DNA from: a bacterium
GTDB taxonomy: Bacteria; Omnitrophota; Gorgyraeia; Zapsychrales; Zapsychraceae
Reading direction: 5' to 3'
NCBI GenBank assembly: GCA_030429765.1
Contig: JAUIER010000002.1
Location: forward strand, 42,126 to 106,125
Length of the DNA: 64,000 nt
Shown here: piece after piece, positions 1-64,000 of the stretch
How the letters are laid out: the number at the start of each line of letters is the position of its first letter
Numbering within the stretch: position 1 is the stretch's first letter
The notes under the pieces: generated by a model
What the model was told of the DNA's origin: nothing
Database searches by the model: none
What the model saw: only the letters and a program-made list of their open reading frames with translations
Program-made: the position numbers and the translations under genes

Positions 1-802
1 GAAAATAATTGTTTTGCCGGGCGACAAAATCCTGACTAAGCTCGAGCAACTGGATTTGATCACTAAAATTTTTACGGGCCTTTTGGGTAATACGCACCGC
101 GTTAACCAGCCGCGGCTTGTATGCCTGCTCGAAATCAATCAGGATTTCCTTGAGAAAGTCATGGGATCGCTGCACATTTTCCTGCAGACATTGCTCGGGT
201 GTTTGGCAGTTGTTGACCGGGGTGAGATTTTTCTGGACCACCGTGTTACGGATAAACTCTTCAAGCCGTGTGATCTCCGGCTGGACCAAGCCCCAGTCGC
301 GGTCACCTTTCAGCGCCGAAATTCGTCGGACAATCTCCTGGTAGTTCTTGTCTCGAACACGGAAATTGTTGATGCGATACGTATCAGCCATGAGCTGACT
401 GATGCTCTGGAGCTCAGTCACGTAAACATCAAACTCACGTTTTTCCGCCTCAATTGCATCCTGATACTTCTGAGCCATCTGCAGTCCCTGGTCTTTGAGT
501 TCAATCAACTCAACCAGCAATGCATTACGGTCCTGCAGCAGTTTAATCCGTTGTTCTTCAATGAGTTTGACTTTAAGGAGAAGCCGGTCCAGATGAAACT
601 TGGAGCCTTCTTCAAACGTGGCAAATTTGGAAACAGTGGTCAGGGACAGGTCCCGATCACGGGCCGACTGCGACATACCGCTTGCATCCATTAGTTGGCC
701 CAGCGGACTGGTCCCGCTTTTTTCGGTGATATATTGATCGTAGGTGAAAACTCCGATCACCACGAAAACAATCAGTAATAGTAGTAAAGCCTTGTCGCCC
801 AT
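1..802 (-). CDS. Partial hypothetical membrane-anchored coiled-coil protein. The start is in the window and the 3' end runs off the window edge.
   Basis: Reverse-complement reading from the ATG at 802-800 gives MGDKALLLLLIVFVVIGVFTYDQ..., an N-terminal TM helix followed by a long heptad-like charged region. It is co-oriented with all neighbouring genes. It is absent from the ORF track because no stop lies within the window. Confidence 0.45.
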   Translation of the reverse strand, partial: MGDKALLLLLIVFVVIGVFTYDQYITEKSGTSPLGQLMDASGMSQSARDRDLSLTTVSKFATFEEGSKFHLDRLLLKVKLIEEQRIKLLQDRNALLVELIELKDQGLQMAQKYQDAIEAEKREFDVYVTELQSISQLMADTYRINNFRVRDKNYQEIVRRISALKGDRDWGLVQPEITRLEEFIRNTVVQKNLTPVNNCQTPEQCLQENVQRSHDFLKEILIDFEQAYKPRLVNAVRITQKARKNFSDQIQLLELSQDFVARQNNYF

Positions 803-1017
803 GATTTTTCCAACGTGTTTAACTGGTATTAACTATATACAGTTTCACATTTTACACGAATTCACACGTGATTACAACACTCAATAATTATACAATATTT
901 TACGCAAGTCGTGCAATACTCGAAGGTTAGATAAATAGCTCCGCCTCCCGGCCGAGCAGGATCAAGCTGGCTATAGGGCACAAGTGCGAAAAGTCAGCCC
1001 CATAGTAAGATGGCTGG

Positions 1018-1632
1018 TTAAAAAGATGACTCTGGACTCTTGAGAAATTCCAGTTCGGTGGACGTGGACCGTCGATTCAGCATCTCGTTTCGGTGAGGAA
1101 AACGTTCAAAACGTTTGATAATATCATGGTGACGTTGCGCAAATTGATAGACCCCTTCAAAATATTCCACATTTTTCGGATCTTCCGCCTCCGCGGCCTC
1201 CACCAGTGATTTGTAGTACTGCAAGGATTTTTCCTGGACCAACAGGTTTTCGGAATGCATCATCGGCATATAAAGGAACTGTCGCTGGACCAGCGACAGC
1301 TCTTCAGCGAAATCTTCCTTGATCGCTAGAAAACAATATTCCAGGGCCTGCAGGTCTGTATCAAAGGCCTTGGCCGAATCTCGGAAAATATTGCGGGAGA
1401 ACTGATCGAGCAAAATGATCAGCGCTAGCGCGCCAACCGAAAATTCCATCCATGAGGTATACTTGCCTTTGCGGGCCTTGGTTAAATCGGATGAAAATTT
1501 CTTGGCGATGAGCTTGTCGTTTTCCGCATCCTTGGAAAACCAACGTTCCTTGACCGGGATATCCTCAGTCAGAATTGTATCTTCGGTGATACCGTCAAAC
1601 CAAAAGTCTAGAATTGCAGCTACTCGTTCCAT
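1018..1632 (-). CDS. DUF924 family protein (conserved bacterial protein of unknown function)
   Basis: 204 aa. Carries the RFPHRN motif and the W/F-rich N-terminus typical of DUF924. The ATG at 1632-1630 was verified. Confidence 0.65.
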   Translation of the reverse strand: MERVAAILDFWFDGITEDTILTEDIPVKERWFSKDAENDKLIAKKFSSDLTKARKGKYTSWMEFSVGALALIILLDQFSRNIFRDSAKAFDTDLQALEYCFLAIKEDFAEELSLVQRQFLYMPMMHSENLLVQEKSLQYYKSLVEAAEAEDPKNVEYFEGVYQFAQRHHDIIKRFERFPHRNEMLNRRSTSTELEFLKSPESSF

Positions 1633-1687
1633 AATAAATTTCTATCTCCTAAATCTTTGCAAATTAGCGGAATTTATCCGGACTGAA

Positions 1688-2980
1688 CTAGAGCACGGCG
1701 GAATAGCCCTCGACAAAAAATACACCGGCCACACAGCCCGTCGTCAAACAGGCCAAGGTCGCGGCGATTAATGACTTAACACCAAGTTCAGCGATATCTT
1801 TTTTTCGATGCGGGACCAGCGCCGAGACGCCTCCCACGAAGATGGACATGGATGCCACGTGAGCAAAACCGCACAACGCATAGGTCGTAACCACCACGGA
1901 TCTGTTGTGCATCACGAGATCATCTTTCAATACACTAGCTAAATTCTGATACGCTGTCAACTCTGTAACGATCAGCCTCTCGCCGATGATCGATGACATC
2001 AGGCCGGCATCCTCCAGCGGCACGCCCATAATGAGGGTAAACGGATAAAATATCCGGCTCAGAATGCCGTTCAGCGACCACACCGACGTAGATCCGGTCC
2101 ATTGATTCCATTGCGCCCCTAGGGCCCCCAGGATGATATCCAGCAGCTCCACCAAACCCAACACGGCTATAAGAAGCGCCACAATCCCCACGATCAATCG
2201 AACGCCGCCGTTTGCCCCGTTAATGACGGCCTCGAACAAGCTCTCCTCCCGTTCAACCACCGGAGACACATCCAGCCCAAGGGTTTCAGGCACATCATTC
2301 TCAGGCAACAACACCTTGGCCATCATGATCGCGGCCGGCACAGAGAGCAGCGAAGCTGAAATCAGATGCCCGGCGATCTTGGGAAACACGTCCACCAGAC
2401 TAAAAACATACACGGCCAGGACATTGGATGACACCGACGCCATCCCGGCTGTGAGGACTACACATAGTTCCGACCGCGTCATCTTTTCCAGATAGGGCCG
2501 GACCGTAAAGGCCGACTCGATCCCGACGAATAGATTGCTGACCGCGCACACCGATTCGGCACCGGATATATTCATCAACCGGGTGAACACGCGGGCAAAC
2601 CAGCGGATGATAACCGGAAACACATTGAAATAATAGAGGATTGAAACCAGACTGGAAAAGAAAATAATGGAAGGAAAAACCTGAAAGGCAAAAATAAATC
2701 CGAGTGACTCACCGCCGCCCGGCGGGACCGCCAACGGCCCGAACAAGAATTTTGCGCCGGCCAACGACGCGTCCATCACCCGGACAACGCCGTCATTGAG
2801 CACATGAAAACATTTAACACCCGCGGGCAATACAAACAAAAACCAGGCAAACAGCATTTGAAAGCTCACGCACCAAACCACAATATGCCAATTGATATTC
2901 TTGCGATCGGACGAAAACAACGCGGCCAGGCCGGTTAACAAAACAATACCGAACAAACTGATAAAATTGTAAAGCCCCAT
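1688..2980 (-). CDS. nupC: Concentrative nucleoside transporter, NupC/CNT family
   Basis: Polytopic membrane protein. The C-terminus ...ALCGFAHVASMSIFVGGVSALVPHRKKDIAELGVKSLIAATLACLTTGCVAG matches the CNT-family signature. The track start at 3001 is a TTG; the first ATG (MGLYNF...) is at 2980. Confidence 0.7.
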   Translation of the reverse strand: MGLYNFISLFGIVLLTGLAALFSSDRKNINWHIVVWCVSFQMLFAWFLFVLPAGVKCFHVLNDGVVRVMDASLAGAKFLFGPLAVPPGGGESLGFIFAFQVFPSIIFFSSLVSILYYFNVFPVIIRWFARVFTRLMNISGAESVCAVSNLFVGIESAFTVRPYLEKMTRSELCVVLTAGMASVSSNVLAVYVFSLVDVFPKIAGHLISASLLSVPAAIMMAKVLLPENDVPETLGLDVSPVVEREESLFEAVINGANGGVRLIVGIVALLIAVLGLVELLDIILGALGAQWNQWTGSTSVWSLNGILSRIFYPFTLIMGVPLEDAGLMSSIIGERLIVTELTAYQNLASVLKDDLVMHNRSVVVTTYALCGFAHVASMSIFVGGVSALVPHRKKDIAELGVKSLIAATLACLTTGCVAGVFFVEGYSAVL

Positions 2981-3090
2981 ATCCTGACGATTGTAATACA
3001 ACAGCTTTCTTTGTCAAGACAGGCGACACCAAACCTTCTCAAAAAAATGGGCCGGTCACATGGACCGGCCCCGGGCTTACATCGCGCTTC

Positions 3091-3357
3091 CTATTCGAAC
3101 GGAAACGTGACCACATCGATTAAACCACCTCCAATATCCTTAAGCATGTAAAATGGAGATTCTACTAAACCCTTCAGGAATCCAACTGGCCTGGAGTCCA
3201 TTTCATCCATCCCCATCTTCGGACGCTCAATCAATTGCATAGGTGATTTAACCACTTTGACGAATCCGTCCTTGAGCTTATCAACGCCTGCGTAAGCCGG
3301 AACGGACAACGTGAGAACAAATGCAAAAGCTATGCCCAAACATAGTACCTTTTTCAT
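3091..3357 (-). CDS. Small secreted protein (signal peptide), hypothetical
   Basis: MKKVLCLGIAFAFVLTLSVPAYAG is a signal peptide with an AxA-like cleavage site. An ATG at 3357 is preceded by AAGGAGG; the track's upstream GTG lies inside that RBS. Confidence 0.5.
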   Translation of the reverse strand: MKKVLCLGIAFAFVLTLSVPAYAGVDKLKDGFVKVVKSPMQLIERPKMGMDEMDSRPVGFLKGLVESPFYMLKDIGGGLIDVVTFPFE

Positions 3358-3518
3358 CCTCCTCACCTCCTTTGTGTGCCACTAGTTGCCCCGTCTCGGA
3401 GACAACGCAGCTGTGTGAGTGTCAAGGACTCACTCTATAATTATCCCACATTTACGCACTCGTCCGTAGGGATATCCATGACTTTTGTGATGTTTTTCAG
3501 TCATAAAAAGCACCATAC

Positions 3519-3543
3519 TGTCATTTTATGACATATTATGACA
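3519..3543. promoter_or_regulatory. Palindrome TGTCAT-TTT-ATGACA overlapping a 10-bp-spaced direct repeat TTATGACA x2. Candidate operator.
   Basis: Read directly: tgtcattttatgacatattatgacatta at 3519-3546, in the intergenic region upstream of the small secreted-protein gene (start 3357) and downstream of the aminotransferase stop (3576). Confidence 0.35.
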
Positions 3544-3575
3544 TTATTATTTGTAATCTATTGATATGTATAACT

Positions 3576-4724
3576 TTATGGATTGAATGCGTGAAGGACT
3601 TGCAGGGTCTTTTCGACCTGTTCGGGGGTATTATACACATGCGGGGTCAGGCGGATATTGCCCTTCCAGAAAGCGCTATAAATATCGGAGCTCTGTAAGT
3701 GCTTATATAGGTTTTCGTTATGAGCTGAATCGGCACAAGTGATCACCAGCAAGCCGGAACGGAATTCGGGGTCTTCGGGACTGATCACGCCGAAACGATG
3801 GCGATCCAGACCGTTCAAAAATTGATCAATCAAGGATTGATTGTGCGTATACACGTTTTCAATCCCCACCTCCAGCCAATAATCGATGGCCGCGCGCAGC
3901 GGAACGAAATTAAAGAAGTTGGCCGTACCAAACACATCATATTTCTGCGCGGAGGTCTGCTCTTTGAAGACAATCGGTCCGGTCTCTTTCATCTCTTCGG
4001 CCGTCATATAATTGGGCCAGTAGGCCCTATTGACCTGCAGGGATTTTCGTAATTCCGGGCGCATCCAGCAAAAGCCAGTTCCGTATGGTCCGCACAACCA
4101 CTTGTAACCGACGGCGACAATCGCATCGACGTTTAACGCCGCTACATCAACCGGCATTGTTCCAACGGACTGCGCGATATTCAGCACACAGACAATGCCT
4201 TGCGAGCGGCATACTTTGGATATGGCATCAATATTTAACATGTGTCCGCTAAATGTGTGAACGTGCGACAAACAAGTCAAGCGCGTCCGCGGCGTAACGG
4301 CCGAACAGAATTCTTCAGGATTCAGGATATGACTGGATGCCGGAATTTGTTTAACGACAACACCTTTTTTTTCCAGCGCTAACCAGGGAATAATGTTGGT
4401 GGGAAAATCGTTCTGCATCAAAACGATTTCATCACCTTGCTGCCAATCAATACCATCTGCCAGAAGATGCAATCCGTAACTCGCTGATGTTCCAAGAATG
4501 ACATCCTTGGGGTCCACATGAATGAGCCGGCCGATCGAACGCTTCAGCTCCAGCGGCACCTGGATAAATTTAGGAATATCGAGTTCATAAACCGAACTTT
4601 TCCATTCCACCGCCTGGTTCAAGGCCTCACGCGCCACGACGGGAAGCGGACCTTCACTCGCCGCATTCAGCCAGATCACGTCGCCAAAATCATGAAAATC
4701 AGATTGATAGTTTTTCTGTGTCAC
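3576..4724 (-). CDS. Class V PLP-dependent aminotransferase/cysteine desulfurase-like enzyme
   Basis: Contains ILGTSASYGLHLL..., SHVHTFSGHMLNIDAISKVCR, and AVGYKWLCGPYG (the PLP-lysine region). The start was refined to a GTG at 4724 forming a GTGA 4-nt overlap with the upstream gene's TGA stop. The track's 426-aa ORF would overlap that gene by 136 nt. Confidence 0.8.
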   Translation of the reverse strand: MTQKNYQSDFHDFGDVIWLNAASEGPLPVVAREALNQAVEWKSSVYELDIPKFIQVPLELKRSIGRLIHVDPKDVILGTSASYGLHLLADGIDWQQGDEIVLMQNDFPTNIIPWLALEKKGVVVKQIPASSHILNPEEFCSAVTPRTRLTCLSHVHTFSGHMLNIDAISKVCRSQGIVCVLNIAQSVGTMPVDVAALNVDAIVAVGYKWLCGPYGTGFCWMRPELRKSLQVNRAYWPNYMTAEEMKETGPIVFKEQTSAQKYDVFGTANFFNFVPLRAAIDYWLEVGIENVYTHNQSLIDQFLNGLDRHRFGVISPEDPEFRSGLLVITCADSAHNENLYKHLQSSDIYSAFWKGNIRLTPHVYNTPEQVEKTLQVLHAFNP

Positions 4725-5008
4725 TGTTTGATCTCCAGACGGGCCCGGTCGATATACTTGAGAAAACGACGGAAAAAAATAAACCAGAGGATGATCAGGA
4801 TCACACTGATCAATCCCCGCGTACGGCCCGGTTGCTGAACATACATATTCGCGCACATAAACATCGCGATGTAGAATCCCGGACGCGTCACCTGACGATA
4901 CTCATCGCGCGGAAACTTCAAGACACGTTCGCAACGGGGACACTCCAGCGAACCGGTCATGATTTCTTTGACGGATATATGCGTCTGACAATCCGGACAA
5001 TAAGCCAT
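4721..5008 (-). CDS. Zinc-ribbon (CPxCQ...CPRC) protein with C-terminal TM helix
   Basis: MAYCPDCQTHISVKEIMTGSLECPRCERVL... followed by LISVILIILWFIFF. The ATG was verified at 5008. Translationally coupled to the aminotransferase. Confidence 0.5.
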   Translation of the reverse strand: MAYCPDCQTHISVKEIMTGSLECPRCERVLKFPRDEYRQVTRPGFYIAMFMCANMYVQQPGRTRGLISVILIILWFIFFRRFLKYIDRARLEIKQ

Positions 5009-5038
5009 AATGTTGAAATGAAGAATTAAAAGGAGGGT

Positions 5039-5317
5039 TTACTCGAACTCGATATTCTTTTCGGAAATGCTGTTGGCCAGCTCCAGGACGGCCTCCCGCG
5101 CTGTCGGCCGATTGGTTCGATAGATCCAGCGATAAACCTCGATCGCCAGATCAATTTCACCTTCAACGATCAGGCGCCGAACATCAAACATCGTCGCCTT
5201 GCCGTGCTCAGGAAAGATCCCGCGGCGCCGGGCGGCATTCAACGACCAAATCCACCGGGAACGGCTGATCACAACGGCACAAATAACCACAACTAGAAAC
5301 GCGTATATCCAAACCAT
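5039..5317 (-). CDS. Small membrane protein, hypothetical
   Basis: The ATG at 5317 gives MVWIYAFLVVVICAVVISRS.... The track start at 5359 is a TTG that overlaps the response-regulator gene. Confidence 0.35.
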   Translation of the reverse strand: MVWIYAFLVVVICAVVISRSRWIWSLNAARRRGIFPEHGKATMFDVRRLIVEGEIDLAIEVYRWIYRTNRPTAREAVLELANSISEKNIEFE

Positions 5318-5330
5318 ATCGCTGAATATT

Positions 5331-5699
5331 CTACTCGTTTTCGCCCAAACAATCAACAATCCTCTGAACCAGCTCGGAAATATCGACCGGCTTTACATAA
5401 TACTCCTTGATTCCCTCGAGCTTAAAGACCTCTTCCATCGTCTCATTCCCGGTCAGCACAATGACCGGCGTGTGCTCAAACCCCTCCATCTTCTTCAATT
5501 CCTGCATAAATTCATAGCCATTGAGGTTAGGAAGCCCGATGTCCAGGACAATCAGGTCCGGCCGTTCTGACTGAACCTTTTCCAGACCGATATCGCCATC
5601 CGTGGCGGTGACCACTTCGTACCGGTTCGCGGCCAGACCGAATTTGACCAATGATAAACTGACTTTTTCATCATCCACTACAAGGATTTTGTGTGCCAT
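5331..5699 (-). CDS. Single-domain response regulator (CheY-like receiver)
   Basis: KILVVDDE...LIVLDIGLP...VIVLTG...K, with the canonical DD/D/T/K receiver residues. The ATG at 5699 is preceded by GAGGGTG; the track start at 5711 is a GTG inside that RBS. Confidence 0.85.
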   Translation of the reverse strand: MAHKILVVDDEKVSLSLVKFGLAANRYEVVTATDGDIGLEKVQSERPDLIVLDIGLPNLNGYEFMQELKKMEGFEHTPVIVLTGNETMEEVFKLEGIKEYYVKPVDISELVQRIVDCLGENE

Positions 5700-5809
5700 A
5701 TTGAAATCCACCCTCTGGTTGGGAAATTAGTATCTGAAATTCACAAACGGATCAAAATAATTATTGCTTTAATCATCCTGTCGATTAGAATATTTTAAAG
5801 GAGAAACGA

Positions 5810-6160
5810 ATGAAGCTCAAAGATTTAGTCAAAAAACTTCAATACCTGGACCACAAAACCGCCCGCTGGCTGATGCGTCACTTCTACTTCACGTTTTTTC
5901 AGCTGGTCCTTCTGGTTGTCTTTGTGTTCTGGTTTCGAAATCTCCTTGATGTCATCGACATCAGTTTCCACCGCACCGAAGAAACCACCATTGAAGCCTC
6001 GCTTCACAGCATGAATGTCAACTCCACCATCGTCTGCGTGCTACTTCTACTCAATTCATTCTGGATGCTGTACATCCTGAACGCGATGCAGCGTCTAGCC
6101 AATCTCATCAAAGACGTCAGCTACAATATCAATCGTTTGCGCGCTGAGCGTAAACGCTAA
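5810..6160 (+). CDS. Small membrane protein, hypothetical
   Basis: The ATG at 5810 is preceded by AAAGGAG. Two predicted TM helices. The only plus-strand gene in this 20-kb stretch. Confidence 0.5.
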   Translation: MKLKDLVKKLQYLDHKTARWLMRHFYFTFFQLVLLVVFVFWFRNLLDVIDISFHRTEETTIEASLHSMNVNSTIVCVLLLLNSFWMLYILNAMQRLANLIKDVSYNINRLRAERKR

Positions 6161-7399
6161 TCAAAAATATTCCTGGTATATCTCTTTGACCTTACCGATC
6201 ATCCGGTTGCTCCAACCGGTCTTTCCGTCCTGTGTCACACCGTATCGCATTGAATCTGAAAAACCTTTTTGCGCCAAACCAATAGCCGACGAATATAGCG
6301 CGGTATTGGAAACATTCTTGTGATTCAGCCGATTGATCTGCGCCAGCGTTACGGGCATATTAGTGCGCTCTTCAATCAGCTCAATCAAGCCGGGCAGCAG
6401 CGATCCACCGCCGATCATTTTAACACCATGATGTATGTGTCCGTAATAGCCCGAGTCCGTCAGCACCTGATCGATTGCATCTACCAGCTCCAGTATTTCC
6501 TCTTCAATCGCCTCATAAATATCCATACGCCTCACGGGAGTGTACGCCTCTTCCCGCTTCACCAGGATTTCCTCCTCAGGTTCGATCTGTGACGCATTCG
6601 CCGTGGCGTAGGAGCGCTTGATCTCCTCGGCGAGGTCGACCGATAACTTCAAATGCTTCGCGATCCGACACGTGAGACTGTATCCCCCCGACGGGATCGT
6701 TTCCATGTGACGAAGAATGCCGTCCTTAAAAATCAGGACACTTGTAATCTTGGCGCCGATATCTATCATCACAATCCCGCCCTGCTTTTCCTGATCACTC
6801 AGGATCAGGTCGCCGGCGACAAAACTGCTGAAATAAAGCTCCGTCACATCGTAACCGGCATGATTGATCGACTTGAGAATATTTTTGATCCGATCGACAT
6901 TGGACACCAGCATCAATGACTCAACCGCTAACTTGCGGCCGTACAGACCGATGGGATTTGTTGCCGAATTAACATCATCGACTTCATAAATCTGCGGCAT
7001 TTCATGGAGAACTTCTTCTTCCATCCGTACGCCCAGTAGACGCGCCTGCTTGTTGAGGCGACGCAGATCCTTCTCGGCAATCACCTTGTTCCCCCGGTCA
7101 ACCAGCGGAATCGCGGTCGACGATTTGCGCACATCAATCAGACTTCCATCCACGCCGACAAAAAGTTCTTTGCTGCGGATACCGGTCTTATCCGCCAACT
7201 CAGTTAACGCGTGACTGATACATTCCGAGAACTCATTAAGATCGCTGACGGATGAGTTCTTGAACCCATGAACCGCATGTTCAAAGGCGCCTACAATTTC
7301 CGTCGAGGCATCCTTGACCTTAACGACACCGACCTTAAACCGATGCGCGCCCAGATCCAGCCCGCAATAGTATTTATCATTCAGCACTCTGTTTAACAT
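6161..7399 (-). CDS. ftsA: Cell division protein FtsA
   Basis: Actin-fold motifs GLDLG, DIGAKITS and GGGSLLPGL, and a position after ftsQ in the dcw cluster. Confidence 0.9.
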   Translation of the reverse strand: MLNRVLNDKYYCGLDLGAHRFKVGVVKVKDASTEIVGAFEHAVHGFKNSSVSDLNEFSECISHALTELADKTGIRSKELFVGVDGSLIDVRKSSTAIPLVDRGNKVIAEKDLRRLNKQARLLGVRMEEEVLHEMPQIYEVDDVNSATNPIGLYGRKLAVESLMLVSNVDRIKNILKSINHAGYDVTELYFSSFVAGDLILSDQEKQGGIVMIDIGAKITSVLIFKDGILRHMETIPSGGYSLTCRIAKHLKLSVDLAEEIKRSYATANASQIEPEEEILVKREEAYTPVRRMDIYEAIEEEILELVDAIDQVLTDSGYYGHIHHGVKMIGGGSLLPGLIELIEERTNMPVTLAQINRLNHKNVSNTALYSSAIGLAQKGFSDSMRYGVTQDGKTGWSNRMIGKVKEIYQEYF

Positions 7400-7401
7400 A
7401 T

Positions 7402-8166
7402 CTATTTTTTTCCGATGATCGGTTCTTTGAAACGGAGATCAATGTAGTTGACTTCATTGAGATCGAGATTGCCCTGCGTCAGGACGACACCCAACACCTT
7501 GACCTTATAATTGATTTTCTGATCGTCGATGATGGCCTTCACATCTTTGTCCAGATGCAAGAAGATCTTGGATAATTGTCCCACCTCAAGGCGAAGCACC
7601 TGGTACGAAGACAAGGTCGCGTTTTCCCTAAAGGCGCGGATGATTTTCAGCGCTGCCTTGAGCTCCGCCCCTTTAAGCCGCGCACCTAAATTAATACTCG
7701 GATTGGCGAGTTTGAGTCCTTCAATCGCGGGCAAATCTTTATCCGCTTTATCGGATTTATCCAGCACCACGCCCTCATCATCAAGAACCAGAAAACTGTC
7801 CTTGAATAAAAACTGCGCCAGCCGAACCCGCTTTTTGGCCACCAAATGAATCTGGTCCGGAAAACGTTTTTCGACCTTTAGTTCAGATATCTCCGGATAC
7901 TTGGTTAAGAGTGTCCGCTCGACGCTGTTAAGATTCACCTGAAAGATATTTTTGCCGCGCAGATTCATCAGATCATCTTTCTGAATAAACTGGAGGGTTG
8001 GATCAATCACGATCTTCTTGACGGCAAAACGGCGGGAATCCAGCAAATAGTCAGATACGCCTTTATAAAGAAAAACCCCGAGCAGGAACGACGCCGAGAT
8101 GATAAACAGAATAATCGCGATCTTAAAGATCTGCGGCCATATATTTTTTCGCTTTTTTCTTGCCAT
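7402..8166 (-). CDS. ftsQ: Cell division protein FtsQ/DivIB
   Basis: N-terminal basic segment plus a single TM, then POTRA-like and beta domains. Lies between ddl and ftsA. Confidence 0.8.
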   Translation of the reverse strand: MARKKRKNIWPQIFKIAIILFIISASFLLGVFLYKGVSDYLLDSRRFAVKKIVIDPTLQFIQKDDLMNLRGKNIFQVNLNSVERTLLTKYPEISELKVEKRFPDQIHLVAKKRVRLAQFLFKDSFLVLDDEGVVLDKSDKADKDLPAIEGLKLANPSINLGARLKGAELKAALKIIRAFRENATLSSYQVLRLEVGQLSKIFLHLDKDVKAIIDDQKINYKVKVLGVVLTQGNLDLNEVNYIDLRFKEPIIGKK

Positions 8167-9100
8167 AAGCCAATTCAGTTAACGTTAAACACAATTGATC
8201 AAAACTGATCCCTACGTGAGCGGCCGCTTTCGGCAGCAGGCTCGTCTGCGTAAATCCCGGAATGGTATTGATCTCCAGGACATACGGCTTCAAGTTTTCA
8301 TCCAAACGGAAGTCCACCCGCGACAGGTGCTGACAACCAAGAACGGTATGTACCTTGAGCGCCGTTTCCTGCAATAGATGCCGAACCTCTAGCGGGATCT
8401 CCGCCGGGATCACATATCCGGTCTGTCCGGATTGATACTTGGATTTGAAATCAAAGAATTGATTGCCAGGTCGGATCTCAATGACATCCAGAGGTGTTTG
8501 ATCAAGAATCCCGACGGTGACCTCACGACCGTCGATGTAGCGCTCCACCATTATCTCGCGTCCGTAGGCCTTGGCCTCATCAATGGCCGACAGCAATTCA
8601 CCGATATTCTGTACGATGCTGACGCCGATGCTTGACCCCTCACAGGCCGGCTTGACAACCAGCGGAAAACGTTCAAACTGCTCAACCACCGCCTCAATAT
8701 CTACCACCTGCGACATATCCAATACCCGGAATTCCGGCACCACGACATTGTTCTCAATCAGCAGGCTCTGCGTCAGGACTTTATTGAACGCTAGTCGGCT
8801 CGCCTGACAACCGGATCCGGTAAACGGAACGCCTAACTCTTCACAGATCGACTGCACCTGCCCGTCTTCACCGAGCTTGCCGTGTAATGTGATAAAGATC
8901 AAATCCACATTCTTAGAGCAGATCACCTTTTTGATATGTTCATAATCGGGTTCGCGAATATCGATGCCCGTGACTTCCAAGCCCTGAGACCAGAGCGATT
9001 CGTAGACGGCGCTTCCTGACTTCAATGAAATTTTGCGCTCGGTGGAGATCCCTCCCATTAAAACACCGATGCGGCCAATCTTTTTAAACGGTTTACTCAT
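8123..9100 (-). CDS. ddl: D-alanine--D-alanine ligase
   Basis: MSKPFKKIGRIGVLMGGISTERKISLKSG... and an ATP-grasp C-terminal half. The ATG at 9100 was verified and overlaps the murC stop by 8 nt; the track's upstream extension was discarded. Confidence 0.9.
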   Translation of the reverse strand: MSKPFKKIGRIGVLMGGISTERKISLKSGSAVYESLWSQGLEVTGIDIREPDYEHIKKVICSKNVDLIFITLHGKLGEDGQVQSICEELGVPFTGSGCQASRLAFNKVLTQSLLIENNVVVPEFRVLDMSQVVDIEAVVEQFERFPLVVKPACEGSSIGVSIVQNIGELLSAIDEAKAYGREIMVERYIDGREVTVGILDQTPLDVIEIRPGNQFFDFKSKYQSGQTGYVIPAEIPLEVRHLLQETALKVHTVLGCQHLSRVDFRLDENLKPYVLEINTIPGFTQTSLLPKAAAHVGISFDQLCLTLTELAYGKKKAKKYMAADL

Positions 9101-10484
9101 GAACACTCTTGGAATAAGACTGCTGACGGATACGCAGATGTTCGACGATGTCGTACCCGATCCGGTTAATGTCTCCGGCACCGAGGGTAATCACCAGGTC
9201 ACCGGGGGCTACAATTTTTAATACGTGGTTAAGGATGTTCTCTTTTCTTATATACAAAACCGGTTTGTCAGTAAACTTTTGAATATCCTGAACAAATCGC
9301 TGAGCATTGATTTGATCAATCGGATTCTCACTCGCCGCATACACATCCGAGACGATTAAATGGTCGACATCGATCATACTGTCCATAAAATCCCGCCATA
9401 AGGCCTTGAGCCGTGTGTAGCGATGCGGTTGAAACAGTGCGATCACCCGGCCTTCTGAACATTCCTTGGCCGTCTGCAGGGTTGTGGCAATCTCCGTCGG
9501 ATGATGGGCATAGTCGTCGATCACCCGAATATTGTCGACACACCCAAGCTCCTCAAACCGCCGCTGCACCCCCGTATAATTCTGCAGACTTTGACGGATG
9601 ACGTCCATGTCGACACCGATCGTATACCCCAGACAAATACAGGCCAGCGCATTGGCAATATTGTGCCGTCCGGGAACATTCAACAGGATCTCACCCTGAC
9701 GCTGCCCGTCGATCAGACATTCAAATCTCGACTGGTTCCCTTCCTGACGGACATTGATAGCCATCACCAGATCATCGCTGGAGAAACCAAAGGTGACAAA
9801 ACGCCGACCTGATTGCCGGATTAAATCACACATCCGTTTGTCATCTCCAAACGCTATAATCAACCCGTCATCCGCGGTACGGCGAAAATACTTTCCATAA
9901 GCCTCCGCAATATTCTTCCAACTATGATAGTAATCAAGATGTTCAAGATCCATGTTGGTGATAACAGAATAGAACGGTGAAAAATACAGGAAAGATCCGT
10001 CACTCTCATCGACCTCGGCCACAAAATACTTGCCTTGTCCCAGCGCCGCATGTGAATGCTCACCATTGACAATCCCGCCGATGGCCGATGTCGGCTGCAG
10101 CCCCGCAAGGCTCATCATCTGGCCGATCATCGACGTGGTCGTGGTCTTGCCGTGCGCGCCGGCCACAGTAATGGCCTTGTGTTCACGCATAAGCTCCGAC
10201 AATACCTGCGCCCGTTTCAGGGTTGGAATCCGATGTTGTTCCGCCGCGGCAAGCTCACAGTTAGAACCTGAAATCGCCGACGAGTAAACGACGACATCGG
10301 CATTCATCACATTTGCCGCATCGTGTCCGATCACAATCCGAGCCCCTTTATTTCGCAATCGTCGCACCATCGGATTCTCTCTGACATCGGAGCCTCCGAC
10401 AGAATAGCCTTTATCCAGCAGCAACGATGCGATCGTTCCCATTCCAATGCCGCCAATTCCGATTAAGTGGTAGTGTTTAGTCAT
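9093..10484 (-). CDS. murC: UDP-N-acetylmuramate--L-alanine ligase
   Basis: HLIGIGGIGMGTIA..., GAHGKTTTTSM and the Mur ligase fold. ATG at 10484; the track's first M at 10490 is a TTG. Confidence 0.9.
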   Translation of the reverse strand: MTKHYHLIGIGGIGMGTIASLLLDKGYSVGGSDVRENPMVRRLRNKGARIVIGHDAANVMNADVVVYSSAISGSNCELAAAEQHRIPTLKRAQVLSELMREHKAITVAGAHGKTTTTSMIGQMMSLAGLQPTSAIGGIVNGEHSHAALGQGKYFVAEVDESDGSFLYFSPFYSVITNMDLEHLDYYHSWKNIAEAYGKYFRRTADDGLIIAFGDDKRMCDLIRQSGRRFVTFGFSSDDLVMAINVRQEGNQSRFECLIDGQRQGEILLNVPGRHNIANALACICLGYTIGVDMDVIRQSLQNYTGVQRRFEELGCVDNIRVIDDYAHHPTEIATTLQTAKECSEGRVIALFQPHRYTRLKALWRDFMDSMIDVDHLIVSDVYAASENPIDQINAQRFVQDIQKFTDKPVLYIRKENILNHVLKIVAPGDLVITLGAGDINRIGYDIVEHLRIRQQSYSKSVHE

Positions 10485-11250
10485 CTTCAAGAAATTTCAC
10501 CCAGGCCTTGTTCAGGCGTTCAATATTTTTATACCGGACATAAATCGAATCCAACGCCCACTCAAATGGTTTGCCGTCCTTGAGCTTTCGGCAAAAACGG
10601 ACAAATTTGTTTGTACCGTGTTCATTGATCAAAAACTTTACCGCACTGGCCGACTCGGCATAAAATAATTCAATCCCCTTCTTGCTCATGCCACGGTGGG
10701 GACGCATCAATGTCAACTGCTCAAGCGGTATAAACTTATCCGCCTTGATGGCTTCACGGACGAGATCATGCGATCCGAAACGACGGGCGCGCTCGACGTA
10801 CATAGCCACCCCTTCCTCAAACCATAATGGAACATCGGCGTTGTATCCGACAAATTCCCGAAAAATAATATGGCCCAATTCGTGCGGTAACGTCGAATCA
10901 AAAAATCCATGCGCGGTTGGAAATGTGCGAATCGTCCGCTCCGTCGGTGACGCCGATCCATGTGACCATCTGGCCTGCCGTCCCGCCGTGACGTAATCTT
11001 CGGAGCTGTCGTAGATATAAATCTTGACCCTGTTCTTGTAAGCCCAGGACTTGGTCCGTCGAAAACCCAGATCCTTGATGATACTGTCGTAATACTCTTC
11101 AGTGGCCTTCTCAACGGCATCAACAAAATCCTTGGGAGCTTCATTGTAGAAAATCTGGACATGACGGCCGCTGCGCTCCGTCCAGTCCGCAGCCAACGCG
11201 CTTGTTCCCAACATCGCGGTCGTGATGATACCCCCTATCAAAGTTGTCAC
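10477..11250 (-). CDS. Secreted zinc metallopeptidase, gluzincin / Peptidase_MA-like (HExxH...E)
   Basis: Signal peptide MTTLIGGIITTAMLGTSALA. HELGH is followed after 18 residues by WFEEG, the gluzincin spacing. Inserted between murG and murC, with 4-8 nt overlaps on both sides. Confidence 0.65.
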   Translation of the reverse strand: MTTLIGGIITTAMLGTSALAADWTERSGRHVQIFYNEAPKDFVDAVEKATEEYYDSIIKDLGFRRTKSWAYKNRVKIYIYDSSEDYVTAGRQARWSHGSASPTERTIRTFPTAHGFFDSTLPHELGHIIFREFVGYNADVPLWFEEGVAMYVERARRFGSHDLVREAIKADKFIPLEQLTLMRPHRGMSKKGIELFYAESASAVKFLINEHGTNKFVRFCRKLKDGKPFEWALDSIYVRYKNIERLNKAWVKFLEDD

Positions 11251-12329
11251 GATTCGTGGTGTAATTGCAGTAGCTCCTGTGTCAGTCGTTGTGTTGAGGT
11301 TTGAATGTACAATTCAGCTTCGACTCGGGCAAAGTCATCCGATTTCGGCCGGCCGTTGATCCGTTCGCAAACTGTGTCAGCCAGTCGTTGCGGCGTTAGC
11401 TCTGACTGATCAATGAGACAGCCTAACGATGCATCTGCCACAACCCGGGCATTTTCCCGCTGATGCCCTCCCGCATAAGGATAGGGGATCAAGATAGACG
11501 GACAACGAAAATGAACTAATTCCAAGATTGTTGACGCCCCGGCCCGGCAAACCACTAGATCGCTCGCCGACATTAACTCCTGTAAAGGCCGGTAAAATTC
11601 ATGAACGACCGCTCGAACGTCCGCCTGCTGATACCGTTCGGCGATCCCGTGCGACTTCCCTCGTCCGGTCAAATGGATAACTTGATAATCAATTCGGCCC
11701 TTGATTATTTCGCACGCTTCCGAAAATGTCTCATTGATAATTTGACTGCCTTGACTGCCACCGAAAACCAGAATGGTCGTCTTATCGGGAACGAGACCTA
11801 AGGATTCTAAAATCTGACCTTTCGGACGTACCGACGGCAATGTCGCAATCGGACATCCAGTGACTACTGTCGGCTTACCGATAAAATGTTTCTCTGACGG
11901 TTTAAAGCTCAATGCAATCTTGGAGACCCGGTTCTTCAGCATCCGGTTGGCCCGTCCCGGCACGACATTTTGCTCGTGAATCAGTGTTGGTAACCGCAAC
12001 AAACTCGCCGCGTATACCACGGGAAAGGCTCCATATCCGCCAAAGCCGGCGACGCATTGCGGCGCGATGTTTTTTAAACGCCGCAGACTTACGATTATCG
12101 CAACAACTAGTGAGCAGGCCGCCCGGCAATCTTTCCAAAACCCGTCTCGCTGTAAACCGCGGGCGTTAAGCTCGATCGATTCTAAACCAGCCGCCGCAAT
12201 TTCCTTTGACGCGACGCTGAAACTTCCCATCAGGACCACTTCATGACCAAGCCGCTTGAGTTCCATCCCAACCTGTAGCGCCGGAAACAAGTGACCGGCC
12301 GTTCCGCCCGCCGCTAACACCACCTTCAT
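11247..12329 (-). CDS. murG: UDP-GlcNAc:MurNAc-pentapeptide-PP-undecaprenol GlcNAc transferase
   Basis: MKVVLAAGGTAGHLFPAL..., a GT28 fold, and the dcw position. Confidence 0.9.
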   Translation of the reverse strand: MKVVLAAGGTAGHLFPALQVGMELKRLGHEVVLMGSFSVASKEIAAAGLESIELNARGLQRDGFWKDCRAACSLVVAIIVSLRRLKNIAPQCVAGFGGYGAFPVVYAASLLRLPTLIHEQNVVPGRANRMLKNRVSKIALSFKPSEKHFIGKPTVVTGCPIATLPSVRPKGQILESLGLVPDKTTILVFGGSQGSQIINETFSEACEIIKGRIDYQVIHLTGRGKSHGIAERYQQADVRAVVHEFYRPLQELMSASDLVVCRAGASTILELVHFRCPSILIPYPYAGGHQRENARVVADASLGCLIDQSELTPQRLADTVCERINGRPKSDDFARVEAELYIQTSTQRLTQELLQLHHES

Positions 12330-13414
12330 AAATCTTCTATCCGGGAAATATTAAGTAACAGTCCAATCGACACCATATGAAAAACAAGCGCGGATCCGCC
12401 ATAGCTGATAAATGGCAAAGGCAACCCTTTGGTTGGAAACGCGCCGATGCTCACACCGATATTAACGACCGCCTGAAGTCCGATCATCGACACAATACCC
12501 AGGGCTAAGAAATACCCAAACGGATCTGTAGTCCGCTTGGTAATGCGCGCTCCCTGCCAAATCAGGGCCATAAACAGGAAGACTGTCACAATAGTTCCGA
12601 TAAGTCCGAGCTCTTCACCGATAATCGAGAGAATAAAATCCGTATGGGCCGCCGGCAGATAAAACAGCTTCTGCATGCTCTGCCCGAGTCCCACGCCGAA
12701 CACGCCCCCCGAACCCAGGGCAATCTGGGATTGGGATAGTTGAAAACCCACCCCCTGACTATCTTTCCAGGGATCCAAAAAGGCGATGATACGTCGCATC
12801 CGGTACGGCTCGCTCAGAACCAGATAGACCAGTAATGGAACGGCCATCGCCACCAGCCCCCCTAGATACATCAATCGGGTTCCAGCGACATACATCATAA
12901 TAAAAACTATCGACGCGATCAGGACCGAACTACCTAAATCCGGCTGTTTGACAATGAGCAAGCATACACTCCCCATTATAATCAATAACGGCAAAAATCC
13001 TTGTACAAATTTAGTTATTTTTCCCTGTTTTCTCGCCAAGAAGTCCGCTGTGTAGATCATAATCGAAAGCTTGGCAAATTCTGAAGGCTGAAAGCTGATC
13101 GGCCCCAGCTTAAACCACCGCCGCGCCCCAAAACTGGAAGTTCCAACACCGGGAATCAGTACCAGGGCGAGCATCACAAACGATGCGATCATCAACGGCT
13201 TGGCCCATTTTCTTAGATGCCGATAATCCATAGACATGACCAGAAACGTCATAATCGTACCGATGCCCAGAAAAACCAGATGACGGCCGATAAAATACGT
13301 CCGGCTGCCCAAACGTTCAGAGGCATACACGCCGCTGGATGAATAGATCATCACAATACCCAGACAGATCAGGCAGGTGACAATACTCGCCACCGAAATT
13401 CGCAAATTACGCAT
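12326..13414 (-). CDS. ftsW: SEDS-family lipid II flippase/polymerase FtsW
   Basis: 10-TM SEDS protein located between murD and murG. Confidence 0.88.
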   Translation of the reverse strand: MRNLRISVASIVTCLICLGIVMIYSSSGVYASERLGSRTYFIGRHLVFLGIGTIMTFLVMSMDYRHLRKWAKPLMIASFVMLALVLIPGVGTSSFGARRWFKLGPISFQPSEFAKLSIMIYTADFLARKQGKITKFVQGFLPLLIIMGSVCLLIVKQPDLGSSVLIASIVFIMMYVAGTRLMYLGGLVAMAVPLLVYLVLSEPYRMRRIIAFLDPWKDSQGVGFQLSQSQIALGSGGVFGVGLGQSMQKLFYLPAAHTDFILSIIGEELGLIGTIVTVFLFMALIWQGARITKRTTDPFGYFLALGIVSMIGLQAVVNIGVSIGAFPTKGLPLPFISYGGSALVFHMVSIGLLLNISRIEDL

Positions 13415-14729
13415 GACTCTCCACCTTCAAAGCATTGACAAGCGACTTGAAAACCCTTCCGCGCTCCTCGTAATCCCGGAACATATCGAAACTCGCGCAC
13501 ATCGGACTGAACAAAACCGTATCTCCCGCTTTCGCCTGCTGCTGCGCAAACCGCACGGCTTCGTCCAGCGAATCGCATTCCGTGATCGGACAAACCGACT
13601 CCAACGCCTGTCGAATCTTGGCACGGGCTTCACCAATCAGGATCAGATGATCCACACGTTCGGCAACCAGATCACGGATGACCGAATAATCCATATTCTT
13701 ATCCCGCCCCCCGCAAATAAACAGCAACGGTGCAGGTGTTTGATTCAAGGCCCACCGGCCGGCCTCCGCCGTCGTGGATTTGGAATCATTGATATACTTG
13801 ACCCCGTCTATATTCCGGACAAATTCCAACCGATGCTCCACGCCCTTGAAATCCTTCAATACTTTCTCGAAATACGATCGATCGATCTTTAAGATATCCA
13901 TGACTTCATGGATCGCCAAAAAATTGGGATTCAAATCTCCGGATGAATCCCCTTTGCCACTGTTACCGCCAAACGGACGCACTTGCGATTTCAATGTATC
14001 TCCAAACGTCTTGATCCGTGGGTTTGCGGTATTCAACACAGCATAGTCACTGGCTTCCTGATTGATAAACAACCGAGCCTTGGCAAAAAAATACTCATCC
14101 ATATCTCGATGTCTATCCAGATGATTTTGACTAAAGTTTAATAAAACGCCGATCATTGGCCGGAATCCACGAACATAACCTCGCCGACGGTCCGGATTAT
14201 ATTCGGCTAAAACAGATTCCATTTGAAAAGAGCTTACCTCCAGCACAACATAATCACAACCGGCTAGATCCTGACACGCCTCGGAGAACGGCAATCCTAT
14301 ATTTCCGCACAATCGAGATTTATATCCCGCCGCTGTTAATGTCTGGTGAATTAACGTGCTTACTGTGGTTTTGCCATTGCTTCCGGTCACCGCGATAATC
14401 GGAACATCACAAAACTCCGATGCAAATTCAACCTCACCCATCACCGTTATGAGCATCCCGGTCACCCACTGGATCACTCGAGAATCCAATCGAACCCCCG
14501 GACTGATGACCACATAGTCACTTCCTCGGATAAACTCGGGAGAATGCCCATTGTGCTCCAATTCAACCTGATGCTCGTTCAGCCATTCCAAATCCGTCGA
14601 CGCAATGCTGGCCTCAGGCCCACCATGTGAAATTCTCGCAACTCCTCCATTCTGTACCACCAATCGAGCCAAGGCCAAACCACTCCGTTGGGCACCGAGA
14701 ATCGTCACTTTTTTCTGATGGATGTTCAT
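13407..14729 (-). CDS. murD: UDP-N-acetylmuramoylalanine--D-glutamate ligase
   Basis: MNIHQKKVTILGAQRSGLALARL..., GSNGKTT and the Mur ligase C-terminus. The ATG at 14729 was verified; the track extension overlaps mraY. Confidence 0.9.
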   Translation of the reverse strand: MNIHQKKVTILGAQRSGLALARLVVQNGGVARISHGGPEASIASTDLEWLNEHQVELEHNGHSPEFIRGSDYVVISPGVRLDSRVIQWVTGMLITVMGEVEFASEFCDVPIIAVTGSNGKTTVSTLIHQTLTAAGYKSRLCGNIGLPFSEACQDLAGCDYVVLEVSSFQMESVLAEYNPDRRRGYVRGFRPMIGVLLNFSQNHLDRHRDMDEYFFAKARLFINQEASDYAVLNTANPRIKTFGDTLKSQVRPFGGNSGKGDSSGDLNPNFLAIHEVMDILKIDRSYFEKVLKDFKGVEHRLEFVRNIDGVKYINDSKSTTAEAGRWALNQTPAPLLFICGGRDKNMDYSVIRDLVAERVDHLILIGEARAKIRQALESVCPITECDSLDEAVRFAQQQAKAGDTVLFSPMCASFDMFRDYEERGRVFKSLVNALKVESHA

Positions 14730-14734
14730 ATCAA

Positions 14735-15820
14735 TTACCTGATCTTTAAGGTTGTTAAGGCCAGCATGGCCATGATGACCGCGAGGATCCAGAATCGAAT
14801 GATAATCTTGGATTCCGCCCAACCGGACATCTGAAGATGATGATGAAACGGCGCGATCTTAAAAATACGCCGTCCGAACACACGGAATGAAAACACCTGC
14901 AGGATCACAGAGACCGCCTCAATCACAAAAACGCCCCCGATAATAACGAGCAATAATTCTTTCTTGATCATCACGGCAATCACACCCAGTGTACCGCCCA
15001 ATGAAAGTGATCCTGTATCGCCCATAAACACTGAGGCCGGCGGACAATTAAACCACAAAAACCCCAGGCTTGCCCCGACGATAGCGGCGCAAAATACCGT
15101 CAACTCTCCCACCCCAGCGATGTACGGTATAAATAAGTAACTACTGAAATTCAAATGTCCCGTGATATAGCACAGAATAGACAAGGTCAGACTCACCACC
15201 AAAATACACCCAATGGCCAATCCATCCAAACCGTCCGTGAGATTCACCGCGTTCGACGTTCCGATCACAACCATCGCCACGAACGGGATATACCACAACC
15301 CGATATTCAAGACCACATCCTTAAAAAACGGAAAGTCCACCAGTGTCGATGTATCAGGGTTAAAGTAAACATATGACCCGATAAATCCGCCTAGTAGAAT
15401 CTGCCACAGCAGCTTGCTTCGTTTGCCCAGGCCGCGCTTGCCGATCCCCTTGAGTTTGCGATAATCGTCGACCCAACCCAACACGGCCAGATAAAAACTC
15501 GTCAACAACGCGATCAACACATAGCGGTTGGTCAAATCTCCCCACAACAGGACGGAGAATATGATACTCCCGACGATAAACAGACCTCCCATCGTCGGGG
15601 TTCCCTCTTTGGCTGATTGAAATTGGTCCAGATCAGGACAGTCATCCCGCTTGGCGACTTCCCCGATCTTCATTGCGCGGAGCTTGCGGATAAAAATCGG
15701 TCCAAGGATGACGCACAACAAGAAGGTCGTGATGGCGGCCATTCCCGTGCGAAATGTGATGTAGCGAAATATATTAAATCCGAAATAAACGTCGCGAAGC
15801 TCTGAAAGAAAGTAAAACAT
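14735..15820 (-). CDS. mraY: Phospho-N-acetylmuramoyl-pentapeptide transferase
   Basis: Polytopic protein with the MraY motifs NxxNxxDGxDGL and VFMGDTGS. Confidence 0.92.
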   Translation of the reverse strand: MFYFLSELRDVYFGFNIFRYITFRTGMAAITTFLLCVILGPIFIRKLRAMKIGEVAKRDDCPDLDQFQSAKEGTPTMGGLFIVGSIIFSVLLWGDLTNRYVLIALLTSFYLAVLGWVDDYRKLKGIGKRGLGKRSKLLWQILLGGFIGSYVYFNPDTSTLVDFPFFKDVVLNIGLWYIPFVAMVVIGTSNAVNLTDGLDGLAIGCILVVSLTLSILCYITGHLNFSSYLFIPYIAGVGELTVFCAAIVGASLGFLWFNCPPASVFMGDTGSLSLGGTLGVIAVMIKKELLLVIIGGVFVIEAVSVILQVFSFRVFGRRIFKIAPFHHHLQMSGWAESKIIIRFWILAVIMAMLALTTLKIR

Positions 15821-15822
15821 GT

Positions 15823-17193
15823 TTAGGCCATGACCTTTGATTGGATCGCGTTGACCACCTTTTCCATATGCATGGATCGCGATCCCTTGACTAGAATAAA
15901 ATCGCCCGCTTTCACATCATCCAGCAGACACGCAATTAAATCTTCGTGTGCGTCAAAGTGGCGGACATGCTTTCCGTCCACGGATTTCAACTCATCGGCG
16001 ATTACCGCCGTGAACTGGCCCAATGTGTATACATAATCAATATCGGAGGCGCGGATTTGCCCTGCTACCTGACGATGAAAAAACTCTGACTGTTCTCCCA
16101 GCTCCAGCATATCTCCGCATACAAATATCTTGCGGCCGCTGACCTGAAACCGTTTGGCTAAATCAATCGACGCCTCAACCGACAACGGATTGGCATTGTA
16201 TGAATCATCGCATACCCAAATATCGCCGCATCGATTTATGTTTCCGCGATTGTCATCCAGACGAAATTCAAGTAAGCGATCCTTAATCGTATTATAGTCC
16301 AGCCCGAAGAGGGCTCCACAACAAATTCCGATTAATGCATTGTAAATTTGATGCCTCCCAAGTGCTTTGAGCACATACTGTTTGGAATCAACCTGGAAAC
16401 AAAGTGCGGCCGGATTTTCGGATTCCAGGGGTACCGCCTGAGTGTCTGATTCGTTGCGGATTGAATAACTCACATACTGGATGTGTGACGTTGACCGGCT
16501 TGGAAGACGTTTAAGATACGAGTCGTCCGCATTGTAGACGACCGTCCCGTTTGACCTTAAGAAATCCACCAGCGTGGATTTTTCCTGATAAACACCGTCT
16601 CTGTCCTTTAGGCCCTGCAAATGAGAATCCCCGATGTTCGTAAATACGGCCACCGTGGGCTCAGCGATCTCAGCCAGCCACCCAATGTCACCTGGCTGAT
16701 TGGTGCCAAGTTCCAGGACCGCGATCTCATGGTCTGGCCTCATCTGAAAAATCGTCAGCGGCACGCCGATCCAATTGTTCAAGGAACGTTCATTCTTGAG
16801 CACCTTGTACCGCGCGCTCAATACGTGGGCCAACAAATTCTTGACCGTCGTCTTGCCGGCACTGCCCGTGATTGCGATTACCGGGATATCAAATTTCCGA
16901 CGATACTGCCGCGCCATCTCACCCAACGCCCGGACGGTATCATCAACCCGCAGCACCACGACCTTTTCGGCAACGACAGGGATCTCCCGCGAAACCATGA
17001 CGGCAGAAGCCCCCTGCTGTATCGCTTCATTCACAAATTTGTGCCCGTCGTGAACAGCCCCTTTGATCGCCACATACATCGATCCGGGCTGGATAGTCCT
17101 GGAATCAATTGAGACATTGGAAACAGGGACATTGTCCGCCCCCTGCAAAAAACTGGCCTGTGTGGCTGAAATAATTTCTGGAATGGTTAACAT
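15823..17193 (-). CDS. murF: UDP-MurNAc-tripeptide--D-Ala-D-Ala ligase
   Basis: Mur ligase family, GSAGKTT, located between murE and mraY. Confidence 0.9.
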   Translation of the reverse strand: MLTIPEIISATQASFLQGADNVPVSNVSIDSRTIQPGSMYVAIKGAVHDGHKFVNEAIQQGASAVMVSREIPVVAEKVVVLRVDDTVRALGEMARQYRRKFDIPVIAITGSAGKTTVKNLLAHVLSARYKVLKNERSLNNWIGVPLTIFQMRPDHEIAVLELGTNQPGDIGWLAEIAEPTVAVFTNIGDSHLQGLKDRDGVYQEKSTLVDFLRSNGTVVYNADDSYLKRLPSRSTSHIQYVSYSIRNESDTQAVPLESENPAALCFQVDSKQYVLKALGRHQIYNALIGICCGALFGLDYNTIKDRLLEFRLDDNRGNINRCGDIWVCDDSYNANPLSVEASIDLAKRFQVSGRKIFVCGDMLELGEQSEFFHRQVAGQIRASDIDYVYTLGQFTAVIADELKSVDGKHVRHFDAHEDLIACLLDDVKAGDFILVKGSRSMHMEKVVNAIQSKVMA

Positions 17194-18641
17194 CTAAGCA
17201 GCTGCTGAATGATTTTACGTTCATCAAATCTGATCGTTCGATCGCGAAAGATCTGATAATCTTCGTGACCTTTACCGGCGACGAGCACGACATCTCCGCG
17301 CCGGGCCATCTTAAGCGCCTGATCAATCGCCCGCTCACGGTCCACGACAACGGTGTAGTGTTCCCCCTCAAAACCCTCCACGATCTCATCTATAATTGTT
17401 CGAGGATCTTCGCTGCGGGGGTTATCGCTGGTGATAAAACTAAAATCCGCGAGTTGACTCGCCACCTGCGCCATCGCCGGCCGCTTGCTCCGGTCGCGAT
17501 CGCCACCACAACCGAAGACCAAAATGATCTTGGCGTCCGTGGTTTTTCGGATGGTGGTGAGCACATTAAACAGCGCGTCCTGGGTATGGGCATAGTCAAT
17601 GATCACCGAGAAATCCTGCTGACACTCCACGGGCTGCAATCGACCGGGGACAAAATCCAGATACTCAATCCCTTTACGTATCTTCTCGAGATTGACCCCC
17701 TCGTTCAGACAAATCCCGACTGCTGCCAGAATATTGTAGACATTATAATCACCCACCAAATTTGTGCGGATCACAGCGTTGCCTTCCGGTGTAACCAGCT
17801 TAAACTTGGTCCCGCTCATATCCAGCTCAATATCCCTGGCCATGATATCCGCATTCTTTCGAACGCCGTACGTCACAATCCTCGACGACGTGCGAGCGAA
17901 AAGCTTACGTCCGTAATCGTCATCCACATTGATAACTGACAGCGCGTCCGATGACAACCCCGAAAACAATTTGGCCTTGGCCTCAAAATAATTCTGATGT
18001 GTCAGATGATAATCCAGATGGTCGGTGGTCAAATTGGTAAAGGCCGCCGAGCGGTAATCGATCAAATCAACCCGGTTCTGGTCCAGGGCATGCGACGACA
18101 CCTCCATAATACAATACTCCACGTCATCCTTGACCAAATCGGACAGCAGCTTCTGATTATCCAAAAAACCGGGAGTTGTATTCTGCGCGGGAATCAACCG
18201 TTCACCAATCCGGTAATTGACGGTGCCGATCACACCACAACTGTGCTCGGCCTCATGCAAAATCGATTCCACCAGGTAGGCAATCGTTGTCTTGCCGTTG
18301 GTTCCGGTAATGCCGATCACCTTAATGTGATCGGAGGGCCGACCGTAAAACTTCGCCGCCGTCTCCCGCATCAATCCGGCCGGCGATTCGGTTTCGATAA
18401 AGCAAACTTCAGGATATCGGAATTTATCTCGAAACTGATGGGCGGCCACCGCGACAGCGCCGCGGGCAATCGCCTCGTCAATAAATTCGTTCCCATCAAA
18501 TGTCCCGCCGGGCAGCGCGAAAAACAGACAGCCGGCATCGGCTTTTCGAGAATCGCAACACAATGAAGCAATGGAAAGATGCTGAAATGTGGGATCGATT
18601 AATGGGCATAAGGATTCGTTGAGCAGGTCATATAGTTGCAT
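17187..18641 (-). CDS. murE: UDP-MurNAc-L-Ala-D-Glu--2,6-diaminopimelate ligase
   Basis: GITGTNGKTT. The DNPR motif (ITSDNPRSEDP) indicates meso-DAP specificity. Confidence 0.9.
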   Translation of the reverse strand: MQLYDLLNESLCPLIDPTFQHLSIASLCCDSRKADAGCLFFALPGGTFDGNEFIDEAIARGAVAVAAHQFRDKFRYPEVCFIETESPAGLMRETAAKFYGRPSDHIKVIGITGTNGKTTIAYLVESILHEAEHSCGVIGTVNYRIGERLIPAQNTTPGFLDNQKLLSDLVKDDVEYCIMEVSSHALDQNRVDLIDYRSAAFTNLTTDHLDYHLTHQNYFEAKAKLFSGLSSDALSVINVDDDYGRKLFARTSSRIVTYGVRKNADIMARDIELDMSGTKFKLVTPEGNAVIRTNLVGDYNVYNILAAVGICLNEGVNLEKIRKGIEYLDFVPGRLQPVECQQDFSVIIDYAHTQDALFNVLTTIRKTTDAKIILVFGCGGDRDRSKRPAMAQVASQLADFSFITSDNPRSEDPRTIIDEIVEGFEGEHYTVVVDRERAIDQALKMARRGDVVLVAGKGHEDYQIFRDRTIRFDERKIIQQLLRC

Positions 18642-18644
18642 AGT

Positions 18645-20339
18645 CTAATTTTTGAGTTTAGCGGTTGTAACGGATTCAAGATACTTAAGCGAATTTTCAA
18701 TGACTTCTTTAGCCACAGGGGCCGAAACCGTCCCGCCGAAGTAGCTCGGAGTCGGTTCATCATAAATGACCACGCAGGCTAGTTTGGCATCTTCAGCCGG
18801 TGCGAAGGCATAAAACGACGCATAAAAGTGATCATGCGAATATGTTCCGTCGACTACTTTCTGCGCGGTGCCGGTCTTGCCACCGACCTTGACCCCCTCG
18901 ATTTGCGCACGCCGGGCGGTGCCTGTATCCACCACGCCGACGAGAATATCCCGTACCCGATGGGCCGTCTCCTCCGATATCACGCGGCTGACGATCTCCG
19001 GATCACTCCGCCGAATAACCTGATCTTTCTTGTCTTTGACAAATTTGAGAATGTGCGGCCGCATATACAGACCGTCATTGGCGATCACCGATATCGCGGC
19101 CACCAATTGAATCGGGGTCACCGTGACTTCATGCCCCATTGGAATCGCGCTAATCGTTGTCTTGGACCATTGCGACGGCTTTTTCAGCCAACCATCCACC
19201 TCCCCGCGCAATTCGATATTGGTCGGATCCCCAAACCGAAAACGGCGCCCGTAGTCATACACCACGTCCGCGCCCAATTCCTGGGCAATCTTAGCGACGC
19301 CAATATTACTGGAGAGCTCAAAAACCCGGCGAAATGATAACGTCCCATGCGGACGGTGATCATGCAGGGTATGATTGGCAATGCGATATTTCCCATTTTC
19401 ACAGAATATTTCATCGGTTTCAACAAACTTTTTTTCTTCCAGCGCGGCGGCGGCCGTGACAATTTTAAATACTGATCCCGGCTCGTAAACGAAGCTGATG
19501 GCCCGGTTTGTACGGCTTTCCACACTGCTTTGTGACACCGTTTCCAGGTTATATGTCGGCCGGTTGGCCAGTGCCAGGATTTCGCCTGACTTGGGATCCA
19601 TGACGATGATAGTCCCCGCCTTGGCCTTGTATTTCTGATACGCCCTGTCCAGCGCCCGTTCGGCAATGTACTGAATCGTTTCATCGATGGTCAGGACGAT
19701 ATCCTTGCCATGTTGTGGTGCGATAAAACTCTTTTCCAGGAGCAGCTCACGCTGCTTGGCATCGCGGACAAATAAGGCCTTGCCCGGCGCGCCACGCAGA
19801 TATTCGTCGAAAACCAATTCTGCCCCTTCAAGACCACGGTTATCAATATCGGCGAAGCCGATCACATGTGACGCCAGCTGACCGTTAGGATAAAACCGCT
19901 TGCTTTCTTCAATAAACGACAACCCCGGAATATTTTCGTCACGGATACGGTTAGCGATATCCAGCGGAAGCTTTCGCTTGATCCAGACAAAATACTTATC
20001 GCGGGATAGCCTCTCGCGGACCAGTTCCCGATCCACCCCCGCGATCACCGGCAGAAACTCGAGCGCCTGTGCCTTGGCCTTGTCGGACATCATCCGCGGA
20101 TTAGCGTACAACGAATGGACCGTCACATTAATGGCCAACGGACGCATGTTACGGTCGTAAATCGTTCCGCGCAGCGGCTCGAGTTCGATCAAACGATTAT
20201 GCTGCTTTTTGGCAAGACTGGCCAGATGGTCCGACTTGAAAACCTGGATCAGCACCAGTTTGACAATAAACACGCACAGACAGATGATCAAAAACAGAAA
20301 GACACTGCTGAACCTAAGGTCGTATTTTCGATTTTGCAC
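18645..20339 (-). CDS. ftsI: Penicillin-binding protein 3 / FtsI transpeptidase
   Basis: N-terminal TM, SxxK (SVFK), SxN (SSN) and KTG (KTGTAQ) motifs. GTG start at 20339. Confidence 0.9.
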   Translation of the reverse strand: MQNRKYDLRFSSVFLFLIICLCVFIVKLVLIQVFKSDHLASLAKKQHNRLIELEPLRGTIYDRNMRPLAINVTVHSLYANPRMMSDKAKAQALEFLPVIAGVDRELVRERLSRDKYFVWIKRKLPLDIANRIRDENIPGLSFIEESKRFYPNGQLASHVIGFADIDNRGLEGAELVFDEYLRGAPGKALFVRDAKQRELLLEKSFIAPQHGKDIVLTIDETIQYIAERALDRAYQKYKAKAGTIIVMDPKSGEILALANRPTYNLETVSQSSVESRTNRAISFVYEPGSVFKIVTAAAALEEKKFVETDEIFCENGKYRIANHTLHDHRPHGTLSFRRVFELSSNIGVAKIAQELGADVVYDYGRRFRFGDPTNIELRGEVDGWLKKPSQWSKTTISAIPMGHEVTVTPIQLVAAISVIANDGLYMRPHILKFVKDKKDQVIRRSDPEIVSRVISEETAHRVRDILVGVVDTGTARRAQIEGVKVGGKTGTAQKVVDGTYSHDHFYASFYAFAPAEDAKLACVVIYDEPTPSYFGGTVSAPVAKEVIENSLKYLESVTTAKLKN

Positions 20340-20373
20340 TTCGTTCGATTATGTTGATGGCGGATAAGATCGA

Positions 20374-20754
20374 TTACTGATCTTTGGCTTCCGCACGCGT
20401 TGTGAATGACAACAAACTCAGCAGTGATCCCTTGGCGGAATTGGATGGGTCGTCGCCGTTTGGCGGATCATCGCTCTTGATGGTTTCGGTAGCGGAAATA
20501 TGCATAATGTCACTGGGATCAACAAACTGCATGTCGGACTCATCGTCAAGCATCTCAATTCCCAGGTTTTCGGCCGATTTCAGCGACAGGATCTCATAGC
20601 TCAGATATTCTTTTTCCTGAACGAGCTGATCGATCTTTTTTTCGTTGTCCTTACCCTGATAGGCCAGATCAAAAATCTGCATCTGCATGTGAATATAGCC
20701 CAATGACAGGCCCGTTAGCAGCATCATAAATTTTAAAAAGTTACAAAATCTCAT
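20374..20754 (-). CDS. ftsL: Cell division protein FtsL-like (septum formation initiator)
   Basis: 126 aa with an N-terminal TM and a coiled-coil segment. Its ATG forms an ATGA overlap with the rsmH stop. Canonical position between rsmH and ftsI. Confidence 0.65.
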   Translation of the reverse strand: MRFCNFLKFMMLLTGLSLGYIHMQMQIFDLAYQGKDNEKKIDQLVQEKEYLSYEILSLKSAENLGIEMLDDESDMQFVDPSDIMHISATETIKSDDPPNGDDPSNSAKGSLLSLLSFTTRAEAKDQ

Positions 20755-21683
20755 ACATTCCTCTCGAGAACCCTGAACCTGGCGCTCCGGGCCCGCGGAT
20801 TGATCTCAACCTCTTCATCGGTCGGACGGATCGGTTTTTTAACCAGCGGCTCAACGATACCGGCCCGCTGGAACATCTTAAACTTATTTTTAACGATACG
20901 GTCTTCCAGTGAGTGAAACGAAATAATTCCCAAGCGTCCTTTCGGCCGCAGGTGTGACACACATTTATCGATCACAATATCCAACGTTTCCAGCTCATGA
21001 TTCACCGCAATACGAAACGCCTGGAAGGTCCGTGTCGCCGGATGCAGCCGCTGCGGCTTGCCATGAAACGGTACCGACCGAACAACTATATCTGAAAGCT
21101 CATCCGTATTTTCAATCGGACGTTTGGACCGTTCGGAGACAATCCCCCGGGCAATCCGTCCGGCCCATCGCTCTTCTCCAAACTCCTTGAGAATCGCGGC
21201 AATCTCTTTTTCCGACAATGAGTTCACCAGATCATAGGCTGAAATCGCGGCATTCTGATCCATCCGCATGTCCAGCGGCCCCGATGATCTAAGACTAAAT
21301 CCTCGTCGAGGATTATCAAGCTGAAAACTTGAGATCCCCAAATCCAGCAGAATTCCGTCGACTTTCTGAATATTCAAATCCGCCAGCACTTCATCGATGT
21401 ATCGAAAATCTTTATGAACAAAGTGACATTGATGAGCGAATTCCTGCAGCCGTTCGCGCGCAATAGATAAGGACTGCTCATCCCGGTCCATACCGACAAG
21501 CAGTCCTTTAGATCCTATTTTCTCCAAAATCCGGATGGAATGTCCGGCCATCCCCAATGTCCCGTCAACGAAAACTTCATTTTCCTTCGGCGCCAGGTAA
21601 CTCAACACCTCCTCGACCATGACGGGGAGATGTTGATATGGATCAATTTTGTCCGCGGGGGTCATCATAATATTTTTGATCAT
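20751..21683 (-). CDS. rsmH: 16S rRNA (cytosine1402-N4)-methyltransferase RsmH/MraW
   Basis: ...VDGTLGMAGHS..., LLDLGISSFQLD and a SAM-MTase fold. Confidence 0.92.
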   Translation of the reverse strand: MIKNIMMTPADKIDPYQHLPVMVEEVLSYLAPKENEVFVDGTLGMAGHSIRILEKIGSKGLLVGMDRDEQSLSIARERLQEFAHQCHFVHKDFRYIDEVLADLNIQKVDGILLDLGISSFQLDNPRRGFSLRSSGPLDMRMDQNAAISAYDLVNSLSEKEIAAILKEFGEERWAGRIARGIVSERSKRPIENTDELSDIVVRSVPFHGKPQRLHPATRTFQAFRIAVNHELETLDIVIDKCVSHLRPKGRLGIISFHSLEDRIVKNKFKMFQRAGIVEPLVKKPIRPTDEEVEINPRARSARFRVLERNV

Positions 21684-21702
21684 TAAGATCTCCGACGACT
21701 AC

Positions 21703-21966
21703 TCAGCCCGCATAGCAATGGACGCTATGCTGCATTTTAGCCAAGTTGAATTTTTCCCGAATGATCTGGAAATCCTGTTCCTCTTTGAGCTCATCCCACG
21801 TATCTTTGATTCGGTTTCGGATGTAAATCCGGTCCCTTTCTTCAAACACCAGGAAAAGCTCAGTCCTTCCGGTTGACGTATCCACAGTGGAACAGAACAA
21901 ACAATCACAGTTGGGCAATTCAATTAAGTGCTGAAATACAATACATTGCGCGTGAAATTGTTCCAT
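21703..21966 (-). CDS. Small cysteine-containing hypothetical protein inserted between mraZ and rsmH
   Basis: The ATG at 21966 is preceded by AGGGAG. 87 aa containing C8, CxCxxC (C20/C22/C25) and C84. Confidence 0.4.
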   Translation of the reverse strand: MEQFHAQCIVFQHLIELPNCDCLFCSTVDTSTGRTELFLVFEERDRIYIRNRIKDTWDELKEEQDFQIIREKFNLAKMQHSVHCYAG

Positions 21967-22006
21967 GTTGGACTCCCTTTTACCAATTATTTGATAGACT
22001 CAAACC

Positions 22007-22444
22007 TTAATTGCTGAAAATATTTTCCGCGATCTCTTCAAACGACTCATTTGATGCGTTATAGAAATTTTTCCATCGTTTCTTGTCCCAGATTTCAATC
22101 CGGTTGGATACGCCGATCACGACGGTCTCCCGATCAATACCCGAGAAATCCTTGAGATACGATGGTATAATAAAACGTCCCTGTTTATCAGGTTTTACAT
22201 CGGTGGCGCCGGCAAAAAACATACGGTTAAAATTTCGTGATTCCTGACGGGTAAACGACATGCTTTTGAACTTTTGTTCCTGGGAACGCCATTCGTCTTC
22301 GGCAAACATGAAAATACACTTATCAAGACCACGTGTTAAGAAAAATCGATCAATCGCGCATTCTTTGCAGGTGTCTCGAAACTTTGAAGGTAAAATCAAT
22401 CGCCCTTTGGGGTCAATATTATGCTCAAATTCACCGTAAAACAT
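22007..22444 (-). CDS. mraZ: Transcriptional regulator MraZ
   Basis: Duplicated MraZ/SpoVT-AbrB-like halves (MFYGEFEHNIDPKGRLILP... and ...DKQGRFIIP...). First gene of the dcw cluster. Confidence 0.92.
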   Translation of the reverse strand: MFYGEFEHNIDPKGRLILPSKFRDTCKECAIDRFFLTRGLDKCIFMFAEDEWRSQEQKFKSMSFTRQESRNFNRMFFAGATDVKPDKQGRFIIPSYLKDFSGIDRETVVIGVSNRIEIWDKKRWKNFYNASNESFEEIAENIFSN

Positions 22445-22460
22445 TCGCCGCCTTTATTGG

Positions 22461-22498
22461 ACCACTTTGCACCACTTTCCACCACTTTTGAACCATTC
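22461..22498 (-). promoter_or_regulatory. Three (plus a degenerate fourth) direct repeats AAAGTGGT at exact 10-bp phasing, MraZ-box-like operator in the mraZ leader
   Basis: The plus strand reads accactttgc accactttcc accacttttg aaccattcta. On the coding strand this is AAAGTGGTGG AAAGTGGTGC AAAGTGGTCC. E. coli MraZ binds GTGGG-type repeats with the same 10-bp periodicity at Pmra. Confidence 0.55.
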
Positions 22499-22524
22499 TA
22501 CCCCCCCAATCAGGGACTGTCAAC
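22495..22524 (-). promoter_or_regulatory. Sigma-70-type promoter for mraZ: TTGACA, 18-nt spacer, TAGAAT
   Basis: On the minus strand, -35 TTGACA is at 22524-22519 and -10 TAGAAT at 22500-22495. An AAGG RBS lies about 7 nt before the ATG. Confidence 0.5.
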
Positions 22525-22653
22525 GGAAAAAATTCTGTTTTTTTATCCTAAGTGACTAAAATACAATAACTTGTGCTAATAGGACAAAGAGGCACAATAT
22601 ATGGTATTATGCGCGTCATCCATTTGTCACAATTTGAGTGTTTGGGGGGATAT

Positions 22654-22672
22654 TTGCACAGATTTTGTGCAA
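22654..22672. promoter_or_regulatory. Perfect 7-bp inverted repeat TTGCACA-gattt-TGTGCAA
   Basis: Read directly in the ribF-mraZ intergenic region, about 130 bp upstream of the mraZ -35. Confidence 0.3.
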
Positions 22673-22706
22673 TTTTTGAAAGGGATCAGATTTGGCGGGA
22701 AAAAAG

Positions 22707-23651
22707 CTAGCTGCAGGGCTGAATTTTACTCAGAATCTGACGGATGCGGGATTCGTCACGCTTGAGCTGCTCGATGAGTTGTTTTTCGGATTCAAACGTA
22801 CGCTCGTCCCGAACTTTTTCGAGAAATTCAACAACAACGGTTTTGTTATAGATGTTTTGATCAAAATCAAAAACAAAAACTTCAAGGCTGATTCCTTGAT
22901 CGTATTTCTTGAACGATGGACGCCGTCCGATATTGGACATCGATGGCAGCGACTCCCCATCAATATGGAGAATTGTCGCGTAAACCCCCATCGGCGGCAA
23001 CAGCACGTCTTTGACATTGACATTCGCCGTTGGATATCCCAGCGTTCGTCCTCGCCCGTCTCCTCGAACCACCGTTCCTTCAACCGCAACTCGTCGACCT
23101 AAATATTGTTCGGCCAATTCAAGATTTCCCGACGAGATCAATCGTCGTATACCCGTACTGCCAATCTTGGACTCTTCGCCTTTGACCGGCACCATCGGGT
23201 TCACATCAAATCCTAGACGCTGCCCCGCCTGCTTTAAGTCCTCGATTGACCCGGAACGGTTTTTACCAAAGCAGAATTCACTCCCGACGACGATGTCGAC
23301 AGGTTTGATATGCTCCACCAAATATGTGTTCACAAAATCATCGGGTGTCAGTGATGCAAAGTCGCTGTCAAACTCAACCACAATACAAACATCAACACCT
23401 AAATCGCTAATGAACTGTAATCGCTGATCAAGCGATGTAATATACGGCAGATAAATCTCCGGTTTTAAGACTTTCACCGGATGCGGATCAAAGGTCATAA
23501 CCACGGAGGTTCCGTCGATACGCTTCGCCCGGGCGACCGCATCGGCAATAAGTTTTTGATGCCCGACATGGACCCCGTCGAACACACCTATTGTGAGAAC
23601 GGCCTTTCTGTAAGCCTGCTTAGCTTTTCCAATTCCGTATATGACTTTCAT
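22707..23651 (-). CDS. ribF: Bifunctional riboflavin kinase / FMN adenylyltransferase
   Basis: GVFDGVHVGHQ (FAD synthetase) and a C-terminal riboflavin kinase domain (PTANV...GYPTAN). Confidence 0.9.
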   Translation of the reverse strand: MKVIYGIGKAKQAYRKAVLTIGVFDGVHVGHQKLIADAVARAKRIDGTSVVMTFDPHPVKVLKPEIYLPYITSLDQRLQFISDLGVDVCIVVEFDSDFASLTPDDFVNTYLVEHIKPVDIVVGSEFCFGKNRSGSIEDLKQAGQRLGFDVNPMVPVKGEESKIGSTGIRRLISSGNLELAEQYLGRRVAVEGTVVRGDGRGRTLGYPTANVNVKDVLLPPMGVYATILHIDGESLPSMSNIGRRPSFKKYDQGISLEVFVFDFDQNIYNKTVVVEFLEKVRDERTFESEKQLIEQLKRDESRIRQILSKIQPCS

Positions 23652-24285
23652 TCATATCCTCGATCGTGACGGCGTCCTCAATCCTGAATTCGCCCACCCG
23701 GGTACGTTCAATCTTAGAAATACAAGCACCGCATCCCAGCTTGTCGCCGATATCCGACGCCAATTGACGAATGTATGTCCCCTTGGAACATTCAACATAG
23801 AACTCCACGTAAGGCGGATCAAATTTCAGGATTTCCAACTGATGCACGGTAATCCGCCGCGGCTCTCGCTCCACGACGATTCCTTTTCTGGCATACTCAT
23901 ACAGCTTTTTACCTTTATGCTTCACTGCGGAAAACATCGGCGGTAACTGGTCAATCTCACCCCTGAATGACTCAATCACCTTATCCAGATCTCCACGAGT
24001 GACATGATCATAGGGCTTTTCGGCCAGCAACTTGCCTTCCGTATCAGCTGTATCGGTTGAACGTCCGAAGATCATCGTCGATTTATAGGCCTTATCGAAT
24101 GTCACAAAATTATTAGATAACTTGGTGGCTTTACCCACCAGGACGACGAGCACACCGGTGGCCAGCGGATCGAGCGTACCTGCATGCCCGACGCGCTTGG
24201 TATTAAACTTACGCCGCACTCGTGAGACAACATCATGCGATGTCATTCCGTCCGGCTTATTAACGAGTAGAACTCCTTCGTTCAT
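23620..24285 (-). CDS. truB: tRNA pseudouridine(55) synthase
   Basis: GHAGTLDPLATGVLVV carries the catalytic Asp motif. Adjacent to ribF and rbfA. Confidence 0.9.
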   Translation of the reverse strand: MNEGVLLVNKPDGMTSHDVVSRVRRKFNTKRVGHAGTLDPLATGVLVVLVGKATKLSNNFVTFDKAYKSTMIFGRSTDTADTEGKLLAEKPYDHVTRGDLDKVIESFRGEIDQLPPMFSAVKHKGKKLYEYARKGIVVEREPRRITVHQLEILKFDPPYVEFYVECSKGTYIRQLASDIGDKLGCGACISKIERTRVGEFRIEDAVTIEDMNESHIRNWKS

Positions 24286-25244
24286 AGCGCTTCCTTTATT
24301 TTACGTAAAACTTTTTTCTTGGCTTCCTTGAGACCGGCCTCCACTAAACAGCCGCTGGCCCGCTTGTGGCCACCGCCGTCAAAACTATGCGCCAGCTTGG
24401 CGACATCCACATAACTCGCGGAGCGCAAGTTCACACGCGTTTTGTTGCGTGTAAATTCTGTGAGAATACATATCACCTCTACCCCGGCGATCGAACGCAA
24501 AAATTTAAATATCGCGTCGCGTAAATCGAAATCATCCGTAAACTTGTCGGTCCACTTTCGCGTTAACTCCAGACACACGACCCGCCCACGACTGCTGATC
24601 TCGAACCGGTTAATAACCTGCGTAAATGCCGCCAGGTCCTGCAGCGGAATTGTCTCATAGATTCGACTATAAAGCTCATCCACTTTGATGTTATGTTTGA
24701 TCAGCTCGGCCGCCACTTCATGCGTACGACTTGACGTATTCTCATAGCGGAAAGAACCGGTATCCGTCATAATTCCGCAATACAAATTTGTCGCGATGCG
24801 GCGGTTCATCTTACACTTGGCGTAGGTCAGAAACTCATACAAAACCTGAGCGGTGCTCGACGCCTTAGTATCGACAAAGTTAATCGACCCGAAACGATCA
24901 TTCGTCACGTGATGGTCGATATTAATCACCTGGCATTCTTCATCGATTAAGTCCTGCACATCCCCAATCCGGCTAAGCTCACCACAATCCAGAATAATCG
25001 CCACATCAAAGCTGCGGCGACGCACATCGTCAAGCGACTTAACCCTAGCGGCACCCGGAAAAAACTTGAAGCGTTCAATCATAGGAGCTTCGTTAACGAT
25101 GGTGACCTTTTTCTTGATGGAACGAAGGTACTCGGCGAGCGCCAATTCCGAACAAATCGCGTCGGGATCCGGATTAACATGTGTAGAAATCAGAATCGAT
25201 TCGCTACGCTTGATTATCTGTAGAATTTTTTTCTTGATCATCAT
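24282..25244 (-). CDS. nrnA: DHH-family phosphoesterase NrnA (oligoribonuclease / pAp phosphatase)
   Basis: DHH motifs (HVNPDPDAICS, DHH) and a DHHA1 C-terminus. Typical neighbour of rbfA. Confidence 0.8.
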   Translation of the reverse strand: MMIKKKILQIIKRSESILISTHVNPDPDAICSELALAEYLRSIKKKVTIVNEAPMIERFKFFPGAARVKSLDDVRRRSFDVAIILDCGELSRIGDVQDLIDEECQVINIDHHVTNDRFGSINFVDTKASSTAQVLYEFLTYAKCKMNRRIATNLYCGIMTDTGSFRYENTSSRTHEVAAELIKHNIKVDELYSRIYETIPLQDLAAFTQVINRFEISSRGRVVCLELTRKWTDKFTDDFDLRDAIFKFLRSIAGVEVICILTEFTRNKTRVNLRSASYVDVAKLAHSFDGGGHKRASGCLVEAGLKEAKKKVLRKIKEAL

Positions 25245-25572
25245 AGATTTCCTTTAACGTTTCTTCGATTTCCGATCCGTAGGTTAACGAACGGTCGTGC
25301 ACAAAATTCAATTCCGGCGTATGCCTGATCGACATCCGGCGGCTGACCGAACGTCTGATCGCGCCTCGCGCGCCATTTAGACTTTTTTGGGCGTCGGCCA
25401 CAGATTGTCCTTCTCCCAGCACGCTGAAATACACCTTGGCATTATTTAGATCCGGACTGACATCCACATTGGTAATTGAGATAAACATCATACGTGGGTC
25501 CGACAGCTCCTGCTGGATAATAATGCTTATCTCTCGTTTAATTTGATTGTTGACTTTATCCATTCTACTCAT
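25204..25572 (-). CDS. rbfA: Ribosome-binding factor A
   Basis: 122-aa protein with an RbfA KH-like fold and a conserved N-terminus. Confidence 0.9.
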   Translation of the reverse strand: MSRMDKVNNQIKREISIIIQQELSDPRMMFISITNVDVSPDLNNAKVYFSVLGEGQSVADAQKSLNGARGAIRRSVSRRMSIRHTPELNFVHDRSLTYGSEIEETLKEIYDDQEKNSTDNQA

Positions 25573-26842
25573 TTGATGCTCCTAATTCTTGCTTAATTAA
25601 CTCTCGGGCTAATTTTAGTTCGTCGCTTTTGGACTTTATCTCGCCATCCATTTTCTTCATCTTTAATTGCTCAAGCATCGCACCAACCTGACGCCCCTGC
25701 GACAAACCCATGCGGTTCAGGTCATGCCCATCAATCTTGAGTTTCACATTCCAAGCGTTCCAATAAGATTCTAAATTGTCCTTGAGTATCGCTGACGCCG
25801 TCGATAAATAGGCATGCCAGACCAACAGGCTCGAATTATCTTTCAATAAGACAAAGACCTGCGACGGCTTCATCTTCTTTTGTTTGAGCACGACCTTTGT
25901 TTCCAGCTTACATTTAGCGAACTGCGTAATCGCCTGCTTCTGCCCTTTACTCAATATCGAACACTTCATCAACTCTTGCCGTCTGGCCGTTGAAACATTT
26001 CGTAGCAGTTCGATCAAATATATGACCCAACACTCCCCGGCCTCTGATCGGGCTGATTCATTCAGCCGCTGATACCGTTGTTGGATCCGGTGTATCCGCG
26101 CCTTCGATATCGCCGCCGTACCCACGAGCCGATGGAACAAAGCCAACCGCCTCATCCGCCCTATCATCTCCGGGGCCTTGAATTCGGAACCAACTTTTTT
26201 TATCTCGGTGATATACCGGTCCAACGATATCGTTCGCAAAGCTCCCTGACGGACACTTTTGTTTAAACACTGCAGGGTTGACCGATGCATCTGAAAACCC
26301 AATCGCTGCTCGTATCGAACCGCACGAATCATCCGCGTGGGATCATCTTTAAAACTCTGGTCATGCAAGATACGAATACGACCACACCTAAGGTCATCCA
26401 TCCCCCCGTAGTGATCGATTAGTGTTCCACGACTGGAGGACGTCAGCTGTAACGCCATCGCGTTAACCGTAAAATCCCGTCGAAACAAATCTGCCCGGAG
26501 ATCTCCCTGTTTTACACGCGGCAAGGCGCCGGGCTTTTTATAAATTTCCTGACGGGCCGTGGTAAAATCCAGCGAGCCGGCCTGATCCCAACTGACAGTC
26601 GCTGTGAGAAAATCCGGATAAACCGTGACTTTCCCATTATGCTCTCGTGCGAACGCCCTGGCCAGCGCCATGGCATCACCGTCAACAATCACATCCAGAT
26701 CCGTGCTTTTAATTCTAAGCAGGGCATCACGTACAAATCCGCCGACCAAATAGCAACCCACCTGTTGTTTAGCGGCCAACTGCTGAATCTGTTTGATACG
26801 CCGTCGTGTGACAGAATCATATTGTTTGAACTGGATAATCAC
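25565..26842 (-). CDS. cca: CCA-adding tRNA nucleotidyltransferase (poly(A) polymerase head domain + HD domain)
   Basis: GCYLVGGFVRDALL...DLDVIV carries the nucleotidyltransferase motif. The start was reassigned to a GTG at 26842, 1 nt after the xerD stop; the track ORF overlaps xerD by 149 nt. Confidence 0.8.
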   Translation of the reverse strand: MIIQFKQYDSVTRRRIKQIQQLAAKQQVGCYLVGGFVRDALLRIKSTDLDVIVDGDAMALARAFAREHNGKVTVYPDFLTATVSWDQAGSLDFTTARQEIYKKPGALPRVKQGDLRADLFRRDFTVNAMALQLTSSSRGTLIDHYGGMDDLRCGRIRILHDQSFKDDPTRMIRAVRYEQRLGFQMHRSTLQCLNKSVRQGALRTISLDRYITEIKKVGSEFKAPEMIGRMRRLALFHRLVGTAAISKARIHRIQQRYQRLNESARSEAGECWVIYLIELLRNVSTARRQELMKCSILSKGQKQAITQFAKCKLETKVVLKQKKMKPSQVFVLLKDNSSLLVWHAYLSTASAILKDNLESYWNAWNVKLKIDGHDLNRMGLSQGRQVGAMLEQLKMKKMDGEIKSKSDELKLARELIKQELGASNE

Positions 26843-26843
26843 A

Positions 26844-27698
26844 TCAACCTCTCGGATGAAATTCCTGATGCACGGACTTGAGCCTGGCCCTGTCCACATG
26901 CGTATAGATTTGGGTCGTGGAAATATCCGAATGACCCAACATTTCCTGTACCGACCGAAGATCGGCCCCATTCTCCAGTAAATGTGTGGCAAATGAGTGC
27001 CTCAAAGTGTGCGGCTTAATCTCTTTGTCTATCCCGGCCTTACGCGCGTACTTCTTGATAATCTTCCAAATACTTTGACGGCTGATCCTCCGTCCCAGGC
27101 GGCTTAAAAAAAGCCGCGTTTCGCTACAGTATTCAGCCACGGCTTCCCGGGCCCGCGCTCCAATCGGAATGATGCGTTCTTTGCTTCCTTTACCGATACA
27201 ACGGACGAACCCTACGTCCAGATCAATGTTTTCAAATTTCAAATCAGATAACTCTGATACCCGCATACCGCTGGCATAGAACAATTCCAGGATCGCCTTG
27301 TCTCGAATCACCTGCCATCCGCGCCCGGTAGCCGCCTCCAACACCTGTTCGACTTCCTGCATGGATAACACATCCGGAACACGTTTCCAGATCTTTGGCG
27401 TCTCGACAAGATTAGTCGGGTCATCTTTACTGAGCTGTTCACGAACGAGGAATCGATGAAATGTTTTGATAGCCGCTAGCGACCGGCATACCGAATTGGT
27501 CGACAGCTCGCGCTGCTTCTCCGCGTACATAAAATCCGTGACATGCTTACGATCGATGCTGTTGACACTCCGAACATCATGACTCTCCAAATAATCCTGA
27601 TAACGCAAAAGATCCCGCTGATACGCCAATAGTGTATTGTTCGCCAGCCCACGCTCGACGGATAGATAGTTGATAAACTCCTCAATATGCTGTTTCAT
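26844..27698 (-). CDS. xerD: Tyrosine site-specific recombinase XerD/XerC
   Basis: SAM-like N-terminal domain. Catalytic R...HxxR...Y is present (RHSFATHLL..., GHSDISTTQIYTHV). Confidence 0.85.
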   Translation of the reverse strand: MKQHIEEFINYLSVERGLANNTLLAYQRDLLRYQDYLESHDVRSVNSIDRKHVTDFMYAEKQRELSTNSVCRSLAAIKTFHRFLVREQLSKDDPTNLVETPKIWKRVPDVLSMQEVEQVLEAATGRGWQVIRDKAILELFYASGMRVSELSDLKFENIDLDVGFVRCIGKGSKERIIPIGARAREAVAEYCSETRLFLSRLGRRISRQSIWKIIKKYARKAGIDKEIKPHTLRHSFATHLLENGADLRSVQEMLGHSDISTTQIYTHVDRARLKSVHQEFHPRG

Positions 27699-27702
27699 CG
27701 AT

Positions 27703-30488
<2,786 letters not shown>

Positions 30489-30621
30489 AAACGTAAAAAT
30501 ACTTTGTAGTTAACAATAAAAGACGGAGTAGTTTATCATCAATCGGTGAGCGAGTCAAACAGAACCCGGCTGGATTTGAACTGTAAGCTATTGTGATTAA
30601 ATACCTTGTATCGGGAGGGAC

Positions 30622-31056
30622 TTAGACTTCCTTGATACCAAAGCCAATTTCCGCTTCCGCGACCAGCTTGTCGCCGACGAAACATTGACCTTTCAGAAAA
30701 CCGACCTTGGCCATTAATTTGACCGTCGTAACCTCAATCCGCAGCTGATCACCCGGGACCACCGGTGCGATAAATTTAGATTGGACCTTGGCCAGATAGT
30801 AGATCAAATCCTTACCCTGCATATTTTTACTATAGTAAAAATAAATGCAACCGGCCTGGGCCATCGCCTCAATAATCAGCACGCCCGGCATAACCTTCTC
30901 ACCGGGAAAATGACCGTCAAAAAATTCTTCATTGATACTGACATTCTTGATGGCGGTCAATTTTTCATTGGGAACTAATTCTGTCACGCGGTCGATCAAC
31001 AAAAAAGGATAACGATGGGGAATAATTTTCTGAATCTCACGTATATCAAGTTGCAT
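30622..31056 (-). CDS. fabZ: 3-hydroxyacyl-ACP dehydratase
   Basis: Hot-dog fold, ...LLIDRV...HFPG.P.MPGVLIIEAMAQ. Confidence 0.9.
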   Translation of the reverse strand: MQLDIREIQKIIPHRYPFLLIDRVTELVPNEKLTAIKNVSINEEFFDGHFPGEKVMPGVLIIEAMAQAGCIYFYYSKNMQGKDLIYYLAKVQSKFIAPVVPGDQLRIEVTTVKLMAKVGFLKGQCFVGDKLVAEAEIGFGIKEV

Positions 31057-31099
31057 AACTCTTCCTTTCTTCTGAAATTAACTGTTGAAACCGAATGCC

Positions 31100-31690
31100 T
31101 TAACGCGATTGCAGTTGCTTTTCAACATAACGCGCCAGCAGATCCACCTCAAGATTAACCGACTGTCCGATCTCAAGAATACCCAGATTGGTGTCACGTT
31201 CGGTGACGGGAATCAAATAAACCGAAAATTCTGTTTCACTGACTTCGCCCACCGTCAGACTGACTCCGTTTATCGTGATCGAACCTTTGGGCACCACAAA
31301 ACGCGCAATCGAATCTGATAGACTGAACTTAAGCTTGAGGTAGTTCTCCTCAGTGACTCGGTCGGTTAACGTCGCCACACAATCCACATGCCCCGAAACC
31401 AGATGACCGTCTATCCGGTCAGACAATTGCAGCGCACGCTCCAAATTAACCCGCTGTCCGACGCTGTATCGTCCCAGGACGGTCTTATCGAGTGTTTCCA
31501 ACATGACATCGAAATACAGCACATCTTCCTGCTGACGACAAACTGTCAGACACGCCCCGTCGACACAAATACTACTACCGAGCTTCGCTCCCTCGGCTAT
31601 TTTCTCCGATCGGATCGCCAACTCAACGAGATTTTTCTTCTGGACGACCTGATGAATGGTCCCGAGATCTTCAACGATTCCTGTAAACAT
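31100..31690 (-). CDS. ribE: Riboflavin synthase (alpha chain)
   Basis: MFTGIVE... with duplicated lumazine-binding halves. The ATG at 31690 was verified and overlaps ribD by 20 nt. Confidence 0.88.
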   Translation of the reverse strand: MFTGIVEDLGTIHQVVQKKNLVELAIRSEKIAEGAKLGSSICVDGACLTVCRQQEDVLYFDVMLETLDKTVLGRYSVGQRVNLERALQLSDRIDGHLVSGHVDCVATLTDRVTEENYLKLKFSLSDSIARFVVPKGSITINGVSLTVGEVSETEFSVYLIPVTERDTNLGILEIGQSVNLEVDLLARYVEKQLQSR

Positions 31691-32348
31691 TTGCCAGTAC
31701 CAAAATGTCCCCACCTAACGTGCGAACGGATTTAATGTCTAAATTTGTCAGACGATCCATACTCAAGACACGATTTCCCTGTACCGAACTCAAGGCCGTC
31801 TGATCCCCCATCACTTTCGGGGCCATGTAAATATGCATTTGATCGATGAGATTCCATCGCAGCGCCGAACCTGTAATCGTCGCGCCCCCCTCAATCAGCA
31901 GGCGCCGAACTCCCATCTCATAGAGCGCATTCATCATATATTTCAAATCGACCCGGCGATTCTTTTGAGGACACAGAATCACGGAGACACCCATCGCCGT
32001 AAGTCTATTTCGACGGCGCTCCGATGAGCGACGTGTCGTTGCCACAACCACGTGTTCTGTTTGTGCCCGTTTTAACACATTACTGCTGAAGGGCAAGGTC
32101 AAGGTGGAATCAACCACGATACGGATTAACGATTTGTTCTTGACGCCTGTTAGTCGCGGATTATCCCGAAGTGCGGTCCGTGCACCTACCAGGATCGCGT
32201 CAAATTCGTCCCGCTGTCGGCGGGCATAATCCCTGGCCTTTTGCGAAGTGATCCATTTGGATTTCCCGTTGGATGTGGCTGTCTTGCCGTCGAGGGTTTG
32301 CGCAATCTTGGCAACAACCTTCGGCCGGTGATATTTATCGGATGGCAT
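31671..32348 (-). CDS. ribD: 5-amino-6-(5-phosphoribosylamino)uracil reductase. Only the RibD C-terminal domain is present; there is no deaminase domain.
   Basis: 225 aa. ...LDGKTATSNGKSKWITS...ILVGARTALRDNPRLT... aligns to the reductase half of RibD. No CMP/dCMP-deaminase HAE...PC..C motif. Confidence 0.85.
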   Translation of the reverse strand: MPSDKYHRPKVVAKIAQTLDGKTATSNGKSKWITSQKARDYARRQRDEFDAILVGARTALRDNPRLTGVKNKSLIRIVVDSTLTLPFSSNVLKRAQTEHVVVATTRRSSERRRNRLTAMGVSVILCPQKNRRVDLKYMMNALYEMGVRRLLIEGGATITGSALRWNLIDQMHIYMAPKVMGDQTALSSVQGNRVLSMDRLTNLDIKSVRTLGGDILVLANVYRNR

Positions 32349-33165
32349 CGGAACGCTCCTTTAATTGCTCAACGACTTCATAAGGAACTGTCATCTTGCC
32401 TAAATAGGTATTCTTCTTGGCCTCACCATGATCGTCCGATCCACCCGTCGCTATCAAATTGTATTTGGCCGCCAGCTTGGCGTAATACGCGATCGTCTTG
32501 GTGCCGCAATTCGGATAGTGCGCCTCCAACCCTTCCAGGCCGGCTTCGGCGAACTGCGGAATCAGTTCATCCACCAACGTAAACATCGGATGGGCCAACA
32601 CAGGTACTCCACCGCAGGATCGTATCAATTCAATCCCTTCAAACGGGGACAGCTTGGCCTTGGGTACAAAGGCCGGTTGCCCGTCAGCGAGATATCGATC
32701 AAAGGCCTGACGAATATTTCGGACATGTCCATACTTCACCAAGATCGTGGCCAGATGCGGCCGGCCAATCGCGTCACCCTCTGTAAGTTCCGCCACCTCT
32801 TCAAAGGTGATGGGCCCGACTCCTAACTCGGCCAGTTTATCAATCATATCACGCATCCGTTCAACACGCGAGGCCTGAATCGTTTGCAGCTTTCTTAAAA
32901 AATGCTGGTTGGAAATATCAAGGAAATAGCCCAGGATGTGCACATCTTTATTATTGATTTGAGTGGAAAGTTCAATACCCGGAATGACCTCTACGTCCAG
33001 CTCCTGACCGGCATGAATGGCTGGTTCAACACCGTCGACGATGTCATGATCAGTGATGGCCACGCACTGAATACCATGCGCATGCGCCTTTTCAATGACT
33101 TCCCGCGGCGTTGAGGTGCTGTCTGAAAAATGAGTGTGGATGTGAAGATCGGCTATTTTAGCCAT
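32335..33165 (-). CDS. PHP-domain metal-dependent phosphoesterase (TrpH/YciV-like) embedded in the riboflavin operon
   Basis: MAKIADLHIHTHFSDS...VAITDHD... carries the PHP His/Asp motifs. The ATG at 33165 overlaps the nusB stop by 8 nt, and the 3' end overlaps the ribD start by 14 nt. Confidence 0.8.
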   Translation of the reverse strand: MAKIADLHIHTHFSDSTSTPREVIEKAHAHGIQCVAITDHDIVDGVEPAIHAGQELDVEVIPGIELSTQINNKDVHILGYFLDISNQHFLRKLQTIQASRVERMRDMIDKLAELGVGPITFEEVAELTEGDAIGRPHLATILVKYGHVRNIRQAFDRYLADGQPAFVPKAKLSPFEGIELIRSCGGVPVLAHPMFTLVDELIPQFAEAGLEGLEAHYPNCGTKTIAYYAKLAAKYNLIATGGSDDHGEAKKNTYLGKMTVPYEVVEQLKERSDAIR

Positions 33166-33589
33166 CACTGGAAATATTCGGGAGTACTTCTGTCTTGTGG
33201 ATTTTGTCGAGAATGCCGTTCACGAACTTACTGGACTCGGTGTCGCCGAACTTTTTGGCGAGCTCCACCGCCTCGTTGATGGACACCTTCGGTGGAATAT
33301 CTTCGGCATAGACCAGCTCATAAACACCCATCCGCAAGATGTTCCGATCGATAATCGCCATTCGCTTTAACTGCCAATTGGTGGCGTAATTCGAGATCTT
33401 GCCGTCAATTTCTTCTAGATTCTGATCGACACCCTCAATAATTCGCCCGGCAAACATCCGGACCGTCTTGTCGTATTTCTCTTTCTGCGTCCAGTAATAA
33501 TCATTGGCGGATTCTATAGATCGCCGCGTGATTTCGGCCTGATATAAAATTTTTAGAGCCTCTTCTCTGGCTTTCGTTCTCTTACGCAT
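33158..33589 (-). CDS. nusB: Transcription antitermination factor NusB
   Basis: 143-aa all-helical NusB fold. Classic ribH-nusB pairing. Confidence 0.9.
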   Translation of the reverse strand: MRKRTKAREEALKILYQAEITRRSIESANDYYWTQKEKYDKTVRMFAGRIIEGVDQNLEEIDGKISNYATNWQLKRMAIIDRNILRMGVYELVYAEDIPPKVSINEAVELAKKFGDTESSKFVNGILDKIHKTEVLPNISSDG

Positions 33590-33624
33590 CGGATGTCTTT
33601 CCTTTTTAGCTAGTCAATGAACCT

Positions 33625-34092
33625 TTATAGTTTCGACAAAACATTTGCCATTTCAACCGCTACCTGGGCGGCGTCACGTCCCTTGTTGTTGCCTTCGGCC
33701 TCGGCCCGATCCTGAGCCAATTTGACTGTGGGCGTGGCCAATATTTCAAACACAACCGGCTTACCTGTATCGAGCGATGCCTTCATGATCCCCGCGGCGG
33801 CGTTGTCGGCCACTAACCGGTAGTGATCCGTTTCTCCAAGTATAACAGCTCCCAGGCAGATTACCGCATCGACGGTCTTTTTTTTTGCCAATTTCTGGGC
33901 CACGACCGGAATCTCAAAGGCCCCGGGGACAGAGACAACAGTCAGGTCCTTCTTCAGGACCCCTAATCGTCCTAATTCATCCAGGCAGGCGTCCCGCAAT
34001 CGACCGGTTATGCCCTCGTTGAAACGGGCGACAATAACGGCAATTTTAAGACCTTTTCCTGTTTTCGACTGACCTGAGATGATTTTTGTCAT
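33625..34092 (-). CDS. ribH: 6,7-dimethyl-8-ribityllumazine synthase
   Basis: 155 aa, ...IAVIVARFNE...GAFEIP.... Confidence 0.92.
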   Translation of the reverse strand: MTKIISGQSKTGKGLKIAVIVARFNEGITGRLRDACLDELGRLGVLKKDLTVVSVPGAFEIPVVAQKLAKKKTVDAVICLGAVILGETDHYRLVADNAAAGIMKASLDTGKPVVFEILATPTVKLAQDRAEAEGNNKGRDAAQVAVEMANVLSKL

Positions 34093-34165
34093 AATGCAAA
34101 AAGCCCGGAAAACAGGATATCAACGTAAGATATCCCGGATTCCGGACTGTAAGTTTAGATTTTGG

Positions 34166-35311
34166 TTATACTTTCGACGTTTGAGATTTACCCAACGGCA
34201 CACGCTCAATCATCGATAGGCCGAATCCCTCAAGCCCGACAATCTTCCGCGGGTTATTGGTCAGCAAACGGATATCCTTGACCCCTAAATCGACCAAGAT
34301 CTGCGCGCCAAGTCCGTAGTGACGAAGATCCGGCAATAACGGTAATTGGTCGGCATCCTGACTGGCGGCCTTGGCCTTCTGAACCTGCGCCACCTGGGCC
34401 TCGATATCAAATGTCCGTTGCGGCGTTCGCATGTAGATAATGACCCCTGAGCCATTTTCCTGAACGGCCTTGAACGCGGCCTGCAGTGCCCCGCTGCTCT
34501 TTAGCCCCTGCGCCTGGAATACGTCATTCAGCAGGTTCTCGGCATGGACCCGAACCAACGTCGGCTCTTTGTCAGATACTTCACCCAAAACCAGGGCAAT
34601 GTGCTCCAACTCGTCAACTTCCGAAAAATATTTAATGACTTTGAATTCACCGTACTGGGTGGAAAGCGTGCTTTCGTCGCCGCGCTCGACGAGCTTCTGG
34701 TACTTGGTGAGATGCTCGATAAGACTGTCGATCGTGCAGATTTTGATCCCGTGCCGCTTGGAAAACTCGATCAGGTCATTCGTGCGGGCCATCGTTCCGT
34801 CTTCGTTCATGATCTCGCAGATCACACCGGCTGGATAAAGTCCGGCCAGGCGTGTCAAGTCGACCGACGCCTCTGTATGTCCGGCCCGGACCAGAACCCC
34901 GCCCTTTTGCGCGCGAAGCGGGAACAAATGTCCAGGTGTGATAATATCCGTCGGTTTGGCCTCAGGATCAATCAGCAGTTTGACGGTGTAGGAGCGGTCC
35001 GCCGCCGAGATACCCGTGGTGATCCCCTTGGCTGCGTCGACCGAGATCGCCCAACCTGTGTCACACTTTTGATGCTTGCGGCTGTGGTCAATCTTCATCG
35101 GGTGCAAATCCAGTTCGTCCAAACGATCGGCCTCCATTGGCACACATACCAACCCGCGTGCTTCCTTGGCCATAAAGTTAATCAGATCCGGTGTGACAAA
35201 TTCGGCGGCACACAGCAAATCGCCTTCATTTTCACGCCCTTCGTCATCCATCACAATGATGAGTTTACCCTGCTTTAAATCCTCAAGAACTTCTTCGATC
35301 GTATTGAACAT
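34166..35311 (-). CDS. ribBA: 3,4-dihydroxy-2-butanone-4-phosphate synthase (RibB) fused to a degenerate GTP cyclohydrolase II-like domain
   Basis: The N-terminal half has RENEGDL, GHTEA and CEI (RibB). The C-terminal half aligns to RibA (LLTNNPRKIVGLEGFGLSMIERVPL). However the three Zn-ligand cysteines are replaced (HSECLTGD to HAENLLND; CDCG to GLKSSG), and the EGRGIG loop is not conserved. Confidence 0.85.
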   Translation of the reverse strand: MFNTIEEVLEDLKQGKLIIVMDDEGRENEGDLLCAAEFVTPDLINFMAKEARGLVCVPMEADRLDELDLHPMKIDHSRKHQKCDTGWAISVDAAKGITTGISAADRSYTVKLLIDPEAKPTDIITPGHLFPLRAQKGGVLVRAGHTEASVDLTRLAGLYPAGVICEIMNEDGTMARTNDLIEFSKRHGIKICTIDSLIEHLTKYQKLVERGDESTLSTQYGEFKVIKYFSEVDELEHIALVLGEVSDKEPTLVRVHAENLLNDVFQAQGLKSSGALQAAFKAVQENGSGVIIYMRTPQRTFDIEAQVAQVQKAKAASQDADQLPLLPDLRHYGLGAQILVDLGVKDIRLLTNNPRKIVGLEGFGLSMIERVPLGKSQTSKV

Positions 35312-35438
35312 TTTGACTTCGCCTCTTTTGATTAATTGGTGTTGAATGAAATCGTCAGGATTTGCCCCAAAAATTTCTATATATAGTAATATTTATAACG
35401 GTTTAGAAGAAATGGTACTATATTCGAAATGATTAGGC

Positions 35439-35467
35439 TTGTCAAGAATTTTGTCTTGGCCTATAAT
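35439..35467 (+). promoter_or_regulatory. Sigma-70-type promoter TTGTCA, 17 nt spacer, TATAAT, giving a near-leaderless transcript for the plus-strand membrane cassette
   Basis: TTGTCA at 35439-44 and TATAAT at 35462-67. The ATG at 35479 is only about 5 nt after the predicted TSS and has no RBS. Confidence 0.5.
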
Positions 35468-35478
35468 GAAACCAACTT

Positions 35479-36225
35479 ATGACACGAACCGCACCCCCTC
35501 AAAAGACTGAAAACCACTGCCAATACTATGTTTACGTCGCTGTTGGCGCATTGATTTTTGTCATAAGCTCCATTTTTGTTGTCCATTTTCAAGGCTTGAG
35601 TCCCCTCGACTTTGGACGATACCTGATGCATGCCTCCGACGATACCCATCACAATATCATCTTCTACCGGAAACTCCCACAGATTTCACTGAACGAACTG
35701 ATTTACCTGGGTTGGTTCCTGGGGGCTGCTGTGATTTTCGCAGGCTCGCGTCTATTGGCCGGCGTATCGTCGACTAAGACTCGAAGTTTGTCGATCTACC
35801 GCTCACTCGGATTGAGCTTATTGGGGATATTCCTCGTCATTCTCACTGGACAGCTCAGCGGACTGTCCAAGAAATGGAGCTATTACCTCGACAATTACAC
35901 GGTTAAATCAGAAGCCGAACGACTAAAGCTCACCTCCATCCGTCAGTCGTTGGAGATGGCGGAATTTTGCAAGCAGCTCCTGCCGGGCCCACATAAAGCC
36001 GATTTTGTCACCGATATGGACATGGACCATGGACCGAATATGCTATTGCATCGTAGCCTGGCTTTTCATCTGTATCCCATCGATATCCGTGATGTTCGCC
36101 AGCAGCGATCCGACAGTTGGATCGCGTTCAACAAGGCAAATGCCCGTGCACACATCCCGGAAGGATTCGAGCTGCTGGGCGCCCTGAATGACGAAAATGT
36201 AATAGCCGTCAGGATGAAACCATGA
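35479..36225 (+). CDS. 3-TM membrane protein with conserved C-terminal soluble domain (paralog A of a duplicated module)
   Basis: Paralogous to 38124..38837. Shared motifs include ...F(V/I)(T/S)DMD(M/I)..P(N/Y)ML(L/M)HR..A..LYPIDIR.V.... ATGA overlap with the next gene. Confidence 0.55.
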   Translation: MTRTAPPQKTENHCQYYVYVAVGALIFVISSIFVVHFQGLSPLDFGRYLMHASDDTHHNIIFYRKLPQISLNELIYLGWFLGAAVIFAGSRLLAGVSSTKTRSLSIYRSLGLSLLGIFLVILTGQLSGLSKKWSYYLDNYTVKSEAERLKLTSIRQSLEMAEFCKQLLPGPHKADFVTDMDMDHGPNMLLHRSLAFHLYPIDIRDVRQQRSDSWIAFNKANARAHIPEGFELLGALNDENVIAVRMKP

Positions 36226-37598
36226 CATTTGCAACCGCATGTGCATCTCTGCTATTGCCCATCACGCTTGGTGCCGTGTTGATACGCATCACAACTCGAA
36301 ACGATCCAATCCCCAAGCCATTGGCCGTGGCTTTAGGTTATGGACTTGGGACAGGCATCTTGACCCACTGGATGGTGATCGCCAATTTTACCGGAATGCC
36401 CCTTTCAGCCCCGGTAATAAACATCCCTCTCGGCATTGCGCTCGTCATCGGAATTGTTAGCCTGCTGCGCCAGTCACGCTCGGTCCGCCGGCTTCAACCA
36501 AATCGCGAACCGCCGGATATGATATCCATCGTGTGCGGATTGGTCATCCTCTTTGTCACCCATTTCATCTTATGGCGGGCCCTGAATTTTCCGATCTTCG
36601 CGTGGGACACTTTTTCTACAATGGGCCTCAAAGGCAAATCCATTTACTACGATCAAACCATCCGAAATCTGGCCTTTATCCCAAAGTTTGATTACCCAAT
36701 TCATATTCCGCTCTTAACGGCATGGATATCCTTCTGCATGGGCGAATGGAATAATACACTCAAAATCTTGTTCCCCTTGCCATGTTTCTTCTATCTGGTC
36801 ATTCAATACTACTTCCTGCGGGAATTCGCGGCCCGTCGCTGGGCGTTACTGAGCGTGGTGTTCCTGCTGTCCTGTAATTTCCTCATATACCATGCGACAA
36901 TTACCTATCGGGATATTCATATGATGTACTTTAATTGCTCAACGCTGCTGCTGATTGCATGGTGGTATCGGCGTCAATCCGGCGCGTGGTTGTTGTTATC
37001 TGCCGTCTTTGCCGGGCTGACCTCATTTATCAAGCTCGAAGGTTTTGGCTACATGGTTCTATACAACCTCCTGATGACCGTCTTGATTTGGTACAGGAAT
37101 GCTGAATCGGCCCGGGCCAAAATAATGAAGAATCTTGAATTTGCGCTTATCAGCGGCGGCATATACGCCATCTATCTGATCTATCGCATCTTTCACATCC
37201 TGCCCTATGCGGCCGGTCGCGACGAAGTACATGCCGAACACTTTTACATCAACAAGATTAATCTGGCGACGGGAGCCGAATTGTTGGAACGAATGGGAGT
37301 GGTTTTGATGCGCTACATCGAAAACTTTTTTATGAGCGGCAACTGGAACGTAATTCCGATCCTTTTTGTTTTAAGTCTATGGCAGATTTTTTTCAGCCGA
37401 AACCGCCATGTTGGCGTGGTGATGTTATTGTTTCTGGGATTGTTTTTTGGAATGTACTTTGTCACATTTTCGGCGACACAACATTACGTCTGGGTGGCCA
37501 AACAACATCATGTGCTATCCCGCTCAATATTGCATGTATTTCCCATTTTGGTCACCCTAACCATCCTGTTAAACGCGGATGATCACTCTAAAACCTAA
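36222..37598 (+). CDS. Polytopic (about 11-13 TM) membrane protein, GT-C-like glycosyltransferase candidate (paralog A)
   Basis: Paralogous to 38842..40239: ALGYG(L/M)GTGILT, a W-D/aromatic-rich loop F(A/T)WD(T/A)(F/Y)S..G(L/F)K(G/A)K, YH(A/S)TI(T/S)YRDI, and FF(M/S)SGNW(N/S)VI. Family assignment is an inference. Confidence 0.55.
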   Translation: MTFATACASLLLPITLGAVLIRITTRNDPIPKPLAVALGYGLGTGILTHWMVIANFTGMPLSAPVINIPLGIALVIGIVSLLRQSRSVRRLQPNREPPDMISIVCGLVILFVTHFILWRALNFPIFAWDTFSTMGLKGKSIYYDQTIRNLAFIPKFDYPIHIPLLTAWISFCMGEWNNTLKILFPLPCFFYLVIQYYFLREFAARRWALLSVVFLLSCNFLIYHATITYRDIHMMYFNCSTLLLIAWWYRRQSGAWLLLSAVFAGLTSFIKLEGFGYMVLYNLLMTVLIWYRNAESARAKIMKNLEFALISGGIYAIYLIYRIFHILPYAAGRDEVHAEHFYINKINLATGAELLERMGVVLMRYIENFFMSGNWNVIPILFVLSLWQIFFSRNRHVGVVMLLFLGLFFGMYFVTFSATQHYVWVAKQHHVLSRSILHVFPILVTLTILLNADDHSKT

Positions 37599-37651
37599 AA
37601 GCTTGATTGGAATAACCTTGTCTGGCCCAAGAAAACCAATATAATAGCAAT

Positions 37652-38119
37652 ATGCGTATTGAAGAAAAATTATTTCAGGCCCTGAAAGAATCGTCCAAGA
37701 CATTGGCCCTGGCGGAATCATGCACGGGAGGATTGATCGGTCATCGGATCACCAACTTGCCGGGAAGCTCCGATTTTTTTATGGGATCAGCCGTCTGCTA
37801 TTCAAATGAGGCCAAAACACGATTGATCGGCGTACCCGAGGCCACACTAAAAAAACACGGCGCCGTCAGCACAGAAGTGGCGATCGCCATGGCCAAAGGC
37901 GCCCGAAAAAAATTTCGCGCAGATTTTGCTTTGGGGATTACGGGCATTGCGGGACCCGCTGGCGGGACGGTCAAAAAACCGGTAGGACTTGTCTACATCG
38001 CCGCCGCCTCTCACAATGAATGTATCTGCCTTCAATATGAATTCACAGGCGATCGAACATCAATCAAAAAGCAAGCCAGTACGAAGGCGCTGCATTTGTT
38101 GACGGAATTTATATATTAA
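37652..38119 (+). CDS. pncC: CinA C-terminal domain protein / nicotinamide-nucleotide amidohydrolase PncC-like
   Basis: LALAESCTGGLI...GITGIAGPAGG... is the CinA signature. Confidence 0.85.
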   Translation: MRIEEKLFQALKESSKTLALAESCTGGLIGHRITNLPGSSDFFMGSAVCYSNEAKTRLIGVPEATLKKHGAVSTEVAIAMAKGARKKFRADFALGITGIAGPAGGTVKKPVGLVYIAAASHNECICLQYEFTGDRTSIKKQASTKALHLLTEFIY

Positions 38120-38123
38120 AACC

Positions 38124-38837
38124 ATGAATAGCGCACGCAATATCACTATCTTCTGCATTCTGTCTGTCGTGATCGGCATGGTGATTGCGCCCTATATCAT
38201 GCCGACCGGTGATATCAAAAACCCCCTCCTCTTATTCGGCGAATTCGCGCGTAACGGTTATTACTTTAATCATAATTATGTGAATCCCGCCGTCGTTCAC
38301 AAAGTCAGCTTCCAGAAATACCTGTACTTCCTGTTTTTTATCGGAGTGATATTGTTTCTTTGCCTCAATATTATCCTGCGCCGTCGAGTCTTTAACGCCT
38401 ACCGTACTATGCTCCATCTCGGCATTATCCTGTTTATCCTAACCAGTATGGTTCAAATTTTTAATTTCTATGCATATTATTTGAGTGAACGCGATGCCTT
38501 TTATGGTCGATCCCTTCTTGAAAGCAATCTTGAGATCAACCGTACACCGCATAAACGTCTGACATTCGAATACAGCCTATTCTGTCATCAACACATTAAA
38601 GGTCCAGCCCGGGCGAAGTTCATCTCTGATATGGATATCAACCGGGATCCTTACATGTTAATGCACCGGATGATGGCCTATTACCTGTATCCGATTGATA
38701 TCCGACATGTTCATCCCGGTGAACCGGAATATCTTCTGTTTTTCTTAAAAAAAGACCCGGAGCAAGCTGTGCCCGCTGACTATGAAATCATTGCCCGGCA
38801 AGGCACAAACTTTTTAATCGCCCGGAAAAAGCAATAA
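38124..38837 (+). CDS. 3-TM membrane protein, paralog B of 35479..36225
   Basis: Same architecture and shared C-terminal motifs (KFISDMDINRDPYMLMHRMMAYYLYPIDIRHV). Confidence 0.55.
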   Translation: MNSARNITIFCILSVVIGMVIAPYIMPTGDIKNPLLLFGEFARNGYYFNHNYVNPAVVHKVSFQKYLYFLFFIGVILFLCLNIILRRRVFNAYRTMLHLGIILFILTSMVQIFNFYAYYLSERDAFYGRSLLESNLEINRTPHKRLTFEYSLFCHQHIKGPARAKFISDMDINRDPYMLMHRMMAYYLYPIDIRHVHPGEPEYLLFFLKKDPEQAVPADYEIIARQGTNFLIARKKQ

Positions 38838-38841
38838 ATCT

Positions 38842-40239
38842 ATGTCATTTGTAACCTTCACATTAACCGCCGTCATTTTTCCGACAATAATCGGATACAT
38901 CCTCATCCGTCGATTACTGCCATCCATCACCCTGCCAACGGGAGTATGGATCGCCCTGGGATACGGTATGGGGACTGGCATATTGACACAATTGATGCTG
39001 CTTCTGGCTATTGGTAAAGTACCGCTAACCCTGGCCCCAATCGCCATCGGAATGTTGAGCATCGGACTTTTGGCGCTCATCAAGCGAAACAGCAGCTCCG
39101 AACGGATTCAACTCAATCCCAGATTGCCGGACCCCGATCAAAAGATCGATCTGATCTCCGTGTTTTGCAAAAGTTACATTATATTGTGCGTCCTCTACGT
39201 CATCTTTCGTGCGATTCACATCCCCCTCTACACGTGGGATGCCTATTCATGTAATGGTTTCAAGGCCAAGGCCCTTTATTTCGAACAATCCCTGAGCCTG
39301 CTGCATAACATGCCGCATTATGAATACCCGCTGCATGTGCCGTTCCTTCAGGTATGGGCGTCGATTTCGGCCAACATGTGGCATGACCAGTGGATCAAAA
39401 TCTTCTTTCCGCTTTACACACTCGCGCTGATCACGGTCCTGCATTTCACGTTGCGTCTGCACGTATCCAAGCAATGGGCCCTGTTTGGGCTCGCTGTGAT
39501 CTTGTCATCCAATCTGTATGTGTACCATTCCACAATTTCCTATCGGGATATCACATTGGCCTACTACGTCAATACCTCCATCGCCATGCTGCTGCTCTGG
39601 ATGAAGTCGCGGCAAAATTCGTTGCTCCTGACAGCTGGAATTTTTACAGGATTTGCGACGTTCGTCAAGCTTGACGCGGCAGGCTATTTGCTTGTCCTTA
39701 TGTCGATGATGTTTTTCCTCGTTGTCTTTGACCGATCGATGAAACTTCCGGCGAAAGTCCGCCATTTCTTTCTCTTTACCCTGCCGGCCGTGCTGATTTG
39801 TCTGGTGTATAACATCTACAAAATCCTGGTCATCGAGCCGCGTATTCCGGCTGTTGAGGGCGAAAAAATGAGCTTCGATCTTTTTAGTGTGAAGATCAAA
39901 CTGGGATTAGATACCTTGGTGAAACTGCAGACCGTACTGGGACGGATTTTTGAAAATCTCTTCTTCAGCGGTAACTGGAGCGTTATCTGGCTGCTGTTTG
40001 CCATCAGCCTGATACATTTGCGTTCCATCAAAGTCACCGCGGAAATTCGTATACTCCTCTATGCCATCGTCGCGTTTATGGGAATCCAAATCCTCGGATA
40101 CACGCTCACGCAGTATTATTTCTGGATCGCGCAGACCAACACGAGCCTCTCGCGTCACCTGCTGCACTATTTTCCCATTGTTGTTTCTCTAATGGTTTTG
40201 ATTAATGGAGGGGAATTAGTTGATCAGTCGGACGACTAA
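38842..40239 (+). CDS. Polytopic membrane protein, GT-C-like candidate, paralog B of 36222..37598
   Basis: 465 aa, collinear similarity to paralog A across the whole length. Confidence 0.55.
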   Translation: MSFVTFTLTAVIFPTIIGYILIRRLLPSITLPTGVWIALGYGMGTGILTQLMLLLAIGKVPLTLAPIAIGMLSIGLLALIKRNSSSERIQLNPRLPDPDQKIDLISVFCKSYIILCVLYVIFRAIHIPLYTWDAYSCNGFKAKALYFEQSLSLLHNMPHYEYPLHVPFLQVWASISANMWHDQWIKIFFPLYTLALITVLHFTLRLHVSKQWALFGLAVILSSNLYVYHSTISYRDITLAYYVNTSIAMLLLWMKSRQNSLLLTAGIFTGFATFVKLDAAGYLLVLMSMMFFLVVFDRSMKLPAKVRHFFLFTLPAVLICLVYNIYKILVIEPRIPAVEGEKMSFDLFSVKIKLGLDTLVKLQTVLGRIFENLFFSGNWSVIWLLFAISLIHLRSIKVTAEIRILLYAIVAFMGIQILGYTLTQYYFWIAQTNTSLSRHLLHYFPIVVSLMVLINGGELVDQSDD

Positions 40240-41111
40240 CCCTTGGTCAGATATAAATTGATATATCGCTCACCTGAACACATGCTGATCATTTCCGCAT
40301 GGCTCATCCGTGTTACTTCTCTTTTATGATCATTGATGACTGAAATCTCAAATCCATATGATTCCAACTGGGCAAGAAATTGTTCGGCGGTATATTCATA
40401 GCTTTGGTAGACACAGGGGAAAAACTCGCAGAAGGCGATCAGTTTGGACTGACGCGCGATTAAGGTCTCCATCCCCTTCAGCGCCAGAGGTTCGGCGCCC
40501 TGAATATCAATTTTAATCACATCAATGCGAAGATCATCCGGCAGCAGGTCATCGAGTTTGACGGCCTTCACCGAAACAGATTTACGATTGTCTCCGGAAT
40601 CAAAGATCCGATGATCACCGCGGTTCTCTTCGCAGAAATAAAGTTTTAACTCACCGGGCTGATCGGACACGGCATTCTGAAACAATTTAACGTTCGCGCA
40701 TTGATTCGCTTCCACATTCTTCGTAAGCAGCCGGAAATTTTCTGGATCGGGCTCAAACGCGAATACCTGCCCGCCCGCGCCGACCTTCTTGGAAATCTGC
40801 AGGGTGTGATAACCAATATTCGCCCCGATATCCAGCACATTCATGTCAGGCTGTATCGTGGAGTTCATCAGTGAAGTCTCATAGTCTTCTAAGGTCGAAT
40901 ATTTCCACAAAAACATCGCGGCAATACGGTCGAGCGTGTTGCCATACATCTTCATACCTTTGACATTGATACAACGGTCGGACTTCTGCTTAAAAAACTT
41001 GGCCAGTCCACGCAGTATCGGTTTGAACCAGTGCAGCTGGGATAGGACATAAAGGCCTCTTAAAATACTGTAGGCGATTGATTTGATGATGTAGGACGGA
41101 GAAATTTTCAT
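40236..41111 (-). CDS. FkbM-family SAM-dependent methyltransferase
   Basis: VLDIGANIGYHTL...VFAFEPDPENF...IDVIKIDIQGAE is the Methyltransf_21/FkbM pattern. Tail-to-tail 4-nt overlap with the plus-strand cassette. Confidence 0.8.
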   Translation of the reverse strand: MKISPSYIIKSIAYSILRGLYVLSQLHWFKPILRGLAKFFKQKSDRCINVKGMKMYGNTLDRIAAMFLWKYSTLEDYETSLMNSTIQPDMNVLDIGANIGYHTLQISKKVGAGGQVFAFEPDPENFRLLTKNVEANQCANVKLFQNAVSDQPGELKLYFCEENRGDHRIFDSGDNRKSVSVKAVKLDDLLPDDLRIDVIKIDIQGAEPLALKGMETLIARQSKLIAFCEFFPCVYQSYEYTAEQFLAQLESYGFEISVINDHKREVTRMSHAEMISMCSGERYINLYLTKG

Positions 41112-41133
41112 GAGCGGAAATATCCTCTATCGG

Positions 41134-41859
41134 TTATTTCTCCGCCTTGACATAAAGTGATCCGGCTATTTCTTTGAGGATGGGAATTTTTTCGACGGTT
41201 CGGCCCAGCCCATTGACGAAACCGATCAGACTCTTGGGTGTTCCCGGATGCAGGAAGTCAAACAGCTGGATATGAACATTCTTAAAACCAAATGATTCGA
41301 TCTGGGCCTTGAGCTTCCAGCGGATAAACGCGATTTCATCCGGCGAGACATGCATCTTTTTCTGGAGATAGGGTATGCGCCGTTCAAGAAAAATCTGCGG
41401 ATTCATCAGGTTCGGCTCGGTGAAGTACATCGATCCGCCCGGCTTAAGCACCCGGTAACATTCCTTGAGGGCCTGATCGACCTCCAGGTGATGAAGAACT
41501 GAACTTCCAACCACCGAGTCAAAAGATTCGTCCTCATAGGTTAAATCATACGCATTCTCAACTTTGAATGTTACATTCTCCGCCGGAACACGGACTTTGG
41601 CCACATCGAGCAGTTCAGGTGAAATGTCATTGGCAATGATCGTCGCGCCGCTTTGCGCCAAATACTCCGTAAAGTATCCTACACCACAGCCCAATTCCAG
41701 GACATTCATATCTTCAGTAATATGTGATGTCAGCATCTTGACCCGGCGTTGCCAACGGATTTGTCCGGCCGGCGTCTCCCAGTACCAAAATGTACCCGAC
41801 CATGACTCGCGCAGATGCTTGCCATGTTCTATTTCATTTTTTATACGCTGGTCGGACAT
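41134..41859 (-). CDS. Class I SAM-dependent methyltransferase
   Basis: VLELGCGVGYFT (motif I)...LKPGGSMYF. Confidence 0.8.
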   Translation of the reverse strand: MSDQRIKNEIEHGKHLRESWSGTFWYWETPAGQIRWQRRVKMLTSHITEDMNVLELGCGVGYFTEYLAQSGATIIANDISPELLDVAKVRVPAENVTFKVENAYDLTYEDESFDSVVGSSVLHHLEVDQALKECYRVLKPGGSMYFTEPNLMNPQIFLERRIPYLQKKMHVSPDEIAFIRWKLKAQIESFGFKNVHIQLFDFLHPGTPKSLIGFVNGLGRTVEKIPILKEIAGSLYVKAEK

Positions 41860-41867
41860 TGAACGTA

Positions 41868-43301
41868 TTAGTCCTCACGTTTTTTATAGAATTCTTTACG
41901 AGGTACAAGGATCAGCTCGCGGAAACCGCGGAAACAGGCCGTCAGCAAATGAATCCCGTGCTGCAGCGATCGCATTTTAGACTCACCGGAAACTCGGGAT
42001 TTGTAATGCACCGGAACTTCCATGATCTTGCTCCCCATCTTGGCCGCCCCGAACAACAGATCAAAATCACCCCATTTGTCCTTGCCCCATTTCATCCGCT
42101 TGAAATCACGCTTATAAAGCGCCTTGGTCCCGCAGAGCGTGTCCGTCAAATTTTGTTGAGTAATGAAGCTCATAAGCCAACCGAAAATCTTGTTCCCGAA
42201 TAAATTGGTCATACGCATCGCCTGATCTTCCATCGGATACACCAGCCGGGTCCCATTGACAAACTGACACAGCCCCTTATTAAGAGGATCAAAAAAGCGC
42301 GGTAATTCTTCCGGCGGCGTGGAGATATCCGCATCCAGGATCATGATCACCTCTTCCTCGGCGGCATCAAATCCAGCCTTAACCGCCTGCCCCTTACCAC
42401 GATTCGGACTGTAATCGATCAGTTTAAGATTAGGAAATTCCCCCTGCAGCGACCTGACCTTATCAGCCGTTCCATCCGAACTTCCGTCATTGACAACCAC
42501 GATCTCTGTTCGCTTGCCCATCGACGGCACCCGTCGAATCGCGTCTTCGATATTTCCCTCTTCGTTGTAGCACGGAATGATGACCGAACAGCCGTAGCCC
42601 AGATCGACCTCGTTCTTGGGTTCCGGTTGGATGGTGAGATATTGCGTGGAGGATAACTTGCTGAACGGCCACAAACGCACACCGACGGAATTCGCCAGGT
42701 ACGATAGGAGTGGAATATTCTTGGGGAACAGCAATAGGTGACCATAGTAACTGACATCAAAATCCATCAGTCCCAGCATTTTGACCAGACTTTTTCGCTC
42801 GATGAAGTTATGCGGGCCTTCCGGCATCTTGGCCTTGATCTTTTCCATAAACATCAGGACCGGATCCCACCACGGATTAATCGTCGTCAGAAAAATTTTG
42901 GTCGTCGGTTTGCAGAATCGATAGGCACTGCGGAAAATATCCTGAACATCATAAACATGGTCGACGACGTCAACCATGATGATATAATCAAACTTTTCGT
43001 CGATATCCAGATCCTCGGCCGGTGAGTGAATGAATTCATATTGAGGAAATTTCTCCCGGGCCAGTTTGACCATCTCCCCACTGATATCGACACCAACCCC
43101 CCGCGAAGGCTCCATATACGCCAGGATTTCTCCGGTTCCGCAACCGAACTCCAGCACCGAACTCCCCTTGGGAATCATACGTGACATAAACGCCTTGAGC
43201 GTGTTGTAATAGTAGGCGTTCTTCTTTTTCCAATGATCGTAATTGGGAGCGATCTTATCAAAATGCTCCCGGACTTCATCCTTGGTCATGATTGGACACA
43301 T
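41868..43301 (-). CDS. Fusion protein: N-terminal class I SAM methyltransferase + C-terminal GT2 polyprenyl-phosphate sugar synthase (Dpm1/ArnC/GtrB-like)
   Basis: N-terminus has VLEFGCGTGEIL. C-terminus has SVIIPCYNEEGNI...VVNDGSSDGT...ILDADISTPPEEL (DxD), typical of the GT2 Dpm1 family. The ATG at 43301 is preceded by GGAA. Confidence 0.85.
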   Translation of the reverse strand: MCPIMTKDEVREHFDKIAPNYDHWKKKNAYYYNTLKAFMSRMIPKGSSVLEFGCGTGEILAYMEPSRGVGVDISGEMVKLAREKFPQYEFIHSPAEDLDIDEKFDYIIMVDVVDHVYDVQDIFRSAYRFCKPTTKIFLTTINPWWDPVLMFMEKIKAKMPEGPHNFIERKSLVKMLGLMDFDVSYYGHLLLFPKNIPLLSYLANSVGVRLWPFSKLSSTQYLTIQPEPKNEVDLGYGCSVIIPCYNEEGNIEDAIRRVPSMGKRTEIVVVNDGSSDGTADKVRSLQGEFPNLKLIDYSPNRGKGQAVKAGFDAAEEEVIMILDADISTPPEELPRFFDPLNKGLCQFVNGTRLVYPMEDQAMRMTNLFGNKIFGWLMSFITQQNLTDTLCGTKALYKRDFKRMKWGKDKWGDFDLLFGAAKMGSKIMEVPVHYKSRVSGESKMRSLQHGIHLLTACFRGFRELILVPRKEFYKKRED

Positions 43302-43307
43302 AAGCCG

Positions 43308-44099
43308 TTATTTCCTGTCTCTGAGTTTTGCGAGTAAGCGCAATATTTCGATATACAGCCAAACCAGGGTCACCAAGAGTCCAAATGCGCCATACCATTC
43401 TAGATACTTTGGCGCTCCGTTCTGCGCCCCTTGTTCGATAAAGTCAAAATCCAAGACCAAATTCAGTGCGGCGATGGTCACGACGACCAGACTGAAACCG
43501 ATCCCAATCGGGCTGCTGCCCCATCGCATATCATAGAACAGATTCACATTGAACAAACTCGCCACGAATGTCACGACATAGAACAGACAAATGGCTCCGG
43601 TCGCGGCAAATACGCCTGCCCGAAACTTTTGCGTAGCCCGCACCAACCCGGATTTATATGCCAGCAGCAGCGCGAATAAAGTCCCAAAGGTCAATCCAAC
43701 CGCCTGGAAAACGATGCCGGGATACTGCATCTCAAAAAAGGCCGAGATCCCTCCGATCGCCAAACCTTCAAGCAAGGCATAAACAGGCCCGGTGACCGGC
43801 GCCCATTCCTTTTTAAAGGCCGTCACGATCGCCACAATAAAACCGCCAATCAGGCCGACCATCATAAATGTCATCACTGACTGAGGGGTGCCGACCGGTT
43901 CAGACGAAAAACCTTCCATCAACGGTGACACTTCCGTCATGAGCTTCCCCCACACCCATGAAGCCGTCATCATCAGTAGACCCAGAAGGACGAATGTCTT
44001 GTTGACCGTTCCCTGAATTGTCATCGGTTCACCGGATGACATGTTATAGTTCGACGTCTCAAACGCCGTTTGAGTCATCACTGGATTGGATGTTCGCAT
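43308..44099 (-). CDS. 7-TM membrane protein, possibly Bax-inhibitor-1/YccA-like
   Basis: 263 aa, about 7 predicted TM helices, and a C-terminal amphipathic charged tail. Family call is weak. Confidence 0.4.
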   Translation of the reverse strand: MRTSNPVMTQTAFETSNYNMSSGEPMTIQGTVNKTFVLLGLLMMTASWVWGKLMTEVSPLMEGFSSEPVGTPQSVMTFMMVGLIGGFIVAIVTAFKKEWAPVTGPVYALLEGLAIGGISAFFEMQYPGIVFQAVGLTFGTLFALLLAYKSGLVRATQKFRAGVFAATGAICLFYVVTFVASLFNVNLFYDMRWGSSPIGIGFSLVVVTIAALNLVLDFDFIEQGAQNGAPKYLEWYGAFGLLVTLVWLYIEILRLLAKLRDRK

Positions 44100-44108
44100 A
44101 TTACCCTC

Positions 44109-44564
44109 CTAAAAAACCACCGCCCACCGGATGGCGATGTGCATAATGATATTCGTATAAATCCCGGCCACCACATCGTCGGTCATAATTCCCAGACCGC
44201 CTTCAAATTCTTCAAATTTATTCACCGGGTAGAGCTTGAACATATCAAACGCCCGGAACAAAAAAAAGGCCGTGATGTATACGGTGAGATCGAGCGGCAA
44301 TAAAAACAACGCCAGCATAATCCCTGAAACTTCATCAATCACGACACATCCCGGATCCTTCTTATCGAGCAAATCTTCCATCGGACCGCTAACCAGCAAT
44401 CCCAATACCGTCACGGCAATTAGAACAAGTATATACGCAAAAGGCATATCTGCCAATAGGATGCATAACAAAGCCCCGGCAAAACTGGCCAGAGACCCCG
44501 GTGCGACCGGGAAATTGCCTATGTAAAATACCGTTGAGGTGATTCGTACAAAACCGTCAGACAC
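44109..44564 (-). CDS. pgpA: Phosphatidylglycerophosphatase A
   Basis: FYIGNFPVAPGSLASFAG...VVIDEVSG...GGLGIMTDDVVAG are the PgpA motifs. Confidence 0.88.
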   Translation of the reverse strand: MSDGFVRITSTVFYIGNFPVAPGSLASFAGALLCILLADMPFAYILVLIAVTVLGLLVSGPMEDLLDKKDPGCVVIDEVSGIMLALFLLPLDLTVYITAFFLFRAFDMFKLYPVNKFEEFEGGLGIMTDDVVAGIYTNIIMHIAIRWAVVF

Positions 44565-45141
44565 CGATAACCCTTCTATTGTTGAGGAAATAGGACACTC
44601 CCGATACCAGCGTCAGCGTAACCGCCACCAGGATCAGGTACTCGATGATCTCCATCCAGTAGTGCACCGATAATTCACTCCAATTTTTAAAACCGGTTGT
44701 TTCCGAGAAAACAACATAGATCAGAATCACACCCGCCGCGATCACCTGTGAGGCCGTCTTGTACTTCCCAAGCTTTTCCGCCGCAAGGACTTTCCCCTTT
44801 GATTTAGCATTGATCCGCATAATCGTGATAAAAACCTCACGCCCAAAAATGACCAAAAACGCCAGTACGGTCACCAGCCCCATCTTCACAAAGATCAAAA
44901 AGGCCGACAACATCAGGAATTTGTCCGCGATCGGATCCATTAACTTCCCGAAATCGGAGATCATATTGTGCTTCTTGGCAATGTAACCGTCATAAAAATC
45001 CGTAAACGAGGCGATAAAAAATATGATGGCTCCCATGAGCTTGGGGAAGAAACCCTCACCCGAGATAAACATAATAAACAGAACCGTCAGGACAATTCGG
45101 GAAATTGTCAACGTATTCGGTGATATCATTACGTAGGCCAT
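44557..45141 (-). CDS. pgsA: CDP-diacylglycerol--glycerol-3-phosphate 3-phosphatidyltransferase
   Basis: CDP-alcohol phosphatidyltransferase motif DFYDGYIAKK...G...DPIADK. Confidence 0.88.
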   Translation of the reverse strand: MAYVMISPNTLTISRIVLTVLFIMFISGEGFFPKLMGAIIFFIASFTDFYDGYIAKKHNMISDFGKLMDPIADKFLMLSAFLIFVKMGLVTVLAFLVIFGREVFITIMRINAKSKGKVLAAEKLGKYKTASQVIAAGVILIYVVFSETTGFKNWSELSVHYWMEIIEYLILVAVTLTLVSGVSYFLNNRRVIGV

Positions 45142-46448
45142 ATGGCGTCTCCTGTCAAATCGTATTCATAGGAATCAAGTATTTTTACGTCCACAAAATC
45201 TCCGGGTTGAAGCTTTTGCGCGCTGTGAACATAAACCACTCCATCCACATCCGGCGCGTCGTATTCGCTGCGCCCGATGTACATATCTTCTTCATTTGCC
45301 TGCGGCTCGTCGATCAGCACCTTGAGCGTACGGCCGACATAGCCTTGCTGTATCTCTTCCGAGATCTCCTGCTGCAGATTCATTAATTCATCCCGCCGCT
45401 GTTTTTTAATCTTGTCGGGAACATGATTCGGCATAGAGTAGGCTGGCGTCTGTTCCTCTTTAGAGTAAACAAACGTCCCCATCTTCTCAAAACGGGTATC
45501 ACGGACAAAATCTTTGAGCTCCTGAAAATCCTGATCTGTTTCACCTGGCAACCCAACTATAAATGTGGTTCGCAGACTTCCCGTGGGCATACTGGCTTTA
45601 AACTTGTTCATCAGATCAATCGTTCCCTGACGCGTAATGTTGCGGTTCATCGACTCCAGCAAGTGATCACTGATGTGCTGAAGCGGCACATCAATATATT
45701 TGCAAATTTTAGGTTCCGTGGCCATCACCTCAATCAGCTCATCGGTGACATGCGCCGGAAAGGCATAGAGCAACCGAATCCATTGGATATTCTGCGTCAC
45801 CGCGACGATCTTTTTGAGAAGTTTCGCGAGGCTCAATTCACGGTACAAATCCATCCCGTACGCCGTGATATCCTGTCCGATCAGATTGATCTCGACGACA
45901 CCCTGCGCATCCAGCCGCTGAACTTCTTCCAGAATCGATTCAAACGTGCGCGAGACAAACTTACCCTTGAGCTTCGGGATAATACAAAAGCTGCATTTAT
46001 TGTAGCAGCTCTCGCTGATCTTAACGTACGCAAAATGCTTGGGTGTGAGCGAGACATCCGACGGGATATCATCCCGATTTAGCTTCTGCGCGCCGATAAT
46101 CGCGTCGATATCTTTAAACTCCTCAGCCAATTCCTTGTGATAGCGCTGTGCCAGACATCCGGCGACTATCACTTTTTTAAGTTTCCCCTGTCGCTTGAGT
46201 TCCAACAGATCGATGATCGTATCAATCGACTCCTGTTTGGCTTCGTCTATGAAAGAACACGTGTTTACAATCGCGACCTCAGAATGCTCCAGATCCACTA
46301 TCCGGTGTCCATTACGCTTGAGATTGCTCAACAGCGTCTGGGAATCCACCAGATTTCGGGCGCAGCCCAAGTTGACGAGTCCCACCTTCTGCCCCTGTTT
46401 CAGCCGTTCGCTATGAAAATCATCCGTTGTCTTTGCTGGGTGAATCAT
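45129..46448 (-). CDS. rimO: Ribosomal protein S12 methylthiotransferase RimO (MiaB-like radical SAM)
   Basis: MTTase N-terminal domain (VGLVNLGCARN), radical-SAM CxxxCxxC (CYNKCSFC) and a TRAM C-terminus. Confidence 0.85.
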   Translation of the reverse strand: MIHPAKTTDDFHSERLKQGQKVGLVNLGCARNLVDSQTLLSNLKRNGHRIVDLEHSEVAIVNTCSFIDEAKQESIDTIIDLLELKRQGKLKKVIVAGCLAQRYHKELAEEFKDIDAIIGAQKLNRDDIPSDVSLTPKHFAYVKISESCYNKCSFCIIPKLKGKFVSRTFESILEEVQRLDAQGVVEINLIGQDITAYGMDLYRELSLAKLLKKIVAVTQNIQWIRLLYAFPAHVTDELIEVMATEPKICKYIDVPLQHISDHLLESMNRNITRQGTIDLMNKFKASMPTGSLRTTFIVGLPGETDQDFQELKDFVRDTRFEKMGTFVYSKEEQTPAYSMPNHVPDKIKKQRRDELMNLQQEISEEIQQGYVGRTLKVLIDEPQANEEDMYIGRSEYDAPDVDGVVYVHSAQKLQPGDFVDVKILDSYEYDLTGDAIWPT

Positions 46449-47536
46449 TTTGTTACCGACAATCCATCTTTCGTAATCGTCACACTCTTAGCCTTACGAT
46501 TCTTGCGACCTAATGTTCCAATCAAATTTCCGTTGAGTTCAAATTCCAAATGAATAATGTTCTTGCCTGTTATCTCGATTTGATCATTCGCCCGCCATGT
46601 CTCGACGACCCCCTTATTCAGCGTGGACTGAAAGACGGTTCTGTCATCGGCTTTCACTCTTAACCAGCTCTTTTTGAGCGCCCGGACCGTTAAATTAATT
46701 TCTTTTGAGACCGGTTGTGAAACCACCGGTATTGGTTCAATTGGTTGAGACGGTGTGGGCGCCGGAGCCTGGGCGACCGGTTGGGCCACGGGCGCCGGAT
46801 TGGTGGCCGGGGTTGTCACGGCCGCCACTGGAGCTGCTGCCGGCGGCGTTGGAGCTGGTGCCGGCGTTGGCTTAGGGCGATTGGCTTCAGCCTTTTTTTC
46901 CTTTTTCTTCGCCTCGGCGGCTGCAGCCGCTTTCTTTTTCTGCTCAGCCTTCTTGGCCGCCTCTGCTTTTTTATCGACCTTCTTGACAACCTGCCCCTTG
47001 TCCTTCTTCGGCCGGTTATGAAAATAGTGATTGAGAAATACGATTGTCTTGAAAAGAATAAACAAACCCAAGATCCCGCCGGCAATCGTGATCAGCTGAC
47101 GTTTACGCTGATGCGTAAAATACTTTTTCATGGTCTGCTTAACACGGAATTCAAAATCAGAATCCACATCCGTGGTCTTAACTTCCGCCGCCGGCTTTTC
47201 TTCCTTGAATTCCTGAAGCACATCCGAAATATCAACATTCAGATACGTCGAATAAATCTTCAAAAACCCTTTGATGTAAAAGGGAGACAGCGTGCGGATC
47301 GTATAACCTTCCTCAATTGCTCTGAGCGCGTCCATCGGAATCTTGGTGGATTCATGAACAGCCTCAAGCGATAAGCCTTTCTCCAATCGCGCTTCTTTGA
47401 GGATCTCACCGCTGCGCCGCGGAGGCGTCCGGCTTTCTTCCAGCATCCGCTTGGCATGTTCAACGACGGAATCTTCTTTGTGCGTTTCTTCGACTTGGTC
47501 GAGTGTTTCTTCAGGGCTGTCTGACTTAGGACTCAT
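46445..47536 (-). CDS. rodZ: Cytoskeleton protein RodZ-like (HTH + TM + Pro/Ala-rich linker + C-terminal beta domain)
   Basis: XRE-type HTH (GEILKEARLEKGLSLEAVHESTKIP), a single TM, a PAPAPTPPAAAP-rich linker, and a DUF4115-like C-terminus. The ATG at 47536 is preceded by GGTGA; the track start is a GTG. Confidence 0.75.
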   Translation of the reverse strand: MSPKSDSPEETLDQVEETHKEDSVVEHAKRMLEESRTPPRRSGEILKEARLEKGLSLEAVHESTKIPMDALRAIEEGYTIRTLSPFYIKGFLKIYSTYLNVDISDVLQEFKEEKPAAEVKTTDVDSDFEFRVKQTMKKYFTHQRKRQLITIAGGILGLFILFKTIVFLNHYFHNRPKKDKGQVVKKVDKKAEAAKKAEQKKKAAAAAEAKKKEKKAEANRPKPTPAPAPTPPAAAPVAAVTTPATNPAPVAQPVAQAPAPTPSQPIEPIPVVSQPVSKEINLTVRALKKSWLRVKADDRTVFQSTLNKGVVETWRANDQIEITGKNIIHLEFELNGNLIGTLGRKNRKAKSVTITKDGLSVTK

Positions 47537-49874
47537 TTTCTTCACCTTGCATGTTTTCAAGTAACCATTGTTCACGATCGACTAATATATCTCGGGGCTT
47601 GCTGCCCACGTATGGCCCCACAATTCCCTCGGCCTCCATCATATCGATGAGCCGAGCCGCCCGCGTGTAACCTAATCGCATGCGACGCTGCAAGATTGAT
47701 ACCGAGGCCTGATTGCTCTCGACGACCAACTGGACGGCTTCATCATAGTACTCATCTTTTTCCTTGGCCCCGCCCCGCGCGCCGGCCTTATGACTGTTAA
47801 CAATCGTGTCATCATAGATCGGGGCCTGCTGATCTTTGATGAACTGAATGACCTTAGCAATTTCATCATCCTTAACGAAATTTCCCTGGCCTCGGGTCGG
47901 CTTGGCATCGCCCGGCTTCATAAAGAGCATATCACCCTTTCCAAGGAGCCCTTCCGCTCCATTCGTATCCAGGACGGTCCGTGAATCGACCTTCGATGCG
48001 ACCTTAAATGAAATACGCGCCGGAAAGTTGGCCTTGATCACTCCGGTAATAACATTGACCGACGGACGCTGTGTCGCCAGGATCAAATGAATGCCTACCG
48101 CGCGTGACAGCTGGGCCAATCGGGTAATCGATCCTTCGACGCCTTTGGCCGCGACCTGCATTAAATCCGCCAACTCATCGATAATCACCACGATATAAAA
48201 CATATTATGCCCTTTTTCATTATAGGACTTGATGTTTCTCGCGCCAACTTTGGAAAGTTTTTTGTAACGGGACTCCATCTCGCTGACTACCCAGTTGAGT
48301 ACGGCCGACGCTTTTTTGGGATCGGTCACCGTCGGAGCCAAAAGATGCGGAATATCATTGTATTGCGCCAGCTCGACCATTTTGGGATCGATCATAACAA
48401 ACCGGACCTCATCCGGCGACGCGTTCAACAGGATCGACATGATGATGCCATTCACACACACTGTCTTTCCCGATCCGGTGGTTCCCGCGATTAGCAAATG
48501 CGGCATGTCCGCCAGGTCAGCCACCATCGGTTTACCGGCAATGTCTTTACCCAAGGCGATGGTGAGCTTGGACTTGGAGTTTCTGAATTCACTACTGGCC
48601 AGGACATCCTTGAGAAATACCGAGGCCGATGATCCATTAGGAACCTCAATTCCGACTCGACTCTTTCCCGGGATGGGAGCGACAATTCGAACCGTCGGCG
48701 CCTTCATTGCGAGCGCGATATCATTCGATAAAGTGGTGAACTTTTGAACCTTGACCCCCGGCCCCGGCTCCAATTCATAACGGGTGATCGCCGGTCCGCG
48801 CTCAATATCCACCACGCGCGCGCCCACGCCAAAACTGGCCAGCGTCTCTTCCAAACGCTTGGCGTCGTTCATGAGATGGTTTTGAATCTTGTTGGTCGAT
48901 ACCTTTGGAGGGTCCTGAAGCAGGTCTAGACTGGGGATGGTGAACTCTCCCACGATCTGAGGCTCACTCTCATATTCCTCTGCCGGAGATTTTCCCTGAG
49001 CGATGCGAATCTGCGGCTTCTTGGGCTTGATCTCTTCTTCCTCCTCTTCGTCCTCGTATTCCTCATCCTCTTCGTCTTCCTCGTACTCCTCATCCTCTTC
49101 GTCTTCGTATTCTTCGTCGTCCTCTTCCTCGTCCTCGTCGTATTCCTCTTCGTCCTCGTACTCTTCGTCGTCTTCTTCCTCTTCGTCGTACTCTTCCTCG
49201 TCTTCCTCTTCCTCCTCAATTACGGCCTTGGGCTTCCGTTTCACCCCAGCCGCCTTCGTGGCCACAGATTTGACAGCTGATGACGGCTTAAAGGCCGCGA
49301 TGCTCAGATCACCATTCTTGAAACTCGCGATAAAGGATTCAACGATGCCGTTAATTTTGTTGAAAATACTGAGGAAAAACGGTGTGACGAGGATTTCGCC
49401 GGTAAGAATGAGTGCAAGCGCTCCCAAGGCTGACAGCACGATGTAGGATCCGACTGTACCCAGATAGTGATTGAGAAAGTCCGAGATCAGAATCCCCACC
49501 AGTCCCGCGCGCTGAAAACGTTCGGTCGACTCCTGCGGACCGGACATGCTGATCAGGGCACTGATAACGGCGAATAGGACTACGAAACTGAAAAGTTTAG
49601 TGAAGGTGAATTCGATCTCACGGGCGGTAAACTTATTCCAGCTCCAGAACAACAGAAAAACAACCAACGCGTACGCGGAATATCCGCAGATAAAAAAAAT
49701 GGATCCCGCCAGATAGGCCCCGCTGATCCGTATTAAATTCTCGGCCGGTTGATTGGGAGTGGATGTGTACCAGGATAGATCTTGAGGTGTGAATGAAATG
49801 AGACTGGCGAAGAGAATCATCCCCAGAGCCAGGACAACTATAGCCTTGATTTCATTGATGTGCTCTTCATTCAT
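47526..49874 (-). CDS. ftsK: DNA translocase FtsK
   Basis: 4 N-terminal TM helices, a linker, a motor with Walker A GTTGSGKT, and a gamma domain (winged helix) at the C-terminus. Confidence 0.92.
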   Translation of the reverse strand: MNEEHINEIKAIVVLALGMILFASLISFTPQDLSWYTSTPNQPAENLIRISGAYLAGSIFFICGYSAYALVVFLLFWSWNKFTAREIEFTFTKLFSFVVLFAVISALISMSGPQESTERFQRAGLVGILISDFLNHYLGTVGSYIVLSALGALALILTGEILVTPFFLSIFNKINGIVESFIASFKNGDLSIAAFKPSSAVKSVATKAAGVKRKPKAVIEEEEEDEEEYDEEEEDDEEYEDEEEYDEDEEEDDEEYEDEEDEEYEEDEEDEEYEDEEEEEEIKPKKPQIRIAQGKSPAEEYESEPQIVGEFTIPSLDLLQDPPKVSTNKIQNHLMNDAKRLEETLASFGVGARVVDIERGPAITRYELEPGPGVKVQKFTTLSNDIALAMKAPTVRIVAPIPGKSRVGIEVPNGSSASVFLKDVLASSEFRNSKSKLTIALGKDIAGKPMVADLADMPHLLIAGTTGSGKTVCVNGIIMSILLNASPDEVRFVMIDPKMVELAQYNDIPHLLAPTVTDPKKASAVLNWVVSEMESRYKKLSKVGARNIKSYNEKGHNMFYIVVIIDELADLMQVAAKGVEGSITRLAQLSRAVGIHLILATQRPSVNVITGVIKANFPARISFKVASKVDSRTVLDTNGAEGLLGKGDMLFMKPGDAKPTRGQGNFVKDDEIAKVIQFIKDQQAPIYDDTIVNSHKAGARGGAKEKDEYYDEAVQLVVESNQASVSILQRRMRLGYTRAARLIDMMEAEGIVGPYVGSKPRDILVDREQWLLENMQGEENES
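49016..49232 (-). repeat. Low-complexity coding repeat: about 70-aa Asp/Glu/Tyr-only tract in the FtsK linker
   Basis: EEEEDEEEYDEEEEDDEEYEDEEEYDEDEEEDDEEYEDEEDEEYEEDEEDEEYEDEEEEEE. The DNA is a GAA/GAG/GAC/TAC microsatellite-like repeat. Confidence 0.8.
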
Positions 49875-49980
49875 ACGTATATAGTACTAATATTATTATG
49901 TTAAAGCAAATAAGCGGGTAGGCTTTTACACCTACCCGCTTATTGTATCACATATGCATATTTCGACGCTGAAAATCTGA

Positions 49981-52101
49981 CTATTTTGATTCCGCTTGCT
50001 TCTTACTTAGATTCATCCGCTTCATCTTGTCGATTTCCAACAATTTGACCTTGAATTCATCTCCGACATTGACCACGGAACTGACGTCTTTGACGTATTC
50101 ATCGGAAAGCTCGGACACGTGGACCAAACCTTGCCGACCCGGCAAAAACTCGCAGAACACACCGAAATTAGTGACTTTAGCCACTTTGGCATCATAAATC
50201 TTGCCGACTTCCGGGGGCTGAACCAGACCATCGATAAATTTCTTGGCCTTGTCCGCGGATTCCACGTTTGAACCGGCGATCACAACCTTACCGTCATCAT
50301 CGATATCGATCGATGTGGCCTCGGTCTCTTCCATGATGCGCTTGATCATCTTACCTCCCGGTCCGATCACCTCACCGATCTTATCTTGTGGCACGGACGT
50401 GATCACGATCTTCGGCGCGTATTGATTGACATCATCCGCCGGCTTGGCGATCGTAGCGGTCATGTTTTCCAATATCTTCAATCTGGCTTCACGTGCCTGC
50501 TCAATTCCCTTGGCCAGGACTTCCATGGAAACCCCCTGGACCTTGAGATCTAGCTGAATAGCGGTGATACCCTTGGTTGATCCGGCAATCTTGTAGTCCA
50601 TATCGCCGTGGTGATCTTCAAGCCCCATGATATCCGACAGCAGTCGAAAATCACTTGGATCCTCGTTCAACAGCAGCCCGACAGAGATGCCGGCCACCGG
50701 ATTTTTGATCGGCACACCGGCTGCCATCAAGGCCAGCGTTCCGGCACATACCGATGCCATACTGGATGATCCGTTGGATTCCAAAATTTCGGAAACCACT
50801 CGAACTGTATAGGGAAAATCTTCCTTGGTTGGCATAACACCGCGGATAGCTTTGGCCGCCAACGCCCCATGACCGATTTCTCGTCGACCAGGACCACGGC
50901 TACCGCGTGCCTCTCCGACACTAAAAGCCGGAAAATTATAGTGCAGCATAAAGTTGTTGTAGGCTAATTCTTGAAGGCCTTCCACCATTTGCTCGTCACG
51001 TTTGTTTCCAAGCGTGACAACCGCCAAACTTTGCGTCTGGCCGCGTGTAAACAATGATGACCCGTGCGTGCGCGGAAGAACATTTACTTCGCTGCTCAAG
51101 GCGCGGATTTCGTCGGTCTTTCGCCCGTCCGCCCGTTTGTTATCATTGAAGATCGACGTTCGAACCACATCGTATTCGACCTTGTCGAACATCTCTCTGA
51201 TATCACCGGCCGGAACTTCTTCTTCACCTTCTTTTCGGCAGCCGTCAAATTTGGACATGTCGCTGAGAAGTTCATCCAGTAACGCTGTCGCAGCATTTTC
51301 ACGCTCTTTCTTGTCGGCAATCTTGTAAACCTCGACGAGACGATCTTTGATCAGCGAGGCAACCGTGTTTTTTAAGTCCGGATGCGGGCTGAAAACCTGT
51401 ATCTCCTCTTTTTTGGGTTTGCCAACTCGATCCCGGAACTGGTTTTGGGCGTCGATCATCGCGGCCATTTGCTGTTGAGCAAACTCAAGCCCCTCAATGA
51501 CTTTCTGATCATCGACTTCATAACCCTCACCCTCGATCATAACGATCCCGTTCTTCACCCCGACGACAAACAGCTCAAGTTCGCTCTCCGCACGCTGCGC
51601 GTACGTTGGGTTAATCACAAACTGTCCATCGGCCATACCGACGCGAACAGCACCGATAGGACCGTCAAACGGAATATCTGACACGTGCAGTGCCGCTGAG
51701 GCACCAATCGTGGCCAGAATATCCGGATCGTTTTCACCGTCGGAACTGATAACGTTACATGTGACAACGACATCGTTCCGGAAACCTTCCGGGAACAGCG
51801 GACGGATCGGTCGGTCTATAATCCGTGCCGTCAGTGTTTCCTTCTCTGTCGGACGACCTTCCCGTTTGAAAAATCCTCCGGGGATTTTTCCAGCCGCATA
51901 GGCTTTTTCCTGATACTCAACCATTAATGGAAAAAAATCTATTCCATCCTTAGGCTTGTTGGACATACAAACAGCAACTAGAACCGTTGTTCCTCCGACG
52001 GTAACGGTAACTGAACCGTGCGCCTGTTTGGCTAATTTCCCCGTTTCTAGTACGAGTGTCTGATTGCCAAACGGCATTTCAATACTTTCATTTTGAATCA
52101 T
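49981..52101 (-). CDS. pnp: Polyribonucleotide nucleotidyltransferase (PNPase)
   Basis: Two RNase PH domains plus KH and S1. 706 aa. Confidence 0.95.
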   Translation of the reverse strand: MIQNESIEMPFGNQTLVLETGKLAKQAHGSVTVTVGGTTVLVAVCMSNKPKDGIDFFPLMVEYQEKAYAAGKIPGGFFKREGRPTEKETLTARIIDRPIRPLFPEGFRNDVVVTCNVISSDGENDPDILATIGASAALHVSDIPFDGPIGAVRVGMADGQFVINPTYAQRAESELELFVVGVKNGIVMIEGEGYEVDDQKVIEGLEFAQQQMAAMIDAQNQFRDRVGKPKKEEIQVFSPHPDLKNTVASLIKDRLVEVYKIADKKERENAATALLDELLSDMSKFDGCRKEGEEEVPAGDIREMFDKVEYDVVRTSIFNDNKRADGRKTDEIRALSSEVNVLPRTHGSSLFTRGQTQSLAVVTLGNKRDEQMVEGLQELAYNNFMLHYNFPAFSVGEARGSRGPGRREIGHGALAAKAIRGVMPTKEDFPYTVRVVSEILESNGSSSMASVCAGTLALMAAGVPIKNPVAGISVGLLLNEDPSDFRLLSDIMGLEDHHGDMDYKIAGSTKGITAIQLDLKVQGVSMEVLAKGIEQAREARLKILENMTATIAKPADDVNQYAPKIVITSVPQDKIGEVIGPGGKMIKRIMEETEATSIDIDDDGKVVIAGSNVESADKAKKFIDGLVQPPEVGKIYDAKVAKVTNFGVFCEFLPGRQGLVHVSELSDEYVKDVSSVVNVGDEFKVKLLEIDKMKRMNLSKKQAESK

Positions 52102-52183
52102 TCTTTTCTCCCTTACTACGGCACATCAACGCTGTCATATGGAACATTTTGTATCCGATGAATTCGCCTTATGCATTAATTCT

Positions 52184-52453
52184 TTACTTGCGTAGATTAA
52201 GTTTCGCAATTGTTTCCTGATATTTTTGAGGGTCTTTCTTCTTGAGGTAGGCTAGAAGACGTCGTCGTTTACCGATCATCGTTAATAGTCCACGACGCGA
52301 GTGAAAATCTTTCTTATGACGCTTAAAATGATCTGTGAGGTAGTTGATCCGCTCACTTAAAATGGCGATTTGAACCGCCGGCGACCCTGTGTCTTTGGCA
52401 TGTGATTTGAAGTCACCGATGACTTCTGTCTTTCTGTCTTTAAGTAATACCAC
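52184..52453 (-). CDS. rpsO: 30S ribosomal protein S15
   Basis: ...[37 protein letters not shown].... GTG start. Confidence 0.95.
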
Positions 52454-52676
52454 TTTTTTTCTCCTTTAATTCGTACGTGTCATGGATAAACCAACCGATT
52501 CACCTATCCTAGAATGAATCAGTCCCGAACGCAACCGGACGTTTATCCTCAGCTAAGTGGCATATTATACTATCAGACATTCACAAAGTCAAGGCATTCA
52601 CTGGGGGCAACGCCCTGAATTTTACTATCAAATAATTTAAAGCCTAATTAGGCGTAAACATTACCCATGAAACAAC

Positions 52677-53096
52677 TTATGATTTTTTCGCCCCTGTAGA
52701 CTTTTTTGCGGTTTTTTTGCGTGTTTTGGTCGTCTTTTTAGCGGGCGACTTGCGCTTAGCTGTTTTCTTAGCGGTCTTTTTGGCCGACTTCTTCAGCTGG
52801 CTCTTGATTGATTTCTGCTCGGCATCAATCTTGTGATAATCCTCAATCAGGCCTTTAAGGGCCGCGGTAGGCTTAGTCAAGTCCTTGAGCTTAACAACTT
52901 CCTTACCGATTTGATAGTACAGCTTCTCCTTCTTGAGCCCCACGGCTGTCGAGTCGAGATGAATCTTGCTCTGGTGTGTGAACTTAAGGAGCTCCTCCTC
53001 ACCCTTCTTGGCCAATTTGGAGGCTTCCTTGCCGAACTTGGCGAGCTGCTTTTTGGTCTTTTCCCATTCTGATTTTACATCATAATGTTTTGACAT
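52677..53096 (-). CDS. Lysine-rich protein with histone H1/Hc1-like C-terminal tail (KKTAKK repeats)
   Basis: Helical N-terminal 90 aa, then SAKKTAKKTAKRKSPAKKTTKTRKKTAKKSTGAKKS. Confidence 0.5.
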   Translation of the reverse strand: MSKHYDVKSEWEKTKKQLAKFGKEASKLAKKGEEELLKFTHQSKIHLDSTAVGLKKEKLYYQIGKEVVKLKDLTKPTAALKGLIEDYHKIDAEQKSIKSQLKKSAKKTAKKTAKRKSPAKKTTKTRKKTAKKSTGAKKS

Positions 53097-53246
53097 CTTT
53101 CACCCTCCTGAAATTTGATGTTCCACAAATAAAGGAATAATAATGACTTATAACAACAGTATACCCGATAATCCAGACCACGCGCAAGGTCTCGACTGCA
53201 ATATTTTTTATTGCAGGGAAAAATTTTTACCGCTATACTAGGAAGT

Positions 53247-53483
53247 ATGAAAGACGGATTGATGCTATTTACGGGAATCGCCCTGGTGTTTGGTTTGATG
53301 ATCTTCGGTATGTACAAGTTCACTCGAGCGAATTATGACGCGCCCGAACGTACCCAGGAAGAAATCGAGGCAGCCTATCAGGAACGCGCCGACCGCCGAC
53401 AGCAAATCAAGGACGTTCAACGACGTCAAAGAGATTTGATGCGCCAGCAGAAACAACGTATCCGGGACATGCAGCGTCGTTAA
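53247..53483 (+). CDS. Small membrane protein with Arg/Gln-rich charged C-terminal tail
   Basis: The ATG at 53247 is preceded by GGAAG; the track start is a TTG. One TM, then a QRRQRDLMRQQKQRIRDMQRR tail. Confidence 0.4.
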   Translation: MKDGLMLFTGIALVFGLMIFGMYKFTRANYDAPERTQEEIEAAYQERADRRQQIKDVQRRQRDLMRQQKQRIRDMQRR

Positions 53484-53502
53484 CTATAAATCCCATACCC
53501 AC

Positions 53503-53910
53503 CTATGTATGGTCTCGGGCCGATAAGATTCGTTGAGTCATTTCGGATTCATAAAGATCCGCTATCTCCACCAACCCTTCATCTCCCAGGAAATTCTTAA
53601 TTGCTGCCTCAATGGCCTCCAGTCTGGCCAACAGATATCGGTAGTCAGGATTTAAAACCTTCCTGGCCATATCATCAAATTTTTTGGATTCAGCTTTGGC
53701 GAGCTTGTTGTTTTTGTAGTCTTCAAACTCTAATATTCGTTTGGACAATTGATCATCTTTATCGATCCTTTTGTTGAGTTCTTCCAGCAGAAAATCATCA
53801 ACAATAGCCTGCGTAAAGTATCGATCAATACGATCGAGATCTTCCTTGGTGGTTTTGTAACACCAGATCAGATACCGTCTGACTAGATTTAGTTGATTGG
53901 GTTCCAACAT
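53503..53910 (-). CDS. Hypothetical helical protein downstream of the Cys-rich TadE-like gene
   Basis: 135 aa, no recognisable motif. 48-nt gap after the upstream gene. Confidence 0.4.
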   Translation of the reverse strand: MLEPNQLNLVRRYLIWCYKTTKEDLDRIDRYFTQAIVDDFLLEELNKRIDKDDQLSKRILEFEDYKNNKLAKAESKKFDDMARKVLNPDYRYLLARLEAIEAAIKNFLGDEGLVEIADLYESEMTQRILSARDHT

Positions 53911-53958
53911 TTATTATGAGGTATTTTTCGGAAGAGAATTAGATTTGCCTAGACTCGA

Positions 53959-56157
53959 CTAGATACAGTTGTTGGTTCCGCCTGTGTCACAATTTCCACT
54001 ACAACACTCACCATTACTTGCACAAGCATTGCCATTATCTGTACAACACACATTGGAGACACAACTTTCTGTTCCAGCACATCCACCGCAAGTTGCCGTC
54101 CCACCGCATCCATCTGGGAAGCTACCACAATTGCCTGGTCCGCAGGTCAGAGGTGTACAGCATGAGTTGGAGACACATACATCACCCGGCGTCGGACATG
54201 CCCCGCAATTCAATGTGCCCCCGCAACCATCCGGAATACCTGAACCACAGTCTCCCGCGTTACAGGTGGCAGGAGTACAACAAGTGCTCGCATTACACAC
54301 GTCGCCAGGCGTTGGACATGCTCCGCAGTTTATGGTAGATCCGCAACCGTCCGGAATACCGGGCCCACATTGCCCCGGCCCGCAAGTTGACGGCGTACAA
54401 CACGTATTTGAAACACATACATCACTTGGCCCCGGGCAAACACCACAATCTGTATCGGGAATCCCCGGACAACCGGAATTAATCGACCCACAATCGCCGG
54501 CAACACACGCGTAAGGTGCGCAGCATGTTTGCGTCGCGTCACAGACGTCCGGCAATGTACATGAACCACAGTCTACGTCTGGAATTCCCGGACATCCGGA
54601 TGGGAAAATTCCACAATCCGTTGGCGCACATTGATGCGGAGTACAACAATTCTGCGATGTATCACAAACCTCCGGCAAACTACATCCGCCACAGTCAACA
54701 TCAGGGATTGTCGGACAACCTGAAGGGAATGTCCCACAATTAGTCGCTGTACATTGGTATGGAAGACAACAATTACTTGGTGTGATAAACTGCTCTGGCG
54801 TCTCACCATTCCCGACTGGACCACCAACCACTACACATACTTCAGCCCCGGGACATGAAGTGCCGCAATCATGAATATCGTCGCAATTGTCAAACGTCTC
54901 GCCACATGTTGGATGACTACAGGTTATGGATGGATTCTGAGGCGTACATACACATTGGTTACCACTCGGATTTTGAAAACAACTTTCGTTCGCATTGCAC
55001 AAGTCAGGACAAATGATCGTCTGACCACAATTGTTGACAGCTGGGCCGCACTGATGGATTTCGGTCGGAGGGACTCCGCATGTGGTTTGCCATGGATCAG
55101 GCGAACACCCGGAACATGTCGTTCCCACACACACATTGGCTCCTGTACAAGTGTCTGGACATGTTACATTGTTTCCACAGTTGTCCACGGCCGGACCACA
55201 TTCCTGACCTAGGCACGTTATTCCAAGGGGCTCGGGGATACATACGCAGGAATTACCCGAGCATCCCTGGGGTGGACTCATGAGAGCGCATGTATCAGGG
55301 CAGGTAACTGTTTGACCACAATTATTAACCGCCGTACCGCATGACACTCCCGAACATGTCGTTGACAACGGCTCAGGCGCACAATTACATAGGTTACCGA
55401 CACATACATCTGGAGGTGTACACGTATCCGGACAGCTGACAATTTGCCCACAATTATTCGTGGCATTTCCACACTCCAATCCCGAACACGTCGTTCCAAT
55501 GGCATCAGGCGTACAACAGCTATTTCCCTGACAGACATCACCAGGCCCACATGTGTTTGGACAAGTAACATTTTGGAAGCAGTTATTGACAGCCGGACCA
55601 CACGCTATACCAGTACAAGTTGTTCCCAACGCCTCGGCCGTACAGGAGCATACATTTCCTGAACAGGTGTCCGGAGGAGCACATCCCCCGCAATTGACAA
55701 GCGTACCACATCCATCATCGATGGATCCACAAGCCAATCCACCACAAGGATTGGTTGGAATACACACACACGTGTTGCCCACACACCCCAAAGGTGACAC
55801 ACAACTACCGCAATTCAGCAAGACGCCACAACCATCATTTATGGTACCACATTCGATAGGACCACCGCAGCTATTGGAAGGAACACAACCCGTGGAGCAA
55901 TCGGCCGCACAAGTTGCATTTTCACCGGGTTCACAACACCCGTTACCACATGTAGGAGTACACCCCGAAGTAAGATCAAAACAAACACCATCGGCCATAC
56001 ACTCAATCCCGCGGACGGCATTCTCAAGTGAATCATCCATGGATCGCTCAAGCAATCCGCCTGGCGACATCGCCCAGACGATCAGCCCGACGATGACGGA
56101 AAAAAGCAGCAAGTACTCGACAAGCTGCTGGCCAATTTTGTTTGTTTTAAGGAGCAT
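53959..56157 (-). CDS. TadE/Flp-pseudopilin-like N-terminus fused to about 680 aa of cysteine-rich tandem repeats (secreted or surface protein)
   Basis: The N-terminus MLLKTNKIG/QQLVEYLLLFSVIVGLIV matches the TadE-like class III signal G-xxxxEY plus a hydrophobic helix. It is followed by about 6 repeats of the type TTCSGxxCGxAVNNCGQxVxCPDTC...VCxGNxC. About 7 further repeats are of the type CCTPxxCxxGxCGSxxxGCPGIPDxDCGxCxxPxDVC. Cys is roughly 20% of residues. ATG at 56157; the track TTG is at 56163. Confidence 0.7.
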   Translation of the reverse strand: MLLKTNKIGQQLVEYLLLFSVIVGLIVWAMSPGGLLERSMDDSLENAVRGIECMADGVCFDLTSGCTPTCGNGCCEPGENATCAADCSTGCVPSNSCGGPIECGTINDGCGVLLNCGSCVSPLGCVGNTCVCIPTNPCGGLACGSIDDGCGTLVNCGGCAPPDTCSGNVCSCTAEALGTTCTGIACGPAVNNCFQNVTCPNTCGPGDVCQGNSCCTPDAIGTTCSGLECGNATNNCGQIVSCPDTCTPPDVCVGNLCNCAPEPLSTTCSGVSCGTAVNNCGQTVTCPDTCALMSPPQGCSGNSCVCIPEPLGITCLGQECGPAVDNCGNNVTCPDTCTGANVCVGTTCSGCSPDPWQTTCGVPPTEIHQCGPAVNNCGQTIICPDLCNANESCFQNPSGNQCVCTPQNPSITCSHPTCGETFDNCDDIHDCGTSCPGAEVCVVVGGPVGNGETPEQFITPSNCCLPYQCTATNCGTFPSGCPTIPDVDCGGCSLPEVCDTSQNCCTPHQCAPTDCGIFPSGCPGIPDVDCGSCTLPDVCDATQTCCAPYACVAGDCGSINSGCPGIPDTDCGVCPGPSDVCVSNTCCTPSTCGPGQCGPGIPDGCGSTINCGACPTPGDVCNASTCCTPATCNAGDCGSGIPDGCGGTLNCGACPTPGDVCVSNSCCTPLTCGPGNCGSFPDGCGGTATCGGCAGTESCVSNVCCTDNGNACASNGECCSGNCDTGGTNNCI
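53975..55880 (-). repeat. Intragenic tandem coding repeats (about 105-120 bp units, two families) in the Cys-rich gene
   Basis: Direct reading of the translated repeats. Many spurious ORFs in other frames on both strands (e.g. 53969..54514 +, 55553..56188 +) reflect repetitive, stop-poor DNA. Confidence 0.75.
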
Positions 56158-56330
56158 ACGCAATCTCTGGCAAAACCAGTTAGGTTAAACACCCTATAAT
56201 TATACCCAAAAAGTTCGGTACACACTAGAATTATTTTGGAATCCCTGAGGTTGAGATTTTCACATATTTCCGGTCAATATCTAAGTATAACACAAGTAGG
56301 GAAGAAATCCGAACCCTGAGGGCCCAAGGA

Positions 56331-56975
56331 TCAGTTCACCCGAAATACCTTATCCCCTACTCTGACAGGCTTTTTAAGCTTAACTCCCACCAGCTGGCCA
56401 CGTTTGGCCGACTTGACCTCCACGCTTTCGATCTGCAACGATTCAATGGTCTCAAGATTATCCGTCTGTTTACCCTTTATATTGATCTGGTCCCCCAACT
56501 TTATTGACGTCTTATTGACCTTGATCACACACACTTTGATCTTGGAGAAATAGTGGGTCACTTCTCCAACGAGCGACGAGGCCGCCGATTTTGCACGAGC
56601 CCCCTTGGAGGCTGACTTCTTTTTGGTGGCAGCGACCTTCTTTTTAGCCGGAGCTTTCTTCGGCGCCGACTTTCGTTTGGCTGCGGGGCTGGACTTGGCT
56701 GGTGACTTTTTGGCCTTCGCCGGTGTATTCTTTCGACGATCACTCGAACTCGTCGAGCTTCGTCGAGCGCCTGAACTCTTTCGGGGAGTGGCTTTGGACT
56801 TAGTGGTCGTCGATCTTGAGCGAGATGATGATGAACGCGAAGGTTTGGCTCGGGCGGCTTTGGTTTTGGTGGATTGAACTCTGGACTTGTTGTAACGCGT
56901 TGGTCGAACGACCGTGTCTGATGAACCGGCAAACCAACTCTTGACTGTATCGATGATTTGGTTGAGGAAATCCAT
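56331..56975 (-). CDS. Basic, Ser/Lys/Ala/Arg-rich intrinsically disordered protein with C-terminal small beta-barrel domain
   Basis: Residues 25-140 are low-complexity basic (SRSSSSRSRSTTTKSKATPRKSS...AKKSPAKSSPAAKRKSAPKKAPAKKK). The C-terminal 75 aa is a GD-containing beta-hairpin domain (KLGDQINIKG...VRVGDKVFRV). Confidence 0.5.
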   Translation of the reverse strand: MDFLNQIIDTVKSWFAGSSDTVVRPTRYNKSRVQSTKTKAARAKPSRSSSSRSRSTTTKSKATPRKSSGARRSSTSSSDRRKNTPAKAKKSPAKSSPAAKRKSAPKKAPAKKKVAATKKKSASKGARAKSAASSLVGEVTHYFSKIKVCVIKVNKTSIKLGDQINIKGKQTDNLETIESLQIESVEVKSAKRGQLVGVKLKKPVRVGDKVFRVN

Positions 56976-57056
56976 TTTACCTAACTAGTGGTGTGGAATC
57001 TGCTCCTGGGGGAATCCATTCGATATGCGCTGAATCATTAGTTTCCAATCGTCCCA

Positions 57057-58298
57057 TTATCCAGCGGCCTGCTGATCTCCCGCCGACACTTCGATCAAAG
57101 AATTGATATCCCCGAAAGAATTCCGTTCTTTGCGGGCATTCTTTGGATCTTCCTTCCACACACCGTCAACAATGAACTGATATTTGTAGAGACCCGGCTT
57201 AAGTGGAATCTCCGCCTCCCAGGTGCCGTCCTTTTCATGCATGCGACAGGTGTCATCCAGCGACCAGTCATTAAAACTTCCGGTAACGTAGACTGATTTG
57301 GCTTCCGGAGCATTAATCGAAAATCGGATCTTGCTCAATCCAACCATTTCCTTACGTACAATATCCTGCATTTGCTCGGACATTGGCGCCAAGGCATCCT
57401 CAGAGATCAGCTCTTCCGATTTTGTAGTTTCCGTACGTTCAATGCGATTTTCCCGTCGAACCTCATCTCGAACCACTTCACGGGGCGCTTCGGCAATCTC
57501 TTCCCTAGCTTGATCCTTTTCTTCAGACTTTTCACGATCCAGCCGGTCAAGCAATATAAGCTCTTTGGCCAGACTGAAATAGTCTTTCGATCCGCGGCAG
57601 TATTTGTCATAAGCTGAAACCGTCTTGCCCATAACAGCCGATTCCTTCAATTTGACATTGATGTGGATAATTGTATCGAACATAATCTTTTCAAATCGCT
57701 CTTTAAACGTCGACAGCATCGCAAAAGAGTGGCGAAGGCGTGAATCAAACATCGTCACCAAAATACGGCACTTTACTTCATGATTCAGCCGATCCTTTAC
57801 AAGATTGACGATGTCCGTCAGGTGATCAACACCCTGCATGGAAAAACGGCTGGTTTCCACCGGAATGATCAGCTCATCGCTGACGCGGATGGCGTTGACT
57901 GTCAAAATCCCCAGACTCGGCGGGCAGTCAATAATCACGTAGTCATACCTGTCGTTGAGCGGTTCAATCGCCTCGCGAAGTTTGAGCTCACGGCCAATTT
58001 CATCCGACAACTCCTGCTCCAGGGTTCCAACCAGAACATTTGAGGGAACCAGATCAAAACTATTTTCGACACGTCGGATAATATTTTCGATTTTGAGTTT
58101 GCGAGGGGTCAGCTTAGAAATAACGTTATAGATACTGTCCTGGCTTTCAATATCAAGACCAAGCGACGCGTGAGCTTGTGGGTCCAGATCGAACAATAAA
58201 ACCTTTTGCCCGTTCTGGCTCAGAGCCGACGCCAAATTAATTGCTGTAGTGGTCTTCCCGCATCCACCTTTTTGGTTAGCGACTGAAATTATTTTCAT
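57057..58298 (-). CDS. ParA/MinD-family ATPase fused to a C-terminal CBM48 / AMPK-beta glycogen-binding domain
   Basis: Deviant Walker A KGGCGKTT at residues 10-17. A charged coiled linker follows. The C-terminus VYVTGSFNDWS...PGLYKYQFIVDGVWKEDP aligns to the AMPK beta GBD/CBM48 consensus (VYLSGSFNNW...YKFFVDGQW.HDP). RBS AGGGGG. Confidence 0.85.
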   Translation of the reverse strand: MKIISVANQKGGCGKTTTAINLASALSQNGQKVLLFDLDPQAHASLGLDIESQDSIYNVISKLTPRKLKIENIIRRVENSFDLVPSNVLVGTLEQELSDEIGRELKLREAIEPLNDRYDYVIIDCPPSLGILTVNAIRVSDELIIPVETSRFSMQGVDHLTDIVNLVKDRLNHEVKCRILVTMFDSRLRHSFAMLSTFKERFEKIMFDTIIHINVKLKESAVMGKTVSAYDKYCRGSKDYFSLAKELILLDRLDREKSEEKDQAREEIAEAPREVVRDEVRRENRIERTETTKSEELISEDALAPMSEQMQDIVRKEMVGLSKIRFSINAPEAKSVYVTGSFNDWSLDDTCRMHEKDGTWEAEIPLKPGLYKYQFIVDGVWKEDPKNARKERNSFGDINSLIEVSAGDQQAAG

Positions 58299-58328
58299 AT
58301 TGAAATGCCCCCTAATATTCGTAATGGA

Positions 58329-58910
58329 TTAGTTGGTTGTTGCAAAATTTATATTGTCGATCAAGACAATCCCGCGCTTGTCTTCAACGTTCCAGGACTC
58401 TAAGACAAATGCGACATCTTGAACGCTGGACCAATCAGATATTTCCTTGAATTCCGAAAGCGGAATATGATAGTCCTGCCAGGCCAGATTGACCCCTTCG
58501 ATATAGTGGTAAGCCTCTTCATTGTAACGACTTGTGACAACGACCTTGACTATACCCGGCACGCCTTCCTCCTTGCCCCGCATGGAAAATTCCAGACTTC
58601 CATACTTGCCGACGTCCATATCCGGTATCGACAAGGCAAATCGTTCAACAGGATTGCTCGATCCCTTAAAATCATAGTCAAACCGAACAGCTCCCTGATG
58701 AAGCGAGTAGATGACGTTCTGCTTGAGTTCATCCTTGTTGTGTGTAAGAAAAGCTGTCAGACCATAAAAAGCGCTGGCAAAAATGATCGCCGTGATCAAC
58801 CCGTTGATCAGCAGCCAAGCATTGAATTGCTTTTTGGTTTTGGCATCATCTTTTTTACGCTTGCCCAAGTAAACTTGCGCAAGATGGTCGTAGATATCGT
58901 CTTTGGTCAT
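58329..58910 (-). CDS. Membrane-anchored protein with extracytoplasmic beta-sandwich (CBM-like?) domain, hypothetical
   Basis: Lys-rich N-terminus, one TM (WLLINGLITAIIFASAFYGLTAF), then a 130-aa domain rich in beta-strand patterning. First gene of the cluster, preceded by an about 200-bp AT-rich region. Confidence 0.45.
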   Translation of the reverse strand: MTKDDIYDHLAQVYLGKRKKDDAKTKKQFNAWLLINGLITAIIFASAFYGLTAFLTHNKDELKQNVIYSLHQGAVRFDYDFKGSSNPVERFALSIPDMDVGKYGSLEFSMRGKEEGVPGIVKVVVTSRYNEEAYHYIEGVNLAWQDYHIPLSEFKEISDWSSVQDVAFVLESWNVEDKRGIVLIDNINFATTN

Positions 58911-59145
58911 TGGTCCGTCTTAAAGATTTATTAGATAATCGGAATGGAAGAACTGCTTTTTTTATCTAATTATTTTTATCATAACAAATTAAAAACAAAT
59001 TAAAACTATAATTTCACTTTTTTTTACAATAAAAAATATTTTTTCTCGTCGAGAAAATGGAATACTTAAAAATCATTTGGAAAATATTTTACAATTAGCT
59101 CGTCGGAACGCTACGAGCGTGAACTCAAGTGCACAATCAAACCAT

Positions 59146-59178
59146 AAAAAAAGCCCCTGCCGATTTCTCGACAGGGGC
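59146..59178 (-). terminator. Rho-independent terminator after the OMP gene
   Basis: On the minus strand: GCCCCTG-tcgagaaatcgg-CAGGGGC followed by TTTTTTT, 27 nt after the stop codon. Confidence 0.8.
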
Positions 59179-59204
59179 TTGATCTATAATCGATCAACTA
59201 ACGA

Positions 59205-60575
59205 TTAGAATGCAACGTTCATGTTAACCAATACTTGTTTGGCTGATGAATCGTTTTCGCTTTCCCAGATACTTCCTGGTAAAAACCATCCAACGCTAGC
59301 ACCGATTTGTACATCTTCAGTGTAGTCATAAGACAGGTCAAAGTTAAACTCTTTCCCGATGTGTCCACTGTTGTTGTTTGTTGCCAATGACAGTGTTGTT
59401 CCATCTGGCTGTCGGATTGACTTTGATCCGAATTTTGTGTTTCTTTCATTCCACAGGCTAGTGATTCCAAGACGTGCAGTTACGTCTTCCATCGGCTCAG
59501 CCATTAGGTAAAGCGAGTGGATTTCCATGTTTGTTAGATCAAACAATGAATTGTAGATATGTCCACCACCTTGTGCTTCGAAGAATGGATCCCATCCAGT
59601 CCAGTCAGTTTGAGATGTAGAGTTATCCTCTTCACCTGTAACCTTGGTGAAGATGTACTGAGCCACTGGCTTGTACTCTTCTAGAGCTGGGATTTGGTAG
59701 TTTACGATACCCTGGAAGGCCCAAGCGCTTCTTTTTCGATTGGCGTTCGTTGTAGACGAAAGTCTCTTACGTCCACCTTGGTGAGCCATTTCGAACTGAA
59801 TGTTCAGGTTTTCCAATGGGTTAGTGCTGGCGCGAACCCCTGTTACCTTGATGTAGTCAGTTTGCGCTCCAGTTACGTTATCGTTGTCTTCTTTGTTGCG
59901 TGATTTATAGAAGTACGCTTCCACAACTGAGTCCATATCGTCACCCAATTGGTAGTTGGCGTTAACCCCCCATAGATCGATGTCATCATCTAGGTCAGAC
60001 AATGAAACCGTGTTTTGGTCGATCTTTGAGTAGAATACTTCTACAGTTAGCGGATTGTAATCGAAGATCGCTCGGATCGCATCAATTGCAGTCTGCTTCG
60101 TTAGATCTTGAGCGATTCCATTGATACCTGAGTCACCCGGTGCCAAGTTGTTGGCTCCAGTTGCGTCAAATACCAATCCGTTTCCGTATGAAAACGTCTG
60201 GCGCCCCACAACTAGTGTAAGTGGAGAGTACAGCATTTCCTTTAGTGTTACATAGGCCAAGTGAAGATCAACGTCAGACGATGATGTCGTGTTGTCGGCA
60301 TTCCATCCTCTTTCAGTGATCAGCGCGATCGTTACGAATACTTGGTCTGTAAGGTCAGCATCAACTTGAAGACCTGTCTGGTTGATGAACAGGCTTTGCT
60401 CATCTTGAACGCGGTTAGGCGCGATACCAGCTTTTGAACCCAAGTTGAAATTGTTGCGGTAAATATAAGTGTTGTCAGTCCATCCACTTATCTTTACGTT
60501 TTGAACGCTAGCAAATGCCGGTACCGCTGATAGAGCGACAGCCGCAGCAGCTGCTAATACGAATAATTTTCTCAT
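59205..60575 (-). CDS. Outer-membrane beta-barrel porin (signal peptide, C-terminal aromatic Phe)
   Basis: ATG at 60575 with a GGAGGAG RBS. Signal peptide MRKLFVLAAAAAVALSAVPAFA. Alternating amphipathic beta-strands ending ...VLVNMNVAF. Confidence 0.7.
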   Translation of the reverse strand: MRKLFVLAAAAAVALSAVPAFASVQNVKISGWTDNTYIYRNNFNLGSKAGIAPNRVQDEQSLFINQTGLQVDADLTDQVFVTIALITERGWNADNTTSSSDVDLHLAYVTLKEMLYSPLTLVVGRQTFSYGNGLVFDATGANNLAPGDSGINGIAQDLTKQTAIDAIRAIFDYNPLTVEVFYSKIDQNTVSLSDLDDDIDLWGVNANYQLGDDMDSVVEAYFYKSRNKEDNDNVTGAQTDYIKVTGVRASTNPLENLNIQFEMAHQGGRKRLSSTTNANRKRSAWAFQGIVNYQIPALEEYKPVAQYIFTKVTGEEDNSTSQTDWTGWDPFFEAQGGGHIYNSLFDLTNMEIHSLYLMAEPMEDVTARLGITSLWNERNTKFGSKSIRQPDGTTLSLATNNNSGHIGKEFNFDLSYDYTEDVQIGASVGWFLPGSIWESENDSSAKQVLVNMNVAF

Positions 60576-60927
60576 TATTTCTCCTCCAAAAAGGTAAATA
60601 ACTACTTCAGATTTTGATATATTCAACTAGACGATCTAAGGTTATGTCTAGAGATTTACATATTAGGTTGACCAGTTTACTCGACGATTCGACAATAATG
60701 TTTTTTACCATCCCCCCTTTCTTATTCGTATATTTGAATCATCACTGGTATTGCTCTCACGGGCATATACTCGCCGTAAATACAAATAATTGCAATTCTT
60801 AACGTATAGCGATACGCATAGCTCCGCTGAAAACAAATGGTTATTCGTTGTTTTTATCACACGCTAACGGCAGTGTCAACAAAATTTGATTTTATTTTAA
60901 CTTGCAATTTTTTGCGCTACTCTCCCG

Positions 60928-60950
60928 AAAAACATGTACGTTTGTACATG
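60928..60950 (-). terminator. Possible intrinsic terminator / palindromic element downstream of tRNA-Arg
   Basis: CATGTAC-AAAC-GTACATG followed by TTTTT on the minus strand. Short AT-rich stem, so it could alternatively be an operator for the OMP gene. Confidence 0.35.
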
Positions 60951-61034
60951 CTAAAATTTTAGTCATATGAACCGAAACTTGGCTTGCATAACTCAATTAG
61001 TTGCACAGTTTTTAAGCTGTACTAAAAATCAAAA

Positions 61035-61107
61035 TGCGCCTAGGTGGACTCGAACCACCCCACCAGCCTTAGGAGGGCCGAGCTCTATCCATCTGAGCTA
61101 TAGGCGC
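61035..61107 (-). tRNA. tRNA-Arg (anticodon CCT)
   Basis: Manually folded: acceptor GCGCCTA/TAGGCGC, D-arm GCTC..GAGC, anticodon stem CGGCC/GGCTG with loop CTCCTAA, T-arm GGTGG-TTCGAGT-CCACC, discriminator A. No encoded CCA. Confidence 0.85.
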
Positions 61108-61198
61108 AAAATTTTTTCGCAATCTAAACCGCCAGCCTATCATACTCAGCCTTGGGATGTGGTCCGTTTAGGTCAACTTCACCACACCAAATATCACC

Positions 61199-61717
61199 TT
61201 AGTACTCCAGTACAGAATAGACTTCAAAATCCTTGAGACGATCTTTACCTTTAAGAAATTTCAACTCGATTAAAAACGCAATTCCGGCCACCTCTGCATT
61301 TAAATCCTTGATTAACCTCGACGTGGCCTCGATGGTTCCGCCGGTCGCCAATAGATCGTCGACAATGAGCACACGTGTCTTGGGAGCAATTGCGTCCTCA
61401 TGAATCTCAAGGCTGTCCGATCCGTATTCCAGTTCGTACGTTACACTTTTCGTCTTGCCCGGCAATTTACCTTTTTTCCGGACCGGCACAAACCCGACAC
61501 CCATTTTGTACGCCAAGGCCGCTCCAAAAATAAATCCTCGCGCCTCGACGCCCACAATCTGATCAATCTTCTCACCCTTAAACTTGTCGGCAAGAATATC
61601 CACTGACCGACGAAACGCATCCTTGTCTTTGAGCAGCGTTGTAATGTCTTTGAATATAATACCTTCCTTGGGAAAGTCCGGAATATCTCGAATGTGATTT
61701 TTGAGATCGCTTGACAT
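61199..61717 (-). CDS. apt: Adenine phosphoribosyltransferase
   Basis: 172 aa. The PRPP-binding motif [13 protein letters not shown] is present. Confidence 0.92.
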
Positions 61718-61720
61718 AAT

Positions 61721-62572
61721 CTATACCTTTGCTGTTGAATCCCGTTTCATCAGTTTGGTGGCCAATACTTCCTTGTATGGAAGCTGAAGCTGCCCGCGGG
61801 CAATCTGAAATAATTTTTCAGATCCCAACCGCCCCATCTCCACCAGCGGCTGCGACACCGTCGTGAGCTTGATGGAACCGCTGCTGGCCATCGGATTGTC
61901 ATCGAACCCCACGATCGAAAGCTCCTGCGGGACCTTGATTTTGAGAGATTGCGCGACATCATAAACCTCCAAGGCCATGACATCTGACCCGGCAAAGATG
62001 GCCGTGGGACGATCTTTGAGCTTTAACAATTTTTTGGCCGCGGCCCGGGCGGGCGTCCTTAAAAAATCACCGAAGGTGATATATTTGCGAGAAGTCTTGA
62101 TATCCTTGTCTTCCAGCGCCTCACGAAAACCCTCAAGCCTTTTAAGACCGGCCTGCGTTGAAATATCTCCCGCGACCGTGGCAATCTTTCGATGACCTAA
62201 TCGATAAAGGTGCTCAACAATCGTTTTCGCCGCCTTTTTGTTATCCACCGCCACATAGTTGATCGGCTCTTCCAGCATATTGTTCAGGACCAGACACGGC
62301 ACACCGCGGCGAATGGCCTTTTTCACATTACTGAGATCATTATCAATATCGGCAAACAGGATGCCATCAATGAAGTTTGGATCCATTAAAGACGAATCTA
62401 ACCATCCCTGATGATTATTCCGATCGACGATATGAATCAAATAATCCGCGTTTAATCGGCTAGCGGTCAGGCTGACGCCCCGAATGATTTCGCCGGAGTA
62501 GTAGGAATGAAAGATATCTTCAAAGCGAGGAATAACAAGGACAAATGTTAGTTTGCGTTTTTTACTAGTCAA
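61721..62572 (-). CDS. LacI/PurR-type periplasmic-binding-fold ligand-binding domain protein lacking the N-terminal HTH
   Basis: Peripla_BP-like domain (IATVAGDISTQAGLKRLEGF..., IFAGSDVMAL, SIVGFDD). The track ORF start (62749) overlaps the sigma-factor gene by 185 nt and encodes no HTH. The proposed start is a TTG at 62572, an 8-nt overlap with the sigma gene stop. The start is uncertain. Confidence 0.55.
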   Translation of the reverse strand: MTSKKRKLTFVLVIPRFEDIFHSYYSGEIIRGVSLTASRLNADYLIHIVDRNNHQGWLDSSLMDPNFIDGILFADIDNDLSNVKKAIRRGVPCLVLNNMLEEPINYVAVDNKKAAKTIVEHLYRLGHRKIATVAGDISTQAGLKRLEGFREALEDKDIKTSRKYITFGDFLRTPARAAAKKLLKLKDRPTAIFAGSDVMALEVYDVAQSLKIKVPQELSIVGFDDNPMASSGSIKLTTVSQPLVEMGRLGSEKLFQIARGQLQLPYKEVLATKLMKRDSTAKV

Positions 62573-63389
62573 CGTCTGGGTTATTCTCTTTTTGTTCGAT
62601 GATTTGACGAATTTTCTTGATGGTCCCGGCCTCAATCTGCCGGACACGTTCGCGTGAAATACCGAGGACCTTGGCAATCTCAGCCAGCGTGCAGGCATCC
62701 CCGCCGCCAAGACCGTAACGCATCTCGAGTATCTTGCGTTCACGCTCATTGAGCAGTTTTAAAAAACCGATGGCGCGCTCTTTGTTGAAAAACTTTTCGA
62801 GTTCCTCGTCCGGACTCACGATGTTCTTATCTTCGATGATATCCTTGACTTGACCGTCACCATCATCACCAATCGGAGCATCCAGACTCGACATCTTGGC
62901 GATGGAATTTTCCAATTCACGGACTTTGTCGACGGAAACTTTGAGCTTTTTGGCGATTTCGCCGATGCGCGGCTTACGCTTATATTGATGCGTCAGCTTT
63001 TCGATGACCTTCTTATACTTGAGGATATCCTCGTTCATGTAGACCGGAACACGGATCATCTTGCCCTGATCGATAATCGCGCGGGAGATCCCCTGCTTGA
63101 TCCACCAGGCCGCGTATGTAGAAAATCGAAATCCACGTTCGGGATCGAATTTCTCCACACTTTTCATCAACCCGATATTCCCCTCTTCTATTAAATCGCT
63201 GAGGGGAACACCGAGATTGATATAGCGCTTGGCAATACTGATCACCAACCTTAAATTGGACCGAATCATCTTGTTACGTGCATCCTGATCGCCCTTCTGA
63301 ACCTTCCGGGCCAGATCAACTTCTTCCTCGGCTGTCAGCAGAGGAATCGGACGAACATCACGCAAATAAGCCTTTATCGGATCTGTCAT
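62565..63389 (-). CDS. RNA polymerase sigma factor, sigma-70 family (regions 1.2-4, no region 1.1)
   Basis: Region 2 (DLIEEGNIGLMKSVEKFDPERGFRFSTYAAWWIKQ), region 3, and region 4 HTH (TLAEIAKVLGISRERVRQIEAGTIKKIRQ). Confidence 0.9.
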   Translation of the reverse strand: MTDPIKAYLRDVRPIPLLTAEEEVDLARKVQKGDQDARNKMIRSNLRLVISIAKRYINLGVPLSDLIEEGNIGLMKSVEKFDPERGFRFSTYAAWWIKQGISRAIIDQGKMIRVPVYMNEDILKYKKVIEKLTHQYKRKPRIGEIAKKLKVSVDKVRELENSIAKMSSLDAPIGDDGDGQVKDIIEDKNIVSPDEELEKFFNKERAIGFLKLLNERERKILEMRYGLGGGDACTLAEIAKVLGISRERVRQIEAGTIKKIRQIIEQKENNPDVD

Positions 63390-63401
63390 AAAACCGTACC
63401 T

Positions 63402-64000
63402 TTATTTTTTCTTCTTGCCTTTTTTGCTGGCTCCGGCCTCGATGGCATGCTGCGCGGCGGCGAGTCGGGCAATCGGCACCCGATATGGAGAACAGCTCAC
63501 GTAGTTTAGTCCAACTTCAGCAAAGAATTTCACGGATTCCTGATCTCCCCCGTGCTCCCCGCAAACACCGCATTTCAGATTCTTGCGGCCTTCACGTCCG
63601 AGCTTGACACCGGTTCGAACCAATTGACCGACACCTTCCTGATCAATCGACGCAAACGGATCTTCCAGGAGAACCTTCTTTTCAAGGTACTCAGGCAAGA
63701 AACTTCCGATGTCATCGCGGCTATAGCCAAATGTCATCTGTGTCAGGTCATTCGTCCCGAACGAGAAAAACTCGGCCTCTTGAGCCACCTTATCGGCAAT
63801 CAATGTCGCCCGAGGAATTTCCATCATGGTTCCAACAAGATATTTAACCTTCGATTTCTTCTTCGCGATAATCGCATCAGCGGTTTCACGCGTCAATTGA
63901 GCCAGAATGTTAAACTCGACATCCGTCCCGATCAACGGAATCATGATCTCAGGCAGTACCTTAACACCTTTTTTAGTGACATTACACGCGGCTTCAACGA
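63402..64000 (-). CDS. ppdK: Pyruvate, phosphate dikinase, C-terminal PEP-utilising TIM-barrel domain (partial; the 5' portion is beyond the window)
   Basis: ...FGTNDLTQMTFGYSRDD...CGVCGEHGGDQESVKF... are the PPDK C-terminal motifs. The reading frame stays open to position 64000. Confidence 0.85.
   Translation of the reverse strand, partial: VEAACNVTKKGVKVLPEIMIPLIGTDVEFNILAQLTRETADAIIAKKKSKVKYLVGTMMEIPRATLIADKVAQEAEFFSFGTNDLTQMTFGYSRDDIGSFLPEYLEKKVLLEDPFASIDQEGVGQLVRTGVKLGREGRKNLKCGVCGEHGGDQESVKFFAEVGLNYVSCSPYRVPIARLAAAQHAIEAGASKKGKKKK

What the first reader, a model, noticed from the sequence alone, without database searches (positions are those of the whole stretch)
53959..56157. Giant TadE/Flp-pseudopilin-like protein with about 19 cysteine-rich tandem repeats
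Seen in sequence: the N-terminus MLLKTNKIG|QQLVEYLLLFSVIVGLIV fits the Flp/TadE class-III signal. That signal is Gly, then Glu-Tyr at +5/+6, then a hydrophobic helix, processed by TadV/CpaA-type prepilin peptidases. TadE-like pseudopilins are normally 150-200 aa. This one carries about 680 additional residues built from two families of 35-40-aa repeats, each with 6-8 cysteines (TTCSGxxCGxAVNNCGQxVxCPDTC...; CCTPxxCxxGxCGSxxxGCPGIPDxDCGxCxxPxDVC), about 20% Cys overall.

This would be a disulfide-knotted modular stalk on a pilin-like anchor. It could be an adhesin, a pilus tip or minor pilin, or an S-layer-like surface fibre.

The repeat DNA is itself tandemly repetitive and a potential site for recombinational length variation. 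No tad/cpa secretion genes are in the window.
Basis: partly seen in the sequence, partly recalled or inferred. Interest (0 to 1): 0.7.

Follow-up and report, generated by a model that had tools for sequence, protein, structure and literature searches.

The report
Pilin-like protein with giant cysteine-rich stalk
An uncultured Omnitrophota bacterium has taken a tiny, conserved pilin-like gene (normally about 60 amino acids) and fused it to a 680-residue stalk of 14 cysteine-rich mini-domains of an undescribed fold, probably making a long surface fibre for sticking to other cells.

Summary
The ORF is real: minus strand 53959-56157, 732 aa, 126 Cys (17.2%).

**N-terminus.** It reads MLLKTNKIG|QQLVEY, then a 22-residue hydrophobic helix, an SPGG break and an amphipathic helix. 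Most of the short members listed carry Pfam PF04021, and one is named "class III signal peptide-containing protein". The best matches in the PDB are Tad/Flp pilins, but only marginally (E about 0.03). It is Flp/class-III-like, not TadE-like.

**Repeats.** The rest is 14 copies of one 8-Cys repeat of 38-60 aa in four subtypes, not about 19 in two families. An 8-Cys knob precedes them and a 6-Cys cap follows. AlphaFold2 models three repeats at pLDDT 96.5. Nothing matches in PDB, Pfam or NCBIfam. The repeat DNA is diverged (at most 69% identity, longest exact repeat 13 nt), so it is not a present-day recombination hotspot.

**Synteny.** The gene sits in a conserved Omnitrophota slot (ParA-CBM48 ... 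S15-PNPase). Relatives carry there a 60-aa protein, or versions of 469 to 1425 aa with various Cys-rich arrays.

**Limits.** No pilus machinery lies in the window or in any related locus. Cleavage and filament assembly are inferred, not shown.

**Verdict.** A new variant of a known kind: a modular pilin.

The parts
56131..56157 (-). Leader peptide, aa 1-9 (MLLKTNKIG). Short and basic, ending in Gly. The predicted prepilin-peptidase cleavage site lies after G9.
   Evidence: Sequence. In 126 family members the -1 residue is G in 103, A in 22 and S in 1, and the median leader is 10 aa. The register agrees with mature Tad pilins 8u1k and 8u2b.
56062..56130 (-). Alpha1-N, aa 10-32: QQLVEYLLLFSVIVGLIVWAMSP. 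Q at +1, E at +5, Y at +6, then a hydrophobic helix ending at a Ser-Pro-Gly-Gly break.
   Evidence: Q10 and E14 are invariant in alignments A1, A2 and A5; Y15 is invariant in A1 and nearly invariant in A5, with F in P0026. AlphaFold2 gives helix 7-30 at pLDDT about 93-95.
55990..56061 (-). Alpha1-C, aa 33-56: amphipathic helix GGLLERSMDDSLENAVRGIECMAD. It is conserved in the short 53-70-aa family members.
   Evidence: AlphaFold2 gives helix 35-55 at pLDDT 87-94. The short-pilin profile A3 matches over its positions 4-60.
55888..55989 (-). N-terminal Cys knob, aa 57-90, containing the CGNGCCEPGE...C..DC motif. Together with C53 it has 8 Cys.
   Evidence: C59, C66, C70-G-N-G-C-C-E-(P/Q)-G-E79, C83 and D86-C87 are invariant in A1/A2. 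The 90-aa paralogues P0026 and P0027 end here. The motif is also a widespread stand-alone repeat (multi-stretch hits).
55645..55887 (-). Repeats R1-R2, aa 91-171: the 'DGCG' subtype, 8 Cys each.
   Evidence: AlphaFold2 models beta-hairpins at pLDDT 80-86.
54769..55644 (-). Repeats R3-R8, aa 172-463: the 'CxPxPxxTTCxGxxCGxAVNNCGQxVxCPDTC' subtype, 43-60 aa and 8 Cys each.
   Evidence: The AlphaFold2 model of R4-R6 has mean pLDDT 96.5; each unit is a short helix plus two beta-hairpins.
54400..54768 (-). Repeats R9-R11, aa 464-586: the 'CxPxxCxxxxCGxFPSGCPGIPDVDCGxC' subtype, 41 aa and 8 Cys each.
   Evidence: Pairwise identity among them is 57-68% at protein level.
54046..54399 (-). Repeats R12-R14, aa 587-704: the 'CTPxTCxxGxCGxGIPDGCGGTxNCGACPTPGDVC' subtype, 38-40 aa and 8 Cys each.
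   Evidence: The same subtype is abundant in proteins with ordinary Sec or lipoprotein leaders, such as P0009, P0015 and P0020.
53962..54045 (-). C-terminal 6-Cys cap, aa 705-732: CTDNGNACASNGECCSGNCDTGGTNNCI. The stop codon is at 53959-53961.
   Evidence: Sequence. A similar C-terminal ...CCSGNCD....C ending occurs in P0002.
57057..58298 (-). Conserved neighbour: a ParA/MinD-type ATPase with a C-terminal AMPK1_CBM/CBM48 module. It is nearly always found just upstream of the family gene in related genomes.
   Evidence: Pfam. Synteny in L001, L082/83, L085-L092 and L096-L101, L103.
56331..56975 (-). Conserved neighbour: a 214-aa protein with a long basic Ser/Lys/Ala-rich N-terminal half. Homologues of its C-terminal part in related loci carry a weak EF-Tu-domain-2 hit.
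   Evidence: PF03144 (weak) on the positional homologues in L090 and L092. tblastn conservation.
53503..53910 (-). Conserved neighbour immediately downstream: a 135-aa protein with no Pfam hit, present after the family gene in most of the syntenic loci.

Best explanation
**What it is.** This is a modular Flp / class-III-type pilin of an uncultured Candidatus Omnitrophota bacterium.

**Shown**
- The first about 56 residues are homologous to a family of 53-70-aa Omnitrophota proteins. These consist only of a short basic leader, the G/A|Q-x-x-x-E-Y motif, a hydrophobic helix and an amphipathic helix. That is the size and design of Tad/Flp pilins and archaeal class-III pilins.
- The gene occupies the same conserved chromosomal slot as those mini-proteins.
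- In this lineage a small CGNGCCEPGE cysteine knob was added, followed by 14 copies of an 8-Cys mini-domain. In other lineages the same slot carries different Cys-rich arrays.
- The ectodomain has no Lys or Arg at all, 57 Asp/Glu and a pI of about 4.

**Inferred**
- The protein inserts in the inner membrane with its N-terminus in.
- A prepilin peptidase encoded elsewhere removes residues 1-9.
- The E5-bearing helix then lets the protein join a Tad or type-4 filament. Given its bulk, it most likely sits at the tip or sparsely along the shaft. Alternatively it stays helix-anchored.
- It thereby presents a stiff, disulfide-stapled, acidic rod some tens of nanometres long that binds a host, prey or surface ligand.
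- The lineage-specific replacement and resizing of the C-terminal array suggests diversifying pressure on a surface-exposed recognition structure.
For: **The gene and its taxon**
- ORF and composition.
- Taxon: PNPase is 77% identical to two Omnitrophota MAGs.

**Orthologues**
- Orthologues with the same N-module lie at the same locus. L001/P0001 is 469 aa, L002 is 1199 aa, L003 is 1187 aa and L083 is 1043 aa, the last followed by a 90-aa N-module-only paralogue.

**N-module family**
- A HMMER search of 1.84 billion representative proteins gave 291 hits at E <= 1e-3. They include many 53-70-aa proteins and modular ones up to 1425 aa.
The -1 residue is G in 103 and A in 22, and +6 is Y in 124.
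- Most of the short members listed carry PF04021, and one has the NCBI name [quoted passage not shown].
- Orthologue N-termini hit PF04021 at E 1e-4 and 1.7e-3, and Flp_Fap at E 4e-3.
- The short-member profile scores 65.5 bits (E 4e-18, relative to the ORFs of the window and the fetched loci) on the window protein.
- Its two best PDB hits are Caulobacter Tad PilA 8u1k and Flp pilin 8u2b, aligned from mature residue 2.

**Structure models**
- N-terminus: helix 7-30, break, helix 35-55.
- Repeats R4-R6: pLDDT 96.5, each unit a helix plus two beta-hairpins.

**Same slot in other genomes**
- It is occupied by 60-80-aa members in L085-L091 and L096-L101, L103, and by a 1425-aa member with other Cys repeats in L092.

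**Literature**
- Modular pilins are widespread and are thought to be tip-exposed (PMC8179133).
- Tad pili carry variable, disulfide-rich minor-pilin tips in predators (PMC12075869).
Against: - The window protein's own N-terminus gets no Pfam or NCBIfam hit.
- Orthologue hits to PF04021 are just below the gathering score (22.4 against 23.7 bits). The PDB pilin hits are marginal (E about 0.03).
- No prepilin peptidase, secretion ATPase, platform protein or secretin lies in the 64-kb window, and none lies beside any of the roughly 20 family loci examined.
- The conserved neighbours are a ParA-like ATPase and small unknown proteins, not a tad operon.
- In the window, L001, L002 and L003 the giant form is the only family copy seen at the locus. 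A filament built only of 71-kDa subunits seems unlikely.
Confidence: 0.6

Rival explanations
1. Uncleaved signal-anchor. The N-terminal helix is a permanent inner-membrane anchor (type II topology). The Cys-rich rod then stays in the periplasm or reaches the surface without any pilus machinery. The conserved ParA-CBM48 cluster would be its real functional partner, for example in positioning an envelope structure.
For: No pilus genes lie near any family member. The gene is instead locked into a conserved cluster with a ParA-like ATPase and small membrane or unknown proteins. The hydrophobic helix is long enough to span a membrane.
Against: A plain anchor does not need G/A at -1, Q at +1, E at +5 and Y at +6, yet these are kept in 126 sequences. 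A charged Glu five residues into a membrane helix is the hallmark of type-4 pilins (established knowledge). The short members are only a leader plus helix-break-helix, like Flp.
Confidence: 0.25
2. TadE/TadF-type minor pseudopilin that has been enlarged.
For: It has a G-xxxx-EY-type motif and a hydrophobic helix. TadE, TadF and TadG share the same peptidase site. Large, disulfide-rich Tad minor pilins exist (PMC12075869).
Against: PF07811 gives no hit at E <= 10. No beta-stranded pilin domain follows the helix. The homologues are 53-70-aa Flp-size proteins, not 150-200-aa TadE. No tadF, tadG or tad operon is adjacent.
Confidence: 0.05
3. Ordinary Sec-secreted or lipoprotein Cys-repeat protein, like its Myxococcota-type repeat homologues. 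On this reading the pilin-like look of the N-terminus is coincidental.
For: The same repeats occur in about 22 proteins with classical Sec or lipoprotein leaders.
Against: There is no AxA site or lipobox. The h-region is about 22 residues and begins with a Glu. The N-module is homologous, at 65.5 bits, to PF04021-annotated proteins. The N-module and the repeats clearly have separate evolutionary histories: the slot holds the N-module with no repeats or with other repeats.
Confidence: 0.04
4. Metal-binding or redox scaffold. The 118 ectodomain cysteines would be free thiols that bind metals, rather than forming structural disulfides.
For: Very high Cys content. Many Omnitrophota are anaerobes (PMC10066038), where disulfide formation is less obvious.
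Against: Every module has an even Cys count (8, 8, 6). Spacing is strictly conserved. The fold is modelled very confidently as a compact hairpin of the disulfide-rich mini-domain type. There are no His-rich or CxxCH motifs.
Confidence: 0.05

Closest known systems
Flp / Tad (type IVc) pilins, e.g. Caulobacter crescentus PilA (PDB 8u1k), Flp pilin (8u2b), Aggregatibacter Flp1
   Same: Both have a leader ending in Gly, E at +5 and Y at +6, a hydrophobic helix and then a short amphipathic helix. The short positional orthologues have the same mature size, about 45-55 aa. These pilins are the best PDB sequence hits and align in register.
   Different: Q rather than A, V or T at +1, and a short archaeal-style 'KG|Q' leader. 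The window protein carries 676 extra residues. It is not encoded next to tadV-rcp-tadZABC. PF04964 is below threshold.
Archaeal class III signal peptide proteins (Pfam PF04021). Examples recalled from memory: EppA/PibD-processed pilins, and Sulfolobus sugar-binding proteins that carry class III signals
   Same: The K-G|Q-x-x-x-E-[YF]-L-L motif. Most of the short family members listed are annotated PF04021. Large non-pilin ectodomains behind class III signals are known in archaea (my knowledge). The archaeal contig L094 encodes P0007, which has a class-III-like leader, the same Cys repeats and LamG domains.
   Different: The host is a diderm bacterium. The window sequence itself gets no PF04021 hit, and its orthologues score 22.4 and 18.7 bits against a gathering score of 23.7.
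Modular type IV pilins (Streptococcus sanguinis PilB/PilC, ETEC CofB, an 860-aa Candidatus Falkowbacteria pilin with 12 repeats; PMC8179133)
   Same: A small pilin module serves as carrier with functional modules grafted at the C-terminus. Multi-repeat examples exist. A tip location is expected.
   Different: Those are built on the IPR012902 N-methyl (F/M at +1) pilin with a globular alpha-beta pilin domain. Here the carrier is a helix-only Flp-type module and the graft is an undescribed 8-Cys repeat.
TadE/TadF/TadG minor pilins and Myxococcus KilL/M/N 'Tip' complexes (PMC12075869)
   Same: They share a prepilin-type N-terminus, variable disulfide-rich distal domains and a predatory-bacteria context.
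   Different: No TadE domain (PF07811) and no beta-stranded pilin core. It is a single gene rather than an L/M/N trio.
Cys-rich repeat arrays of Myxococcota-type secreted proteins (P0002-P0025), and eukaryotic EGF-like arrays as a structural analogy
   Same: The same 8-Cys repeat family, with 30-54% identity over a quarter to a half of the query, in tandem rod-like arrays. EGF arrays from NELL2 and Notch are the nearest PDB shapes, though not significantly so.

Membership tests
Class III signal peptide family (Pfam PF04021) | Short basic leader, small residue (G/A) at -1, Q at +1, E at +5, followed by a hydrophobic helix | tested here: met
   MLLKTNKIG|QQLVEYLLLFSVIVGLIV. Q10 and E14 are invariant in A1, A2 and A5.
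Class III signal peptide family (Pfam PF04021) | HMM score at or above the gathering threshold (23.7 bits) | tested here: not met
   The window N-terminus gets no hit at E <= 10. Orthologues score 22.4 and 18.7 bits. Most of the short positional orthologues listed do carry a precomputed PF04021 annotation.
Class III signal peptide family (Pfam PF04021) | Demonstrable homology to annotated members | tested here: met
   A profile of twelve 56-71-aa members scores 65.5 bits, E 4e-18 (relative to the ORFs of the window and fetched loci), over residues about 6-62. The reciprocal search of 1.84 billion proteins recovers them.
Class III signal peptide family (Pfam PF04021) | Cleavage by an A24-family prepilin peptidase | not testable with these tools
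   No peptidase gene lies in the window or the loci.
Flp/Tad type IVc pilin (Pfam PF04964) | G/XXXXEY processing motif | tested here: met
   G9 | Q-Q-L-V-E14-Y15. +6 is Y in 124 of 126 family members.
Flp/Tad type IVc pilin (Pfam PF04964) | HMM score at or above the gathering threshold (32.2 bits) | tested here: not met
   The orthologue P0001 N-terminus scores 17.3 bits, E 4e-3. The window sequence gets no hit. PDB Tad pilins match at E 0.03-0.04.
Flp/Tad type IVc pilin (Pfam PF04964) | Small mature protein (about 45-60 aa) that is essentially one helix | tested here: not met
   The mature window protein would be 723 aa. The feature is met by the positional orthologues of 57-67 aa.
Flp/Tad type IVc pilin (Pfam PF04964) | Encoded in or near a tadV-rcpCAB-tadZABCDEFG locus | tested here: not met
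   No such genes lie in the 64-kb window. None lies within 10 kb of the roughly 20 family loci examined.
TadE/TadF pseudopilin (Pfam PF07811) | TadE N-terminal domain HMM match | tested here: not met
   No hit at E <= 10 for the full-length protein or for the N-terminal 60 aa.
TadE/TadF pseudopilin (Pfam PF07811) | Beta-stranded globular pilin domain packed on alpha1 | tested here: not met
   AlphaFold2 gives helix, break, helix, then an irregular Cys knob and the repeat hairpins. There is no pilin beta-sheet.
Modular type IV pilins (sensu Raynaud et al. 2021, PMC8179133) | N-terminal pilin module carrying IPR012902 (N-methylation site, F/M at +1) | tested here: not met
   +1 is Gln. Pfam reports no N_methyl hit.
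Modular type IV pilins (sensu Raynaud et al. 2021, PMC8179133) | Extra C-terminal module(s) not specific to pilus biology, grafted onto the pilin module | tested here: met
   The 14 repeats also occur in about 22 non-pilin secreted proteins. The same slot carries the N-module alone or with other arrays.
Myxococcus cysteine-rich repeat (TIGR02232 / PF13948 DUF4215) | HMM match to the repeat | tested here: not met
   No Pfam or NCBIfam hit for the whole protein or for isolated repeat blocks. The relative P0069 does carry a weak DUF4215 hit.
EGF-like / other solved Cys-rich mini-domains | Significant structural match of the repeat model to a solved structure | tested here: not met

The most novel reading that the evidence does not exclude
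One conserved chromosomal slot in a clade of Omnitrophota encodes a universal helix-only, Flp-like "carrier". Different lineages have repeatedly grafted interchangeable Cys-rich ectodomains of 0 to about 1400 residues onto it. This would be a hypervariable host- or prey-recognition fibre of ultra-small, possibly predatory or parasitic bacteria. The invariably linked ParA-CBM48 / EF-Tu-D2-like / small-protein cluster would be a dedicated, so far undescribed positioning or assembly system, working with or instead of canonical Tad/T4P machinery. The 8-Cys repeat would be a new protein fold family.
Probability: 0.2. Interest if true: 0.8.

Novelty: new variant of a known kind. Interest (0 to 1): 0.6.

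Why it matters
- **Biology of the phylum.** Omnitrophota are uncultured nanobacteria thought to live by attaching to other cells. What they attach with is largely unknown, beyond gene counts for Tad and type-4a pili and giant ORFs.
- **A testable candidate.** This locus is a concrete attachment candidate. It is a conserved pilin-like carrier whose exposed part is swapped and resized between lineages, as expected for a molecule in an arms race with hosts.
- **Modular pilins.** It extends the modular-pilin idea from globular type IVa pilins to helix-only Flp / class-III pilins.
- **A new repeat.** It points to an abundant 8-Cys repeat that is modelled with very high confidence. The repeat is also found in Myxococcota-type secreted proteins and in one archaeal contig, and has no Pfam or NCBIfam model and no solved structure.
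- **If the pilin reading is wrong.** The conserved ParA-CBM48 cluster with a class-III-motif protein would still be an unexplained, phylum-specific envelope module.

Tried and rejected
**Searches that found nothing**
- Pfam and NCBIfam on the full protein, on isolated repeat blocks and on N-termini gave nothing for the repeats, and only sub-threshold PF04021 and Flp_Fap hits on orthologue N-termini.
- Tandem Repeats Finder on the DNA gave nothing.
- Full-text search for 'DGCGG' returned only irrelevant hits.
- The supplements of PMC10066038 do not list the two closest MAGs.
- The AFDB library was not available.
- PDB sequence searches with the protein and with the repeat profile found nothing.
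- The strict sigma-70 promoter scan found none upstream. A terminator-like hairpin at 56309-56327 follows the upstream gene.

**The search for a link to pilus machinery**
- I looked for pilus machinery next to any family member. I examined 11 contig look-ups and 9 metagenome loci.
- All but three (L093, L094, L102) showed the same non-pilus synteny. None showed Tad or T4P genes.

**Ideas rejected**
- TadE membership.
- An ordinary Sec signal.
- Recent DNA-level repeat instability.
- Antisense ORFs inside the gene (53969-54514 and 55553-56188 on the + strand). They have no independent support; I read them as by-products of the biased, Cys-rich coding sequence (untested).


Full report
**1. What is in the sequence**

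The finding's coordinates hold one uninterrupted ORF on the minus strand, 53959-56157 (ATG; an in-frame TTG lies 6 nt upstream). It encodes 732 aa. There are 126 cysteines (17.2%), and Gly, Thr, Pro and Asn are also abundant.

The only Lys and Arg residues are K4, K7, R38 and R49. Residues 56-732 therefore contain no basic residue, against 57 Asp/Glu, and the calculated pI is about 4.

By manual parsing, a MAFFT alignment and a profile HMM, residues 91-704 are 14 tandem units of 38-60 aa. Each has exactly 8 Cys in one common framework: C-x-P-...-C-...-CG-...-C-...-C-...-C-...-C-...-C. They fall into four sequence subtypes: R1-2, R3-8, R9-11 and R12-14. Residues 53-90 form an 8-Cys knob with the motif CGNGCCEPGE...C..DC. 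Residues 705-732 form a 6-Cys cap.

The DNA is not tandemly repetitive:
- Tandem Repeats Finder returns nothing.
- The most similar repeat pair is 69% identical at the DNA level.
- The longest exact direct repeat in the gene is 13 nt.

**2. Organism and context**

The neighbouring PNPase is 77% identical to that of two Candidatus Omnitrophota MAGs (HKST-UBA13 and HK-STAS-OMNI-4). It is 54% identical to Candidatus Velamenicoccus archaeovorus.

The window is housekeeping DNA. It holds:
- a dcw cluster (FtsA, FtsQ, a PBP, MraW);
- riboflavin genes;
- ligA, xerC-like, truB and ribF;
- S15-PNPase-FtsK-RodZ-MiaB;
- sigma-70 and PPDK (synteny with L001).

No Tad, T4P or T2SS component was found. The only PilM_2 hit is FtsA, sitting within the dcw cluster.

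**3. The N-terminus is a class-III / Flp-type pilin module**

*Orthologues.* The protein is absent from the 5.8-billion-sequence database. Its best hit, P0001 (469 aa), shares the N-terminus and lies in a syntenic locus. Orthologues in the two closest MAGs (1199 and 1187 aa) and in GCA_043955405.1 (1043 aa) have the same N-module. There the large gene is followed by a 90-aa paralogue that is the N-module alone.

*Conserved positions.* Across these sequences Q at +1, E at +5 and the CGNGCCE-GE knob are invariant. Position +6 is Y or F, and -1 is G or A.

*Family size.* A profile of the N-module was searched with HMMER against 1.84 billion representative proteins. It found 291 proteins at E <= 1e-3. 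Some of these match only the Cys knob motif.
- -1 is G in 103, A in 22 and S in 1;
- +6 is Y in 124;
- the median leader is 10 aa;
- 68 are 100 aa or shorter, 37 are 100-300 aa and 21 are longer than 300 aa.

*The short members.* These are just a leader, a hydrophobic helix and an amphipathic helix. Most of those listed carry PF04021 (Class_IIIsignal), one also Flp_Fap. One has the NCBI name [quoted passage not shown].

*Link to the window protein.* A profile built only from twelve such mini-proteins scores 65.5 bits (E 4e-18, relative to the ORFs of the window and the fetched loci) on the window protein. Its two best hits among 177,635 PDB sequences are the Caulobacter Tad pilin PilA (8u1k) and an Flp pilin (8u2b). 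Both align from mature residue 2, so the predicted cleavage falls exactly at G9|Q10. These hits are marginal (E 0.03-0.04).

*Direct Pfam scans.* They give PF04021 at E 1e-4 (22.4 bits; gathering score 23.7) and Flp_Fap at E 4e-3 for the P0001 N-terminus. The L003 orthologue gives PF04021 at E 1.7e-3. The window sequence itself gives nothing, and TadE (PF07811) gives nothing for any of them.

*Structure model.* AlphaFold2 on residues 1-171 gives helix 7-30, a break at S-P-G-G and helix 35-55, with pLDDT 87-95. An irregular Cys knob and the first two repeats follow. There is no beta-sheet pilin domain.

*Argument against a Sec signal.* There is no AxA site or lipobox. The hydrophobic stretch is about 22 residues and starts with a Glu.

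*Conclusion.* The Flp / class-III reading is well supported by homology and motif conservation. The TadE label is not.

**4. A conserved slot with a hypervariable gene**

The short family members sit in the same gene order as the window gene:

Alginate_exp porin - about 193 aa - ParA + AMPK1_CBM - (MamF/MmsF-like) - EF-Tu-D2-like protein with a basic N-terminal half - [family gene] - about 140 aa - about 80 aa on the opposite strand - about 100-160 aa - S15 - PNPase - FtsK - RodZ - MiaB.

This order was seen for:
- P0189, P0177, P0179, P0192 and P0084;
- eight of nine metagenome loci found with the GQNA[IV]EY pattern, two of them short contigs showing only one or two of the markers;
- P0069, a 1425-aa member whose ectodomain is built of different Cys-rich repeats, with a weak DUF4215 hit.

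In L091 the core cluster is kept although the downstream S15-PNPase block is replaced.

Only three members were elsewhere: P0058 next to a PIN/antitoxin pair and hrcA-grpE-dnaK; the 500-aa member on L102; and the archaeal P0007. None of these loci contains pilus machinery.

The window protein is therefore the positional orthologue of a roughly 60-aa pilin-like protein. In this slot the size runs 60, 62, 66, 80, 469, 732, 1043 (with a 90-aa paralogue directly after it), 1187, 1199 and 1425 aa. At least two different kinds of Cys-rich array are used. Repeat counts with the window-derived HMM are 4 (about 5 by eye), 14, 20-22, 23 and 24. L002 and L003, two distinct MAGs whose orthologues are nearly identical over most of their length, differ by one repeat and in their C-termini. 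Turnover therefore happens over evolutionary time, even though today's DNA repeats are too diverged for easy recombination.

**5. The repeat**

The same 8-Cys repeat occurs in about 22 other proteins with ordinary Sec or lipoprotein leaders. They have varied N-terminal domains (parallel beta-helix, FGE-sulfatase and others). One is named as coming from a Deltaproteobacteria MAG.

It also occurs in P0007, which has a class-III-like leader (MDKSGQITLEY), the repeats and LamG domains. P0007 lies on a contig that carries archaeal Nre genes.

No Pfam or NCBIfam model matches the repeat, and no PDB sequence matches it.

The following are inferences; I could not read the model coordinates:
- disulfide pairing, from the even Cys counts, the fixed spacing and the confident compact fold;
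- a rod-like shape some tens of nanometres long, from 14 small modules in series.

**6. Mechanism**

*Shown:* the homology, motif, predicted helices, synteny and repeat architecture.

*Inferred from established knowledge of type-4 filaments:* G at -1 is the prepilin-peptidase site. E5 pairs with the N-terminus of a neighbouring subunit during assembly. The protein would be cleaved after G9 by an A24 peptidase encoded elsewhere, and its helix would dock into a Tad or T4 filament.

The 66-kDa ectodomain is bulky. By analogy with modular pilins (PMC8179133) and with variable Tad tips in predators (PMC12075869), a tip or sparse location is most likely. [quoted passage not shown] Presence in this particular genome is untested.

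The acidic, Lys/Arg-free, disulfide-rich rod suggests a protease-resistant spacer or adhesin. The lineage-specific swapping suggests diversifying selection on a surface-exposed ligand binder.

The main rival is that the helix is simply an uncleaved membrane anchor, working with the conserved ParA-CBM48 cluster rather than with a pilus. This fits the complete lack of nearby pilus genes. It does not explain the conserved G/A, Q, E and Y positions.

**7. Novelty and score**

Known elements are class III signal proteins in Omnitrophota (automatic annotation) and modular pilins in general. I found the following described neither in the libraries nor in the papers I searched:
- a helix-only, Flp-type carrier fused to long arrays;
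- its fixed chromosomal slot with 0 to about 1400-aa lineage-specific grafts;
- the 8-Cys repeat itself.

I rate it a new variant of a known kind, interest 0.6. My confidence in the core identification (pilin-type N-module plus 14-repeat Cys stalk) is about 0.85. My confidence in the full mechanism (cleavage and filament display) is about 0.5-0.6.

Noticed in passing
window 52677-60626 (minus strand, plus 53211-53483 on the + strand): A gene cluster travels as a unit across many Omnitrophota contigs, even where the flanks differ (L091). Its order is: Alginate_exp porin, a 193-aa single-TM protein, ParA + CBM48, an EF-Tu-D2-like basic protein, the class-III protein, a 135-aa protein, a 90-aa TM/coiled-coil protein on the opposite strand, and a 139-aa basic protein. 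Its function is unknown, and most members have no Pfam hit.
   Followed up: partly
window 57057-58298 (-): A ParA/MinD-type ATPase is fused to a C-terminal glycogen/starch-binding module (AMPK1_CBM / CBM48 / CBM53). This is an unusual pairing. It could tether a partition-type ATPase to a polysaccharide granule or to the envelope.
   Followed up: no
window 56331-56975 (-): A 214-aa protein has a very basic Ser/Lys/Ala/Arg-rich, low-complexity stretch of about 120 aa, histone-H1-like in composition. The following part, in positional homologues, gives a weak EF-Tu domain 2 hit.
   Followed up: no
window 35479-40239 (+): A duplicated pair of membrane-protein genes with no Pfam hit: 248 aa + 458 aa and 237 aa + 465 aa. 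The paralogues are 28% and 31% identical. The two pairs flank a cinA-like gene.
   Followed up: partly
L094:2451-4913 (P0007): A contig with archaeal Nre_N/Nre_C genes encodes an 820-aa protein. It has a class-III-like leader (MDKSGQITLEY), three copies of the same 8-Cys repeat and two LamG domains. The same repeat is therefore used behind pilin-type signals in an archaeon too. Exchange between archaea and archaea-associated Omnitrophota is conceivable but untested.
   Followed up: partly
L083:6842-9973 and L083:10001-10273: In GCA_043955405.1 the giant form (1043 aa, about 20 repeats) is followed 27 nt later by a 90-aa paralogue. The paralogue consists only of the leader, the helices and the CGNGCCEPGE knob. 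This looks like a major/minor subunit pair.
   Followed up: partly
window 53962-54045 (aa 705-732); P0002 C-terminus: The 6-Cys C-terminal cap (...ACxxxxxCCSGNCD......C) recurs at the C-terminus of an unrelated Sec-signal repeat protein (P0002). This suggests a dedicated capping module for these arrays.
   Followed up: no
one search hits such as P0046, P0052, P0109, P0168: The knob motif CGNG(V/I)CEPGE..xxC(P)xDC is by itself a widespread tandem repeat of about 22 aa, with up to 15 copies per protein, in many proteins with ordinary signal peptides.
   Followed up: no
window 53969-54514 (+) and 55553-56188 (+): Long antisense ORFs (181 and 211 aa) run inside the gene. They are Pro/Gln/His/Val-rich with no independent support, and are most likely by-products of the biased codon content of the Cys-rich gene.
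   Followed up: no

Follow-up and report, generated by a model that had tools for sequence, protein, structure and literature searches.

A ParA-type ATPase fused to a CBM48 glycogen-binding module is encoded in the window, by which we mean the whole 64-kb stretch of DNA that was analysed, and its gene lies between those of a membrane protein and a basic protein on the same strand. Judging from the sequences, we consider the chances evenly balanced that the three genes form an operon and encode a ParA/MinD-type ATPase system with cytoplasmic alpha-glucan (glycogen) as its cargo, and the most likely function would be to tether or position glycogen on the nucleoid in an ATP-dependent manner. The fusion itself is a conserved, widespread family of multiple phyla and is not peculiar to the source genome. 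The features of the locus are listed here, all on the minus strand.

59205..60626 (-): Alginate_exp-like outer-membrane porin (Pfam Alginate_exp, E=1e-15), syntenic in Omnitrophota; context only
59151..59180 (-): terminator-like hairpin with a 13-bp stem, 8 GC pairs and a T-run; separates the porin gene from the operon
58329..58910 (-): bitopic membrane protein, 193 aa, directly upstream of the fusion gene; candidate ParA partner
58821-58910 (-): cytoplasmic N-terminal peptide of the membrane protein, aa 1-30
about aa 31-55 of the membrane protein (-): TM helix
58335-58712 (-): periplasmic CBM11/CIA30-like beta-sandwich of the membrane protein, aa 67-192
57057..58298 (-): ParA-CBM48 fusion gene, 413 aa (ORF call; Pfam AAA_31, CbiA, AMPK1_CBM, CBM_48)
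57549..58298 (-): Soj-type ParA ATPase domain, aa 1-250 (PDB and Foldseek matches; invariant motifs)
57339..57548 (-): C-terminal helix extension and acidic disordered linker, aa 251-320 (AF2 and family alignment)
57075..57338 (-): CBM48 / AMPK-beta-type glycogen-binding module, aa 321-408 (Pfam AMPK1_CBM; PDB 2F15, 1Z0N)
56331..56975 (-): basic protein, 214 aa, probably co-transcribed (79 homologs; 18 Omnitrophota loci)
within 56331..56975 (-): short N-terminal amphipathic helix, then an S/K/R-rich histone-H1-like region, aa about 20-135
56334-56570 (-): EF-Tu-domain-2-like beta-barrel of the basic protein, aa 136-214
56309..56327 (-): weaker terminator-like hairpin just past the stop of the basic-protein gene; likely end of the three-gene unit

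Domains and family of the fusion protein

The original prediction described an ORF at 57057-58298 with the Walker A sequence KGGCGKTT, an N-terminal ParA domain and a C-terminal CBM48 module. The ORF is present at exactly these coordinates on the minus strand, its sequence contains this Walker A, and the Pfam profiles agree with both domain assignments. AAA_31 matches residues 1-176 (E=1.5e-55) and CbiA matches as well (E=9e-19). At the other end, AMPK1_CBM (PF16561) matches residues 332-408 with 58.1 bits against a gathering cutoff of 26.8 (E=1.1e-15) and CBM_48 (PF02922) scores 33 bits (cutoff 22.4), so that the C-terminus does match the CBM48/E-set models. In NCBIfam, the named ParA, MinD and RepA models were matched below threshold only. 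Between the two domains, the AlphaFold model has a helix at 240-269 and a stretch with pLDDT <50 at 271-306, which we read as a disordered linker. The linker of the window protein has a pI of 4.6, and across the family the linkers are 22-140 aa long and rich in E/A/K/P.

A frameshift or assembly artefact was considered as the origin of the fusion and rejected, because PF13614 and PF16561 are both present in all 120 listed homolog clusters (61-84% identity). The architecture occurs in at least 120 Omnitrophota clusters and, outside Omnitrophota, in at least 78 species of several phyla, with full-length relatives in Planctomycetota, Desulfobacterota, Myxococcota, Gammaproteobacteria and other phyla. 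Outside Omnitrophota the fusion has little conserved neighbourhood apart from a +1 partner gene. Recurrent neighbours of the planctomycete genes, such as PEP-CTERM/P-domain proteins, look incidental.

The conservation of individual residues was counted over 76 family members from many phyla. The motifs of the window protein are the deviant Walker A K10-GGCGK15-TT, motif 2 with D37/D39 and H43, and D124 of Walker B. The Walker A lysines K10 (the signature lysine) and K15 are found in 76/76 members, as is each of D37, D39 and D124. The family has signature residues of its own, C13 (Walker A) and H43 (motif 2), which are present in 75-76 of the 76 sequences. H43 takes the place of the motif-2 catalytic Asn (N64 in M. 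xanthus) in 75/76, and the ATPase kinetics may therefore differ from those of Soj. The best PDB sequence matches of the ATPase are M. xanthus ParA (8RAY, 182 bits), HpSoj and TtSoj, and the Foldseek order is identical. By these residues and matches, the ATPase is a Soj-like deviant-Walker-A protein with its catalytic core intact except for the motif-2 Asn.

The positions by which Soj proteins bind DNA, such as R189/R218 of B. subtilis Soj, are also kept. R187, equivalent to R189 of B. subtilis Soj and R209 of M. xanthus ParA, is R in 74/76 members; K216, equivalent to M. xanthus R238, is K/R in 69/76, and K218 is K/R in 74/76. In M. xanthus ParA the R238E mutant is deficient in DNA binding (PMC12462528). 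From these conserved Arg/Lys positions we predict non-specific DNA binding. When the ParB-peptide pocket mapped in M. xanthus ParA (PMC12462528) is transferred to the family, the equivalents of L150/G151/L152 are L/V/I in 76/76, G in 70/76 and L/I/F in 74/76, and those of L192 and Y81 are L/C/I in 59/76 and Y/F in 73/76. The pocket residues of the window protein include L129, G130, I131 and L171.

The last 114 aa, when compared with the PDB sequences, match the CBMs of AMPK beta1 and beta2 (2F15, 1Z0N; E about 1e-8) and pullulanase CBM48, and AlphaFold models a beta-sandwich at residues 322-404 with pLDDT of about 90. W345 and W381, which correspond to the stacking residues W100 and W133 of AMPK beta1, are each kept in 75/76 sequences across many phyla; G396 is kept in 74/76, and position 399 is N/D in 73/76. 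Mutation of these sugar-binding residues in AMPK beta1 abolishes or weakens glycogen binding (PMC6274970). The conservation of the carbohydrate-contact residues across phyla supports the predicted alpha-glucan ligand. The likeness to AMPK beta had been called almost motif-for-motif, which holds for the module family, the stacking Trp residues, Gly and Asn, but not for the position of beta1 K126. This position is R/K in 66/76 members, while in the window protein it is Q374, which is invariant in 48 close relatives. The change K126Q in the isolated AMPK beta1 CBM abolishes glycogen binding (PMC6274970). Q374 thus counts against glycogen binding in the clade of the window, for which K372, two residues earlier and on the same face of the strand, may or may not be a substitute.

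This glutamine also bears on a different reading, in which the C-terminal module has lost carbohydrate binding and is an Ig-like domain for protein interaction, and the ATPase positions a protein cargo. Weak Pfam matches of the fusion protein to T9SS plug protein and CBM53, and the absence of glucan genes from the window, point the same way. We nevertheless regard this reading as highly improbable. Without a sugar ligand, the near invariance of both Trp, Gly and Asn over several phyla would be difficult to account for. Most members keep the basic residue that the window clade replaces, and the genomic links of the family to GH57, DUF4912 and glycogen-synthase-like genes are an independent line of evidence.

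Operon structure and candidate partners

The membrane-protein gene and the fusion gene are separated by 30 bp, and the fusion gene and the basic-protein gene by 81 bp. From these gaps and the flanking terminator-like hairpins, 58910..56331(-) is probably a three-gene operon.

The downstream protein had been described as highly basic and disordered and as reminiscent of McdB/ParB-type partners. It is indeed basic (pI 11.3; aa 1-135 have a pI of 12.0, with K+R 0.29 and S+T 0.30), and its K/A/P/S-rich stretches qualify as an H1-like repeat region. On the other hand, the last ~80 aa are not disordered; they form a conserved EF-Tu-domain-2-like barrel, with a weak GTP_EFTU_D4 match in the window protein and PF03144 in some homologs. 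One of the 79 homologs carries PF07382 HC2. The likeness to McdB or ParB did not survive beyond charge. Pfam and NCBIfam gave no ParB/Srx or HTH match, no coiled-coil features were seen, and no match to a McdB-related family was found. For the comparison we took a coiled coil and a C-terminal tryptophan to be the hallmarks of McdB, and the window protein ends with the barrel in ...KVFRVN.

That this basic protein serves as an adaptor between the ATPase and its cargo, and as an activator of the ATPase, is, in our judgement, quite unlikely. Its gap and terminator pattern suggests co-transcription, it stays downstream of the fusion in 18 Omnitrophota loci, and its N-terminal region is strongly basic. 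In the clade of the window it starts with the helix MxFLKxIIxxIKxLF, which is of the aliphatic-plus-positive kind that ParA activators use as a peptide motif (PMC12462528), and some DUF4912 proteins of glycogen clusters have a similar helix and a K-rich N-terminus (L084). However, the helix is confined to this clade and is missing in the other Omnitrophota clade that keeps the ATPase, and the folded part is the barrel described above. The synteny of fusion and basic protein, which had been suggested as a check, is real in the 18 loci, but the region from ppdK to ftsK is syntenic throughout Omnitrophota and the basic protein is absent beside the fusion in other phyla. Its family has 79 members, compared with 455 for the upstream protein, and K-rich tails are common in the source genome (for example, 52677..53096).

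The upstream membrane protein is probably the better partner candidate. It adjoins the fusion in 23 of the 23 Omnitrophota loci with a called ORF, at a median gap of 20 bp, and it has an N-terminal peptide that resembles a ParB-like peptide of other phyla. In Omnitrophota this peptide is invariant, IYDHLAQVYLGKR. In different phyla, non-homologous neighbour genes of the fusion have in common the ParB-like N-terminal peptide LGRGLEDISHLFLS. The motif was found in a same-strand adjacent gene in 40 of 75 loci, as against 3 of 947 other ORFs, by a regular expression derived post hoc from the very loci counted; about 35 of the 75 loci, mostly of Planctomycetota, are without a motif-bearing neighbour. 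In most phyla the carriers are cytoplasmic neighbours, namely a degenerate ParA-like, a NucS-like or a DUF4912 protein. IYDHLAQVYLGKR has modest similarity to the LGRGLEDISHLFLS motif, and the Omnitrophota membrane protein matches the upstream proteins of a sister lineage weakly to moderately (hhalign E=1.4e-4, probability 53%). The Omnitrophota peptide is likely a diverged version of the LGRGLEDISHLFLS peptide.

Whether DUF4912 proteins carry the peptide as a general rule was also considered, and this was only partly borne out. Those of loci L027, L082 and L083 carry a LGRGLEDISHLFLS-type peptide and those of L030, L085 and L086 have variants; in 34 of 80 metagenomic DUF4912 loci there is a Rho_N-like N-terminus instead.

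Glucan genes and the proposed function

Genes of glucan metabolism are found near the fusion in several lineages. DUF4912 and a GH57+BE_C branching enzyme lie within 10 kb of it in five loci (L027, L030, L058, L082 and L083). One of these loci, L030, contains in addition a glycogen-synthase-like gene (GT4/GT5) and a solo CBM48 protein. A sister clade has a GH57 gene (227 bits) inserted between the porin and membrane-protein genes. GH57 adjoins the module in 13 Omnitrophota loci; since these are of one clade, in a region of generally conserved gene order, they possibly reflect one evolutionary event. No glg, GH57 or DUF4912 gene was found in the window (tblastn with GH57, DUF4912 and GlgA-like proteins). 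Glycogen synthesis genes are reported in most Omnitrophota MAGs of one study (PMC8542988). None of the outcomes that the original prediction had named as refuting it was encountered.

The fusion as part of a chromosomal parAB locus was considered and rejected. A tblastn search with a Spo0J query, run without positive control, found no ParB homolog in the 80 loci or the window. None of the loci examined has a parB next to the fusion; the genes found there encode other proteins. The fusion also occurs in phyla in which a canonical ParAB is generally the rule. Together with its own signatures, this makes the fusion look like an extra, dedicated paralog.

The same observations bear on whether the CBM48 is a sensor rather than part of a mover. 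The module would then report the carbon reserve and modulate the ATPase, for example through granule sequestration or dimerisation, while the real job of the protein would be chromosome segregation, Soj-DnaA-type replication control or division-site placement. The AMPK-beta subtype of the CBM acts as a regulatory glycogen sensor (PMC6274970; see also PMC2642990), the ATPase is closest to chromosomal ParA/Soj with its DNA-binding and ParB-pocket residues kept, and the partner peptide is ParB-like, all of which would suit a sensor. We consider it unlikely all the same. Neither parB nor origin-proximal genes adjoin the fusion in the 80 loci, C13 and H43 set the family apart as an apparent paralog, and the partner peptides on DUF4912 proteins inside glycogen gene clusters argue that glycogen is the object and not only the signal.

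The membrane partner suggests another alternative, an organiser of envelope polysaccharide similar to BcsQ. In such a system the bitopic protein would recruit the ATPase to the inner membrane and, with its CBM-like periplasmic domain and the porin, localise or gate the synthesis and export of a glucan, whose nascent or primer alpha-glucan chain the CBM48 would hold in the cytoplasm. The periplasmic domain is a CBM11/CBM30/CIA30-like sandwich, the porin and, in one clade, GH57 lie directly upstream in conserved order, CBP_BcsQ matches the fusion protein with 46.8 bits (cutoff 21.3), and BcsRQ structures are among the fold matches. The alternative is improbable in our view. The strong terminator-like hairpin divides the porin from the operon, and since the whole region is syntenic across the phylum, the adjacency of the porin says little. 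Neither the operon nor its surroundings within the window were found to contain glycosyltransferase, synthase or export genes; beyond Omnitrophota and the sister lineage the partners are cytoplasmic and have no membrane or porin context, and the AAA_31/Soj similarity is far above that to BcsQ.

Under the preferred reading of glycogen tethering or positioning, the ATP-bound fusion protein would dimerise and bind nucleoid DNA non-specifically via the conserved Soj Arg/Lys residues. The dimer would present two CBM48 modules, by which glycogen particles could be gripped with avidity. We propose that the granules would in this way be tethered to and spread over the nucleoid, so that they are kept from coalescing and are inherited by both daughter cells. 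In most phyla the activating peptide would be provided by a cytoplasmic protein encoded next door (degenerate ParA-like, NucS-like, or the DUF4912 protein of a glycogen cluster). In Omnitrophota the diverged peptide would be at the cytoplasmic end of the membrane protein encoded upstream, so that release or recruitment of the ATPase may take place at the inner membrane. The co-transcribed H1-like protein may contribute passive tethering to DNA in the manner of PhaM/PhaF/AlgP, or serve as a second activator. There is a precedent in PHB and polyphosphate granules, which are held on the nucleoid by H1-like proteins (PMC13052382).

Two points fit this scheme less well. It is not obvious how a ParA with constitutively bound cargo could act as a classical Brownian ratchet, and a membrane-anchored activator with a putative periplasmic CBM-like domain is left unexplained by a pure nucleoid-positioning model.

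A wider claim can be made from the same sequence comparisons, although we judge it somewhat more likely to be wrong than right. The family would be the first case of a storage polysaccharide handled by an ATP-driven, ParA-type system, which spaces or partitions glycogen granules on the nucleoid with the grip of its own CBM48. A portable ParB-like peptide on varied anchors (the Omnitrophota membrane protein, DUF4912 proteins, pseudo-ATPases) would set where hydrolysis occurs, and at least 78 species, probably hundreds, from at least eight phyla would have the system.

Significance and comparison with known systems

ParA/MinD ATPases position chromosomes, plasmids, carboxysomes, chemoreceptor arrays, flagella and the divisome, and glycogen is the most widespread bacterial carbon store. 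In the literature searched we found no description of a ParA-type system for glycogen (many matches were the Spanish or Portuguese word "para"), and DUF4912 appeared in two unrelated papers only. Glycogen is absent from a 2025 review of bacterial organelle positioning, which leaves open the need for energy-dependent spacing of storage granules (PMC13052382). A polymer-binding module built into a ParA would amount to a new design, in which cargo adaptor and motor-like ATPase are one chain and the activator peptide is modular. If the proposal is true, it would also give DUF4912 its first functional context. Omnitrophota are mostly ultra-small uncultured cells, and for them the system would hint at how a tiny cell arranges its reserve polymer relative to nucleoid and membrane. 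Genetics should be possible, since some of the phyla in which the family is found have cultured members (Planctomycetota, Myxococcota, Desulfobacterota).

Among known systems, chromosomal ParA/Soj (8RAY; H. pylori 6IUB; T. thermophilus 1WCV) is the closest match of the ATPase in sequence and fold, and it shares the signature lysine, motif-2 Asp, Walker B, DNA-binding Arg/Lys and the hydrophobic ParB-peptide pocket. The fusion differs in having no parB/parS context, in its C-terminal linker and CBM48, and in the Walker A Cys (KGGCGKT) and motif-2 His. As ParB does in ParABS, its partners bear an LGRGL-type N-terminal peptide, but they are not ParB/Srx CTPases.

McdA-McdB is similar in that a ParA-family ATPase serves a non-DNA cytoplasmic cargo, presumably with the nucleoid as scaffold, and in the basic N-terminus of a partner; McdA structures are among the Foldseek matches of the fusion ATPase. 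In contrast to McdA, the predicted cargo binding is built into the ATPase, and the cargo would be a polysaccharide instead of a protein shell. The putative activator peptide is ParB-like and located on varied proteins, including a membrane protein, and the basic neighbour is McdB-like in charge only.

PhaM, PhaF and AlgP space storage granules on the nucleoid via histone-H1-like lysine-rich regions and have neither ParA homology nor known ATP dependence (PMC13052382). The operon likewise encodes an H1-like K-rich protein, and some DUF4912 proteins have K-rich or Rho_N-like N-termini, but the central component of this system is a ParA ATPase that carries a polymer-binding module.

The CBMs of AMPK beta and the CBM48 of PTST, SEX4, LSF1 and branching enzymes belong to the same module family, with the same stacking Trp and Gly/Asn positions. 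In those proteins the module is part of a kinase scaffold, a phosphatase or a glucan enzyme, whereas here it is fused to a P-loop ATPase of the positioning type, and the window clade differs from AMPK beta in having no lysine equivalent to K126.

Finally, BcsQ is a ParA/MinD-family protein in cellulose secretion. It resembles the fusion, whose CBP_BcsQ match is above cutoff, in tying this fold to polysaccharide biology. No bcs cluster genes (BcsR, BcsE, BcsA, BcsB) were found in the window or the loci. The fusion is set apart from BcsQ by its much stronger similarity to Soj and by its predicted cytoplasmic CBM for alpha-glucan-type ligands.

Architecture and spread of the fusion

The original prediction read the following gene as a ParA-type ATPase joined to a CBM48.

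57057..58298 (-): ParA-CBM48 fusion gene, an ORF of 413 aa

This architecture was borne out, far beyond chance, by Pfam, a PDB sequence search and AlphaFold2. In Pfam, the N-terminus matches AAA_31 (residues 1-176, E=1.5e-55), CbiA, MipZ and other ParA/MinD-family models, and the C-terminus matches AMPK1_CBM (residues 332-408, E=1.1e-15, 58.1 bits against a gathering score of 26.8) and CBM_48 (33 bits against 22.4), both above cutoff, as well as CBM53. The named ParA, RepA and MinD models of NCBIfam match below threshold only. When the last 114 aa were searched against the PDB, the AMPK beta1 and beta2 CBMs were retrieved (2F15, 1Z0N and others; E ~1e-8), together with pullulanase CBM48 and the N-terminal CBM48s of GlgB. 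The AlphaFold2 model, for which 48 homologs were the input, has a ParA core, a long helix at residues 240-269, a stretch with pLDDT <50 at residues 271-306, and a confident beta-sandwich at residues 322-404 (pLDDT ~90).

As a family, the fusion is conserved across several phyla. Both the ATPase and PF16561 are present in all of at least 120 homolog clusters (61-84% identity). In a species-level scan with one genome per species, at least 600 stretches matched and at least 589 encode relatives; nearly all of the best 80 of these align over residues 1 to ~404, CBM included. These best 80 loci include Omnitrophota, Margulisiibacteriota, Rokubacteria, Auribacter, one spirochaete, Planctomycetota (Phycisphaerae, Sedimentisphaerales, Tepidisphaerales, Pirellulales), Thermodesulfobacteriota, 'delta proteobacteria', Myxococcota, Eisenbacteria, Krumholzibacteriia and Gammaproteobacteria (Thiogranum included). 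The closest listed homologs of the fusion and of both neighbour proteins are annotated Candidatus Omnitrophota/Omnitrophica, and members of the family are publicly annotated as 'AAA family ATPase' or 'chromosome partitioning protein'. In a 76-sequence alignment of the family, the linker between ATPase and CBM ranges from 22 to 140 aa, and the Walker A motif KGGCGKTT is invariant. Two family signatures are seen with respect to Soj: Cys for Val inside Walker A (C13, codon 58260..58262, 76/76) and His for the catalytic motif-2 Asn (H43, codon 58170..58172, 75/76).

The predicted sugar-binding site and the ATPase surfaces

In AMPK beta1, glycogen binding is lost in the W100G and K126Q mutants and is weaker in W133L and G147R (PMC6274970). 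Equivalent residues of the window protein were taken from the HMMER alignment, and conservation was counted over the 76 sequences. L146 and N150 are included as residues that we take to be part of the binding site, from the beta1-cyclodextrin structure.

Beta1 binding-site residues and their equivalents in the fusion
W100: window W345, 75/76
K126: window Q374, R/K in 66/76
W133: window W381, 75/76
L146: window F395, F/Y in 63/76
G147: window G396, 74/76
N150: window N399, N/D in 73/76

The CBM thus looks functional, with the caveat of Q374: the K126 position is Q in the window protein, as it is in 48 close relatives, and K372 lies two residues before it on the same strand face. A non-sugar ligand, for which the Q might speak, is ranked lower, since W345 and W381 are nearly invariant over several phyla, which points to a sugar. 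The fusion has no signal peptide and the ATPase is cytoplasmic; therefore, the only plausible ligand would be a cytoplasmic alpha-glucan.

The top PDB matches of the ATPase are M. xanthus ParA-ATP (8RAY, 182 bits), H. pylori Soj and T. thermophilus Soj, with McdA, MinD, ParF and BcsQ ranked lower. We mapped sites defined by experiment in M. xanthus ParA (PMC12462528), where R238E is DNA-binding deficient, onto the family.

M. xanthus ParA sites in the fusion family
L150, ParB-peptide pocket: L/V/I in 76/76
G151, ParB-peptide pocket: G in 70/76
L152, ParB-peptide pocket: L/I/F in 74/76
L192, ParB-peptide pocket: L/C/I in 59/76
Y81, touching the central arginine of the peptide: Y/F in 73/76
R238, DNA binding: K/R in 69/76
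R209 (B. subtilis Soj R189), DNA binding: R in 74/76
N64, catalytic motif 2: H in 75/76

Judged from these residues, the fusion ATPase is Soj-like and its Soj interaction surfaces appear to be kept. Such surfaces would also suit a Soj with another job that carries the CBM as a glycogen sensor, which is ranked below a ParA-type system for glycogen. A parAB locus was ruled out: no ParB was found in the 80 loci or the window by tblastn with a Spo0J query, run without a positive control, and the recurrent neighbours of the fusion across loci are other proteins.

Neighbouring genes and the ParB-like peptide

The window is chromosomal, and almost every gene in it is on the minus strand; it includes riboflavin genes, the dcw cluster, infB, ligA, ftsK, pnp and rpsO. 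The features around the fusion are as follows.

58329..58910 (-): upstream membrane protein, studied by AF2 model and homolog search
56331..56975 (-): downstream basic protein, pI 11.3
59180-59151: strong terminator-like hairpin after the porin gene
56327-56309: weaker terminator-like hairpin after the basic-protein gene
53959..56163 (-): cysteine-rich protein, 734 aa, 0 Pfam matches

Because of the flanking hairpins and the short internal gaps (30 and 81 bp), the genes of the upstream protein, the fusion and the basic protein look like one transcription unit. In the Omnitrophota loci (L001-L025) the order is porin, GH57 (one clade only), 190-aa membrane protein and ParA-CBM48, followed by a small membrane protein (14 loci) and then the basic protein. 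Gene order alone carries little weight, as the entire ppdK-to-ftsK region is syntenic in Omnitrophota. The small protein between ATPase and basic protein (14 loci; L001-L021, +1) is a ~108-aa membrane protein with the motif …F.L.HAKQGL…; the window's clade lacks it and has the 81-bp gap only.

Outside Omnitrophota, the product of the gene directly downstream of the fusion differs between loci, and the families seen there are not related to one another: a CbiA/ParA-like protein of ~300 aa that is degenerate, a planctomycete protein of 470-660 aa, a NucS_C-like protein, and small proteins (100-180 aa). The start (K)LGRGLE[DE][IV]SH[LI]FLS is common to nearly all of them. H. pylori Spo0J has the start ...LGRGLADIF. 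The neighbour peptide is similar to the motif at the ParB N-terminus that binds ParA; this motif combines aliphatic residues with a central Arg/Lys and is sufficient for ParA stimulation (PMC12462528). With one regex for the LGRGL-type peptide and a second for the Omnitrophota form, the motif was found in the same-strand adjacent gene in 40/75 loci against 3/947 other ORFs, a large contrast although the regex was derived post hoc.

The commonest partner outside Omnitrophota is a ParA/MinD-like protein itself (weak CbiA match, E=0.0016; L027 +1, L055 +1, L058 +1 and related loci), often followed by a NucS_C-like protein. Some members keep an intact P-loop (L058: SGKGVRGKT), and in other members it is degenerate (L027: GNSHDSRDAF). 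Together with the fusion it would make a two-ATPase module without an obvious described analogue.

In Omnitrophota a likely diverged form of the peptide lies on the upstream membrane protein, whose 455 homologs are all annotated hypothetical, 0 with a Pfam domain. It starts with the invariant MT[RK]D[DE]IYDHLAQVYLGKR, and I6 Y7 D8 L10 A11 Q12 V13 Y14 G16 K17 are invariant in 40 sequences; sister-lineage proteins start ...LA[DK]xYF[SN]. By their residues, these peptides appear to form a graded series towards ISHLFLS. In the AF2 model (pLDDT 82), a single long helix at residues 3-57, comprising a cytoplasmic peptide and a TM segment at ~residues 31-55, is followed by a beta-sandwich at residues 67-192, a CBM-like domain that would lie in the periplasm, and the N-terminus is predicted inside the cell because the N-terminal flank has seven Lys/Arg. 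This membrane protein, the nearby porin and the BcsQ match could suit a BcsQ-like envelope organiser, which is ranked lower than a glycogen system; the best ATPase matches are ParA and Soj.

The basic protein is rich in S/K/R/A/P and histone-H1-like at residues 1-135 and has a conserved barrel at residues 136-214. Only 79 homologs were found, some with PF03144 (EF-Tu domain 2) and one with PF07382 (HC2 H1-like nucleoprotein). In the window's clade its first residues form a basic, amphipathic helix (MxFLKxIIxxIKxLF); in the other Omnitrophota clade and more distant members it opens directly on K-rich sequence. The McdB/ParB-like nature proposed for it found no backing in any test run. That it is the adaptor, as its place in the unit might suggest, is also ranked lower; the likely diverged ParB-like peptide lies on the upstream protein.

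Other observations were made nearby. A second H1-like protein within 5 kb, 52677..53096(-), has 139 aa, pI 10.2, 0 Pfam matches, a helical N-terminal part and an H1-like C-terminal tail (KKSAKKTAKKTAKRKSPAKKTTKTRKKTAKK); its architecture recalls PhaF/AlgP-type nucleoid tethers. The cysteine-rich protein has many ~40-aa repeats (…C.P….C.G..CG.A.NNCGQ.V.CPDTC…) and an N-terminus (KIGQQLVEYLLLFSVIVGLIV) that resembles a class III signal peptide or that of a type IV pilin, Glu at +5 included; it may be a giant pilin-like adhesin. At the dcw cluster end (5331..7399), the ftsA-like gene (6161..7399, -) is followed, by eye, by a response-regulator-like ORF, not ftsZ. The LacI-type periplasmic-binding-fold protein 61721..62749(-), 342 aa by longest-ORF call, overlaps the sigma-70 gene 62565..63389(-) by 185 nt; on an identical public contig it is called at 283 aa, without an HTH domain.

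Glycogen links and comparison with known systems

No glycogen synthesis genes lie within the 64-kb window; most Omnitrophota MAGs of one study were reported to have them (PMC8542988). In 13 Omnitrophota loci, all of one clade, the membrane-protein gene has a GH57 gene (227 bits) directly upstream. DUF4912 and a GH57+BE_C branching enzyme occur within 10 kb in L027, L030, L058, L082 and L083, the last two being metagenomic relatives of L027; the sources of these loci are an unclassified bacterium, a Thermodesulfobacteriota MAG and a deep lineage labelled Omnitrophota. In L030, a glycogen-synthase-like gene (GT4/GT5) and a CBM48 protein of 101 aa that stands alone are present as well. In L027, L082 and L083, the DUF4912 proteins carry KKLGKGLEDISTLFLS after a K-rich leader, with variants in L030 (…EQLKTYFING…) and in L085 and L086 (…YKTLQHLFAS…).

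The peptide is not general on DUF4912, which is uncharacterised and often beside GH57 branching enzymes (adjoining in 12/38 metagenomic loci >=6 kb long). Its N-terminal modules are interchangeable over 80 metagenomic loci: a Rho_N/SAP-like motif in 34/80, H1-like K-rich leaders in 6, a TM anchor in 5 and the ParB-like peptide in a few. DUF4912 may thus mark a protein that associates with glycogen and whose localisation modules can be swapped.

Of the readings considered, a ParA-type system for glycogen has the best support. From the residues present, we infer that an ATP-bound dimer would sit on the nucleoid and that glycogen would be gripped by its two CBM48 modules on flexible linkers; hydrolysis would then be triggered by the ParB-like peptide of the neighbour protein, pocket and peptide both being present. 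In the Omnitrophota version, the peptide would be membrane-anchored and an H1-like protein co-expressed. As for a ratchet, a cargo-bound ATPase might only tether.

The H1-like tail of the basic protein recalls PhaM, PhaF and AlgP, the nucleoid tethers of PHB and polyphosphate granules (PMC13052382). Glycogen is mentioned nowhere in that 2025 review of bacterial organelle positioning, which calls the ATP dependence of storage-granule spacing unknown. No report of a ParA/MinD ATPase linked to glycogen or CBM48 was found in the literature searched. We therefore rate the fusion as a putative ParA/MinD positioning system in which both the cargo and the fused architecture are new, and which merits experimental follow-up.
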